DNA of 64,000 nt, taken from Curvularia clavata. Its lineage: Eukaryota. The position numbers were made by a program, and so were the translations under genes. Shown here in pieces: positions 1 to 64,000 of this stretch (the stretch's first letter is position 1; every line of letters starts with the position of its first letter). The notes beneath the pieces are model-generated. The model was not told the DNA's origin and did no database searches. It was given only the letters and a program-made list of their open reading frames with translations. The stretch is from positions 310,001-374,000 of the forward strand of contig CP089275.1 of NCBI GenBank assembly GCA_023920165.1. Direction: 5' to 3'.

Positions 1-64
1 TGACGTCAACGGCCTGGCGCCAAAATCGTTCCTTTTATTTTCGAAAAGCTGTCCTTATTTCCTT

Positions 65-212
65 ACGACAGTTCATGTGTTTCCTATTTTCTTATCTTCT
101 AGCATGTGGTACGATGCATGTGTTTCCTATTTTTTTTTATCTCCTGAAATCCAGTAGCCGGTCCATGGGTCTCCTGTTTTCTTATCTCCTAACAAGTAGA
201 ACGACGGTTCAT
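65..212. repeat. Degenerate ~45-bp tandem repeat, about 3 copies
   Basis: Recurring catg(t/g)gt(t/c)tcct(a/g)tttt(c)ttatct(t/c)ct block near 74, 117 and 165; acgac(a/g)gttcat recurs at 65 and 201. Confidence 0.6.
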
Positions 213-399
213 TCCACAAGAGTTGGTTATTTGACTCGTCACAAAAACAGTTGGGTATGCGACGGCTATTACGCTCTGTCTAGTTTTTTTAATAGAGCCA
301 TCTATCGCATATTGCATGTCCTTATTGCATCTTCTTAACAGTGACTCGATAACCCCCATGTATCTGTTTTGCTCAGATCATGTGACCTAATTTCACACC

Positions 400-1420
400 A
401 AGCTTGGCATGGTACACAACCTGCTCCACTTTGATGCTCATTAGGTAGCAATATAGCAGGCATTGGCTTTTCGAAGTTGGCAGATGTGCTGAGCAGTCCT
501 TTTTCATCGGCTTGCCTCACGATACAGTCTTGAACATAACGATTGGCATAATTCATACACAAATACTCGACCTCCAGCTGCATCTCCCCAGCTACCTACT
601 TGAACCCCACAACCAAGTCCTCAGCCATCCGCAGCATAGCCACATCGTCCTCGACATCACTCCACGAGAAATAAGGATTCATGAGCAGCATATGCCTGTC
701 TGGGGGTGCGAGACCCTCCAATGCACAACCGCCATTCCCTTTGCATAGCTTCAAGCTGCGCAGCAGTAATGACTTGAAGCGTATTAGATTAGCGGGCACG
801 GGTACCAGATACAATTTCCAGCTTTGTCAAACGCCGCGAGGGAGATGTAAATTACTACAATCGATCATCTTGCGATTTACCCAGTTTAGCAGAGGCAGTT
901 CACTAGGATCGGCGGTGTCCTTTTGTGGCTGTGAGTTTGCCGAGTTCTGACTGAAGTTTACAAGGGTATTGAGGCGAACGTTTGAAAGGCGGGGGAGTGA
1001 AAAAAGGAAATACCGCCAATTCTAATGTCAGCGATGCGGCCGTGCACGACGGTAAGATTGTGCTTGGCTAGGGTAGTGTAGATGGTGCTGCTACAAAGAG
1101 GTCCTGCGCTGATGGAGGGCCAATTGCTTTGTCGTTAAGAAAGGATGACATACGCCCATGCGCTCCGGTACTGATTACTGTCATTCCTCTTTCCGCACTC
1201 GACGTCCTAGTGAATGCGGCGTGGTCTCTGCTTCTTGCTGCAAAGGGATAGTCGTTGGGTTTAGGATGTACATGGTAAGAAGTATTCTCACCACTTTTTG
1301 GTGGCGACTCGGGGCGGAAGACGCATTGTGGCTTGGCATCTCACTGCTGCAGGGACCAGAAATAGTCAGGTGTAGGATTGTAGGCTTGCGAGTTTGAGGC
1401 GTCTGGTTTGCCATCTCTCA
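400..1420 (-). pseudogene. Decayed FAD-linked oxidoreductase (BBE-like/AA7-type) fragment; boundaries approximate
   Basis: Minus-strand fragments read ASLQSY/PDYFWSL, then LQVITAAQLEAMQR, a frameshift at ~737, NGGCALEGL...LLMNPYFSWSDVEDD...FK, an in-frame TAG at 596-598, then VAGEMQLEVEYLCMNYA. This resembles the C-terminal half of fungal FAD-binding oxidases (GGNALG, YxNYA motifs). Confidence 0.6.
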
Positions 1421-1560
1421 AAGGTTTCTAGAAGGGAATGGTATTGGATGAAAAAAGTAAGAGGAGAGGTTGTAGTGGAGATGGGTTGTAGGTGGCGAGC
1501 TTACGGCAGCCATTCCTAGAACTCGGTGATCCCCATTTGAACGCAGCATTTGCCTCCACT

Positions 1561-1578
1561 TCGTCGTCTTCGTCGTCT

Positions 1579-1613
<35 letters not shown>
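1561..1613. repeat. (TCG/GAC)n trinucleotide microsatellite with two TCT interruptions
   Basis: About 17 TCG units seen directly. Confidence 0.95.
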
Positions 1614-1615
<2 letters not shown>

Positions 1616-2805
1616 CAGGCATCTAGTGAACTTTGTCTTGCTGGAACGCGTCGCCGAGTGCTGCTGCGAATGGCGTGGCAATAAGGAGTGAGATTTCGCA
1701 GAGCCTCATCATGATGACTTGACCTGACTTGGTTTATAAAGTAAAAATAGTTCCCAACTATGAATATCCATGACAGGGACCACGTAACGAAGTTCTCCTC
1801 AGCATACACTTTAGTTGCGTATACATACGTGCTTACGAATGACGAGCAAGTGGGGGGTGTAGTTGACGTGGACATGGTGGACGCAGGGGCGTTAACTCCG
1901 AGTTGCTTAAATTAAGTACCGTGGCGGGCCGCATACATGCATGTCATCCATTCCACTTGCTTTTGCGGGATGCACATGTATCTATCCGCATATGGAGAAA
2001 CGGGTACCTACAGTTGGACTCCCCCCCTCCCCCCCGCATGACATGACGTGATCATGAGTAAAGGTACCAAAAAGCAATCAACGCCGAAAGCTTATGCGGG
2101 ATGGCGGCTCGGGACGAGAAGCGGAGTTTGTATTTCGAGCAAGGAGATGCATCGAAAATATAAGAGGACGTAATCAGTTGTATCTTCAAATGCTTTGTCG
2201 AAGGACCTCTCAAAAGGTACAAAGTCCAAAGGAGGGGAGGTGACGCTAAACATATCTCGCCTTAACATTTAGATATCAATGCTCAAACTTGTATCGAATG
2301 GCATAGCCCTGATCTTTCTCATCCAAGATTTTCAAATGGATAGTAGAATAAAAATAAGCGGACTGTGATTCTTTTTTTAGCCCCCGGTAGCTCACTTGCT
2401 TGAAGTTGGTAGCTTGAATTAGACTAAGACATGAAGGAAATGGGCGAGGATGAGAGTCACGTGAGTAGTCCATCATGCAAACTATACGACACTTTATTAT
2501 CCCACAAGATGAATCGTTTCAGATTGGTGTGAGAAAGTGGCTGTCTACTAGATTCCTAAATTGACGGGTAAAACCATAGAAGAACTATAATTGCAAACAC
2601 TCAGGCAGTAGTTGACACACCAAAAACACCAAAAACAGGGTATACGCTGGCAAAACATCGCATGGTATCTAAGCAGTAGTCTAAGTGAACATTTCAACGC
2701 CAGGGTATCAGATGTAGGCCCAAAAGGAAAAGTTCAAAGACAAAGACAGCGTAGAAATCAACGCCAAACCATAGCGCATAACAAAACTCAAACCCATGAA
2801 AAACA

Positions 2806-4782
2806 TCAATGCTTCTTCTTGGAACCACTCCTGCTCAATCCCGTGCGCGAGGCAAAGCTGGGCGGGAAATCATCAAAGCCAATGTCTTCGTCATCGAATG
2901 CACTGACGTAGTGTGGTGTACGGGGTACTGGCTGCGTGGTGTGGTGCTTACGGCCATCAGAGGTTCGGGTGGACGGAAGCGCGCTGTCCATGTTGCGCAA
3001 GTCCCACGGATCAGCCGTTGGAGACGCTACAGAAGCAGACAAGAAGGGGTTGTCTGGTGTAAGCGAGGGACGGCGGGCTGATGGGGGACGCCCATAGTCT
3101 TGGTTGAAGTTCTTTGGGAAAGAAAGTGGCGGCGGTGCGCGAACCCTCGTTGTTTGCGGTCGGGTAGAGTAATCCGTGGGCAACTGAGCACTAGAAGTGG
3201 GTGGGCTGGGTTGCGAGATGCTTGGGCGGCGCCTACTCGAAGCGTTGACAAGGCCAGATGGACGTGTGATAGAGGCAGCGCTGTCACGGCGTGGCTTGCT
3301 TGGGTTGGCGCTTGACAAGGATCGGTCGCCGCCGCGAGGATCGTAGTATGCAGAGGACTCTTGCTGCTGTCGAGCAGCCGCTCTCCTTTCTTCTCGCTCC
3401 CGTGCTTCAGCAGCCTGCTTCTCGCCCTGCATGAAGAGGGCGTCGGCTTCCAGGAGGCGCTGTTGCTCCGCCTGCTCTTGAGGAGTCATCATTGAAGACA
3501 TCCTTCGGGAGCTAGAAGGCCGCTTGGTGTTGTCGGTTGTGGGAGGTTTGGACTTTTCCTTCTTGCGATCCCTAGCCCTCTGCTCTTCTCGCTCCTTCTT
3601 TTCCTGTTCCAAACGGTCCAACCTCTTGCGCTCACGCTCTTCTTGCTCCAGACGTTCCAACCTCTTGCGCTCACGTTCTTCTTGCTCTAAACGCTCCAAC
3701 CTCTTGCGCTCCTCACGCTCCTTCTTTTCTTGTTCCAGGCGTTCTAAGCGCTTGCGCTCACGCTCTTCTTCGCGGATTGCGGCACGGTCCTTCTCCTTCT
3801 CAGCCAGTTTCCTCTCGGCTCGTTCCCTTTCGCGAGCCTCGTAGCGATCAAGCTCAAAGCGAACATGTCTCTCATTCTCCGACTTTTCAACATCTTCAGC
3901 CAGCCTTCGACTGACATCCTTAAAGAAATTATCTTCGCTGGACTTCTTTCGTCGCTGGCTGGTGTTCTTTGCGGGGCGGGAAGCCTCGGCTATCCCAGAG
4001 CTGGCACGAGAAGAGCCGGAGTGATCGGCATACTGGTCGTAATCAAGCGGATGCGAGCTAGTGGGGGTTTGAGTGATTTGAGGAAGGTCACTTGGTACAA
4101 CCCTTTTGGTCTTGTACGATCCTGTAGACAATCCAGGCTGTGGCCGAGTAGGAGATGCAGGCTCAGTGGTAGCGTGGTGGATAACGGTGGCAGATGGGCG
4201 GGTGCTCCGCCGAGCGGCAGAGGGGTTTAAGTCAGTCTCGGACGGCACAAGCAGCGAAGGTGTCTGGCTAGAGGATGCCGATGGTGTGTGCCGGGGATAG
4301 AGTCCATGGCTTGGAGTAGAAAGAAAGGTGCTGGGTTGGTCAAAGGCAGATGGTGGTAAAGGGGCTTCTGGGAAGCCAGTCCGGATAGTATAAGACGCCT
4401 CGGACTCTCCAGAATCTACAGCAGCATCATTAGATCCAAAGGAACCTGATGAATGACGCTTGTGGGTTTTTGCTGAAACAGAGACGGAGGGGTATTTGCT
4501 GCTTTTTCCTTTCTTGGAGCCAAATTCGATAATAATCTCGGGGTTGATGCGTGGGCCATCCCGGGTAGAAGGTCGGCTGCCACTGTTGGATGGGCGGCGG
4601 CGCGTAGTGAGATAAGTTCCAGAGCTAGTAGGTGTGGGTGGGTTGACCGGAGAAGGAGTGTCGTCGCGCGAGGAGCCTCTCTGGTGGATGTAGGAAGTAG
4701 GAACTCTTCGAACATCCCGACATGGTCTACCACTGCGCGCCTTGTCGCAGGGGTAGATGCGATCACCTTCCATTCGGCACAT
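2806..4782 (-). CDS. Hypothetical 658-aa low-complexity protein with N-terminal Cys motif and central E/R/K-rich helical repeat
   Basis: Long uninterrupted ORF with ATG start; Ser/Pro/Arg-rich; four ERKRL(E/D)RLEQE repeats. Confidence 0.75.
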   Translation of the reverse strand: MCRMEGDRIYPCDKARSGRPCRDVRRVPTSYIHQRGSSRDDTPSPVNPPTPTSSGTYLTTRRRPSNSGSRPSTRDGPRINPEIIIEFGSKKGKSSKYPSVSVSAKTHKRHSSGSFGSNDAAVDSGESEASYTIRTGFPEAPLPPSAFDQPSTFLSTPSHGLYPRHTPSASSSQTPSLLVPSETDLNPSAARRSTRPSATVIHHATTEPASPTRPQPGLSTGSYKTKRVVPSDLPQITQTPTSSHPLDYDQYADHSGSSRASSGIAEASRPAKNTSQRRKKSSEDNFFKDVSRRLAEDVEKSENERHVRFELDRYEARERERAERKLAEKEKDRAAIREEERERKRLERLEQEKKEREERKRLERLEQEERERKRLERLEQEERERKRLDRLEQEKKEREEQRARDRKKEKSKPPTTDNTKRPSSSRRMSSMMTPQEQAEQQRLLEADALFMQGEKQAAEAREREERRAAARQQQESSAYYDPRGGDRSLSSANPSKPRRDSAASITRPSGLVNASSRRRPSISQPSPPTSSAQLPTDYSTRPQTTRVRAPPPLSFPKNFNQDYGRPPSARRPSLTPDNPFLSASVASPTADPWDLRNMDSALPSTRTSDGRKHHTTQPVPRTPHYVSAFDDEDIGFDDFPPSFASRTGLSRSGSKKKH

Positions 4783-7700
4783 GGTAGCGACGAGAGGTAG
4801 GTAATACCAGGGCCAGGTAGTGTTGAGGTGTTTGGCGGGTAATGTCCCGAAGTGTGGTAGGTGGTGTGGTCAGGACAACTTATGCAAGTTAATAACTGAA
4901 AGAAAACGTTTGACCGACTTGGGCGCAGGGTATAAGGAGGACAAACCCGATGAGTCAAACAAATAAGGCACGTGTGGGAGTGATATGCGGATAGTGCTGG
5001 GAGCTGGGTGTATTTAAAGGGCGCAGGTAATGGCCCGGGTGAGACAAGCGCCGACAGGATGAGTGTATTTGGGCAGTCAAGGAGGCGTAGGCCCGAAAGC
5101 GCAGGAGTCAGAGAGGCAAATGTATAATAATAAATGCGAGGCAATGAGCGCAAATGAGACGAGGTGGATACTATGCAGAAGCGTGTGAGGGAGCAAAGTA
5201 CAGCCCTGCTGGGCGACCGGTCGCTTTTAAGTGACAAGCAGTTGGTCGATTGTAGCCTGAACATGGGCAGTGTGGGTGGACATGGGCATGAGCCTCAGCA
5301 CAAAGTACTACCAGTGCCAGGCTGCAGCGGCGGGCAGGACGGGCAGCATGGGCGATTGCATGAACATGATCCGGGCGTCCTGGGGCCAAGTTTCTCCTGC
5401 TGCGCAGCGGTGAATTGCACAGCCCGCGAGCGACCGAAGCCACTGGCCCCCCCCAAAACCAGACCCTGGTCGCAACCGGTGTAGACTGGTGTCAACTGGT
5501 GTGGGCGGGTGTCGTGTGCCTGGTAACCACGAAGAAAAAAAATCAGACGCTGACGGCACTTGGGGCACGATACGTTTGTCGAAGGCGCAAAGCGGAGGGC
5601 GCGTCCCCGCGTTGGCGTAGATACATGTCTTAGACTCGATGGGCATCAATGTCGAGATTGCCGACATTTTGGTGCGGTTTTTTTCCCAGGATGACGACCC
5701 CCTTCCGCTTGGGCTCCGGTCCATTGAGGGTGCTCTTGGTGCAGAATTGCACTTGGAGAGAGAGGTACAGACTGGCATGTGCTGATGGAGTCGTCGTGGC
5801 CGAAATGCGGATGGCGCGCCGTCAGCTGCAAGAAAATTGACGAATGCCAGTGGAGGCTATGCAGTCAGTGCCGTGTGGGCAAACCGGATGCGCTTGACGC
5901 CAGGCACCAGGAGGCTGCCATTTGCTGCTGCGTGCCCAATGGCCAAGGATGTCTTGAGGTAGTGGTGGTGAGGATGATGCAGGTAGGGTGCATTGCAGCA
6001 CCCTCATTGTCACCGTGTGAGAGCGAGTGGATGAGGGGAGAGGCAAATGGCAGGCCATGTGGACGCGGCAGCCACCTTGTTGCCTTGCGCCATGTACAGT
6101 CGGGGAAAGAGCAGCCCTCCCCAACGCGTCACGTCTGCGTGAAGATGGAGAGACGACGACAATTTTTTTGTCAGCGCATCTGATCCCCGCCGACGCGCTC
6201 CCTCCCGCTGCACCGGCTCGCGCTCCACCAAGCGCGCCCATTACCAATATCCACAGATGACTTGCCGCTACTATCATCATCTCGGCTGCTCTCTAGCGGC
6301 GGCTTTCACACGCTCTGATACGGCCGCCGCTCTAGTGTGCATTTCCAACCTGCTTCCAATATACGACACCGCTGTTTCTGCGTCGACCCCCAATTTCCCA
6401 CGCACAATGACCCAGATTGGGGGGTAAGCACCGCCACGGCAGAGTGGAGAGCAGCCACTTTGGTGAGCAGCCACACCATCGCTTCCTCATCCTACTGACA
6501 AATGGACAAGATGTGGCAAGAGGGGGTTCCAGAAATATTCAACAGCACGCCTGAGCAGCTCGTCGCTTGCTTCCCAATCAATGCCGCGCGCCGTCGTTGT
6601 TGCCAATTGCACCCCGGGGTACTTGCTAGTAGCAGTAGTATGTACGAAGCACTATACCTAGGAACCTAGGAGCACCTTCCCAATACACACTTACTACCCC
6701 TGCCTACGTCATATCCAAAACCTCAACACCAAAAGATTTTTTTTCTCCATATCAAACACTACCAAAGCTTCTGCCCCACTACGATGCCGCCCCATCCAAC
6801 AACAGCATCGCCATGATCGTCACCAGCCTCATTCTATCTTTGTGGCTCAGCCACACCATCTCCACCCAAACGAGCCGACCTATAACAAGTCTCAGGCGTG
6901 CCGTGCCGTGCCACACTTCCTCCCGCACCTTCAATCCCAATTGCACGCTTGCTCAGCCCCGCCGCCCATGGTTGCCCAGCTCAGAGTTCGCGTTAGGACT
7001 GTCTCCGGCCAGGGTCTTTTCAACAATGCCGTCAAGCTTTTCCGGCTCCACCTCTGTGGGTTGGGCATTGCCAACTATCGCCGACGTCAGGAAATACATG
7101 TCTTGGCGAGACAACGCCATAGTTGTCGCCATCTTGGTCTCAGCCTGAGAGGTGTGGGGTCCGACTTCCGCTACCAGCAGTCCAAGCCCTTCTTCACATC
7201 CGACCCATTCAGAACAGGTTTGCGTCTATCCAAAGCACCTCATTCCGAACCCATACCCATATGACGACTATTATCTAGTCGCTCATAGTATGCTACATTG
7301 CGCAAAGCCCCCCTCTGCGCAAACGTCGCTACCCAACTAGCGCTTAGGCGCATGCCCAAAGTCCAACCCATCCCACAGTCAGTTGGGCCCTAGATATCCC
7401 CCAGCGACATTTCCGTACCCTCCCGGCTCGCCTCGCTTGTCCCATCCGTCAGCAAAGTCAGCTTCGGGGGCTCTCTTTCCTGTCCGACAACCACTGAGCG
7501 TAGACCACAGGAACAACAAGCTTTCCAACAGGGATGCCATGGAAGCTGAAGTGTTTCACTGTGCCAATAAAATATTCATCCTTGGCTAGAAACCACCGCT
7601 GGAACCGGTATACATGGTGTATACTGATCGGTACGATTTACCGTAGTATGCCTCCCATCACATCACCCATGTTACTAACTCCTACGTACGGATACACGAT

Positions 7701-8338
7701 TGCTGCCTCGCGGAGCTTTCTCGGTCTAACCACCTGCACGGCAGTGACTTCATGTAGTACAAACCTTCTCTCTCTCTCCCGGTGCCTAGTCGTTGATCAT
7801 CCGTCCAACAGAAAAAAATGGCCTAAGTGTGAAACCAAGCCGTACTACTCTCACGAGGCAAGACTGACTTCTCTCCCCCTTGTCACTGCTACGTACTCTC
7901 TCGCCTGGCCCCCAAAGCCAAAGCCTCCCAACACTTGGCTCCGTCCACGCCTTCCCCCCTTCCTATATTGAACAGTGTCTGAAACCAATATTGGTGCCTA
8001 ATACATGTCTTACTTGGTAGGCACACATGTTGCTTGCGAGGCGTGTCCCCTCTTCCAGATGCCGATGCCATTCGTACGCTCTTTGACCCTCATTTTGACA
8101 AGTGTAGTTTGTACCTCTGCGGTAAGCCCCGTTTGCTCCTTGAACACAGAGTCTGTAAGCTTTGCATGTATGTGTTAGTTTTCGTCCTGAGCACATGATA
8201 GCCAGGACACTGGACACACCAACACAGAGAGAAAACACATTTAGCCAAGAAATCAGATAGCTCATTGTTTTCCCTTGAGATACTATACATTTATCCATTT
8301 CATTCTTCTACAAAATCATACACTCTCCCCCCTCCTTC

Positions 8339-10210
8339 CTACTCCCCCCTCAGCGCCTCCGCCACGCCCGGAAACCCCGGCGCCGGCGTTCCCTTCTTCC
8401 CCCTCGGCGTCACACTCTCCAAAAACCGACCCAGCTCTTTCGCCTCCCCACTCTGCTCATCCAGCTCCTTCACTCCGCTCTTCCCCAAACTACTGCCTAG
8501 CCCACGCAGCGGATCCTCATCGACATTCTCTCTGACCGGCGGCCGGTCATCCAACTCGCCTCTCGCGACGGCGACCTCAGGGCCCGTCGACCGCTTGAGC
8601 TTGATATGGATGCGGCCGTCGTTAGTCACGCTGCCGAAGAGGGGTTGAACGGGGATCTTGCGGCCACCGGGGGTATCAATATCGATTGTCTCTACGTCCT
8701 TTGCGCCCGCGATATTGGCGCGTGACGCGGACATTGTTTCTGTGCTCTTGAACTGGTCGTTGGCCACGAAGCCGCCGACACCTAGACGCGCGTACATTTC
8801 GTTCTTGGTGCCGGTGCGGCGGGCTTGCACCACGCGGGCGGGCACGGGTGCGTGACTGGCTTGTGGACCGAGGATGGGGTGGTTGGTCATGTAGGATTTT
8901 GTGCGTAGGTAGCCTAGACCGGCGCTGGGGTGCGTGGATAAAGGTGCCGTTTCTTGGTCAAACGAGTACTGGTCTACGTCGCGGCTTGATGCGTCTTGTG
9001 CGTAGGCCCTGTACTTGAATTTTATGGCCGGTAGTCTCAGGAAAGGGAGAATGAGCTTGCTGACGAGCTTGCTGGCCAAGGGGTCGTTGGCGGTTTCCTT
9101 GCGAAGAGCTCTGATGCCAGCATCGATGTCGGCTTGGGTAATGTGACGTAGAGCCTTTTCTTGTTGCTCGTGCCATTTTTCGGCTTCTTTGATGTCCATT
9201 GGGGGTGTGTTTTGTGACTTTGCCGCGGCCAGACGACGGGATGTGTAAATCTCGTTCTTGACAAACTCCACGAGGTACTTGTTGAATTCTGCCTTGCGAG
9301 CAGTGATGTCTTTGCTGAGGTAGGCAACAAAGTCGTCGGCGCCCATGCCCGGCAGCCAAGGTCCATCGTGTTTCCACCGCTTGGTGTTGTGCACGGCGGG
9401 GTCTACAGGAGGTGGGGTGAATGGTCTAAAAGGTGTGGATCCGGAGTCCAGTTTCTGCCTCAGTGTCTTCTTTGCTTCCTTTTGTTCTTGCTCGAAAGTC
9501 TTAAACTCATCCAGCCAAGGAACTGAGCCTGGAGCCTGTCTCCTTGCCTTGTTCGCTTCTTTCTGGAATGCCTCAAACTCGACAAGTTCAGTAACCCAAC
9601 CACGTGCCCTCCAACTGGCCTGCTTCTCTGCCCACTTCTCTTTCCAGGTGGCATTGAAGGCTTCACGTTCGGCCTTGGCTCGCTCCGCAGGCATGCTCTT
9701 CTTGAGCGCCTTTAGGTACAGCCCAGCCTCGTCCAAACCCACATCAGTATCATAACTCGTGGTATCGTCACGGACTTCGAATGCTCCTGCAGGTGGCGCA
9801 CCACTCAAGTCCATGTCCCGCATCTGTGTCATGCCCTTCATCATCGGAACACCCATCTCTTCCCACTTCTGCCTTGTCCGCACATGGTCGGCCGCTGAGT
9901 CGAAGTCGGTAACATGCTCAATGGTATCCAGTTGTGTCACTCTCAGCACCGGATCGCTGACTTGGACAAGGTGACTCCGTGATGGAATTGGCCGCTTCAG
10001 ACCCCAGTCGCCGCGTGCAAGTGAAGCTTTTGTGGTAGCAATAGCCTGGTGTGTAGGGTATGGGAGCGTTGCTGTATCAGAGGCCTTGGTGATGCCCGCG
10101 CCAAAGGTCTCGCTAACGGGTGGCCGTGGGAGCGGTTTCGGCAGCGAGAAAAGCCGGGAATTTCGCAAAAGGTGAGCCGTAGGAGAGAGTGATTGGCGGT
10201 TTAGAGCCAT
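8339..10210 (-). CDS. MRP51: Mitochondrial small ribosomal subunit protein Mrp51 (bS1m family)
   Basis: 623-aa ORF; basic presequence-like N-terminus, LLRNSRLF, ARGDWGLKRP, THPSAGLGY and GVGGFV motifs. Confidence 0.85.
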   Translation of the reverse strand: MALNRQSLSPTAHLLRNSRLFSLPKPLPRPPVSETFGAGITKASDTATLPYPTHQAIATTKASLARGDWGLKRPIPSRSHLVQVSDPVLRVTQLDTIEHVTDFDSAADHVRTRQKWEEMGVPMMKGMTQMRDMDLSGAPPAGAFEVRDDTTSYDTDVGLDEAGLYLKALKKSMPAERAKAEREAFNATWKEKWAEKQASWRARGWVTELVEFEAFQKEANKARRQAPGSVPWLDEFKTFEQEQKEAKKTLRQKLDSGSTPFRPFTPPPVDPAVHNTKRWKHDGPWLPGMGADDFVAYLSKDITARKAEFNKYLVEFVKNEIYTSRRLAAAKSQNTPPMDIKEAEKWHEQQEKALRHITQADIDAGIRALRKETANDPLASKLVSKLILPFLRLPAIKFKYRAYAQDASSRDVDQYSFDQETAPLSTHPSAGLGYLRTKSYMTNHPILGPQASHAPVPARVVQARRTGTKNEMYARLGVGGFVANDQFKSTETMSASRANIAGAKDVETIDIDTPGGRKIPVQPLFGSVTNDGRIHIKLKRSTGPEVAVARGELDDRPPVRENVDEDPLRGLGSSLGKSGVKELDEQSGEAKELGRFLESVTPRGKKGTPAPGFPGVAEALRGE

Positions 10211-10734
10211 ATTGGCGATGCGACAGCCGCGTGCGGGCGTTCAATGGCGGCTGAAGTGGTGGCTTTGGCAATTGCGAGCAAATGTCGAAGATGGATTTGC
10301 GGCGATGCGGTCCGTGCGCACCTCCGCGGCTTCTGCTGGGGTGTGTGCATTGTAAAGTTAAGAAGAACATCTTATGTAAGTGACAGCTATCCTGAGTAAC
10401 TTTTGCGTCTATTCATTGGGAAAACTATGAAACACAGTAATCTACTCTATCCATTGGTTATGTTCCAAGTGCAGCTTTTTGCAACTACATTGGCTACGAC
10501 AGTTATCAAATTGGTCGGCAATCGCCGCATAGTCTCTACGAGGTAGTATACTTCCAACTACTATGCAGATTTCGGTCCTGGCCTCTGGTGAAAGAACATG
10601 AATTTCTCACATGCTGTTCGGCCGGCAAATGTCTTGATGTAGAGATCAAGTATATGGCTTCCACTAGCATCCAGGTCTAGTGTTGGTTTTCTTGTGGCTG
10701 GTGATACAGAGGGTTCTGGCGGTGAGTTGTCTGA

Positions 10735-11634
10735 TCATCCTGGTAGGTGCTTGTCCCAGTCCTGTGCATCATCATCATCTTCGTCTTCATCTTTGTCTTT
10801 CCTGTTGATGCGTGGTACGTGGCCTTCAATCGCCATGGTGTGGTCGGACGTCTGACTCGGGAGCGAGGGCGGCTGCGGGGGTGCGTCGTTGGACGGCCGC
10901 TCCAGGATCTGGTCTTGGACAAGATCGTTATTGGCCTTTGTTACTTGGCCCGGCTTCTCTCCTCGCTCGAGTGCCAGGTCGGCCATAGCATCCTCGCGAG
11001 CCGCCCAGGCTGCGTCAAGGTCCTCTTCTTCCTCACTGTCTTTGGCAGACGCGACTTGCTGCTTCGGTCGCAGGGGCAGCGCAATCCGGTGTTCGTCCTC
11101 GTTTTCCACCATGAGCTCAATCTTGTCGCCGTACCCGCCATGGCGCAACCAGGCCGGTTCTTCGCTCAGCTGCACTTTCACGTACAGGGCGCGTTTTGCG
11201 CAGTCGTCTGAGCACCACACCTCGAGCACCTTCCTGTCGACTATCTGCACGCCGTCCTCAGTATCGACAAACTGTTTCTTTGCCGTTGAGCGCGCCTTTC
11301 CCTTGGGCCGCGAGCACAGGGCATAGCCGCACTTGTCGGCAATGTTGCGCTCCTCAATGAGTGCGTCATAGTCGGCAGGCTGGAACGGAACGACTGCCTT
11401 TTGGAAGAACTGGGCGTCCGAAGGGGAAGGCCGCTTCGCATCGGCGTCGGGCGACGAGGGAAAGTCCATGAGCGTCATGACGGCCTGGAGGACCTCGGCC
11501 TCGACGCGTTTGCGGTCTTCGAGAACTGAGGCATGGTGGCGGGCGACTGCGAGATGGCGAGGATTGACGGGTTTCCTGCCGGGCGGCGCGTTGGCAGCGA
11601 CGGTCGAGTTTTTGAGAATGGACTTGGGCTGCAT
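10735..11634 (-). CDS. RTR1: Rtr1/RPAP2-family RNA polymerase II CTD phosphatase-like protein
   Basis: YDALIEERNIADKCGYALC ... WCSDDCAKRALYVKVQL zinc-finger signature; likely start MQPKSILK at 11634. Confidence 0.8.
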   Translation of the reverse strand: MQPKSILKNSTVAANAPPGRKPVNPRHLAVARHHASVLEDRKRVEAEVLQAVMTLMDFPSSPDADAKRPSPSDAQFFQKAVVPFQPADYDALIEERNIADKCGYALCSRPKGKARSTAKKQFVDTEDGVQIVDRKVLEVWCSDDCAKRALYVKVQLSEEPAWLRHGGYGDKIELMVENEDEHRIALPLRPKQQVASAKDSEEEEDLDAAWAAREDAMADLALERGEKPGQVTKANNDLVQDQILERPSNDAPPQPPSLPSQTSDHTMAIEGHVPRINRKDKDEDEDDDDAQDWDKHLPG

Positions 11635-12137
11635 CTCTCTCTCTCGAAAGCGAGTCCGAGAGGGCGTGTCCGAGTTTGTATTGGTGTTGGGATCGTCGGG
11701 TGCTAGAGGTTGTGAAGTGGACCTGGATGCGCCAACTGCCAAGCTGGGCGTCGGGCTGCGCGCGGGGCTGTTTTGAGCTTCGTCACCACACTGTCCCCAC
11801 GAGGCTCCTGCCCGCCGCCCCCCGTCTTCTCTCTCCCCCACCCGTCTCTACCACAAGACCCGTCCAGAGCTGTATGGGTGCCCACGGTAAATGGTACGCC
11901 TCTCCAGTGCTTCCGCGCCTCCCGCTGTCTCTCGCAATCTGACACACGCCTCATCACAGCTCCACCTAGACGACCTGCCCTGTACTACGCCCTAGAGAAG
12001 CTCCCGCCTACGTCTGCACAAACACCAGCTGCAGCCCTTTTTTCCTACCCGTGGCAGGGACCGCAGCTATCACAGCATAGCGAGCCCCGTCTACCACTGC
12101 CAGAGCCGTCCCATCTGCACTACCCGACCTCGTCGCC

Positions 12138-15100
12138 ATGTACAAGGTCAAGGCCGTGTACGACTACTCGTCCCCCCACGAGGATGACCTCGACTTCAAG
12201 GCTGGCCAGGTCATTACCGTCACCGAGGAGGAGGGTGACGACTGGTACGTCGGCGAATACACAGACAATGGCGGCGTCAAGCACGATGGCCTCTTCCCCA
12301 GGAACTTTGTCGAGCGCTACGAGCCCGAGCCGCCACCACGCCCAAACCGGGCCTCACGCTACAAGCCATTGGAGCCGCCCGCTGCACAGGAAGCCCCTCG
12401 TACTCCTCAGATACCTCAGCAGGAGCCCGAGCCAGCACAGCCAGAGGCGCCCCAGCCGCCTAAGCCCCAGCTGCCTCCGGTAGAGGTCCCAGCTGCCGCC
12501 AAAAACACGCCCTTGCCAATGTCGCCCATGTCTCCTCCTTCTGCATCCAGTGCAAAAGCTCCGGAGCCTCTCCAGACGCAACCCGAGGCGGCCAAATCTG
12601 CTGCTCCTGCCAAAAAGCCCCCGCCGCCAGTCGCTGCAAAGTCGAATGCCTTCCGGGACCGTATTGCGGCCTTCAATGCTCCAGCTGCTGCTCCCATCCA
12701 GCCATTCAAGCCGTCCGGCGGTGCACCGACCAACTTCATCAAGAAGCCATTCGTTGCTCCTCCACCAAGCCGCAATGCATACGTCCCTCCCGCTCGCGAG
12801 GCCCCTCCAATCAAGACGTATCGCCGTGAAGAAGACCCGGAAATCGCAGAGCGCCAGGCGCGAGACCGCGAAGATGCAGAGCGTGCAGGTCTTGTCTCTC
12901 ACGATACTCCCAATTCGAATGAAGGTGAAGAGGAGCAACAACCCAAGATCAGCTTGAAAGAAAGAATTGCTCTTCTCCAGAAGCAGCAGCAAGAACAGGC
13001 AGAGAGGGCTGCTGCAATGATGAAGGAAAAGCCTAAGCGACCGCCGGTAGCGAAGAGGGCAGAGTCCCAAGATCGCCAGGCTGATGACAGTGAAGACACT
13101 GGCTTAGAGCGTGTCGGCAGTGGAACCTCCAAGCCTCGTGCTTCGGTCGACCAAGCTCGTCCTCGCACGTCGCAGGATGTCAAGTCGCCCGATTCACAAG
13201 CTATCAATCGCGAGCTCCTTAGCGAGAACGATGCCGACCAGTCAGGCGCCGGCGATACCGAAGACGCTGGCGCTGAGTCTACAAGTGTCGAGGGCGATGA
13301 GGAAAGACCAAAGAGCAGACACCCGCCCCCACCAGCACCTAGGGCTGCTGCCGCCCCCGCGCAAGAGCCCGATGTCGGCGAGGAACAAGGCACCGTAGAA
13401 GAAGATGAGGAGGAAGAGGAAGAGGAAGACGAGATAGATGCGGAAACGAGACGGAAGCTGGAGCTCCGTCAACGTATGGCCAAGATGAGTGGTGGCATGG
13501 GTATGCCCGGTATGTTTGGTGGTATGCCTATGGGAGCTCTTCCTCCCAAGCCACCGAAACCTGCAAAGAAGAAGTCAATCACAGACAAAAAACCCGAGGA
13601 ATCGGAGGGTTACTCTTCGCCTCAACAACCGGTGCCCATGTTCCGTATCCCTCTGCCACAGGCCCAGAAAAAGGAACAAGATGAACCCTCGCTTTCCGTG
13701 GAAAAGGAAGAGGAGGCTCCTCACACAGTTACCGATGCCCACAAAGCAGACGAGGTACCTGATGTAGAAGACGTTGTTACCCAGCCGGTTGAACGCACAC
13801 CCACGGGCGACCACCCCCCGCCTGTTCCATCAGACAGTAAGTTCATGATTCCTCGCAAGCCGATTTCCGCCTTCATACACCACGGTCAAGACTACCTTCA
13901 GGTGCCATTTTCCGAGACATTGTCAAAGACTTATGTGACTTGTGACGGTGTATCGGAATATGTCATGACTGTATGTGTGTCTAGTATGTGTGTGCATTGA
14001 GCTTTGCATCTGTGTCAAACTTGTGGTTTGATGCTTACCCTTCACAGGACGACCAGCACCTCCACCAGTGCCATCAGCTTGTAGGTTATAGCGTAACTAA
14101 ACCCCTTACTCATTCTGACCACGTCTAGCCCGTCCCGCTCCCCCACCGCCGCCTCCACAGGTCGCATCTCCAGGACCTGGCTCCGAGTCTGGCGATGAGA
14201 TGACAGATGCGGCAAACACTCCATCTACTGCTGTGCAATCACCATCCGGAAAGCGAGTTTCCTACTTTGCATCTGGCGAGCAGCAGCACGAAGCATCTGA
14301 AAGACGCGCACCGCCCATTCCAACAGCTGGCCCTCCATCAGCAGCAAGCCGACCACCTCCACCGCCACCACCAACTTCGGCGCCCCCTTCTCGCCATGCG
14401 GATCTACCCATACGAAAGCTGGATCGAACTGAGGGAGAAACAGATTATGAGGGAGACTATGATACTGACATGGCACCTGAGGCAACCCACAAGGATGCTC
14501 TAAAGTCGCATGCTAGAAGCTCAAGCGTTGAAGACGACACCATGACGGATGAGCCGGCTTCGGCACGATCGCCAACTATACCTCATGGTATGCCACCCGT
14601 ACCTCCTGTTCATCGCGCAGTACCGCCCCCTCCTCCTCAACAGCCGCCTGGCCGAACATCAACAGACGCTCCACGTGGTGCTCCTCCCCTACCACCTGTA
14701 CCCCCGCCAAATCGCAGCGCCCAACCAGCAGAGGATGACGATGAGTATGATCCTTTCAAATACACCGGACCTCCACCGCTTGCCGCGTCTCCCGCTCCTA
14801 GGACAGTGCCACCGCCTCCACCAAGTCAACCACCTCCACCCCAAAATCGCCCTCCTCCGCCCATGCCACCATCTATTCCTCCGTCTTTACCTAACCAAAG
14901 AGCTGAGTCTGAGGAGGAAGATGACCTATACTCTTCACCTCCGGCCCGGAAATCGCATGATCGGCCACCACCCCCACCGCCCCAGGCTCCGCCGCACCAA
15001 CATGCTCCACCACCTCTGCCGCAGCAACAAGCACCGCCTCTTCCACCTCAAGAAAGAGCAGCCCCACCTCCGCCTCCACAAGAGTTCCACTCTCCACAAA

Positions 15101-15969
15101 TGCAGCCTATGGACCTACAATCTCGAGTGATGTCGAACCGCAAGTCACTTGATGCAAACCACTTGATGGGTACACGGCAATCTATGGATCAGCTCCGTTC
15201 AGGTTCGATGCAGCATCAAGACTTCATCGCTGAGGAACTTGACCTAGGCGCTTCGTCTCATTGGTGGACTCAACCCAATCTGCTTCCCCCATCACTGCAG
15301 GGTCGTAAGGACGTCATGGTCGATATGAAGGAGTCACAATTGGGCAATACTGTGGAGAAGCTAATCAAGGTCCTCTACTTTGATTACTCACAAACAGTCA
15401 TCTCTGCTCGCTTCGAGGCCAACAACGTTTCTAGTGTCGAGCTTGAGCAACACAAAGAACCACCACCTCCACAACAGCGTCCGGATCAACTCGAGAATGC
15501 CTACGAGCAGTTTGGCCGACAGATTGCCAAAGCTATCGAATCCAAGCAGAACACGGTTGTTGGCAGCGGCACCCCTCATGGTCTGATTGAGGAACTGCTC
15601 AAGCCTTTTGCTGACGCCCTTCCACCAGTCTCGACTCGCTCATACGGTGCGCTGGTTTATGCCAACCTGGCTAATGCATCCACCCAGTCCTTTGACGAAA
15701 TACGCCCTGGTGACATCATTAGTTTCCGCAATGCCAAGTTCCAAGGCAAGGCCGGACCCATGCATGCCAAATACAACATGGATGTCGGCAAACCGGACCA
15801 CGTTGCTGTAGTCGTAGAGTGGGACGGCAGCAAGAAGAAGGTGCGCGCGTGGGAACAAGGACGTGAGCACAAAAAGGTCAAGCCTGAGAGCTTCAAGATG
15901 GGTGATTTGAGGTCTGGAGAAGTACGGGTTTGGCGTGTAATGAGTAAGAGTTGGATTGGGTGGAACTGA
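12138..15969 (+). CDS. BBC1: SH3-domain, proline-rich actin-patch protein (Bbc1/Mti1-like); exons 12138-13836, 14048-14080, 14129-15969
   Basis: N-terminal SH3 (VKAVYDY...DLDF...DDWY...GLFPRNFV), SLKERIALLQ, polyproline tracts and conserved C-terminal domain (DEIRPGDII, VVVEWDGSKKKVRAWEQ). GT-AG introns join the two ORFs in frame. Confidence 0.8.
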
Positions 15970-16678
15970 GGAGGGATGCAGTGTGGGAAAATGACAGTTG
16001 GTTGATCGCGAGTGTAATCAGTAGTCAGCAAGCGTGTGTGATAGTGTGTGTCTGTGTGTCTCATTTGATAGTCTTGAACAGTCCATCGCAATGCTGTTAA
16101 GAAGCTCATTTGTTGTATGCTTTCGCGATCGTTGGGGCCTACAAGTCGCTCGCGCCATGTCTCTGGTGGGTGCAGCGACGTTTTCCACGAGAACAAGAAA
16201 AAAAAATGTAGAGATATTGCCGTTGTGAGATTAGGGCTTACGTCAGAAGTTTGATTTTTGAAGGGTTTAAGCAGACGACGAAGAGAACAAAAGAAGAGTG
16301 AAGATGCGAAGTAACAATGGGGTACTTGACCTGTACGCTTGGTATGAGCATTTGTTGTCGTTGTGATATGTGTCTGATAGCATAGCCATGAGAAACCTTC
16401 GAGCAGGCTGTAACTGTCTTAACATTGCCGTAGCCTACATACCATCTTTAATTCGGCAAATAACCAATTTGAGCCGCATGGTCATGGGTTGGCTGGCTTA
16501 CATACTTTCCCACCGTTTTCTGCAGCAAATAAGCATGCCGGGAAATGATGCAAGAGGCTTGATTTGTCTTCGCCCTCCAAAAACCTCGGGTTGGCCAAAA
16601 CCCCCCTAAAGCTCGGTTTTTAATAACGCCGATAAAATGCGAGAATACCGACCGTGCGGGAAAAACGGCGTGGGCAAG

Positions 16679-16972
16679 TTACTAAATAGCGAAAAAAGCT
16701 AGAGCCAAGGGCGCTGGATGTGTGTAGAAGGGCGCTATTCTAATTTCCCGCAAGCGAAAAAAAGGGCGGGTGTGGATGGAGAGCATAGTAGCAGGAAACT
16801 CCTAAAGGGGATATTTCTCGGAGAAAGAGCGGGCTTTTTTCCGTGGTTCTTTGGTATTGTATGTATGATTGATAAGATGCATGTATGTTAGGCATCGCGG
16901 ATAAGACAAAAATGACGTTGCGTTTGCATTCGCCACAACCACAAAAACAAAAGCTTGGAATTTGCTTAGTAA
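16679..16972. promoter_or_regulatory. Two putative Yap1/AP-1 response elements upstream of the MFS gene
   Basis: TTACTAA at 16679-16685 and TTAGTAA at 16966-16972, 340-630 bp before the ATG. Confidence 0.45.
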
Positions 16973-17309
16973 AGTGTACCCCGCAGGATTCGGGAGACCA
17001 CTTAAGGAGTTTTGCAAATCGCCGGTGTGCCCAGATAAGAAGAAAACATACGAAGCACGGGGTTTAGGTAAAGGGCGAAGCGAGGCGATACCAATGGAGG
17101 GACCGTATGAGGAGCGATCGTCAATTTAGTAGCGGGTTTCAAAGGGCCCTTAAGTCCGGGAATAACGACATACTACATGAACGAACGCCATGTGACGCGC
17201 CTGCAGGATAGATACTTAAGGGTTCCTGTGTTCCCTGTTATCGGGGGTCTAGGTTCAATCGATTGAAATAATTTGCGACACGTCCTTTGGGTTTTTCTCT
17301 TCCATTGCA

Positions 17310-19050
17310 ATGGCAGAACAGTCCCCTACGACGACAACCTCCACGCATGCACCCATGGCATCACAACTCGATAACCCCCAACATGTCCCCGCAGAGGCGG
17401 ACTGGGAAAAGAGTCAAGACGACGCAAATCTCACGAGCGAAACTCCCCCCGACCTTGAAAAGGGATCCTCATCTGACGAAGAGGTCGCGACGCCGGCTCC
17501 TGCTCCAGCACAGAATAAGGACGAATTCCTTGTTGAATTCGACGGCCCAAATGACCCTGATAATCCAAAGAACTGGCCGCCCAAACGGAGATGGGGGATC
17601 ACGGCTGCAATGGGGTCTATGGTATTTACCGTCACGTTTGCCAGTTCGATCTTCAGTGTGAATCTTGCTGTTATAAAAGAGCTTTTTGATGTCGAGCTTG
17701 TCACGGCTACGCTCGGTGTTGCGCTGTTTGTTCTTGTACGTTAGATCCCTCTGTCTAGAACCCTTGATACAAACTGTGGACTTGATAGCTAATTCTTCTC
17801 GATTTTTAGGGATTCGTATTTGGACCCATCGTGTTTGGACCCATGTCTGAGGTCCTGGGCCGCAGGATTCCACTCTTCTTTGGCTTTGCACTCTTCGCTA
17901 TCTTCCAGATACCTGTCGCCCTTGCACGGAATATGGCAACTGTTTGCGTCGGGCGCTTCCTAGGTGGCTTCTTTGCGGCTGCACCGCTTGCGGTCACCGG
18001 TGGTGCTCTGGCAGACTTGTGGGATCCGATTCCTCGTTCGTACGCTATTTGTATATTTGCGGCTGGAGGCTTTGCAGGACCTGTCGCAGGACCCATTGCC
18101 GGTGGCTTCATCACAGAGTCGCATCTGGGATGGAGGTGGACGTCCTGGATTACGCTAATTATGGCTGGTCTGTTTGGCGTCATCGGATGCTTTGTCGTGC
18201 CAGAAACTTCGGCAGCTAGGATACTCCAACTCCGCGCTGCCCGACTGCGTAAAGAGACCGGAAACACGCAGTACCATGCTGCTGCGGATGCGAACAAGTT
18301 GACTGTGGATCGAGTCGTCAACGTCTACCTCTTAAGGCCTTTCGTCATGTTCGCCCAGGAGCCCATCCTGGCTCTTGTGACAGCTTACATGAGCTTCCTG
18401 TACGGCATTGTTTATCTCCTTTTCGAGGCTGTAAGTCGTCCCTTTCACTCCCCTGTCACTTCTAGTTTGCTTACACAAACCCACAGTTCCCAGTCTCGTT
18501 CTACGAAGAGCGCGGCTGGTCCCTTGGTGTTTCGCAGCTTCCGTTTGCCGCCTTCATTGTCGGAATCCTCATGGGCGCAGGCATAATCGCCTACAGCTCC
18601 GCCACAAACTTTACGCGCGCATACCAAAAGCACGGCAAGGTCATTCCCGAAGAGCGTCTGCCACCCATGATCGTTGGAGCCATCGCCCTTCCAGCCGGTC
18701 TATTTTGGTTTGCCTGGACAAGCAATCCGCATATCATATGGGTACCGCAGGTGCTTTCCGTCGCCTTACTTGGATTTGGTTGCATGGTTCCTTTTTGGCA
18801 GGGCATGAGCTACATCATCGACTGCTACGGGTTCTATTCCAACAGCGCCATCGCAGTCAATACCTTTATCCGATCGTTCGCCGGCGCCTTTTTCCCCCTC
18901 TTCACACACGCCATGTACCACAACCTTGGAGTTCCGTGGGCGACATCTCTACTGGGCTTCATCTGTGTTGCCTTTGTACCTGTGCCGGTACTGTTTTACA
19001 TCTATGGCGCGAAGATAAGAGCGAAGAGCAAATGGGCCCCAACGGCATAG
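17310..19050 (+). CDS. MFS drug:H+ antiporter (DHA1 family, Flr1/Tpo1-like); exons 17310-17735, 17810-18430, 18487-19050
   Basis: FDGPNDPDNPKNW, GPMSEVLGRR, RFLGGFF, GWRWTSW, PETS and PEERL motifs; many TM segments; canonical introns restore the frame. Confidence 0.92.
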
Positions 19051-21835
19051 CAAGGGAGCTGCGGTTTGACTTGAAAAGTATTGAAGCGTAATTGACATAG
19101 GTTGTTGGCTGCATACAATCCTAACATGCAACATTTAATCCTTACCTTGTGTTGTAGATATTATACTCATCCAATAGTAAAAATACAACAGTTGTCAATG
19201 TTGCTTGCCTTGAGGAGGAAATAGCAAAGATCTGCTTTGTGAGACTGCTGCATGTTGCTGGACACTACCGAGACCACACTGGCAATGATAAATCTGTCGA
19301 ACTTACCACCGCTTAGAGTTGAATGATAGTTCCTCCTGGATTATGCCCGTATGGAGTCTGGGCCACTTTGAAAAGACATGGCTTGAATGTGTTCTGTAAC
19401 GAACATTACCATGCTCTTTACCTTGTTTTATTTATTGTCTTGATTTTTAATGAAAATATGAGTTGGTAGCATCGTCTTATTGTAGTGCGAGCGTAATATT
19501 TATATCTTACCGTTTACTATACACACTTGCAATAGCCATTCTAGCATGTACATGGCAACATCGAATTCTTGATTGCATATGTGCGAAGGTTTTCAATGCA
19601 AGAACAGGAGTTGTGTCACTTACAACCGCCTGTCCCAAAGAGATAGCTCAATGTTATTTTTTCGCCAATGTACTGCATTCTGTAATGGATCTAGTACATG
19701 TGGTGAATCACATTCAGTTGTGGGGATGGCATCGTCTCCGATGTGAGGCTCAGCTTGCATGCTGCGCCAGGCTGCCACACGCCCTGTGAATTACCTCTGT
19801 CTGTTGACTTACCACGACAAGGAAATTGCTCTTTGTTTTTCTAAATCCAGATTCGAAGCTTGCAAGCGGCAGTCACAGCTGTTCTTGAGCGCGACACGCA
19901 TGTGCTCTGCACAGGAAATTACTGGCCTATAAACTGGTCGTCGACCCTGCACATCCTGCAGACACTAGGTCCGTACACCCAGGGGCGCACATACAGACGC
20001 ACGATCAATACCACTTTGATAATGTTTTGAAAGCTGTCGGCAGTTGTCTTTGCGGCTGTACTGCTCGGTGTCATGCCAGCAGGCCCCGCTGGTGTTAGCT
20101 GATGCAGAGACACGAAGCCGCATCGATAACGATCCTTATATGAGCTTCTCAACAGGAGCCGGGGCTCATACAGCTTGTGTCATCGGTAGGAGCTATCGGT
20201 AGCTTCCTATAGTATCTAGCAGTTGCAGTAAGGATGGGAGAGGTTTCGTGATGTTGACTCGGTTTCTTCGGCGAATTTCTCGGTCGCTCTCCCTGCCACA
20301 AGCACGCGATGGTCTGAGGCAAGAATAGCCGAGCCGTACGAAGACAGCTGCCCCAGCGCAGACGACAGAGGACTCCGTTCATCATCGACGTCGTCGGGCT
20401 GAGTGAGGGGAGAGTGGTGGTGGTACTGAGGGACAACTAATCGTCGAAGCAACCAACTAAGTAGAAGTCGGTCCGTGCATGTGGTGTCCCCTCGGGCAGC
20501 TCAGCAACGCCATTCAGACGTCGAGAAGCTTCTTACTTAGCTGGAGGAGCTGCTCGCGATACATAGGAGCCTTTTTAGCGAATCTAGTAGCTCATTTTGA
20601 GGGGAAAAGACATGACGTTAATGGTGTGAGTGAGGAGAGCTCTGCGCAGCCACGAAAAAATTGAAGAGCCAACCCAGACACCATCGCCATCAGCGTCGAG
20701 AGCGCTCAACAAACTTAAATGGGGATGCAGAAGGCTCCCTCAGTTTCAGAAGGGCCATTTCTGTCTCGAAGGCAGATTCGGGACTTGATGTCAACGTATG
20801 CTTGTCGCTGGGAGAGCGTGAGGCGCGTCGTCACGACAGACTCCAGCAGCCAGCGTAACGCCGACACTATGAGCCATATGCAAGGAGTTTCTTCCACGGG
20901 AAGCATGAGAGATGAAGTTCTGCTCATTGAGTCATCAAGGAAAGGGGATGACAGAGGGGAGAGATGGCCCAAGGTATTGCCGTACAATGTTGCAGACGTG
21001 GGATCACAAAGCAGGTCTTTGTCCCTATGGCGACCGCTACGATCAGAACATGCCAACCCCTCCTCCTATCCAACTCTTGGCACTCTGTCTGGGTTGCCCG
21101 CTTTCCTCTCACATAGTGCGAATCTCTATTTAGGAGAGCATAATACGCAAAAGATGTTGTGACAACATCTTGACCTCGTCTCTCAATCAACTTCAGCTCC
21201 TGCACGATTTGCACCCAAACTCTATTACCAAAGGCTCGATTCCATGCAAATATTGTCAGAGGCCGCCCCGAAAACCATATGGTTGAACCGGTTAACCTCT
21301 TAGCGAAAAGATTTCTGTCGGCTGATCAAGAAAATGAGGGATTTGTGGTGATCTCTCAGTCCACAATCATACATTTCATAAGGTGTCTTCTCGAGACTGC
21401 GCCTATTTGCATGCCTGAAAAGGTTATATAATATGCACAGTCCCAGCACATATTGAAGGCTTTTCTCATAAATGAAGCGAAAAACAAGGACCCGGAGGTT
21501 GGCGAATGCAATCTAAACCGAACAATTGTTTGAAGATATTTGAATCGTAACAATTGCACGCACGGAAGCTGCAGGCTAACTCGTGGGAGATGTCAACTTG
21601 TAGAGATGTCAAAACACTTCTCCGTGGTTTCTGCTACAGTTGTGAATAGCTATCTGCATATAAGTTGTACCCAATCTTGGATAAAGCCCACAAACAACCA
21701 AGCAACGAAGACGATCAAAAGATTCAAGACCACTGTCAACAACAAGCCATTGAGTTCAGCCACCAACAGCGCTATTGCACGCCAGGATACCCCATCCTCC
21801 GATAACCAAGAAGAAAACAACAGAACACGCGTAGC

Positions 21836-23093
21836 CTAAGACCCACCCGATATAACACCCGTGAGCTGAATAGCATCGTCCACCAAGTCGTTGAGCTGAT
21901 CGAATTCTCCTTGCAGCCACCTATCCAGCACAACCTGATCCTCGCTAACAAATGTCTTGCGCTCGGCAGGTAGGACGGCTGTGCATTCCTTTAGGTCATT
22001 GATGTTATTGACGCCGAGCAACGACAAACGTGTGTAGGCCTTGGAATAGTCCTTTATTCTATGTTAACTCTGGAATTCAGACTCAGTCAAGGCAAATACA
22101 TACCGCGTTCCATCTTCCCTGTGCAGTGGCCCTGTCACTAAACGCGGCCCAAGATGCGATCGTTCTCGAGTCCTTGCTCAAATTGATGTCGCTTTGGAAC
22201 TTGATGACGCGAGGAGGCGGGTTGTTCGTTGTCTGAGGATAGAACGCCATATCCCATACACCGGGCGTTGAGTCTTGTGGGTCACCGCTGCGGCTCGTGT
22301 CGACAAAGTGCTGCTGCGACGTTGTGTGCGCGCCTACGAGAGCAACAAGGTCGTGTGCGTCAATGGTCTTGTCTTGAAAGAGCTTGATGAGTTTATCCGC
22401 AGAGTCCTTTTCGCCAGGAAGGAGACCTGTAGGTCCTGCTTTGCTATTGTCTTTGCGGCCGACGAAGGTGCGGATGCGAGGACCCAATGGACAAACGACC
22501 GTTGCCACATTGGCACCGAACTGGATGATATCGGCCATACTCATACCATACTGATTGTATTTAGTGTACCACTTCTTTGTCTGTTCGGCAATGGATGCCA
22601 GGCCATTGTTATCCACTCGGGACATCTCATCGCTGAGAAGAATGCTGCCGTCCGCGCCACCGTAGCCGCTGCTCTTGGACCAGACACCTGCATCGTGGAA
22701 GCCTAGGCGAACAGCTTGGCGAGCAAACTTGTTGCAGCGGCCAGAGGTACCGTTGAACTTGGCTGTCATCTCATACGCGAGCCATTTCCAGTGGCAGCAT
22801 GGGTCGGCTTTGCAAGCTGCACTGCCAATGTTGCCAGCAGGAATCGAGTTGTCAATAGTGGCAGACTCTGCATTCTTCTGGTCCAAGAGGATGGCTTTGA
22901 TGTCCTTGCCGATGCTTGTGAGCTTCGAGTCTGAGAGAGTCTTGAGGTCGCCAATGAGTTCTTTGGAGGCTTGACGCTTCTGGCGAGCAGCCAGGTAGCG
23001 CATTTCCTCCATCGTATCGCCCATCCCTGGATGGGCTTCCGTCAGGGAGACGCACGCCAGAAGGGCATAACTGATGTAGGAGAGAGTCTTCAT
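21836..23093 (-). CDS. Secreted class II heme peroxidase (AA2-like); exons 23093-22104, 22051-21836
   Basis: Signal peptide, distal RLGFHDA, GGADGS, proximal DLVALVGAHT, DSTPGVWD, FQSD. A 52-nt intron gives WNA|DYSKAYTRLSLLGV. Confidence 0.9.
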
Positions 23094-26000
23094 TGCAACG
23101 TATCGTATCTAAACGAAGAAACAAAGCCAATGGAAGGTGAGAAAGAGTCTGAACAGCTGAATCGCTGCGATTCTCACGGCTTTTATATCAATTTGTTTAC
23201 AGAAGCATGAGTACAGATTTCACGCTCTAGTCGCGCCATGCATTTGCAGTCAACAATGATTTGCTAGCCACAATAGATTAAACTTCTGTTTCAGAAGCCA
23301 TGAAAAGGACCGCAGGAACTTGAGGATAGATGAATACGAGCACTCTGAACTTTGGACTTAACCCGGTGAATACCGTAGGATAATCATGGCGTCGATCCAT
23401 CGGTTCTGGCCATCCTCTAGTCGCCTAGGGCTTGAGAGCGTCTTCCAAAGGGAGCTGGACTTTCCAGTCTAGTGATAGCTGATCACCAAGAGACAGATGG
23501 AGTCCAGATCATTGGTTGAACGAGCGAAGTGCCGAGTAACATGCGCCTAGATGGCGGATCCATACACATGAAGAAATCCCAGGCTCAGAAAGCTGCAGTA
23601 ATACGTAAAGTAAATTGCACATGCTATTTTGAGCTTGGTGCGGGCTACAGATATGCAGCAGGATCTGCTGTGTTGTGATATGGAAAGTCTGGTTCAGCTT
23701 TGGTCTTCGTGATACTTTCATACCCTCGGAAACTTGAAATCGCAATGCTCTCAGAATCAGGGAAGTGTGTTTTTGCGAACCGCCCTCGTGTCCCACTTCC
23801 AAAGCCATTGACTGATCAAAGATGAACAAAAACTTCCAAGTACTATACCGAGGGTTAAAAAGATTGGTACTCCCATTCAAGCAGATGCAGTGATATATTG
23901 AATGCGTACCTGGTACGAGCTCTTGGCATGCATACTGCGATGCTATTCTTAGCCTATCCTGGTTAATTCTTTCCAGGTCCGAGGTTGTTGGATCACGCAG
24001 GTGCAATCTCGACCCGTCCATGGTGCGACGCTGCATACATTAGCTCTTCAGCCTCACCGTCAAAGTATCTTCCCAGAGACATATCGAGAACATTTCTGGA
24101 AAATTTGTCACTCTTGTGCCCAGATAAACCCGACTTGCTTATCAGAGCAAGGAGGTTCGATACGTTGAGGCTCAACTTGCGTAACCAAATCTTGACTTGC
24201 AGAAGTCGTGAGGACGCTTGTAACCAGCCGGTAAGCTGCATGGCTGGCAACGCACAAAGGCAATGTACATTTAGCCGGATAACGTACAGCACTCGACATG
24301 TTCAGGTCAATATCGCAGAACCATACTGATCCTCAAGTTCTTGGCCGTATGCTTGGTACGCTCAGCTCCTCAAGTGGCGTCCATTTTGTAGGAATTCCCG
24401 GTACCGAGGCAGCAGGGGTTGAGCAAACACCCGGGACGATCAGGAAATGAGTCAGGTTGCAATCGGTGAGCTCGATAACCGAAAGTATTGCAAAGCTTGA
24501 ACTGTTCATAGTTTTCCAGGTATGATATTTATTTGATCGCAACGCAGGGTAGATTCGACACGCTTGCTCTGCTAGAACCACGCTTCAACAATCTGAGCAA
24601 ATGAGACTGAAAGAGCAGGTGGGCTTTCACCTGGTTGCATGATCTTCGCTGAAATCTACAACTACATCGGAGACCAGTACACGTTCAAGTAAAAGCCATC
24701 ACTTATTCACAGTGAAACTCAGAGTCGAACAACGTTTCCAAAAGAAACTCTAACAGTTGGCGGTCTGAGAGTTATGAGACCGCATTCTCGCTATATCAGA
24801 CCCTTGGAGATGAATTAGTAGATGTACATTACATTGCGCGCGAGTAGTAGAATGAGAGACAAGGTGAGCTGATAGTGTGGGGCTGACCATCGACCCTACC
24901 TAACCTAGACTAAGTAAGCCTAGAGAGGTATAAACCAACCACGTTTGGTCTATGAGGCTTTTGTATACCATATTGTTTGTTGCCTTCTGCGCCGACGAGT
25001 TTGCTCTTCTATGGAGATCATTGCATCTTACTCGACTTCATCATTCATCTCAAGACCACTGAGCAACTCGTGTTGAGTTCTCCGCCAACTTCGCTATCCT
25101 ATGAACAGACCAGAGCGGCTCTCCTAGACTCGTCTAGCTTCGTTGAAACAATCTCCTCAGACCCTATATACTCAATTTTTGTCAAGTCTACTATGCTATG
25201 AAATACTCAGAAGCCGTCTCAGCGACCATCAAACTGTAGCTAGGAAGAACTGAGACAGCAAATTGTTAATTAGGCGATAGCCAGCCAGAGATATCAAAGT
25301 GATCTGTTTAGACAGTTGTATTAATACCTCCAATTACTAAGCTAATCGACGACTCCGAGTTGAACGAAATTGTCCGTCTTAGGTTATTTTGCAGTGCTGT
25401 TTGAAGTTACTCCTTTCTGACTACACTGATTGTGTAAGCGTCGTTCTAAATTGAATCTTGTTGATATTAGTAAATAGACCATCCCCTAAGCCGTGTCACT
25501 GTGCACGAAAACAAGGGTAATCTCCTTGCCTTTTTCGATAAGAATCAATTCCGGCCCATGGAGACGACTGGACCCCTGTAAAATAGAGCTTTGTACTCGT
25601 TGCGATCGAAGCTACGCTGACGTCAAAAAACGCCGTCTCAATTAATACTATCTATCACTCATTGAACGACGTATCTTCTTGATTCAAAGATTCCCCACAT
25701 CCCATATTACATCTATGGTACATTGACACAGGCCCTATGATCTGGCTAACCAAGTTTGACTCATTATATCCCTTTAGAAGAAAATAGAGAGAGGGTAATT
25801 TGAAGAATTGACGAGAGTTAGTGGCGAAATAAGGCAGTTTGGGCCACTGAATTAGAAGACATGGCTACCCGTCCGCAACTATTTGTGATAGTGGCGACCA
25901 GTGTTATGGGAAATGGAGCACATGCCTGGCAGGAGATATATATAGCGAGATATTAGCTACTATCTGTCTCAAAAACCATCTATTTATCATCCATCCATTA

Positions 26001-27373
26001 CCTAATCTCATCTCACCGCCAACATAAAGTGCCTCCCCCCAACGGCCCTCGCACAAGTCGCACGCTGCTTTCAAGCAATCATAGGCGTTCCATCTGGTGC
26101 TTGTGCAGAATTCAGAAAAGTACCTGCTTGCGTAAGATGACCATGCTTAGAAAATGCGCTCTAAATAGTCGGATTCAACTCTTGATAAAGAGCGAACACC
26201 TTCGTGAGCTGCAAAAACCGAGACACTTTGAGATGAACAACGCCTGCAGGGATCTATCGGATTCTGGATACTTCTTTTTTTTACATGAATGGCGGTGGAG
26301 GTCGCTGCATCCAGAAAGCCCACATCATTTTGCCTTCTTAATCGATAAGTTTGGTAGGCCCAAACGTGGGAGGAGGGATTCAAAGCGAGATAGACAGTTA
26401 TGGTGGACTATCGCGATGCATCCGAACATGTTGTAATACATTGTTCCTATATCATCAACTAACCTTAGTCGTTCGTTAATCGCACATTACCTTTCACTAC
26501 GGGGACGAATGCAGCCCGAAAAGGCCACTGCTGGCTGTGTAATATCCTGACTCCTTGCAGCCTATTAGTCAATATGTTGCACAGCTTCCTGACATAAAAC
26601 GGGCCATGGAAAGTCTTACAGCCTATTTGCAATCAAGAAGATAGTAATCTCGACATGTTGGGTCGTCCGAAGTTTGTAAAATCCGACGCTAGCGTGCTTA
26701 GACTAGACTTACACTAAGCTGTACATGGTGGTGGGTGGGGGCCATTTCGAACGAGCCTACTTCTTCCGATATGGTAGATATGCTGTCCATGGCATTCTGT
26801 CTACATCACTTGCATCATCGAGTCAAAGTGGTGGTAGAAACTGATGTAAGAAGTTTGATGTTGGGGTCGCTGTGGCATTTGCTGCAGCTACTAGTGAAAT
26901 AGCCTAGTCATGATCTAATTCTGTCTTTTGCGGGACCCTTCTCGTCTCACAGCCACCGCCTCGCAACACCGACAATGCAGTGCAAGGGAAGACCCGCATC
27001 TTGTTCCAACCAACCTTGGGCTTTCAAAACGGGGGCAGATGCACGTTGTGCTATTCCACATCGCCGGTATGCCCTATGATGTGGCAAACTCTAGTCTGCA
27101 CTGTCAGCCCTACTAGGCACAGCCTTCAGCTCCTGCACATAAGCCGGGCGCTTCTATCCTCCTGACTTAGGCCGCCTTTACTATATCTCTAGCTTAATCC
27201 AGCTCTTTTGTCCGTCTTGATTTTCTTTCACACACAAACACTAACTCGTCGTTTCCGCAGCCACTCTTGCACGGTTCGCATCGTGGGTTGCGATAACACC
27301 CCTCCATCCTAGGCGTGCTGGCACTGGTCCTTACCTAAGCAATAAACAATTCTACAGCAATACACACATTCAA

Positions 27374-28273
27374 ATGTCGAAGATGCGACGCCTATCGGGC
27401 CTATTTTCTGGGTCCAAGACCTCTTTCCAAGTTCTCTCAGACCTCAACCTAGACCACGAATCACAATATCTCACCTTTCACATACCCGTAGCAGCGCCAT
27501 ATCTAATCCTAGCCGGAAACATTGGCCGTCTGGTCGATTATGAGCAATATCTAGCCTTCCTAATCCGGCGATGCAACCTCTACGAGAAAGTCTTCCTAGT
27601 TCTCGGCGCACTTGAATTCCATGGAGTCGGATGGATGGAAGGACTGCAATTAGCGCGCCAACTAGAAAAAGAGCCAGCGACACAAGGCAGATTGGAAATC
27701 CTCTACGAAACAAGAAGCGACGTGCCAGGAACAAACATCACGCTACTAGGATGCACACTATGGAGCCACATACCAGAATCAGACGCAACTGCTGCTCTAC
27801 GCAAGATGCCCGAATTTGATGAAGCAAACGGGATCCAAGATTGGAGTGTGCCGAAGCACAACGCAGAGCACAAGCGAGACTTACAGTGGCTCATTGACGA
27901 AGTCAAGAACCCAAAGGCGAGCGACAGCGGTCTGGCTCCTGCTGCTACATCAAGCTCCAAACAGAATCGCCAACTCATTGTAGTTACTGCCTTCTCAGCA
28001 GACCTCCGAGGCACTCTAGAGCCCTGGCAAGTCGACGCGCCATGGGCATCATCATACGGAACGAACCTACTGGACGGCTCTTCTTTCAGCAACGTGAAGA
28101 TGTGGATATCAGGGACAACGGGTCGAACATGCGAGTTCAAACGAGGACAGACAACAGTCTTTAGCAACCAGCGGGGAAGAGTAGGCGAGCACGTTACTGG
28201 CGCGCTCAAAGACGGCTTATCGGAAAAGCAGAAAGTCGGCGTATTCGACGTCATGCGTATCGTTAAGATATAG
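27374..28273 (+). CDS. Calcineurin-like metallophosphoesterase-fold protein with degenerate active site
   Basis: Family scaffold recognisable (FQVLSDL, YLILAG.IG, VFLVLG, LLGCTLWS, DLQWL, SNQRG) but metal ligands are substituted. Confidence 0.8.
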   Translation: MSKMRRLSGLFSGSKTSFQVLSDLNLDHESQYLTFHIPVAAPYLILAGNIGRLVDYEQYLAFLIRRCNLYEKVFLVLGALEFHGVGWMEGLQLARQLEKEPATQGRLEILYETRSDVPGTNITLLGCTLWSHIPESDATAALRKMPEFDEANGIQDWSVPKHNAEHKRDLQWLIDEVKNPKASDSGLAPAATSSSKQNRQLIVVTAFSADLRGTLEPWQVDAPWASSYGTNLLDGSSFSNVKMWISGTTGRTCEFKRGQTTVFSNQRGRVGEHVTGALKDGLSEKQKVGVFDVMRIVKI

Positions 28274-28501
28274 TAATAATTCCATGTTACGGTCAAACAT
28301 CCTTAATCACCTGCCTTTGTATGCTTTTCGCGTGCGGAATGCGAAGTACGAGACCCACAATCCTGTCCAACCCCGCAATGCTGACCAATCTTTTCTTTGT
28401 ATCAGCGTTGTTGCCTATTCACTACGTATAAATGACGAGTCAGTGCGTCTTGGTTTGATATATCTTGGTCAGCTCTGCAGTTCGAAGTTTTGGTGTTCGG
28501 T

Positions 28502-28558
28502 ATCCCACTTACTTATCCCACTTACTCATCCCACTTACTCATCCCACTTACTCATCCC
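28502..28558. repeat. 13-bp minisatellite (ATCCCACTTACTY) x4.4
   Basis: Seen directly; ends ~35 bp before the GFA gene ATG. Confidence 0.9.
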
Positions 28559-28593
28559 TCCACTGCCTAGTCCAGAGCATCTCAATCGACAAC

Positions 28594-29703
28594 ATGAGCG
28601 ACAATACAGTTGCGTTGACAATAACATGTCTCTGCAAAGCGAACAAACACTCAGTTACTCTCCCCAAGTCTAGCCTCCCGCTTCAGGCACACGTCTGCCA
28701 CTGTGGCAGCTGCCGTCACATTTCAGGCTCTCTGTACACATCGTTGGCGCTTTGGCCCGCGCCGCGCTCCACGCTCGACCTCTCGGGTTACAAGACCTTC
28801 AGCTTCAGCGAGCACTTTGAGGCATTGTTCTGTCCGACATGCTCTGCGACTGTTTGGGGCGCCGCCAAGGACGAGACGAGGCCGCTCTTTGTGCAAACGG
28901 GCTCACTGGAAAATATCGCATGCGATGTTGAAGTAGTAAGATGGAATGCTCAAGGCTACGTGGGTGATACGCTTGATGGAGGTGCAAGCCATTGGTTGAA
29001 GAATATGAATGCGTCCGGTCCACCACTGAAGTGTTTCAAGACTAGGCGCGTAGGCGACAATGCGGAGGAACTGCCGGACGACTGGCAATACAACGTGCCA
29101 CGAGACAGCGAAGAGAAACAAGATGCAGTGCCCATCCGGTGTAAATGCCAGGGAGTGCATTTCGTACTACATCGAAATGACTACGAGGGTGTTAAAAATG
29201 AAGACTTAACCTGGAACGTACATCCCACGACTAGGAAGATCAAGGCCGAGATCTGCGGTTGTGACAGTTGCAGATTGCAGGGTGGAACGGATGTGTGTTA
29301 CTGGACGTATACAGATATGGAGAATATCTCGTTTCCCAACGATAAGGACAAGGCGAGCTTTCCTACAGACATGGATGGTTTGCGTGCTTTGATCGACGAG
29401 CATGATCCGCGGATTGGCTCGTTGGGATATTATGAGTCCTCGCCTAATGTGCGTCGGTATTTTTGCGGTACCTGCTCTGCGACAATCTTCTATGCTAACA
29501 AGAAGCGGCCGCGTTTGATTGACATTGCGGTGGGAGTTCTGGAGGCAAAAGACGGTGCGAGAGCGGAGAGTATGTTGTGGTGGCCGTTGAAAGAGGGAAT
29601 TGAGTCTCAGGAGGATGGGAATGGAGGGTGGCGTGAGGGGTTGTTTGACAGGATAGCGAAGGCAGCGACGGAATATGGACGCACGAGGGAATCTTCTGGT
29701 TAA
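28594..29703 (+). CDS. Tandem GFA/Mss4-like (DUF636, CENP-V-like) zinc-binding protein
   Basis: Two sets of CxC / CxCxxCR / FCxxC motifs (TCLCK, CHCGSCR, FCPTCS; RCKCQ, CGCDSCR, FCGTCS); first ATG at 28594. Confidence 0.85.
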   Translation: MSDNTVALTITCLCKANKHSVTLPKSSLPLQAHVCHCGSCRHISGSLYTSLALWPAPRSTLDLSGYKTFSFSEHFEALFCPTCSATVWGAAKDETRPLFVQTGSLENIACDVEVVRWNAQGYVGDTLDGGASHWLKNMNASGPPLKCFKTRRVGDNAEELPDDWQYNVPRDSEEKQDAVPIRCKCQGVHFVLHRNDYEGVKNEDLTWNVHPTTRKIKAEICGCDSCRLQGGTDVCYWTYTDMENISFPNDKDKASFPTDMDGLRALIDEHDPRIGSLGYYESSPNVRRYFCGTCSATIFYANKKRPRLIDIAVGVLEAKDGARAESMLWWPLKEGIESQEDGNGGWREGLFDRIAKAATEYGRTRESSG

Positions 29704-29965
29704 GTAAGATGGTGAGGCTTTGGATACAGCCATTGTCAAGCCCAGAAACGAATAAGCGGAATGCTGCTCGAGGACAAGAAGCTGTTCTTCTCCAAGTAGC
29801 CAGAGATCAGTCGCAGAACTAGAGGTTACGTGCATGTCAACAAAAAGAAAAGCAAAGATAAGGCGTGAGAAGAAAGGGGACGTTGATGAAAGCGCACCGT
29901 ACGAAATCCGTAGGCGCGTTGCACTTGATCTATTCCAGACGTATATCTTAATCAGATTGAAACGG

Positions 29966-30579
29966 CTACAGCCATTCTTGCGGCACTGCTCTTTCTGACC
30001 ACATTCTTTCGCTTTCCCATGCCAGCCAATCTGATCTCGTTGTCGGCAGCAGACCCATTGCATTCACTTTCCAGATACCCAAGGCTAACATGAGCAGATT
30101 GCAGGCAATGTAGACAAGCTTGACTCCGAGCAAGCGGCCGGAAGTGCCAGGAGACTCGTAGGGTGCAAAGGTGCGTTGGAGGCCAAGCATGGCAAGAACA
30201 GGCGTCTTGAAGAGAGTAAAGACCATGAAAACGGAGAAGATCTGAAGGGTATTTCCAGTCATGTACATTCCTGTAATCACAGTCAGCTGCTGTCGAGGCT
30301 AAGCACTCATAGATGGCGGAAAGCCGTACCAAAGGCGTTCATAGGCAGCTGCTTAGCGGGGGCAATGGCAACTTCCCAAGCCTTCTTCATCTTGAGTGTG
30401 TCCATCTCTTCGGCGGTTGGGGGCACTCGTTGGTTCTTGGAAGCTTGGGAGCGCTCCTTCTTGGTCAGTGAGGCTGTGTAGCCCGGGGGGTCGACGAGGG
30501 ATGCATTCTTGGGAGCGGATGCGGGCGTCGAGTTGAGATCAAGCACCCATTGCGGGGGCGGCGGAGGTGCGGCGGCCAT
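29966..30579 (-). CDS. EMC4: ER membrane protein complex subunit 4; exons 30579-30330, 30270-29966
   Basis: KKAWEVAIAPAKQLPMNAF|GMYMTGNTLQIFS ... KVNAMGLLPTTRSDWLAW; 59-nt GT-AG intron. Confidence 0.92.
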
Positions 30580-31038
30580 GTCTACAGATGCTCCTGGCTG
30601 TAGCTTGAAGGGAAGGCGGCTGGCGATGGCGGAGGTAGTAGTGGTAGCGGTAGTGGTGGTGTTGGGGCACAGATGCGGCAAAGGCTGACGAGATGGCCGT
30701 GGTGTTGCGGAGCGCGCCGTATGTGGAGAAAGACAAGTGATCCACAGCGGCTGGCCTTGGCAGGGATGCACGTCCCCTCCTCCGTTGTTGACCGCCGCCG
30801 GACGTCCCTAAAAGTTACCATCAACCTCCAAATCGAGCCCTATTCACCCCGTCACCCAGATCCAAGCCCCTCGTCCACGTCCCTCCGACATGCGCGACGC
30901 CATCCACGCCACATAAACGAGCGAATCAGCCACAATCAACCCCGCACATCCGCCTCCACGCGCCAAGAGAGGGGCCCAGCTGGACGAGGGAGGTTATCTT
31001 GAAGGCATACAGGCAGGCAGGCAGGTCATCAGCCCACC

Positions 31039-33401
31039 ATGAGCCAGGGCGGCCAGGATGCGAAGCTCTTCGCAAGGGTACGTCTGCACCTCTACTTCCC
31101 GTCAGTATCGCTGTTCCTTGTCCACTACGACTTGACAGTCTGAGACGATGCATCATGATCATGTTTCTCCCCTATACTTTCGACAACACAAGCTTACACG
31201 CGAGCCGCACTCCACAGGGCAAGGTCGCCGAACTCCGTCTCGAGCTCAACAGCGGCGGCAAGAAGGACAAGAACTTCTCCGCCAAGAAAACGGCCCTCAA
31301 GAAGATTGTCGCCAACATGACCATGAGCAACAATGACATGGTTGCCCTCTTCTCGGACATTGTTGGTTGCATGCACATTCCCAGCCTTGAGATCAAGAAG
31401 ATGTGCGTCGCCCTCTGCATCCGACGGCCGAACCGCGCTGACGACGATCCAGGTGCTTCCTGTATTTGGTCAACTATGCCAGGATAAAACCCGACATTGC
31501 CCTCAAAGCACTGCCCATCATACAGGAGGACATGAACGACACCAATCCCCTTGTGCGCGCCCTCGCCCTACGGACCATGTCCTACATCCACGTTCGCGAG
31601 TTTGTCGAAGCCACCGTACCCCACTTGAAGAACCTCCTCAAAGACGCCGACCCCTATGTCCGAAAAACTGCCGCATTTTGTGTTGCAAAACTCTACGACC
31701 ACGACCGACACTTGGTGGAACAGTCAGACCTCATCGACAGGTTAAACGGCATGCTGAGAGACGAGAACCCCACCGTAGTGTCAAGTGCACTTGCAAGTCT
31801 TATGGACATCTGGGAGCGGAGCGAGAACATCAAACTCACGATTGACTACGCGAGTGCATCCAAGATTGTGTCGATTCTACCAGACTGCTCAGAATGGGGT
31901 CAGACGTACATCCTCGAGGCCATGATGAACTATGTTCCACAAGACAGTAGCGAAGCCGCCATCCTCGCCGAGCGTATATCACCCCGTCTTTCACACTCCA
32001 ATTCGGCCGTTGTTCTTACCTGCATCCGCGTCATTCTTTACCTAATGAATTATATATCCGACCAAAAAGTCATCACTTCTTTGTGCAACAAGCTCTCCCC
32101 GCCCTTGGTCACACTTCTCTCCAAGGGCCCAGAGATTCAGTACTTGGCTCTTCGTAATGCGCTTCTTATTCTGCAACGCCGGCCAGAAGTTTTGCGAAAC
32201 GACATTCGCGTTTTTTTCTGTAAATACAATGACCCCATATACGTCAAGGTCACCAAGCTGGAGCTTATCTTTATGCTTGCTACTGAGCGCAACATCAAGG
32301 AGGTGCTGACGGAGCTCGCAGAGTAAGTCTTGTCTACAGTCTGTTATGTTTCTATTGCTCACAACAACTAGATATGCCACTGAAATTGACGTCGACTTTG
32401 TTCGCAAATCGGTGCGCGCAATCGGAAAGCTCGCTATCAAGATTGCGCCAGCGGCGCAGCTCTGCATCAGCACCCTTCTCTCGCTTGTCAGCACCAAGGT
32501 GTCCTACATTGTACAAGAGGCCACAGTGGTGATTCGCAACATCTTCCGCAAATACCCCAATCAATACGAGTCCATCATCTCTACACTGTGTGAGAACCTC
32601 GACTCCCTGGACGAACCCGAAGCAAAGGCTGCCATGATATGGGTCATTGGCGAGTATGCCGACCGAATAGAAGACTCGGATGTCCTTCTCGAGGATTTCT
32701 TGGATACCTTCCAAGAAGAGACGCACGAGGTGCAGCTGGCCCTTCTCACAGCGACGGTCAAACTATTCATTCAGAGACCCACTCGAGGGTCCGCCATTGT
32801 ACCAAAAGTACTCAAGTGGGCCACTGAAGAAACAGACAACCCTGACCTCCGCGACCGAGGATACATGTATTGGCGTCTCCTCTCCTCAGCACCTGAAGAA
32901 GCCAAAAAGATTGTCATGGGCGAGAAGCCTCCCATCACCGCCGAAGAGTCGGAGAAACTGGACCCCAGCACGTTGGAAGAGATGTGTCTTAATGTTGGTA
33001 CACTGGCGACAGTCTACCTCAAGCCAGTCAACCAAGTCTTCCGCAGCGCCCGGCCGAGGAAGCTGCAAGATTCGCCTGCTCTGAGAAAGGAGGAGCTTCC
33101 TACTTTCAAAGCAGCTCAGCAGGCTCGGGAGCGCTCTGCGGCTGAGCGGACCAAGCTCGACACAACGACTAATGGCCATGGCACTCTAAGCCCACCCAAC
33201 GGCAACGGCATGGCCGGTGCTGTGAATGAGGCCGACATGTATTTTGCCAGCGTCGGACGACAGAGCTCATTTGGTGGAAGTCCGATTTCCGCGGATCCAG
33301 TCGGTGGAGTAGGAGGAGGATGGGTGGTGAATCAGAACGAGCCGCAACACATGGTAATGAGTCCAGGAGTGCATGATGGAAACCAAGACTTGTTGCTTTG
33401 A
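31039..33401 (+). CDS. APL1: AP-2 adaptor complex beta subunit; exons 31039-31077, 31218-31402, 31453-32322, 32372-33401
   Basis: [18 protein letters not shown]-terminus typical of fungal AP-2 beta; adaptin motifs [54 protein letters not shown]. Confidence 0.88.
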
Positions 33402-33668
33402 ACGCTATGTGAATGGATACTTGTACATAGGGTAGTAATATACGTAGGTCAGGCAGACCTGATGTTGTGTTCGTATTGCATGCTGCAGCATTCGAAGAGG
33501 ATGCTTGGTTTTTTCATTCAAGCATACTTTAGTCTTTTCATTCATCCAAAAGTACATAATAATGTTAAAGAATGCTACCCACAACCCCGAACGCCCGCAT
33601 CGAATGGAAGAGAAAGGTTGCAAATATCACATGCGTCCAGCCAGAAAAAGTTTCTTGGTGTTTTTTTT

Positions 33669-34642
33669 TCAATCATCAGCCAACAGTGGCGCCCTCTCGC
33701 GATCCTCGCTGACCACTTGACCACGTGGGAAAGGATCACGACCGAGTAGGCCCGGCATAGCGACGGCAAGACCGAGCACGAACAAGAGGCCACCAATGGA
33801 GAAAGCAAAGATCCACTGCAGTTGCAGAAGATGTGGGCGTGTAAGGAACTGGCCTACTCCGGTTGCTAGAATGTTTGTTAGCTGGTACTATTCAAGATAT
33901 TACACAAGAATCAGACGGGGGTGTTGGAAGTAGAAAGGAAAAGAAGAGACGTACAAAACGCCAGAAGCGAGAGAGCAAAGCTCATAGTATAATCCTTGTA
34001 CGCAACGAGGAAAAACAGGCCAAACCCCAGCCAGCCCCAGATAAGCACATTGCAGACGATGCGAAAAGCTTCATGGTTGGTATGCAAAGCAATCGCACCG
34101 CACCAGTCCATAGCAACAAAGTTCCATGCAAGCGGACCACTCAGGATAGCGATGTGAATAGCACGTGGCGTAGTGCTATGGCGGAAATACGCAAACACCA
34201 AGTTGAGGAAGTTGATGATGAGCAGCACCTCTGCGAGCCAGTAGTGGCTACGGACAAAGAGGTTGACGAAGCCGAAGAGCAACAGGTTATTTGCGATAAA
34301 GTGCGAACCGATGTTTGCTGCTGCGTTTACGTACACGGTATCGCTCATGTACAGGGCGTATGCGTAGGCCAGTTGCAGTGTGAAGAGAATGAGCCAGTAG
34401 ATTGAAGTGAAGAGGCTGCTCTGCGCAAAGGGCGTCGGACCATTGTGTTTCCAGAAGCGGTGACTGTCGGGGCCGCTGGGCGAGTGGAATGTGTAATAGA
34501 AAGTTGTGATGACGAGAAGCAGGTAGCTGAGGGAAGTTGTGATTTTGTAGAGCAGGATGGCCTGGGATGAATGCTCGTCGCGTTTGGCAAATGGATTCAG
34601 GTCGTGGCCCGAGGCATCACGGGCGGGCGGGGAGGATGACAT
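33669..34642 (-). CDS. Fungal multi-pass membrane protein (DUF1774-like); exons 34642-33955, 33865-33669
   Basis: NPFAKR, HFIANNLL, SGPLAW and KDYTMSF motifs; after an 89-nt intron, GVGQF...LQWIFAF...ERAPLLADD*. Confidence 0.75.
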
Positions 34643-36235
34643 GGTGGGGATGTCTGGTGAGGAAACCGAGCTTTGGAAGTTGAAACTCAATCGTTGATGG
34701 AACAAGGGAAACCCAGTATATAAAGGTTGAAAGAGGAGGAAAAGAGGAAGAGAAAACCAGACAAGGTCACAGGAGCAGGTAGGTAAATAACCCACATTCC
34801 AAGTTGCACATACCTGCGTCCCGAACACCCCTAGATATGTACGCCACCCTTCCTTCCTTACTACCAACCCAAAGAGTAAAAACCCACATTAAAACCCCCC
34901 TCCCAGTTTTCCCTTTCTCCAAAACACGCACATGCACATGCGCAATCAGCCCAACCCAACCCAACCCAGTCCAGCCCCATCCCAAACCCAAAAGAAAACC
35001 ACCCAACCAAATACGAGTTAAATGCGACAAAACACGACAAATCAGCAAACAAAGCCGAGCATGAAAAACCACGTCAAAGCACAGAAACCCGATTGGCAAA
35101 ACCTCCGCGCACACACATAGACACACCATTCTTGTTTCGCAATTCTCGTGCTCACGCAACATGCAACCACCACGACCGTGACCACGTTGCTCATGTGTTA
35201 GCCTAAGCTAGGCAGACGCGAAAACGCACCCCCCTTCTCCGAGAGAATGCACGTCACACATACGTATGTACGCTAAAATCCCGAGGCTGGGTGCTATGCT
35301 ATGCTATGTTATGCCACGCCACATAGCTTGCTGTTACTTTTCTACGGGACCCCCCACTTAATAATTCAGGACCCAATATGCGACTGAACATAAACTAATA
35401 TCTAGGTATTGATATGGTGAATTTTTGTTTCGCTTCTCTTCTATCTGCTCCTTTCTCTCCGGGTAAGACAGAGAGAGAGAACGGGAGGAAAGTAAGGGTC
35501 GCATGTTGTGATTGGACGCAGAGACGTTGGGAGATGCGGGGGCGGGGCCCAAGGAGCGGGCGCTTAGGCAGGGTAATGGGAAATGCGAGGTGTGGCGTTA
35601 GTGTTGGGGTTCGGGGGTGTTGTGGTACTTTGGAGAGGTAGACGGATGTACAAATATACATCCGGTAGGTAGACAGGCGGGTCAGCGGGTTGTTGTAGGT
35701 TACGGATTAGTGGACTAGAAAAGCATCTTGTTGAGGACTCGTTCAGATGCGATGGGAGCAGGAAGGCAAGACTCGGATTTGAAGGGTATCTCTCTCTCTC
35801 CAGACTTGATCAAACTACATACTCGTACTTTGTACAAATTCACATCCAACGAAGCCAAGGGTACGAGAAACCCCATGCTAAGCCAAATCGCCCATACACC
35901 TAGTACGCGGGAGGCCTACAAAAAGGCCCGACTCACCTTCTCTTCGCATCCATGTCTCCGGCTCTCGAGCCGATTCGCCTACGCAACTACTTACAAAAAG
36001 TTGCCCTTGGTATATTTCGCCACTAAAAACGCCCCAAGCAGACATTGTCAGAACAAAAAGAGAAACAACTGCCAACGCCCAACCAGGCAATAATAGCCAC
36101 TCTAAATTACAATCACGCTAATTTTCCCAAATGAATTGGATGACAAGAAGAGTAAAATATTTACAGAAAGCGCCCAACAGGCAATGTGCGACGAGTCGAC
36201 GAGCGTGGCTAGCGAGCAGGCGTGTCGGGTATCTC

Positions 36236-39200
36236 CTAGATGTCCCTGGCATTCTCCTCCCTCTTAGGCTGTGTGCCCATAGCTGTATGCCCCGGTCCGT
36301 TCAAGTTCGATGCAAACGGGATTTTGCCATTTGCTGAGAACACTGGTAGATCACCTCGCTTGCTTGGAGGTGACATGGGCTGCATCATCGACATGTCTGT
36401 GGTCTCTGCATGTGTGTTGGCCACCCACTGCAGCGTCGCTGACGCTTGCGGGTCATTTGCGCTCGATGGAGCTGCAAAAGTCGGCGCGGTACCAAAGCTT
36501 TCGGCTGTATAGTTTACAAATTGAGGCATGGTTGCGGGCGGTGGGGGTGGAGGTGTGTCGGCGCGAGGTGGAGAGACATTTGTCAACGGCTCTGTCACAG
36601 TGACAAAGGAGGGCATGGGCAGATGCTCACGCATCTGCTCTGGGGTTATGGCCATGTCGTGCAGCTCCGTGGGTGGCTGCACAATCCCACCAGAAAGGCG
36701 TCCATCAACTCCCAAGGTCTCACCAGCAGCTTGATTCTCACCAGCAGACTGCGGCGCGGTACCTTGCACAAGTTCGGATACAGAGTGAGATGAAACAGGC
36801 CGGGGCTGCTGAAGAGGCGCTGTAGCAGCAGACTGCATAACCGGAACGTCAGGTGCTGATGTAGGCGCGGTTGGTTCTTCGGGCAATTCGGGCTTCGAAG
36901 ATTTTGCTGTACGTCCAGTGCCCTTTTTGGCGGCTGTGGTCGCCTTCGCTGCAGGCTTGGTTGCAGGTGCGCGTGTAGCTGGCGGTTTTCGAGATCCAGT
37001 TTTCTTCGGTGCCTCCGCAGCTTTGAGCTTCTCTTCCCTCTCTCTTTCACGGGCATCATGCTCCTCCTTGGATGGCAGTTTCAGTGTAATGCGTTTTAGA
37101 CCAGTCGTAAGTGCATCAACATCGTCATTTTCGTTTCCTTTGGCCGGGCCAGCCTTGCTGGAATAGTTTGACTGGGCCCGTGGCGCAGCAGGACGCTGAG
37201 GAGCGCGAGCTGCAGCTGCAGCCGTCTGGCCTCTTGCTTTCTTTAAACCAGCTCCATTAGTAGGTGCCGCTGATGGTGCTCCGCCTCTTCTGCTTGTTGG
37301 TACGCTTGGCTCTCGACTTGCGCTTCTACGGTCCCCTATCGAGGATACGCTGGAAGCTATGCTCATACGACGTGAGGCGGATGGGACTGGCAGAGTTTCT
37401 GAGCTGGCTGGAGCGAAATCGGCAATGGTTTGTCTCCTATTCGCTTTAGACTCCTTGCGAAGAGACTTGTCTTCGTCAGAGCCGGGATCAACATAAGATG
37501 GTGCGGCTTTACGGCCACGCAGCTGTCTGCCTGACTTGTCTATATGTACCGAAGTAAGTGCTGGCGGGGCCGGCTTCTCCTTCTTCACCTTCACCTCCAT
37601 CAAGTCCTCCGGTCGGTGGCTGCGCGTCTGTCGATCTGAAGGAATCAGGAGGCTGCTTAGAGCATGCGCGGCAGTAGCCCAGTCGACCTCTGGTGGAGGG
37701 GGTGTAGGTGCCCTCGAAGGGCTAGTGGCATACTTGGCAGAGAGATTGCGATTGAGTTTGGAGGGATCAACGACTTTGGCAACAAAAGACTGTGTAGGAG
37801 AAGAGAAATGCGCGTTAGGTCCAGGAGGTGGTTTCTTCGGAGCAGTCAAGGGCGGAGGATGGACAAGATTTTCGAGTTCTGTAAGCTGGGTCGAGTGCCA
37901 CCAAAAGGGATCGTAGACGAGAGGTGTAGATTCAGGCTCGACTGATTGCATCAGAACGTCTTGATCATCAACACTCAAGGCACTGAGTCGCTGGCGCATA
38001 GAGGATGCAAGGCCTGTTGAGAGCTTTGCGTCTGTCAACACTTGGCCATCTACAAGGCCACTGAGGTGGCTCATGACTCCGCTAGTGAGTGCTCGGTCGC
38101 TATAACCACCTTCGAGAACGGAGATGACACGGCCTTGGACAGAAGTGCCCTCTTCCTCAGCCAAGCGAACAACATCGCGGGTGAATCGGGCGTAAAATTC
38201 GGTGGGCACATTGACAGAATGGCGCTGCATGCCGGCGGTCTCCCACTCGCTTGCATCAAAGCCGGCAGACAAGAAGATGGCGGCCTTGGGTGCTGGGTGG
38301 TTTGGCGAGGTACGTAGACGGTTAGTATGGTGCTTTAGATACTGCCGTGTCTTCTCGAGCAGGACCATATATTTCTGTTCGTAGATGGACCAGAACTCCT
38401 CAACTGTTTTCCAGGGCTGCAAATGGACGTTCCAGATAGACTGGCCATGTGCATTGTCAATGCACAAGCTGGCTGCCTGAACCTTGTCATCATCACCATC
38501 TTCGCAGGGATACGAGTTGATATCGTGCAAACTGAAGTAACCAATGGATGTCTTCTTCCAGTTCGGCGTGTTCTTGGACATGTTCTGCACTCTTTTGTTC
38601 CGCGCCCAAGCAATCGCCTGGGATCCGTCTCCGTGGTGCAGGTCAAAGTCGATAATAGCAGCATGAGTCAGGTTGTACGTCATAATAGCATGCTCAATGC
38701 CAACATGTACATTGTTGATCCAGCAGAAGCCAGAGGGAAAGTCGTCAGAACAATGGTGGCCAGGTGGGCGAATGCAAACGAAGGCCCTCGAAGGCCCCTC
38801 ACCCGTACTCGTTCCCTGGAAGACGGCGTCTACAGCGTCTAAGACGCCTCCAAGAGCACCCTGAAAAGCATTGAGCGATTCGGAACAGAGATAAAGGTCT
38901 CCCGCGTGCAATTCCTTCTTGGATGTTTGGCCTGGAGCAGGAGGCGAATCCCTAGCCAGCTCCTTGCCTGACGTGGCCAGCTTTCTCTCAGCATTGTCGC
39001 ACATGGATTTGAGCTCGTCCATCCATTTTATTCCGTGTACGTTGGTGACGACTGGCGATGTGATGTCGACTGCGCGTGACGTCTTGCGAATCTTGAAGGG
39101 GACTCGATCTGGGGGGTTGTGATCTGGATGCGGCGGGTAGCTGCCCTCAGAATGTCGCTCTCCCAGCCGTACATAGGCAGTGGATATACCCAAGACACTG

Positions 39201-39835
39201 GCCAGAATCCTCTCTGGCCGTTCCATGATCAGGCTGAGAGTGCTCTTGGCCGTCTTGGGTCTGGAGAAGCGGTGGCCGTAGCACTGGTCGTGCACAATAA
39301 CGATAGTGCCTGCGTTGACGGCGCCGGTAATACCCTCGTGGCGGGCGAGTTCTTTCTTGAAGTAGTCGTGGGCTACATCGCAAGCGCGCTGCGGGGGCTT
39401 TTCTTCGTGACTCGAGGTAGCCAGCGGGCTCTTTGGCATTGGTGACTGCATCATGGGGTTAAAAGAGGCGCGGCGGGAGGCCGAGGTTCCCGGTCGAGGG
39501 GCGTCGCCGCGCAGGGAAGAAGTAGACGACTTTCTGGCGAGGCCTGGGGTGGAAGAGCGAAAGCTGGCTACGCTAGGGCTGCGCTGGAGCGAAGCGGCCG
39601 CTTTGAAATTGGGCGTCGATGGTGCTCGTCGGGGAGGGGTCGGGTTCAGGGCGGCGGGAGACTGCGGCTGAGACGTGGTGGTAGTGCCGGTGCTGGTGCT
39701 GGTGCCGGCGACCGTTTGCAGAGAGCGGCGTTTGAGGGGGTGTGAAAGGAGGTTCGCGTCATTGTTAGTGGTGTGTCTTTGTAGGCGCGGAGAGTTTAGG
39801 CCTGTGGCGGGGCTCGACTGTCGCTGGGTCTGCAT
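36236..39835 (-). CDS. HOS3: Fungal histone deacetylase Hos3/HosB
   Basis: HRFSRP, ERPERI, GDLYLC, RPPGHH, GFCWINNVHVG, DFDLHHGDGSQ, SAGFDASEWE and LEGGY motifs. First ATG at 39835 (the track's 39943 start is TTG). Confidence 0.92.
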   Translation of the reverse strand: MQTQRQSSPATGLNSPRLQRHTTNNDANLLSHPLKRRSLQTVAGTSTSTGTTTTSQPQSPAALNPTPPRRAPSTPNFKAAASLQRSPSVASFRSSTPGLARKSSTSSLRGDAPRPGTSASRRASFNPMMQSPMPKSPLATSSHEEKPPQRACDVAHDYFKKELARHEGITGAVNAGTIVIVHDQCYGHRFSRPKTAKSTLSLIMERPERILASVLGISTAYVRLGERHSEGSYPPHPDHNPPDRVPFKIRKTSRAVDITSPVVTNVHGIKWMDELKSMCDNAERKLATSGKELARDSPPAPGQTSKKELHAGDLYLCSESLNAFQGALGGVLDAVDAVFQGTSTGEGPSRAFVCIRPPGHHCSDDFPSGFCWINNVHVGIEHAIMTYNLTHAAIIDFDLHHGDGSQAIAWARNKRVQNMSKNTPNWKKTSIGYFSLHDINSYPCEDGDDDKVQAASLCIDNAHGQSIWNVHLQPWKTVEEFWSIYEQKYMVLLEKTRQYLKHHTNRLRTSPNHPAPKAAIFLSAGFDASEWETAGMQRHSVNVPTEFYARFTRDVVRLAEEEGTSVQGRVISVLEGGYSDRALTSGVMSHLSGLVDGQVLTDAKLSTGLASSMRQRLSALSVDDQDVLMQSVEPESTPLVYDPFWWHSTQLTELENLVHPPPLTAPKKPPPGPNAHFSSPTQSFVAKVVDPSKLNRNLSAKYATSPSRAPTPPPPEVDWATAAHALSSLLIPSDRQTRSHRPEDLMEVKVKKEKPAPPALTSVHIDKSGRQLRGRKAAPSYVDPGSDEDKSLRKESKANRRQTIADFAPASSETLPVPSASRRMSIASSVSSIGDRRSASREPSVPTSRRGGAPSAAPTNGAGLKKARGQTAAAAARAPQRPAAPRAQSNYSSKAGPAKGNENDDVDALTTGLKRITLKLPSKEEHDAREREREEKLKAAEAPKKTGSRKPPATRAPATKPAAKATTAAKKGTGRTAKSSKPELPEEPTAPTSAPDVPVMQSAATAPLQQPRPVSSHSVSELVQGTAPQSAGENQAAGETLGVDGRLSGGIVQPPTELHDMAITPEQMREHLPMPSFVTVTEPLTNVSPPRADTPPPPPPATMPQFVNYTAESFGTAPTFAAPSSANDPQASATLQWVANTHAETTDMSMMQPMSPPSKRGDLPVFSANGKIPFASNLNGPGHTAMGTQPKREENARDI

Positions 39836-40587
39836 AGTAGGCGGCCTTGCAGGACCGGAATTGGCCCCCTGGCGTGTGCAGCCTGTCTCTCTTGTGTCTT
39901 GGATGTCGTGGTGGTGTGGATGTGGATGGGACGAAAGAAGCAACCCACGCTATGACGGCAGAACAGCGTCGCGTCGCCCTCCCCTGCAGCCCAAACTGGG
40001 GCCCGCCTAAGCGAAAGAACGAGAGACTCGGGCCGTCTTAGCCCAGGAACGCTCGTATTCAAGGGCGTAGTAATAGCAACCTGTGCTTCTGCCATTGACT
40101 CCGTCCTGTGCCTTCTGTCATATCTGCGCCACAAGAGACACGTTATCGGACCCATGTCGGTATGTTTCTCTCAATAACCAAAAAGGCATACCTGTGGCTT
40201 CGTGCTGGTTTCGCCTGTGGATGGTACATTGCCTATCACAAGCCAGACTCGACCAAGCCCTCCAAGCCGCCCCAGTGGCCAGAGTCAGAACTACATCCAG
40301 AATACACGTGTTGGCCCATTCAAGTAGCCAGCGTGCATGACACTTATGCGCTTGGCCATCATGCGCTATTCCGTTGCAACTGCATGCATTGCCATATCTG
40401 CACTGAGATATCCTATGCGAAAAAGATACTTGACACCCTCCATGAGATACCAATGCAAATACTAAAATTCCAGTAATCCATGCTCTCACCAAGAAGCACC
40501 TCGTTGGGCTCCCAGCAGAGACTCATATTCCATGTGCATAAATCAAGCTGTAGTAGACCCCCCATCCACACGCAATACCTATTCCAA

Positions 40588-41247
40588 CTACTCATTCTCG
40601 GCTTCTAAAACCTTTGTCAGCGGGCTTGTGGAACCAGGCCACTTATTGCCCTCGTTGAACCGTTGGTGGCGTGGTGGATGCATGAAGCTGATCTGAGTCG
40701 GTGGCGCAGAAAACGGAACCCGAGCGGTGGCTGTCATCTGCCCAAATTCCTGGAGCCTCTTCTCAAGATACTGGATGCGATCTTCCTGCTCTTGCATGCT
40801 GCGCACTTGCTCCTGATACATTGTTGACATGTACTCATGCTCGCTGTACATCCGATCAAACCGGGCATTAGCGTCATGGACTTGCTTCAGCAGCCTCGCG
40901 TGTTCGCGATTATGCTCGCTCTTGAGGGCTACCGTATGGCGACGGTGGACTTCGGCAAGATCATGGAGCTGCTTCTCTTGCACACTACTCACATCTTTGG
41001 TGAGGAAATCAGCGAGCGCTTGGTTGGTCGACACTTGGACCAGAAGCACCACCACGACCGCTGCGAAGACCGCAACCACGAGCGTCACCTCGCGACCACT
41101 GAGGAGTTCAGTCTAAGAATGTCAGTACGCAATCATGGACTTCAAAACTAGTACGTGAGAACATACCTTGGTCCACACAGACACAAGTAGTCCGAAAATG
41201 CTTGAGCAGAGGAAGAAGGCGAAGAACTCGAAGCCGGTGAGCTCCAT
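40588..41247 (-). CDS. Hypothetical protein with two N-terminal TM segments and a coiled coil; exons 41247-41167, 41112-40588
   Basis: GTATGT...CTGAC...TAG intron joins MELTGFEFF...WTK to TELLSGREVTLVVAVF in frame. Confidence 0.65.
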
Positions 41248-42652
41248 GGCTGCGATGTCGTGAGTTGAACAAGTGAGGGGCCGGATTGACAAACCATCAA
41301 TTCTCAGTCGAGCAAGAACAAGAGCCTTGCTTGGCGCCAGCTGAAGTCGGTCTGGGACCGGAGCAAGGCGCCAAAAAGCACATATGTAGTCTGGATGTCG
41401 ATAGTAAAGGAGCTTATTCAAGTAAACCATGTCTGTGCGTGCCCATACAAAGAGGTAAGACATCGGCACTAGCGAGGTGATAGACATTACTGAAAACTGT
41501 AAACCATTCCGTACTTGCATGAAACTAGAAATCAACCGGATTCTTGATGTGGACTTAGTCTTGGTAGTTGAGCAAATGCGCCTGCTAAACCCTGATGCAT
41601 CACCCGCACCAAGCTTCTTCATCACAGCCGCATGGTAACTATCTTCACTTCCCTGTAGATTTCTACACAACTCTCACTCACAAATAATATTGTAAGAGTC
41701 CCTGATATCGTCGTCTCGCTTGTGTATCGCCACAGAAAGATACCTCACTCCAACCATGGTAGACAAAGCACCGCCCACTCGCACCTCTACTTATAGACAT
41801 GAACTCGCACACTCACACTCTACATCAATCACTTCCCCTTCCAAAGTCCCAGCAATAGATAGAAACGCCGCACTAACATGGGATATATCACCTTCGACTT
41901 CTGGATTGTCAACAGCGTGATACCTGTCGATGGCGCCATCGTCCTTTTCTCTATCCTTTGTATTTCTGTCTTGAGATTTTTGTTCCTTTCCGAACCGTAT
42001 AGACAACAGTGTCACTCTTGGCTTTCGATGCTCTTACTTGCTAATCATACCACCAGTCACGGGCCCCTCACCACTTACCTACCAGGACATCGAGGTGTAA
42101 GCAGCTGCAGACCACCATGCCTTGTAGAGGATTCTACGGTGAAGAATCGAGCAGGCGGTGTGAATGCCCGAACCGCTAATTCAAGGGAATAAGAGATTTG
42201 AACACGGCTGGACAAATTTGTTGAAACTGAAAAGAAGCTAACTATTGCTTCCGCGGTATTGAATGTATTCAGGAGTATAAGTGCAGAGTGTATTTGGGGT
42301 AGTACAATAATCACGCATCGAAAGAGACGAGCCAATGCTATTGTGATGCAAGCAGTGTTGTATTGGGGCTAGCCCGTGAGCATGTTACCGTAGAGGTGCC
42401 TCATCTGGGCTGTTACTGTAAAGTACATTATATAGCCATGAATGGTACAAATCGGCTACCTCGGCTACATGAAGCTGATTGTTGTTGAAGACCAAAAACT
42501 GCCTGTACCCCGAACAATGCTCAAACATTCGTCAGCCAAACGCCACATGATTTTCAATTTGCTCAATCTACAACACCAACAAGACGCCATATCCATGCAT
42601 TAATACAGTCAAGGAGAATAATGCCACGTTTGTGCAAGAGCCACGAGTCATT

Positions 42653-43855
42653 CTAGGAAAGGTCCATAGGCTCCGCAGCACCGTCACCATTGGATGCAAC
42701 AGAATGTTGCTTCTTGATCGCCTTGGGTGGTGCCTGTGGGAAACTGCCATATGGAGGTGGTGCAGGAACGTTGATACCAGTGTTGGCAGGTTCTTTGTTG
42801 ATTGCAGGGAATTGAGGAGCGCCGCTCAGGTAGCCTATATAGGGCGAAGGGTGGATAGGAGGAGTGGAAGGAGTGGACGAAAGGCGACCTGGCTTTCGAC
42901 CGCCAATGCGCTGCGCTCGAGGTGCTGGAAAACAGGCGTTCTTCACGCGTGTCTGAAATTCCTGAGCAAAGTTGTCGTACGGCTTCTTTTCCTCGGTCGT
43001 CCTCCAACCCATCTTGTTCTTCATACACTCAGCCTTGCGATGACTAATGGTAGAGCCCTCAATACGGATGCCATTGGCCTCGAAACGCCGACAGCAATCA
43101 GATCTAGAGAGAATGAGAAGTACGACCAAGAGACTGACATTGTCGTTGTCAAGGAGATGGGGACAAAAATCGCATACGTTACACGCGAATCGTCGCATCT
43201 CTTCAAGCTCCGCGGTGTCTGTGCAGTTAATGAAGCGCTCAGCCATGGAGTATGGCCGGATCATGTCCCTGCAAATGTGCGTCTGGAGAACATTGGCGAC
43301 CGATGATACTGAAACAGGGTAGATGGCTTTACGATCTATCTTGCTGGTAGCTGTTGATGAGACCGTGCCAGCAATATAAACAATCTCGATATCATCAAAC
43401 GGACCCCGCTCAAGCTTAAGGTCTTTTAGAGACTTTCCTGCTTTCTGGGCTTCCTTGATGATCTCGGCCTTTTTGAGACTGCTTTCGCGGGCAGCTTTGA
43501 CAGCCTCACGTGGAGTGGTGAAGCCGTATTTCTTAGCAAGTGCTACCGAGTCTTCATGCATCTCAAACTTGGACAGTTTACGCTCGACATCTGGAGCGCG
43601 TATCCAGTCTTCCGACCAGGGTTCTTCGGCAAGCACTTTGTAGAAGACTTTGGTCAGTGCGCGGAGTTTGATGTCGTTGTCTGACATTACGCGTTGGCCA
43701 AAGTAGAGCTCATCAGTCTCAGAGTAGGCAGTCTCAATGAAATGCTTTCGCTCCTTTTGGGTGAGAGAGCCACGCGAGGGGTCATTTTTCCATTCCCCAA
43801 TGATCTTGAGAAACTTGGCGTGGAATATGTCATCAAAGTTTCTTGGAGCTGGCAT
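42653..43855 (-). CDS. Hypothetical 400-aa protein
   Basis: Long ATG-initiated ORF with protein-like composition; no family recognised. Confidence 0.6.
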   Translation of the reverse strand: MPAPRNFDDIFHAKFLKIIGEWKNDPSRGSLTQKERKHFIETAYSETDELYFGQRVMSDNDIKLRALTKVFYKVLAEEPWSEDWIRAPDVERKLSKFEMHEDSVALAKKYGFTTPREAVKAARESSLKKAEIIKEAQKAGKSLKDLKLERGPFDDIEIVYIAGTVSSTATSKIDRKAIYPVSVSSVANVLQTHICRDMIRPYSMAERFINCTDTAELEEMRRFACNVCDFCPHLLDNDNVSLLVVLLILSRSDCCRRFEANGIRIEGSTISHRKAECMKNKMGWRTTEEKKPYDNFAQEFQTRVKNACFPAPRAQRIGGRKPGRLSSTPSTPPIHPSPYIGYLSGAPQFPAINKEPANTGINVPAPPPYGSFPQAPPKAIKKQHSVASNGDGAAEPMDLS

Positions 43856-45786
43856 AGATGTAGCTGTATATTACATCAGATCAAGATGAAGTTCATTCGA
43901 CTCTCGCTACCAACTTACAGTTTGGAGTAGGGTGTTGCGGCGGTGAAGCGGGTGAGGGAGCTGCCTGCTGAGTAATTGGGGCAGGTGACATGATGATCCA
44001 AGCGCGGCGGGTGACCTGATATACCGAATGAGGCAACCAAAGAACTGGCTATATATTAATACACAATCACGAAGTTAGTCGGAGTGAGAAAATCGGCGTT
44101 CGGTATGGGGTGGGACTGAGTGTTGTGGGCGTGGTTGAGAGTGGTCAAGCAAGAGTGTAGGTGAAAACATTCACGTTCGCGTAGCTAGCGTGGCTAGGGG
44201 ACTCCTTGGCGGAGCATTGAGCGGCACGTGATGTCGTGGAACCCAGCTAAAATGAGATGCAAACCACCTTGAACAAACACGGTTCTGTGGTGCAAAGGCC
44301 ACGACGATCGACACGCGCATATCCATTAACCATCAAGACGCAAGGTCCTGTATCTCAACTGAACCCATTGCTCACATTGACATGCTTGCGCGAGTTTGTT
44401 CCCACACCGACATTCACTATGGCATGCCACCACGCAGGAAGCGCATCAACGCAACGGCCCATGCACATGTCGCTTTGCCATATTTATGAGACTGACGGCT
44501 CTCTGTATAAGGTAACTGTCATTGAAATTACTTCTGATAGTTATCCTATTCATCTGAACTACAAAAAAGATGTGCCAATCCTTGCTGGAGCCTAGATCGA
44601 ACAGCGCATGAAGCTCGTTGGTCGTCTTTGTAACGTTTCACATAAGTATCACGGTTTCGCTTCACGACAGATTCTCTCCTGATATAATTATTCTCAAGAC
44701 TGATGTATCTGGGCGAGACAGACGACAATTGGTAATAGTAGGTCATTACGTCAGTAAATCCGTCACAGTCGATGTCACCCATAAAAACTAGTCTGATCTT
44801 TCGTAACTGAGAATCATGGAAAAATGTATTCAAGGTCACTATTTCATGACATTCTCTGTTACTCAACAACCTATATGTGCATAGCGTGATGAAGTTCGTT
44901 GGTTGACTTGAATAGTCTCAGTACAGCGGTTCAATATCATCATTGAGCCGTAAGCATTTCTCCTGTCCTTCAATTTTCTGAATCCACCTAAGAAAGACAT
45001 TCCAGAGAAAGGGGGAAAATGGAAATTCCGCTTATGCTATGTTGCAGCTTGATAGCATTAATTTTGGAGGTAAATTCGTAGAGTGTCTGAGAGCAGTACT
45101 AATTGGACATTGCGCTGCAACGACGGAAATCAAAGCAGAAAAACTTCTTTCTCTGCACAAGCCTATCAGATCTTACACTTTGAATAAGTAATTTACCCGG
45201 AAACATGACCACCTCGAAATAACAAAACCAGCCTATTTGCAGTGTGAACAGGAAAGGTCACGTGGTATTGGCTCGTTCATTTGAAGAGCGACTAATTCAG
45301 TCAAAACCTCCAACATCACAACTTGGTGTAAAATTCATACTAAGAAGTTTTTGAGCCAGTCTTCATGACTGAATCTCGAGTCAACATCGCCAACGACATC
45401 TCCAGACAACTCTCATCAAAGTACAACCCCTCTCCGGTACGACAACGCCAACAAAATCCCTTCTCAATCCAAAACTCCAGAGCGCCCTGCGTCCACCCGC
45501 CGGCTACAGCCTCACAATACTTTGCACAACCGGTTCCGCCCACCTTTCCAGAAAAAGACCATATCCCCCGCCACTCATGAAGCAAGTAATCGGTATTTGC
45601 AGACCCCAGTCCCTTGGTCACACCCATATCCAAACAACCCCCTCCAATGACATTGCACCAAAAAGACTTCCCTCAACCAAGTCTCATTTTCTGCCACCGA
45701 AACCTTCTCTTGCTACCTTTTAATCCCTCCATCTGGCCTCAACCGCGATCACCAAGACCAACCCCCCCACGCACGCACACACCAAC

Positions 45787-46506
45787 ATGGAACTTTCAAG
45801 AGGCAGTATAACCGGTATAACCATCGCCATTGTCGTCTTGCTGATCGCCAGCTTCGGCGCCTACATTTACCTTCGGCGTCGTCGCCGTCGCCAACGGCGA
45901 GCTGCCAACGCTACTGCTACGACCAACACCTCTGCCACAACCAGCAGCACGACACCTTCTTCGCACAAGCACAACGCCTCGGAATCTCATGTGATGCAAC
46001 CACAGAACAAACTGCCAACGGAATTGAAGAAGGATCTCGCACAGGACACACACACCCCAGATCTAGAATCAGGAAATGGATTTGGAACGACGCCGACGGG
46101 GACGATGAACAGGAAGCGCCACACCGTGCCAAGCAGTTCGCACAGATTGATGGCTAACACTGCTTTTCCTGCACTCGACATTCCTATAAGCACAGAAGCT
46201 ACGTCTTCCGACGTTGCTGCAAATGGCGAAACATATGCTGCGGACAAAGTAACAAGTACAAGGTCTCCAGCTCCTGCGCGTCTGACAACCGACTTTGACG
46301 TGGGCTCTGAGCAACAGCCACAGCTTGCCTTTTCAGACAGGCCGAGTAGTCTACATCAGGCTGTGTTGGAGGTTGGGGGGAAAGACGAAGAGACGGAAGA
46401 CATAAACCGTATTAACAAAGACGAAGGAGAGACTAAGAGGGAGGATTCAAATAATGTCATGGATATTAGCCAAAGGCCTACTGGGTATACTGGAGCGTGG
46501 CCTTGA
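45787..46506 (+). CDS. Hypothetical single-pass membrane protein
   Basis: N-terminal TM (ITGITIAIVVLLIASFGAYIYL) followed by poly-Arg stop-transfer and a disordered tail. Confidence 0.7.
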   Translation: MELSRGSITGITIAIVVLLIASFGAYIYLRRRRRRQRRAANATATTNTSATTSSTTPSSHKHNASESHVMQPQNKLPTELKKDLAQDTHTPDLESGNGFGTTPTGTMNRKRHTVPSSSHRLMANTAFPALDIPISTEATSSDVAANGETYAADKVTSTRSPAPARLTTDFDVGSEQQPQLAFSDRPSSLHQAVLEVGGKDEETEDINRINKDEGETKREDSNNVMDISQRPTGYTGAWP

Positions 46507-47042
46507 CGTTGATTAAGTATTCCTATGTTGCATATTGCATATACCATCACTGGTCGAGAGAAAATTTTGGCATTTTCCAAGTCCTGCTGTTATGAACCAT
46601 ATCGGTGGCAAACAGAGCCTATGTCACTGAGGTTTGGAATCAAGTATAGCAGACGGGAGCAACGGAGTTTTCGTTCCTACAGGCGTCGGGCGTCTCAAAG
46701 CTGCTCCAAGTTGATAGAGCAATAATCCAATGGAATTGCACTTACCTGGTTGATTTCTACGTACCTTATCGCAGCATCACACCAGCATCACGTCAAGCAC
46801 GAAGGCAGGGAGGGGAAATGGCAATCAAGCATCGTCTTCGTGTTTTTCAACATTCAGACTCAGCGACACCTAGTGGGGAGATAACCTTTTTGTTTCATTG
46901 ACTCCTGATCATGCCACCGTATATAGCCGTAAAACCATGCCATAGTTGTGGCAGAAGAAACCCTTTCCCAGACACCATACTTTCAGTAAATCGAAAAGGG
47001 AGGAAGAAGGGGGACCGTCGGATCGTGCATTCGTGTTCGTAT

Positions 47043-47724
47043 TTACGAGCGGCCGGGGCGGTCGTTGAAGCGGCGGGGGCGCTCGACAACCTGCTGCTGG
47101 GAAACAGCGACAACGTTGGTGGGGATGCTGTCGAACTGGGGTAGGAGTTAGCACACCGTTGGTAATTGAGAAGAGCATGAGAAGCACATACACCCATGCT
47201 CTTGAGCAGGTCCTTGGTCTCCTGGTCGACGTCGAGGGAGCCAGACTCGCTGTTCTGGGTGAAGTCGAGAGCGGAGATCTCGGGGACGTATTGGTCCTTG
47301 CGCTCACGCTCCTCTTCCTGGAGCTTGAAGGAGATACCACGGACGGGACCACGCTGGATACGCTTCATCCTGCAAATTGTTAGCCGTGTGGCTGGGCTGG
47401 ATATGGAGAGACTGCAAAGGGTTTCGAGCAAGAGGTATGATGTCCCCGAGGTACTGCGAGGTCTGCGCGAATTGTTGTTCCGCATCCCACTCCAGTGCTC
47501 GGTATTTCCACTCCCAATTGCTTGTCGAGCCCTTGGCAGTATGTGTACACGTACAAGTGAGTGGTGTATCCGGCGATCTTGTTCCTGAGCCTCTTGGACG
47601 CAATGATGGCAATCTCATCGCAAATCCTCTTGTTGGTCTCGAAGTCCAGAGACAGCTTGGGGTAGTAACGCTCAATGATGACCTTGGCGGACTTCTTGAC
47701 GGTCTTGGTTCGGACGCGACCCAT
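47043..47724 (-). CDS. RPS17: 40S ribosomal protein S17 (eS17); exons 47724-47555, 47369-47192, 47135-47043
   Basis: [11 protein letters not shown]...[44 protein letters not shown]. Confidence 0.98.
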
Positions 47725-48537
47725 TTTGGCGACTTGTACTGTGAGCTGGGAAAAGAGGCTGTCGTGGGAAGGGGCGGTGGCTGTCGGGTTAGTGAATTGT
47801 CGCTGGAGGAGAATCGTGAAGATGGGTCGATATTTCGCGTAATGTGTGTGATGGCCTGTGCGTTGGGCTAGGCCGAATTGAGTATAGTGCGTGACCTTGC
47901 CTCACCAAACGCGCGACTGGGACGAGGATCATCAGATGAATCCTCATTGGCGTCTGAATTCAAGATACTGCGCTTTGCAACAGTTTTACATATTGTGGGT
48001 TGCTTATCTTACCCTCATTTAACAAAAGTAAATTGTCCAATGCGAAGTGCAGTTTCCCTGGACACCGAAAATACGTAGATACTGAACAAGGACTGAGGCT
48101 TTGCTCAATTGGAATATTGGCGAGATGCAAGCTAGTATCAAGTACATTTGCAAATGTAGTAAGCCATTGGAGTGTTTGGATAAGAATCAAATTTAAAATC
48201 TGCTCGCTAAATACGCTACGAAAGAAGAATGTCCTGTACATATGAAGAAGACAACACTCGAAGGGAATGCAGACAAGGCGCTCGCTTATCAAGAAATTAT
48301 AACCAGACCTCTATAATCAAACTCCTCAACCCGAACGTTGTGGGTTTTTTACCGGTTTTGATGAGGATCAACTACACGGCTCTGGTTAGGCCTCACTTCA
48401 AGTGGACCAAAACAGCCGTGGTTTAGCCAGAGACCAGATTGCCATGAATACCGAAAGAAGTTACTTGTACACAACAGTAAATTGCTGTCGTGTGTTACTT
48501 CATGGCTAGTTGCTCTTGCCACAGCCTAGATTGAGCT

Positions 48538-50026
48538 TTAGTGGCCACCTTCAACAGCACCGCTCTCGCCAGCACCCTCGCCAGCACCATGGCCTGCGGG
48601 GTTGGGGAAGTAGAAGGCGCAAACAGCGATGATAACATAGGTCATTACACAAAGCACACCTTCTAGGTAGTTAGACTTGCCATCACGGAGGAAAGAACCG
48701 ACAGTGAGGACTGCAAGCACCAATGCAACGGCATCGAAGATGGCAAAGTTGTAGTCCATGTGAACGCCAAGGCCCCAACCAACCAAGACGACAAGTGGCG
48801 CGTTGAACAAGGCGGTCTGAATAGAGGCACCGAGAACATGAGCAAGCGCCATGTTGATCTGGTTGTCATAGGCTTCGTCAATTGCGAGAAGGTGTTCAGC
48901 AATCTTCTCAACAAGCGGGACAAGAATCAGACCAATGAAAGCGTCACTGATTCCACGCTCCTCGACGATATAGGGGATTTCCAGTACGAGGGCGATGGCG
49001 ATGAGTGACACACAGGCGACGGAGATTGCGAGAGCAACCAGGACTTCAATCATGGTGAGCTTGGGCTTCTTCAACTCCTTGTGGCGGTCCTTGTCCTGGA
49101 GGTCGTCCTGTTCGTAGATTTCGTGGAGGAGACCATCGTGGGAAACTGTTTGGAACCAGATGTAGATGAGGTAGCCAACAATTGAGATGATGGCCACACC
49201 GCGAGAGATGAGGCGAGTATTGCGTGTGATATCCACGGTGTTGTCGTAGTCAGGGTTTTGGCTGAGATAGGAGTAGAAGACAGCAGGCAGAACAAGGGCC
49301 ATGGCAGCGACAAGCATCAAGCCAGAACCATTCTCCGAGACCGCTTCGTGGAACTCTTGCTGAACGTGCTTGAGTCCACCAGCAATGAAACTAATCCAAC
49401 TATATTAGATTATGGAGTCCAGACAAACACACATTTACTTACCATGAGCCCAAGCAGAGGAGCAAGTTAGCCAGAATAGAACCCAGGATAGCGGCCTTGA
49501 TAACCTGGACATTAGAGTCGCCTTTGGAAGTCCTCAGCAAAACCATGAAGAGAATGATTTCGACAATGGAGCCGAAGGTAGTCTCTAGGACAAGAGCAAA
49601 AGACTTGTTGGGCATCTTGCGAGAAAACTCTTGGCCGGCGAAGCCCAACATGTTTGCTGCGGGCAACATAGCAATGTAGTTGGTAATGAAGATGGCCAGG
49701 TGCCATTCTGGCTTTGCAAAATGCAATGCGATAGCGATGGGTACGATTGGCCATAGCAAGTTGACGAGCATAGACGGAGTGCTACTGCTCCGTCCACTAA
49801 TAGTGAGGAACTTGATTGGATTGAAGCCGCTGCGGCCACTCTCGCCCTCGGGGTGAATCCCCTTGGTAACCCTGTGGCCATTGTGGTTGTATTGTGGTAG
49901 CGTGTCGCGCCTGCCACGACGATCTTCTGAAGGTCGGCTGCGGTGCTTTTCGGTGCTGTAGGCTCGATCGCGCGAGGAGCGGTGACCGTGGTGGTCCCGC
50001 GAGGGTCGTCGTGAGCCGTGGGCCAT
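48538..50026 (-). CDS. Ca2+/H+ exchanger (CAX/Vcx1-like); exons 50026-49443, 49390-48538
   Basis: GESGRSGF, GSILANLLLCLGSC|FIAGG, LVPLVEKIAEH, IQTALFNAP and DGKSNYLEG motifs; many TM helices. Confidence 0.9.
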
Positions 50027-50356
50027 GGTAATTACTGGTAGGTGGGCACTGGTGGGTTCAGGGTACCGGTGGACGGACTGCTAGGCGGAGTGCGGCGCTT
50101 GGGGCCGTTGGCGCCGTTATTCAAGGTTCGTGGTCGGTTGTGATGGGCATGCAGTGGTGGTACAGGGAGAAGTAGGTGTGCAGAAGATTGAAAGAAAAGA
50201 AAGCCAAATAATAAAGGCCCAGGGAAACTGGGACAAATACAGGGCCCCGGCGTCATCTCGGGCACCGCGTATGGCTTTGGTTTCCCTGTTTGCCCGTTGC
50301 GGGCCGCTGCAACAAGTAGCCGCCGCCTAAACCTAAGCCAATGGCCCGTACGATCG

Positions 50357-50628
50357 CACAGCCTCTTTGCTCTGTCCGCCCACGACACTGCTTGTTTACA
50401 CCGAAACTCTGCGACACGATGCGTTCCGGTCAGCGGCGAGTGTTGCGATTGGCTCAGAGGCACGGGTTTTCGCTGTCAAGCTGAGCTTGTCTGCTGCAGA
50501 CACGTCACCAAGCATCTGGTAGTGGTCCTGGCGATGCTTGGTGCGTCTTGGCTGTGCTTTGATGGAGGGCCAGAACAAGGTTTCATCTCCCTGCGTTTTG
50601 ACGTGGGCCCAGCCTCGAGTACAGCCAC
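50357..50628. promoter_or_regulatory. Cluster of putative calcineurin/Crz1 response elements
   Basis: CACAGCCTC 50357-50365, GGCTGTG 50550-50556, CAGCCTC 50610-50616 and CAGCCAC 50622-50628, upstream of the Ca2+ exchanger. Confidence 0.5.
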
Positions 50629-51319
50629 CGTCGCAAGGGGGAATAGGGTTGCGACTTGGTGTCACCTACTGGAATTCCCGCAGTCCGCCGACATGAATAC
50701 CTGGTGCTGCTGAAGCCAGAGCGAGCCCCCTTGGAACACTCCTATCTGACTGTATCGAGCTGTCCTGGGAGTCAGCTTCAGCTCGCATAGGTACCTGGCC
50801 GTTCTGAGGTAGCGAGCGTGAACGCATCGAGGCCACCAGCCCGCCGCAATGAGGTCACCACTCGTTTACAACAAAGACTATCCGTCCTAGTTCTTGTTCT
50901 TGTTCTGATAGACGAGGTGCGAGATGGATGCGACGATCGCCCAGCATCATAGCTCTGCTTTGAGAACCAATCATCTCCGCATGTCCCCCGTGCGGGGACT
51001 GCAGTCAGCGTGCCTGGAACGCCGGGGGAAGGGGGCTAGCGCTCGGCATGTGCACAGGGGCAGAGTGCAACTGCGCTCATGTACCTTGGAATGCTGAATT
51101 CATCGTCGTCGGTCGAGTCTGTACTGTGTGCCAGACAAGAGATGGAGGCGCTGATAAGGAATCCTGTATCAAGCCCCGAAGATCACCTGCCCTCGTGCAC
51201 GGGGACAGGCGTCATGGACAGGCACGTGTTAGCGTCATGGCAACACGTCCATCAAACAAACACCGCACTGCCATCCCAACTCCTTCTCTCCCACACATAC
51301 CTCTTTGCGCTCCTCAATC

Positions 51320-52951
51320 ATGGTCTTCCTATCCGGCTTTGCGCTGTGCGCTGCCGTAACTAGCGCCAGTGCGCTCCAGATCCCGCTCCTGTCCAACAAC
51401 CATGTCCTGCTCGGGCACCCGCATGGGACTAAACCGCTAGTCAACTCGACAGAGCTGCAGGAGCTCATCAGTGGCGACAGGTTGATGACGCGCGCGAAGA
51501 AGATGTATGAGATTGCCAAACTTGGGGAAGCAGAGTACAACCACCCAACAAGAGTCATTGGAAGCGCTGGTACGCGTGCTCACGTGTCATGGTCCCTGAG
51601 TCTCTACTAATCGCCATCTAGGCCATCTTGGGACGCTATCCTACATCTACGAAACCATCCTTGAACTTGGAGACTATTATACCATTTCAAACCAGACTTT
51701 CCCCGCTGTCTCTGGAAACGTCTTCGAGTCGCGCTTGGTTATCGGACACGATGTGCCTAAGTCTGCAACTCCCATGGGCCTGACTCCCGCAACCAAGGAC
51801 AAGGAGCCAGTTCATGGTGATCTTGTCCAGGTTGCCAACGAGGGTTGCCAGGAGTCAGACTTCCCAGACGCTGTTGCCGGCAACATTGCCTTCATCAAGC
51901 GCGGTGTTTGTCCCTTTGGGACAAAGTCTGAGAACGCTGGTCGCAAAGGTGCCGTGGCAGCCGTCGTGTACAACTATGAGAAGGATGCTGTTTCTGGCAC
52001 TTTGGGAACACCCTCGCCGGATCACGTGGCTACCTTTGGACTCTCTGGTGAAGAAGCAGAGCCTACCCTGAAGAAGCTTGAACAAGGAGAGCAAATCGAT
52101 TCCATTGCTTACATTGATGCCGAGGTCAACCAAATCCTCACCGTCAACATCATTGCTCAGACGACTGAGGGTGACCCCGAGAACTGCGTCATGCTCGGCG
52201 CACATAGTGACAGTGTAACGGAAGGCCCTGGCATCAACGATGACGGGTCCGGCACAATGTCGCTTCTTGAGGTGGCTACCCAGCTCACCAAGTTCAACGT
52301 CTCCAACTGTGTCCGATTCGCCTGGTGGGCCGGTGAAGAAGAAGGCCTGCTCGGCTCTGATTACTACGTTGCCTCGCTCTCCGATGAGGAGAACCAGAAG
52401 ATTCGTCTTTTCATGGACTATGACATGATGGCCAGTCCCAACTTTGCCTACCAAATCTACAACGCCACCAACGCCGTGAATCCAAAGGGATCCGAAGAGC
52501 TTCGTGATCTGTACATTAAATGGTACGAGGACCAGGGCTTGAACTACACCTTCATCCCCTTCGATGGCCGTAGTGATTACGACGGCTTCATTCGCAACGG
52601 CATCCCAGGCGGTGGCATTGCCACTGGTGCTGAGGGTATCAAGACGGAGGAGGAGGTCGCCATGTTTGGTGGCAAGGCTGGTGACTGGTACGACCCTTGC
52701 TATCACCAACTTTGTGATGATGTCGGCAACGTCAACGTAACTGCCTGGGTTGTCAACACAAAGGTAAGAGCTTTGATCTCGAACATGCATCTGGATGAAT
52801 AAGTTGCTAACCATCATAGCTTATCGCTCATTCCGTCGCAACGTATGCGCAATCCTTCAAAGGATTTCCCAAGCGTGAGCTCGAAGTTGCTGCCAAGTCA
52901 ACCGCATACAGAGAGAACGTCAAGTACCACGGTGATAAGTTGTTTATCTAG
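51320..52951 (+). CDS. APE3: Aminopeptidase Y-like M28 peptidase with PA domain; exons 51320-51569, 51622-52763, 52820-52951
   Basis: Signal peptide; IKRGVCPF (PA domain), GAHSDSV, GINDDGSG, WWAGEEEGLLGS, DYDMM and CYHQ motifs. Confidence 0.9.
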
Positions 52952-54664
52952 TTGTTTAGTATCCTTTGTCGTTAATGATAATGGCCTTACGAGCCGACGT
53001 TTGCATGCATCCGAACAATATGCACTGCCCTTTTCCCTTCTAATCTTCTTATGATTTTGCTGGGACCGTTATGATTCTAGGCCCAAGGGCCTTAGAAATT
53101 GCGGAGTCTTTATCTCTTGACATTCACCGATGTATATGTATAGCTCGATCCCCAGGTAGAATTCCAAGGAGATGCATCGGCAAAATTTCGCCCGCACCCC
53201 AGTCCCTTTTGCATTAGCGGTCACGTGACCTTCTCCAACCCAACTCGGAGCCTTCCCATCCCCCGATACCCCGACACCACACTACGGACTTCCGCAACGG
53301 CCACCACGATGCACCTTGACACTACTAGGCAACCAAGCAAGATGCCTCAAGCGGTCCAAGCAGCGCTTTATAAAGCCTACTGGTATGGCGCTGGACATCT
53401 GTCCGTTCGCGACTCTTCGCGTTCCTACGAAAATCGGAAGGTTAACGTAGAATTACGATCTCTGACTTCTATCCTCCCAATACTCCAGGCTCACTTCGAC
53501 ATGAAGATGTGCATGCCGGGACCTCTGTCTGGAATAGATAATCCCTGCAACAAGGCCTTCGGATCACGCAAGCGACCCTTGGCATGCATAAGCTGGCATT
53601 AGTGCTGGCACAGTCAGCATGTATTCTAATGTAAAGAATCTATATCTTAGCACACTAAATCGTTACTGTGCAGCCTAGAATAGATGTGGCGCATGCTCCC
53701 AACTCTCTAGAAGCATCTACGCGTGCGTTGAGTAGGTGCGAACTGCCTTTGTGCTCATTGTCGTGCTCGCTCCCACTCAGCTGTGATCACGCATCTGGTC
53801 TTGCCTTGTGGTGACTATCTATGCTGTCACCGTGCCCAACCACTAGGCGACGTGTCTGTGACAAGCTTATACGCCGTCTCGAATAGCAAGAGTCGAATGC
53901 ATAGAGTCGAAAGAGCTGCCAACACGTTCGCGTGGAGACAGCGCAGTGCACCTTGGAATAAGTGACTGCAGTAAAGCGAGCAGAGGGTGGATACGGTCGA
54001 CTGCACGCTGCGTAGCACTAGCAGCTCGTCGCATGCATCAAAGAGTCAGCACTGGATAGAGGCATGGTTAGGCGATATTGCGTTGTGGTGGCAGTGACGT
54101 TAGTCGTGGTTGCGCATTGATCGACTTGCGAGGTCAGTGTGTTTCTCGCAAAGTCAGCGTGCTGCACGGACTGCTGAAGCTTTGCCATCCCTCTCACAAA
54201 AGTCAGTGGTTGTCCCCTTGCAAATGCAATTGGAGCGAAGCTACACGCAAGCCTATGCGTTAATTCCTGCTGCTCTTCCATTTTCCATATTGTGCATCGC
54301 ACCACAAGCGAGTGCTGCTGTTCTCTGTTCTGATTGCAGTTATGGCTCAGCTGCTTCCTTCGCGCGATTATGACTTGTCAGCCATGCTTCAGCCTCACGG
54401 CGTGGCATAGGCTGCGCTTGCCTCTCTGAACGCTCGAGTGACAGCCTGGCCTTACCACCAGCATTCTAATCTACAGCTTGCTGCAACTCCGTTCCTTCTT
54501 ACGCTCTAGTCAGCACTATCCTATCGCTTTCACAACAGACTAAATAAGTAGATTACCTATACCTAGGGCGACCAGGACACCTCGCAACACCGGGTCCTTC
54601 AGCCGACCTCGAGGCTACGAGATCTTCCTCTGCCGCTCGCGCACACAGAACGTACCCCAAGTCA

Positions 54665-57600
54665 ATGCGATTGCTGCACATCGCAATCGACGGGAGGCTC
54701 AGATGGGCGAAGGAGTACATTGGCAACGAGAAGGTTCCTGACTATGCGATCCTCTCGCACACTTGGGCGGAGGAGGAGGTGATCTTTGATGACCTGAAGA
54801 ACCTCGACAGTGCAGACGACACTAGTGCAAGGCGCAAGGCGGGTTGGAACAAAATTGATTTCTGCGCGCGACAGACAAAGCGAGACGGTCTGGACTACTT
54901 CTGGGTTGACACTTGCTGCATCGACAAGTCGAATAGCCAAGAGCTCCAGGAAGCGATCAACTCTATGTTTCGCTGGTATCAGAACGCGAAGAAGTGTTAT
55001 GTGTATCTTTCAGATGTTAAATGCAACACTGCTGATGCATACAGTGAAGCGGGCCGGAGGTGGAAACCGGCCTTCAGGAAGAGCAGGTGGTTTACCAGAG
55101 GCTGGACACTGCAGGAACTGCTTGCTCCTGCATCAGTTGCATTCTACTCGAAAGAGGGAGAGCTTCTTGGGGACAAGCAGTCCCTGAAAGACACTATACA
55201 CGAGATTACAGGCATACCTGTTGAAGCTCTGTCAGGGAGTAGACTGTCTGACTTTAGCGTAGACGACCGTTTCTCCTGGGCGGAACAACGCCAGACAACG
55301 CGCGAAGAAGACATCGCGTACTGTTTGCTAGGCATCTTTGACATCTGCATGACACTGAGATATACGGAAGGCAAACATAGAGCGATAGAACGATTGCGAC
55401 ATAAGATACAAAAGCACACGAAAGACATTGAAGAGAGGCTTGGCAAAATCTGTAGCTGGCTCTCTGCGCCTGACCCATCTACAAACTACCACAGAGCGCA
55501 CAAAGAGCGGCAGGCCGAGACTGGACTCTGGTTGCTGCAGAACGCAAGATTCACGGAGTGGAAGAAGAGTGCTGCGTCGCGACTGTGGCTATATGGGATT
55601 CCAGGATGCGGAAAGACTATCCTGAGCTGTACCATTGTCGAACATCTGCTACAGCACTGCCGTAACGACGCGGAGATGGTGACGGCGTACTTCTATTTCG
55701 ACTTTAAAGATAAACAAAAGCAGGATCCAGAGCTAATGTTCTGCTCGTTACTCTCACAGCTGCTACAGCGTTCGTCTACGATACCTAAGGGCGTTGACGT
55801 ATTATTCTCAGCTTGTAATAACGGACAACGACAGCCATCATTACACGCGCTTCTAGAGGTAATACTACAGACAATGCAACAGTTCACACACGTCTACGTT
55901 GTTCTTGACGCGCTTGATGAGTGTACACAACGCCCAGAGTTGATGGATGCACTTGAGACTATGGCTGGATGGCAACTTGACCGCGTGCATCTGCTCATGA
56001 CTAGCCGGAAAGAATGGGATATTGAGAGCTCTTTAGTAAGCTACATTAAGAAAGAGGACGCTATCTGTCTTCAGAGGGATGTAGTAGATGAAGACATACA
56101 ACGATACGTTCAACAACGGCTATCTAACGACAAGACTTTGACGAAATGGAACAAGGACGTCGCTATCAGGCAAGAGATTGAGGCTGCCCTGATGCACGGA
56201 GCTCAAGGGATGTACGTGTCTTCACCTACTTTGCGCATAGCTAAAGTTAACAAGGCAGGTTTCGATGGGCTGTATGCCAGCTCGACACGCTAGGAAAGTG
56301 TTGCAATCGAGCGATGCTGCGCAAATCTCTTGCCACTCTGCCGCGAACGCTAGATCAGACATACGACCGCATTCTCTGCACGATAAGCGAGGAACACTGT
56401 GAGTATGCGATGCGCATTCTACAGTGGCTGACATTCTCTGCGCGGCCGCTATTAGTTGAGGAGGTCGCTGAAGTTGTTGCTATCGATGTGGCGCGAGATC
56501 CAGCGTTCGACCGCGATGAAGTATTAGAGGACCCGTTAGAGGCGCTGAATATCTGCTCTAGTCTTGTCACTATTACAACGAGCGAGGTAGAGACAAGATT
56601 AAGACCTGCACAGCGCATCATTGCTTTAGCGCACTATTCTGTCCAGGAGTACCTTGTGTCAGAGAGAATTAAGCAAGGACAGGCAAAGATGTATAGCATG
56701 CAAGAATCTGAATGCCAAAACACGATGATGAAAGGCTCTTTGATGTATCTGCTCCAGTTCCAGCAGCCCTTGTCGACAGAGGTTCTCAACGCATCAGCGC
56801 TCGCAAGGTACACAGCTGAGTTCTGGATCAGCCATCTTCAAAAGACAAGGGACGAGACGGAAGGGAGTCAACTTGCGATGATTTTGATGTCATCTGACAA
56901 CCCTGCATATTTGAACTGGATCAAACTATACGATCTAGACAGGCCTCGGAGAAAACCAGACTTAGGGAAAAGCTTGGGAGGCGTAGCGACGCCACTATAC
57001 TATGCAGCTTCGTTCGGCTTGAATACAATTACAGGACTACTACTTGATAAAGGCGCCGACGTTAACGCGCAGGGTGGACAGCGCGGCAACGCACTACAGG
57101 CAGCTTCATATAGAGGCCACGAGCAGATAGTCAAGATACTGCTTGACAAAGGCGCCAACGTTAACGCGCAAGGTGGATACTACGGCAACGCACTACAGGC
57201 AGCTTCGTATAGAAGGCACGAGCAGGTGGTCAAGATACTACTTGACAAAGGCGCTGACGTTAACGCGCAAGGTGGATACTACGGCAACGCACTGCAGGCA
57301 GCTTCATCTGGAGGCCACGAGCAGGTAGTTAAGATACTGCTTGACAAAGGCGCCAACGTCAACGCGCAAGGTGGAGTCTTGGGCAACGCACTGCAGGCAG
57401 CTTCATCTAGAGGCTACGAGCAGATAGTCAAGATACTGCTTGACAAAGGCGCTGACGTTAACGCGCAAGGTGGATACTACGGCAACGCACTACAGGCAGC
57501 TTCGTTTGGAGGCCACGAGCAGGTGGTCAAGATACTGCTTGACAAAGGCGCTAACGTTAACGCGCAAGATGGACTCTACGGCAACGCACTACAGGCAGCT

Positions 57601-57990
57601 TCATTTGGAGGCCACGAGCAGATAGTCAAGATACTGCTTGACAAAGGCGCCAACGTTAACGCGCAAGGTGGATACTACGGCAACGCACTACAGGCAGCTT
57701 CACTTGGAGGCCACGAGCAGGTGGTCAAGACACTGCTTGACAAAGGCGCTAACGCCAACGCGCAAGGTGGACTCTACGGCAACGCACTACAGGCAGCTTC
57801 ATTTGGAGGCCACGAGCAGATAGTCAAGATACTGCTTGACAAAGGCGCTAACGCCAACGCGCAAGGTGGAGTCTTGGGCAACGCACTGCAGGCAGCTTCA
57901 CTTGGAGGCCACGAGCAGGTGGTCAAGACGCTGCTCGACGCAGGTGCTCGTCAAGCTCAGGAAGATGATGTTGTGTTGAGGGCCCAATAG
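54665..57990 (+). CDS. Fungal NLR: HET effector - NACHT - ankyrin repeats; exons 54665-56211, 56259-57990
   Basis: HET motifs YAILSHTW, WVDTCCIDK, INSMFRWY, WFTRGWTLQELLAP; Walker A GIPGCGKT; Walker B VVLDALDEC; a 47-nt intron restores GMFRWAVCQL; C-terminal ANK array. Confidence 0.93.
57040..57930 (+). repeat. Nine near-identical 99-bp ankyrin-coding tandem repeats
   Basis: Unit LLDKGA(D/N)(V/A)NAQ(G/D)GxxGNALQAASxx(G/R)(H/Y)EQ(I/V)VK(I/T) x9; 891 bp = 9 x 99. Confidence 0.97.
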
Positions 57991-58011
57991 CCTTACTTAG
58001 ACACCTAGTAA

Positions 58012-58151
58012 CATCCCTCCCTGGAAGGCCGAAATCCTTCTGTACTGGGATCAGCCATTCGGAGCGCGAGAAATTGGAGATCACAAGCATAACCTTATGT
58101 GTGAGTGGCTTATCCCGGCTCAAGAGGTTTTCGGGGACGTAGGGAGGGACG
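58012..58151. repeat. Imperfect 49-bp inverted repeat (fold-back) just after the NLR stop codon
   Basis: Arms 58012-58060 and 58103-58151 align without gaps, 34/49 complementary overall; main blocks 10/11, 9/10 and 13/16. Confidence 0.75.
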
Positions 58152-58987
58152 CTAAGCATTTCAAATCAGTGCAGCAGATAAAGCATCACCCAGCAGAGCG
58201 TGACTCAAAGCCGTTAGCATGCGCCACACCTGTTCAATAGGCCGCGCAAGGCACCTAGTTATAGCGTTGTATTTATTACAGTAATATACGGCAGGTCGTC
58301 AGCGTGCTAATGCAGGCTGATGTAGGCCAAGCTTGATAAATGGATCCTCCTCCCCGCTCTTTGGGGCTTTCGACGAGCTCGTTCGCATGTTTGAATGATC
58401 TTCAAAGCCTGAGAATATGGTCATTGTCGCCTATTTTTCTGCACAGAGCCTCAGGTTATTGGAAAGATCCTCAATGTTGCATGTAGACAGGGGGGTTTCT
58501 TCGAAGAGTCATTCGCAGCCGTCGACGAAACGGTTGATAGCACCAACAACACTGAAGAGATCCTGGTCGGAGCCAACTGGTCTGAAGCAGAGTAAGCCGA
58601 TTGACATTAACTATGCAGGAACCTTAGCTATCTAGGTTCGCAAATGATAGCGTCCGAAGTTCCGATCTGCCAACCTGTCTCGGGACATGGTGTGTCTCCC
58701 AACCTAGGGATGGACCTTACGTCATTTCAACCCTGTACATTAGCTTTTGACTACCGATCTGGGTGCCATGCGATTCACGATAACACAGAATGGAAAATAC
58801 ATGATCTGTGCCCCAGCGGTCTCTGTTCTTGTGTGCTACGGTGCAGCATTGATTTAAACTATTTGCCTACGACACGGAACTCCGACAATATTAAATTAGC
58901 CAGCTGAACCTTGTTTATACCTTTTATCTACAACTACCCATACCCTCACCTACGTTTCAACCAATTTCAAAAGCTTTTATTCAAGAC

Positions 58988-60480
58988 ATGCCTGCGTCAT
59001 CGTCGCCTCCTCCTCTCGATGTCCTGATATCTGGTTCTGGTATTGCGGGGCCTTGCTTTGCTTACTGGCTTAACCGTCTCCTTCCATCTTCACAGATCAC
59101 AGTTGTAGAGCGCAGTCCTGAACCACGTTTGGGTGGCCAAGCGGTCGACCTTCGCTCATCATGCCTGCCCATTGTGAAGAAAATGGGGTTGTTGGACAAG
59201 GTCAAACAATACAATACCACAGAGGTGGGGATGCAGTTTGTATACCGTGATGGTAAGAGGAGGGCTACCTTTGAAGCAACTGGAGAAGAGGAACGTCAGA
59301 GCGGTATGTTTTTACTTCAGCCCCCTTTTTTTAATTCTGATAAATGGTCAGAACAAGCCGATATGCATGCTGGAAGACATTGATCCATGCTGACTCAACA
59401 CAGCAACGAGTGAGTACGAGATTCTTCGTGGAGACATGGCGCGCATCGTCTACGAAGCCACAAAAGACAACCCAAACATCACCTTTGTCTTTGGCGATAT
59501 GATCACTGAGATTGAGGAAAAGGATAACAACAAAGTCGAAGTCACATTTAAGAACAAACTTCCGAAAAAGCAGTACAATCTCGTCGTGGGTGCAGATGGA
59601 CAAATGTCACGGACCCGTCGCCTAGTCTTCGGTCATGGCCCCAACAACGATGACTACCTGTATCGCTTAGGACAGTACTCTGCTCTCTTCACGATGCCCC
59701 GGGACCCCACCGACACAAACTACGCCCAATGGTACAACGCGTCACGTGGCCGCCTCTTTCTCCTCCGACCAGACCAATACGGCACGACACGAGCTTACAT
59801 CGCCGTTACCGACAGCAATCTTTCCCGCTTCGACGAGATCGACCGCCTGCACAAGAACGGAACGCGAGAAGAACAGCAAGCGTGGTTTGAAAACGAGTTC
59901 AAAGATGCCGGCTTCCAAGCGGAGCGTTGCATCCGTGAGATGAAAAGAGCAGACGACTTCTACATGCAACAGATTGCGCAGGTGAAAATGGATACTTGGG
60001 TCAAAGATCACGTAGCCTTGATCGGAGACGCTGCATATTGTCCCAGCCCCATTTCTGGTGTGGTACGTATAATCCCTATCCCTTTTCTCAACTTCTTGAC
60101 CCCCAGGAAACACCTTATTTCCGCACACTTCTCAGGAATCTGACATGAAACAGGGCACAGGCGCAGGTATAGTAGGCGCCTATATCCTCGCCGGCGAACT
60201 CTCTCGTTCCCCCAATGATATCCCCTCTGCCCTCGCCAACTACGAACGCATCACTCGGCAGTACGTCGACAAAGCGCAGAGACTCATCCCTGGGGCGCCA
60301 CAGATTGCCAATCCCCAGACGGAATGGGGAATCAGCCTCTTCAACACCGTGACGGGTGTCTTATCGCATCCTTTTGTCCAGCGATTCAGTGGTGTGGTGG
60401 GGAAGGTGATCCCAGCGTTTGGGACGACCAAGGCGTGGGCACCGCCGGATTACAAGGCGGAGGAGGGAGTGTCGCTTTAG
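58988..60480 (+). CDS. FAD-dependent monooxygenase/oxidoreductase (FAD_binding_3-like); exons 58988-59303, 59404-60062, 60154-60480
   Basis: VLISGSGIAG, GGQAVDL, EYEILRGD, VVGADG and LIGDAAYCPSPISGV|GT motifs. Confidence 0.9.
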
Positions 60481-61353
60481 GGTTCGGTTGGGTACCTTGA
60501 CTCTATGGGTGGCTAACAGTCTTTGGGTTTGTAATTTTCGTTTTCTTTGGGGTCTAAAGTATGTTTGATATGATGCTGTGCCACTAATTCTGCTCAAGTT
60601 AGAATGGCTAGAGTATCCTTTAATTATTGTAGCTAGGGTAAAAGCGATTCCTTTCCATACCGTACTTGGATAGGAAGTTCTTATGTTAGTAAGATAATAC
60701 AGTTTCAAACTGAAGATACACATTACGCAGATGGGTCTCAAAAGCACCTCCGTATAAAGCGAGATTATGGGTAGTTTGTAGGAATCAAATCATTTGTGGC
60801 CTCCTTGACTTCAGCCAGCACATATCTGAAAAAAAAAAAACGAGCCTTGTTCCAATATTATCATGGTATACCGCCACTCCCCTACCCTGAGACAGTACTC
60901 GTGGATGTTTTTAATCATGCTTATGTTAAGAGCTCTCATGAATTTCCTGTCGCCAGAGCTACCGGCCATCTAGAAAGAAATTGATTATCAATATCCCGGC
61001 AAACTATGTATATTCCTGTGATCATAACAAACCTTCCTATTATTATTATTTTTATTTTGCGATAGTACCTCCATTTAAGTTTAGAATGCCTTTCTTCTGC
61101 TTGTTCGTGATTCTAAGACTTCTTAGTCCGTCAATAGACCGACAAGCTTTCAGCATCCATTACTGTTGAATACCTCTTCATTCATACTAAACTAGTCTCG
61201 GCTATCTTCTGATATCCCTAGCTCCCCCACGCTACATACGTCCACAGCGCGTTGTTGCGTAGTGTGCGCACGGCCGCAGAAAGCCAACGACCCCACCAAA
61301 CCCGCCGGTGGGTTTTGTGAACATGCAGATCCAGACAACTGCCAAAGCCAAAT

Positions 61354-62899
61354 ATGGCGCCCTCCATGCCTTCAGCGCTTACTTTTGAGCTGCTAGGAAA
61401 ATGCTCGGTATGTGTCGCAGTGAGAAGAAATTGTGGACCAACGATTGACAAGTCCAGGTCACTAGAGCGCGCGCTGCGACTCTCCACCTCCCTCATGGCC
61501 CTGTGCCCCTCCCCATCTTTATGCCGGTTGCGACCCAGGCTTCGCTCAAAGGCCTTACACCAGACCAACTTGAGGACCAGGGCTGTCGCCTCTGTCTAAA
61601 CAATACATATCATTTGTACGGCAAACAAGACAACCCAATTCATCCTCCCAGAAACTAATATGTGGGAGAGGTCTCAAGCCAGGACAGGCAACCCTCGATG
61701 CGATAGGCGGCGCGCACAAGCTCCAGTCATGGCCACATAATATTCTCACAGGTGCCAGCCGCAAGCCAATGCAAACAAGAGACATGTGGAGATGCTGACT
61801 GGTGCAGATAGTGGTGGGTGGGTGGAGATCCCAACTTGATTGCAGCGTGCTCTGAGACTGACGCAAACGCCAGTTTCCAGATGGTATCGCTCCTTAAGCT
61901 TGCCAAAGTGACAGAAGAAGGAGTGCGATTTCTTAGTCCCCACGATGGATCGCCAATGCTGCTCACCCCCGAACACTCCATCTCGCTTCAAAATTCCATT
62001 GGTAGCGATATCATAATGCAGCTCGACGACGTGATTGTAACTACGTCGCCGGATCATGCGCGCATGAAGGAGGCTATGGAGCGCTCGGTGCGTTGGCTCG
62101 ACCGATGCATTCAGGCACACAAGTACCCCGAGAGGCAGAACCTTTTCTGTATCATACAAGGAGGCCTGGATCTGGAGATGCGGAGAGAGTGCACCGCCGA
62201 AATGGTCGCACGAGACACTCCTGGTATTGCGATCGGAGGTCTGTCTGGCGGAGAAGAGAAGGACTCGTACTGCAAGGTTGTCAAGACATGCACGGAGCTG
62301 CTTCCTGAGAAGAAGCCGCGATATGTCATGGGTGTTGTATGCTGCCTTGTTTGACCCGGTTGAATCAACTTACTGACCACCGTAGGGCTACCCGGAGGAC
62401 CTTGTAGTCTCTGTAGCACTTGGTGCAGATATGTTTGACTGCGTGTGGCCAACGCGAACCGCTGTACGCCATTCTCCCCTTTATCCTTTCTACTGCATCA
62501 CTAACCACCACCCAGCGCTTCGGTAACGCCATCACATCCCGTGGCTCCCTGAACCTGCGCAATGCCATCTACTCTGAAGATTTTGGCCCCATTGAAGAGG
62601 GCTGCACCTGCACTTGCTGTCGTCCCACATCAGCGGGTGGTCTGGGCATCACGCGTGCCTATATCTACCATGTTACGGCAAAGGAGACGGCCGGTGCACA
62701 TCTCCTTACCATGCACAATGTACACTATCAGCTGAGCTTGATGAAGCGTGCGAGAGAGGCCATTCTTGCGGATAGATACCCGCAGTTTCTAAAGGAGTTT
62801 TTCAACGACCTCTATGATGGAGATAAGGAGAAATATCCCAAGTGGGCGGTCGATGCACTGAGAGGTGTTAATGTTGATCTTCTCAGTGATGAAGCTTAG
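61354..62899 (+). CDS. QTRT1: Queuine tRNA-ribosyltransferase catalytic subunit; exons 61354-61407, 61458-61615, 61669-61751, 61808-61817, 61874-62336, 62386-62463, 62516-62899
   Basis: FMPVATQ, NNTYHL, TDSGGFQM (needs the 10-nt exon), [36 protein letters not shown], and CTCTCC plus HN zinc site. Confidence 0.93.
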
Positions 62900-63637
62900 G
62901 GTTTGGTTGATTGGGACTATATAGAGTTGGTGGTAGAGAAAGCTATATCGACCAATTTGACCTATCCTTTTTCGCACATGCGGCTCATCTTGGGCACTTC
63001 TCTTAAGAAGACTTACCAACACATCATCTTAGATGATGTCCAGCCCGAAAAGAGAAGTAACTGCAATGTCTGCGTGTAGGCTACAAGTAGACCTTGGGAT
63101 GTTTACGGCCCTTACTAACAGGGTTGCAAGAGCTTAAATCTATTAGCTCTCCTTTCTCTAAAATGGGCTGGGGTGATTCAATCCCATAAGAGCATGGCGG
63201 TGTGACTCGACGAGGTGTATCGATAGATGTGTTGCTATCATCGACCGTAGACGGTCACCTCGGTGTTCTGATTGGCGTGTCAGGACAGACGGCAGCTGCG
63301 GAACGGTTAGGTCTCAAAGTCCTTATTCATTGGCTTCCCGAACTGACAAAAGGCGGTATTTCCAAACCAGAGGTGGTTGTTGAGGTTCGGTATATAAGAG
63401 TTTCTAGAGGTAAGGCAGTGTCTGGTACCGATTACCAGTCGACAACTGCATCATCGCGAGTGGACGTGAGTTGATTGTGGTCCCACGTTTGCAATGAGGA
63501 CACGCAGCGCCTATAAAAGGATCGTTCTCGCAACTCTACCATCCGTTCAGCTATACAACAGCATAGCCATCACTTCTATGAAGCAACCCAACTCTGACCC
63601 CATCCAACCCCTTTACTAAAGCACCACGATCCAGAAA

Positions 63638-64000
63638 ATGGGTTAGTAAAAAACAAAATCCCCAACAGACATTAAAGCCAGAACCTAACCCACCAAGAAC
63701 TCTTCTTCCTCCTCCCGCTCTCCCTCCTCCTCACTACCGCCCTTGCCCTCGACAAACCCAGACCCCGCCCCGCTTACTCCCGCAAACCCTTGGAATCCCA
63801 ACCCTTCCCCACCCGCTTCATCTTCAAAGGCGAAATCCTCAACTCATTTAACGACCTCGAATTTGAGAAACGCTTAATCGCAGCGACCACGCAGGCGCAA
63901 TGCCACAATATGGGTGGCTGGGCATGGAAGGGATGGTGGTACCGAAGAAAGTTTTCCTTCTCATGCGAGTGTGCAAGTAATTGGGAGCCAGAGTTTACTA
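63638..64000 (+). CDS. Putative small secreted protein, truncated by the window edge; exons 63638-63641, 63698->64000
   Basis: TATAAAA at ~63512; ATGG|GTTAGT...CTAAC...AAG intron gives MELFFLLPLSLLLTTALA (signal peptide), and the frame stays open to the edge with 3 Cys. Confidence 0.65.

Follow-up and report, generated by a model that had tools for sequence, protein, structure and literature searches.

We find that the immune-receptor gene in this region is an ordinary-looking, intact HET–NACHT–ankyrin NLR, situated at a recurrent rearrangement breakpoint; it was probably brought there by a rearrangement that involved no transposon, and the inverted repeat around it would then not represent transposon ends. 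The gene lies between an M28 peptidase and a monooxygenase in a window of 64,000 nucleotides, the whole stretch of DNA analysed, in which the following features matter here:

51600–52951, plus strand: M28 peptidase with PA domain, 3′ part, the upstream neighbour (Pfam Peptidase_M28 6e-43, PA 2e-17)
53578–53697, no strand assigned: left arm of the inverted repeat, 120 nt, intergenic
54665–56211, plus strand: NLR exon 1, HET and NACHT/NPHP3_N NTPase, ATG at 54665
56212–56258, plus strand: NLR intron, 47 nt, GTACGT...CAG, phase 2
56259–57990, plus strand: NLR exon 2, winged-helix region and ankyrin repeats, to the stop codon
57038–57939, plus strand: tandem array encoding ankyrin repeats, with a 99-nt unit present in 9.1 copies, 89% matches and free of indels
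58216–58331, no strand assigned: right arm of the inverted repeat, 116 nt, intergenic
58988–60143, plus strand: FAD-dependent monooxygenase, the downstream neighbour (Pfam FAD_binding_3)

The NLR carries its HET domain, NACHT NTPase and ankyrin repeats in a single open gene. Exon 1 matches the Pfam families HET (5e-11), NPHP3_N (4e-43) and NACHT (3e-10) and exon 2 matches Ank_2 (2e-78) and GPIID_WHD (6e-4), while the 47-nt GT..AG intron joins the two long open reading frames and restores the frame. An earlier sequence-only reading of the window had named the gene a HET–NACHT–ANK NLR, and the Pfam domains and the canonical intron agree with that identity; ORF and Pfam scans likewise show no other gene between the arms. 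Pleosporales HET–NACHT proteins with the same domains are 65–85% identical to it, the closest homologues 80–85%, and the family is widespread, old and conserved across the order. Hints of expression come from contigs of the RNA-like set X23 that skip introns (49391–49442 and 51569–51620 are absent from them); the X23 contig over the NLR covers 54411–56211 and ends exactly at the end of exon 1.

The order of HET, NACHT/NPHP3_N, winged helix and ankyrin repeats resembles that of the HET-E/HET-D-like class of Podospora, whose members with high internal conservation (HIC) of their repeats are described, in the parts of the study concerned with them, as patchy, associated with transposable elements and occasionally translocated (PMC13449251). 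By the DNA-level near-identity of its tandem units, which are 87–90% identical to the reference copy, the present gene belongs to the HIC subclass, and as in that class its presence varies between species. Unlike the Podospora genes, it has ankyrin rather than WD40 repeats, its role in immunity or allorecognition is a putative one, and its neighbours are housekeeping genes in a window that shows no transposable element.

That the NLR is placed between two ordinary enzyme genes, as the sequence-only reading had it, holds for both sides. The peptidase gene ends with an exon to 52763, an intron at 52764–52819 and a last exon at 52820–52951 closed by TAG, and the monooxygenase starts with an ATG at 58988, soon followed by a GSGIAG motif. 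The left arm begins 626 nt past the peptidase stop codon and lies 968 nt ahead of the NLR ATG; the right arm is 226 nt past the NLR stop codon and 656 nt ahead of the monooxygenase ATG. Together the arms bound a "cassette" of 4.75 kb. Noncoding RNA was sought with Rfam and a tRNA scan, both in the region and across the window, and none turned up. The left arm is in intergenic DNA that is untranscribed-looking: no X23 contig covers 53203–54136, and the gaps within 52761–54411 represent a coverage hole and are no proof of silence, X23 gaps and the short X4 contigs being uninformative on absence.

The relatives compared were organism B, 2.2% diverged, and a set of more distant loci, with none of intermediate divergence, from 2% to about 20%. 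Organism B carries the NLR at the same site: a 10,267-nt contig spans 49000–57195 and 57889–58655 and shows 183 differences over about 8.2 kb, and both arms are inside it. This contig skips 693 nt of the ankyrin array, corresponding to seven units, which may be a true difference or the product of a collapsed assembly. Synteny is stable between organisms A and B, in which the NLR has the same position, and among the joints shown in four runs none lies across a cassette-sized stretch. The NLR was found downstream of the peptidase in none of 35 metagenome relatives, a relative counting as informative when its sequence runs on for 3 kb or more beyond the M28 gene. In the nearest group, the 8-row group of a quick M28 tree, all five informative loci are without the NLR, and they show four arrangements. 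In two relatives, L002 and L003, the peptidase is followed directly by the plus-strand monooxygenase (FMO) across a spacer of about 980 nt; the spacer of the window, with 53578–58331 taken out, would be 1282 nt. Elsewhere the peptidase is followed by g61746 on the minus strand, TGT on the plus strand and FMO on the minus strand (L009, and in the same order L055, which was dropped from the tree), by g61746 on the minus strand and TGT on the plus strand (L007), or by TGT on the minus strand and g61746 on the plus strand (L008). With at least four arrangements seen, the M28–monooxygenase junction is a recurrent rearrangement breakpoint, and comparison of these loci shows that the position of the NLR is specific to the lineage.

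Aligning the M28–monooxygenase interval across relatives, which the sequence-only reading had proposed as a way to an empty site, succeeded in part: it gave the NLR-free order of L002 and L003 and the absence from all 35 loci, but the spacers themselves do not align. In a blastn search of positions 52000–60200 against 79 loci, homology was confined to coding parts; it stops at 52945–52965, the end of the M28 gene, and restarts at 59012–59022, in the monooxygenase, for L002, L003, L009 and L055. When the spacers of L002 and L003 were aligned to 52952–59012 by Smith–Waterman, the scores of 16–17 were within the range of the shuffles, whose maximum was 20. The comparison with these two loci thus bounds the breakpoints only to 52951–59012, and they are not placeable at the arms because the flanking DNA of the relatives is too diverged to align.

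Realigning the inverted repeat reproduced everything previously described of its layout: the coordinates, the block matches, the 13-nt core, the order of the blocks and the all-transition mismatches of the inner block were correct. In the outer block, 53578–53602 matches the reverse complement of 58307–58331 at 20 of 25 positions (80%), and the inner block matches at 27 of 31 with a 2-nt gap, an exact 13-nt core and four mismatches that are all transitions. Full arms align with 83 identities in 110 columns and collinear blocks, the alignment opening abruptly with six matching nucleotides at each outer end; depending on the alignment, the arms are about 62–75% alike.

Statistically the repeat is marginal, and the outcome depends on the test. 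In a local Smith–Waterman test of 800 × 710 nt, the arm pair has a soft score of 23, which none of 300 dinucleotide shuffles reached (mean 11.8, SD 1.2, maximum 17). Seen against the whole window, in contrast, it is at chance level: the single blocks have E values of 0.25 and 0.75, and a self-BLAST of the window gives the whole-arm alignment (122 columns, 62%, score 18) an E value of 5.3, behind about 14 nonankyrin matches. Among 6,320 real tile pairs the nonankyrin maximum was 21, versus 23 for the arm pair. When only inverted pairs spaced 2.4–8.4 kb are considered, the arm pair is, with its score of 23, the best of 4,074 overlapping-tile pairs, followed by loci at 21 and 18 and the rest at 17 or below. 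The mismatches comprise 18 transitions and 17 transversions, an excess of transitions over the expectation of 0.334 computed from 400 chance alignments (binomial P = 0.021). Leading the 4,074 pairs, beating all 300 shuffles and showing a transition excess make real homology quite possible, and we give shared ancestry of the arms an about even chance.

The mismatches had also been called RIP-like, and this is not supported. RIP is marked by C-to-T changes at CpA, by richness in AT and by a low value of the (CpA+TpG)/(ApC+GpT) index. Of the four inner-block transitions, only one has a CpA/TpA context, GC content is 0.48–0.51, the index is 1.25–1.32, and transitions make up about 79% of the ordinary differences to organism B anyway. 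The composition, the index and the context of the inner-block transitions do not support a RIP-mutated repeat. Of the earlier account of the repeat, its sequence facts and the lone NLR thus stand, the RIP-like character is unsupported and the strength of the repeat is reduced to marginal. Two further sources of similarity were considered. The outer blocks could have been the 3′ ends of paralogous convergent genes, given an ORF at 53144–53602 (...LACISWH*) and a minus-strand frame (...LAYISLH*, 58307), but these have no Pfam match and no homologue in the relatives, the similarity runs beyond the stop codons and there is no peptide likeness upstream. The palindrome GCATGC, a possible inflator of inverted matches, is not enriched across the window (28 seen versus 26.2 expected); five of the 28 occurrences fall within 53003–54031, an observation made post hoc.

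The sequence-only reading had proposed a nonautonomous, Pack-type vehicle that moves NLR genes. Such a vehicle, which would have captured a complete NLR with its promoter and left it between two housekeeping genes, is unproven and, in our judgment, unlikely. The arms would on this account be decayed terminal inverted repeats (TIRs) of a nonautonomous class II cargo transposon that inserted NLR and promoter in the ancestor of organisms A and B, and a transposase encoded elsewhere is supposed to have acted in trans on the cassette. Two collinear blocks with similar spacing and sharp outer ends with six matching nucleotides are in keeping with this, as are the first rank of the arm pair in its spacing class and the transition excess, the absence of the NLR from the site in all 35 relatives, and the adjacency of M28 and FMO in L002 and L003, with about 980 nt there and 1282 nt left here. 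Precedents also exist: the sections on ToxhAT/ToxTA describe, in the same fungal order, Pleosporales, a 14-kb single-copy element with 74-bp TIRs, a TA duplication, empty sites and isolate-dependent locations, which has no working transposase of its own and holds host-relevant cargo genes between its TIRs (PMC12506042), and the HIC NLRs of Podospora are, in the account cited above, associated with transposable elements and occasionally mobile (PMC13449251). Unlike ToxhAT, the arms here are only about 62–75% alike, lack a target-site duplication (TSD) and a mapped empty site, and hold the same position in A and B, whose synteny is stable. Outside the arms, the best TSD candidate amounts to 5 nt in direct orientation and requires moving both ends by 4 nt; it is equalled or beaten by 237 of 2,000 random position pairs (12%). 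The earlier statement that a TSD is absent is thus upheld, its best candidate being within random expectation. Searches for further arm copies gave none in the 64-kb window, and 652 kb of DNA from relatives yielded no hit at E < 1; in the genome-sized contig sets X2 and X3, contig depth at the arms does not rise above that of single-copy sequence. No transposase or recombinase family matched the 47 scanned ORFs of the window, and the 968 nt from the left arm to the NLR ATG hold no transposase or relic. We know of no transposon superfamily motif that the terminal letters of the arms fit. Together with a repeat at chance level window-wide, these results speak against a transposon vehicle, and since the sequence-only reading had itself held that single-copy ends would refute it, and the ends are single-copy as far as searched, the idea is disfavoured on its own terms. 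What remains of that interpretation is the identity of the NLR, its being the sole gene and its lineage-specific position. Starships, which carry NLR genes in Pezizomycotina according to the portions of two studies that treat them (PMC13449251, PMC9156397), have as their defining features a tyrosine-recombinase captain of the DUF3435 family, placed at the 5′ edge, and a size of tens to hundreds of kilobases, as outlined in part of a third (PMC12506042); the present locus does not fit a Starship, as none of the 47 ORFs scanned matched a recombinase family and the cassette measures 4.75 kb.

An NLR ancestral at the site and lost or moved in the sampled relatives, with the arms a product of chance and nothing inserted, is comparably improbable. 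In its favour, the NLR family goes far back and is conserved throughout Pleosporales, the repeated, independent rearrangements of the junction are events that can delete or displace genes, and in three more distant loci, L024, L043 and L044, a HET-domain gene directly follows the peptidase. The L043 gene is, however, only 25–27% identical and has no NACHT domain in the ORFs scanned, and with the NLR missing from five of five nearest-group loci in four arrangements, an ancestral position would need several independent losses. Less probable still is that the arms are unconnected copies of a short dispersed MITE-like repeat, facing opposite ways in the two spacers beside the NLR and taking no part in moving it: real homology over about 120 nt is possible and both copies are in intergenic DNA, but no further copy is found in the 64-kb window or the 652 kb of relatives' DNA, arm depth is at the single-copy level, and neither arm contains terminal repeats within itself or is flanked by its own duplication.

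We therefore favour, as probable, arrival of the NLR by rearrangement without a transposon: the gene occupies the M28–monooxygenase spacer, a recurrent breakpoint, in this lineage only. Its arrival, the mode of which we infer, may have come about while a double-strand break was being repaired, as an ectopic insertion or duplication, or alternatively through a small inversion of the kind typical of Dothideomycete "mesosynteny"; gene order in Dothideomycetes is described as shaped by inversions in the relevant part of one study (PMC3516569). The arms would then be either the strongest chance similarity that the window offers in their class or a decayed inverted duplication from a staggered break. 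In Drosophila, as set out in sections of the work on staggered-break inversions, such events duplicate unique sequence in inverted orientation at each of the two breakpoints, the duplicates having a mean identity of 88%, and breakpoint reuse is known (PMC1885836). The short inverted pair in otherwise unique sequence, the missing TSD and transposase and the reused breakpoint resemble that model; it differs in being a Drosophila model, extended to fungi by analogy, and the arm homology here is uncertain, with no uninverted ancestor. Counting against the favoured explanation, an insertion of about 5 kb between genes adjacent in L002 and L003 would also be expected from a cargo transposon, and an old insertion could lose its TSD and its likeness to sister copies.

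The movement and turnover of fungal NLR genes is an open question, for which the passages of the Podospora study that address it offer only an association with transposable elements and an occasional translocation of NLRs with highly similar internal repeats (PMC13449251). A small TIR-bounded carrier of NLRs would, if true, provide a testable mechanism for their relocation and turnover. The present repeat is too weak for a claim of such a vehicle; what the locus shows is a lineage-specific NLR at a recurrently broken junction, and this makes the M28–monooxygenase interval a defined test case for NLR movement that can readily be amplified or extracted from congeners.

The NLR gene, which the sequence-only reading had placed in a transposase-less, possibly Pack-type cassette bounded by inverted-repeat arms, lies between the genes of an M28 peptidase and a FAD-binding monooxygenase.

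Features of the locus
ending at 52951: upstream gene, M28 peptidase with a PA domain (Pfam domains); last exon ends in TAG at 52949–52951
53578–53697: left arm, 968 nt upstream of the NLR ATG
54665, +: ATG of the NLR
54665–56211, +: NLR exon 1
56212–56258, +: NLR intron, 47 nt, GTACGT...CAG
56259–57990, +: NLR exon 2, to the stop at 57990
57038–57939: ankyrin tandem array, 9.1 units of 99 nt, 89% identity, without indels
58216–58331: right arm, 226 nt downstream of the NLR stop
58988, +: ATG of the downstream gene, the FAD-binding monooxygenase

The NLR combines HET, NPHP3_N/NACHT and winged-helix regions with ankyrin repeats, and the array has the sequence character of the "high internal conservation" type. 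All 8,000 candidates scored in the homologue search matched at E ≤ 0.001, the best being 85% identical; the named homologues among the matches come from Lophiostoma, Epicoccum, Pyrenophora, Alternaria, Bipolaris and Didymella. Sequence similarity thus places the NLR in a large, conserved Pleosporales family. Housekeeping genes elsewhere in the window encode a mitochondrial ribosomal protein, Rtr1, SH3/BBC1, an MFS transporter, a peroxidase, adaptin, a histone deacetylase, ribosomal S17e, a Na/Ca exchanger and TGT, and none of the 47 window ORFs scanned matched transposase or recombinase families. Both spacers around the NLR lack Pfam-recognisable ORFs, Rfam families and tRNAs. Among their 36 ORFs of at least 40 aa, 35 had no match in the relatives and one gave a single 22-aa match in a relative's locus (L056; E 1e-4). 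Within about 1 kb, the peptidase–NLR spacer holds five of the 28 GCATGC palindromes in the window (53003, 53511, 53582, 53691 and 54031), and in three of the five the match extends to GCATGCAT. Window-wide the motif shows no enrichment (28 vs. 26.2 expected), and the cluster could reflect a regulatory motif or have arisen by chance. Self-BLAST of the window also found its strongest nonankyrin direct repeats at 3582–3770 (63–103 nt, 77–86%, E 3e-14 and 2e-12), inside a 687-aa ORF without Pfam match, and at 52–204 (63 nt, 71%), as well as an imperfect palindrome of some 130 nt at 43363–43490, self-complementary at 62.6% with a score of 21.

The arms align as described from the sequence alone: compared with the reverse-complemented right arm, the left arm is identical at 20 of 25 positions in the outer block and at 27 of 31 in the inner block, which contains a 2-nt gap and an exactly matching core of 13 nt. 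Across the whole arms, 83 of 110 aligned columns are identical, and the similarity between the blocks is weaker than within them. While all four inner-block mismatches are indeed transitions, their description as RIP-like found no support, as just one of the four falls in a CpA/TpA context, GC content and RIP indices are normal in the region, and ordinary divergence in the window's lineage consists of about 79% transitions anyway.

Whether the arms exceed chance varies with the comparison chosen. In a Smith–Waterman alignment (+1/−1, gap −3/−1) of 800 nt surrounding the left arm and 710 nt surrounding the right, the arm pair scored 23, and 300 dinucleotide shuffles gave a mean of 11.8 (sd 1.2) and a maximum of 17. 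The tail of the score distribution is heavier in real sequence than in shuffles: among 6,320 pairs of 800-nt window tiles, eight nonankyrin pairs reached at least 20, the top two scoring 21. With BLAST, the single blocks had E values of 0.25 and 0.75 against the window, and whole-arm self-BLAST with slightly dearer gaps gave 122 columns at 62%, with score 18 and E = 5.3; 14 unrelated HSPs outscored the arm match. Among inverted pairs 2.4–8.4 kb apart (4,074 overlapping tile pairs), the arms were the top locus at 23, followed by pairs scoring 21 and 18, and the remainder did not exceed 17. The runner-up (53817–53863 vs. 59605–59651; 47 nt, 72%, score 21, E 0.22) pairs a stretch in the left-arm spacer with one in the coding sequence of the monooxygenase, and it lacks collinearity with the arms. 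Of the 35 mismatches in the arm alignment, 18 are transitions, compared with a proportion of 0.334 among 400 chance alignments from the window (P = 0.021), a measure independent of alignment score. Given these mixed shuffle, window-wide, inverted-class and mismatch-type results, we regard real, old homology of the arms as an evenly balanced call.

A search of public runs with 51500–60500 returned 23 runs, four of which were compared across 49000–63000. A different sample under the same organism label (X2) was identical to the window wherever it covered the stretch. In a second organism (X3), a single 10,267-nt contig covers 49000–57195 and then 57889–58655, showing 183 differences over roughly 8.2 kb. 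A relative with 2.2% sequence difference thus keeps peptidase, left arm, NLR, right arm and the beginning of the following spacer in collinear order. The joint from 57195 to 57889 skips 693 nt, exactly seven ankyrin units, and may reflect a genuine difference in repeat number or repeats collapsed during short-read assembly. The joints listed for the four runs include no cassette-sized skip. Summed contig depth over the arms equals that of the lone covering contig (53.3 and 58.3 in X2; 121 and 129 in X3), over the ankyrin array it rises at least five-fold, and there is weak evidence that a second arm copy of at least 85% likeness is absent from these two contig sets. A further run, of unstated kind (X23), looks RNA-derived, as its contigs skip 49391–49442 and 51569–51620 and end at the intron borders 52761 and 56211. 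In a relative about 2–3% diverged, it appears to support transcription of the Na/Ca exchanger, M28 peptidase and NLR genes, and its coverage of the NLR from 54411 hints that the gene is expressed.

Among more distant relatives the position of the NLR is not conserved. A metagenome scan with the peptidase exon retrieved 79 fungal loci (52–91% protein identity), with which window proteins were compared by tblastn; of the 35 loci whose sequence extends 3 kb or more past the downstream end of the peptidase, none carries the NLR there. An unrelated HET-only gene, 25–27% identical to the window's HET domain, occupies the same slot about 0.8–0.9 kb downstream of the peptidase in L024 (about 3601–3945) and L043 (6063–7487, +; Pfam HET 4e-27), both among the 35, and in the shorter L044 (about 3660–3956). 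One locus (L051) has a weak ankyrin match 9.5 kb upstream. In a quick maximum-likelihood peptidase tree of 63 loci and the window, the window groups with L001, L008, L002–L004, L007 and L009 (8 rows, SH-aLRT 92), and the smallest strongly supported group has 18 rows; 16 loci, including L054 and L055, were left out for an aligned stretch below 360 aa.

Gene orders downstream of the peptidase
window: NLR(+), monooxygenase(+), g61746(−), TGT(+)
L002, L003: monooxygenase(+), ..., TGT(−), g61746(+)
L009, and L055 outside the tree: g61746(−), TGT(+), monooxygenase(−)
L007: g61746(−), TGT(+)
L008: TGT(−), g61746(+)

With at least four gene orders or orientations among the nearest relatives and the upstream neighbor kept (the Na/Ca exchanger is retained in nine loci), the comparison identifies the junction just after the peptidase gene as a reused rearrangement breakpoint. 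On the simplest reading, the window's lineage gained the NLR. In these relatives, peptidase coding DNA is 72–79% identical to the window; homology ends at the stop codon (52945–52965) and restarts inside the monooxygenase gene (59012–59022), and the intervening spacers (about 980 nt in L002) gave no alignment. Owing to this gap and the unalignable spacers, the alignments bound the breakpoints only to 52951–59012.

That the arms are the ends of an element that carried the NLR we consider unlikely. Such elements exist in the same order: ToxhAT/ToxTA is a cargo element that occurs in single copy, lacks a transposase and is bounded by 74-bp TIRs, with a TA duplication (PMC12506042). Involvement of transposable elements in the movement of such NLRs has been suggested in Podospora (PMC13449251). 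At this locus, the marginal repeat is all that points to one. Further arm copies, which the sequence-only reading had proposed to look for, numbered zero both elsewhere in the window and in 652 kb of the relatives' DNA. The target-site duplication that it had found missing has no convincing candidate: the best direct repeat flanking the arms measures 5 nt, needs shifted ends, and is equalled or beaten by 237 of 2,000 random position pairs. If the arms are homologous, their simplest source would be staggered breaks, which would leave an inverted duplication at both ends of the rearranged segment and require no target-site duplication, transposase or additional copies. Such duplications are described for Drosophila inversions, reused breakpoints included (PMC1885836). 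Gene-order reshuffling in Dothideomycete genomes is driven by inversions (PMC3516569), and the window junction is of the kind expected from it.

In our reading, the locus holds an ordinary NLR gene in a lineage-specific position at a rearrangement-prone junction. The gene is a further member of an already known family, and the cassette is unproven; the main value of the locus is that it offers a clearly delimited interval for deciding among these readings with a congener series.
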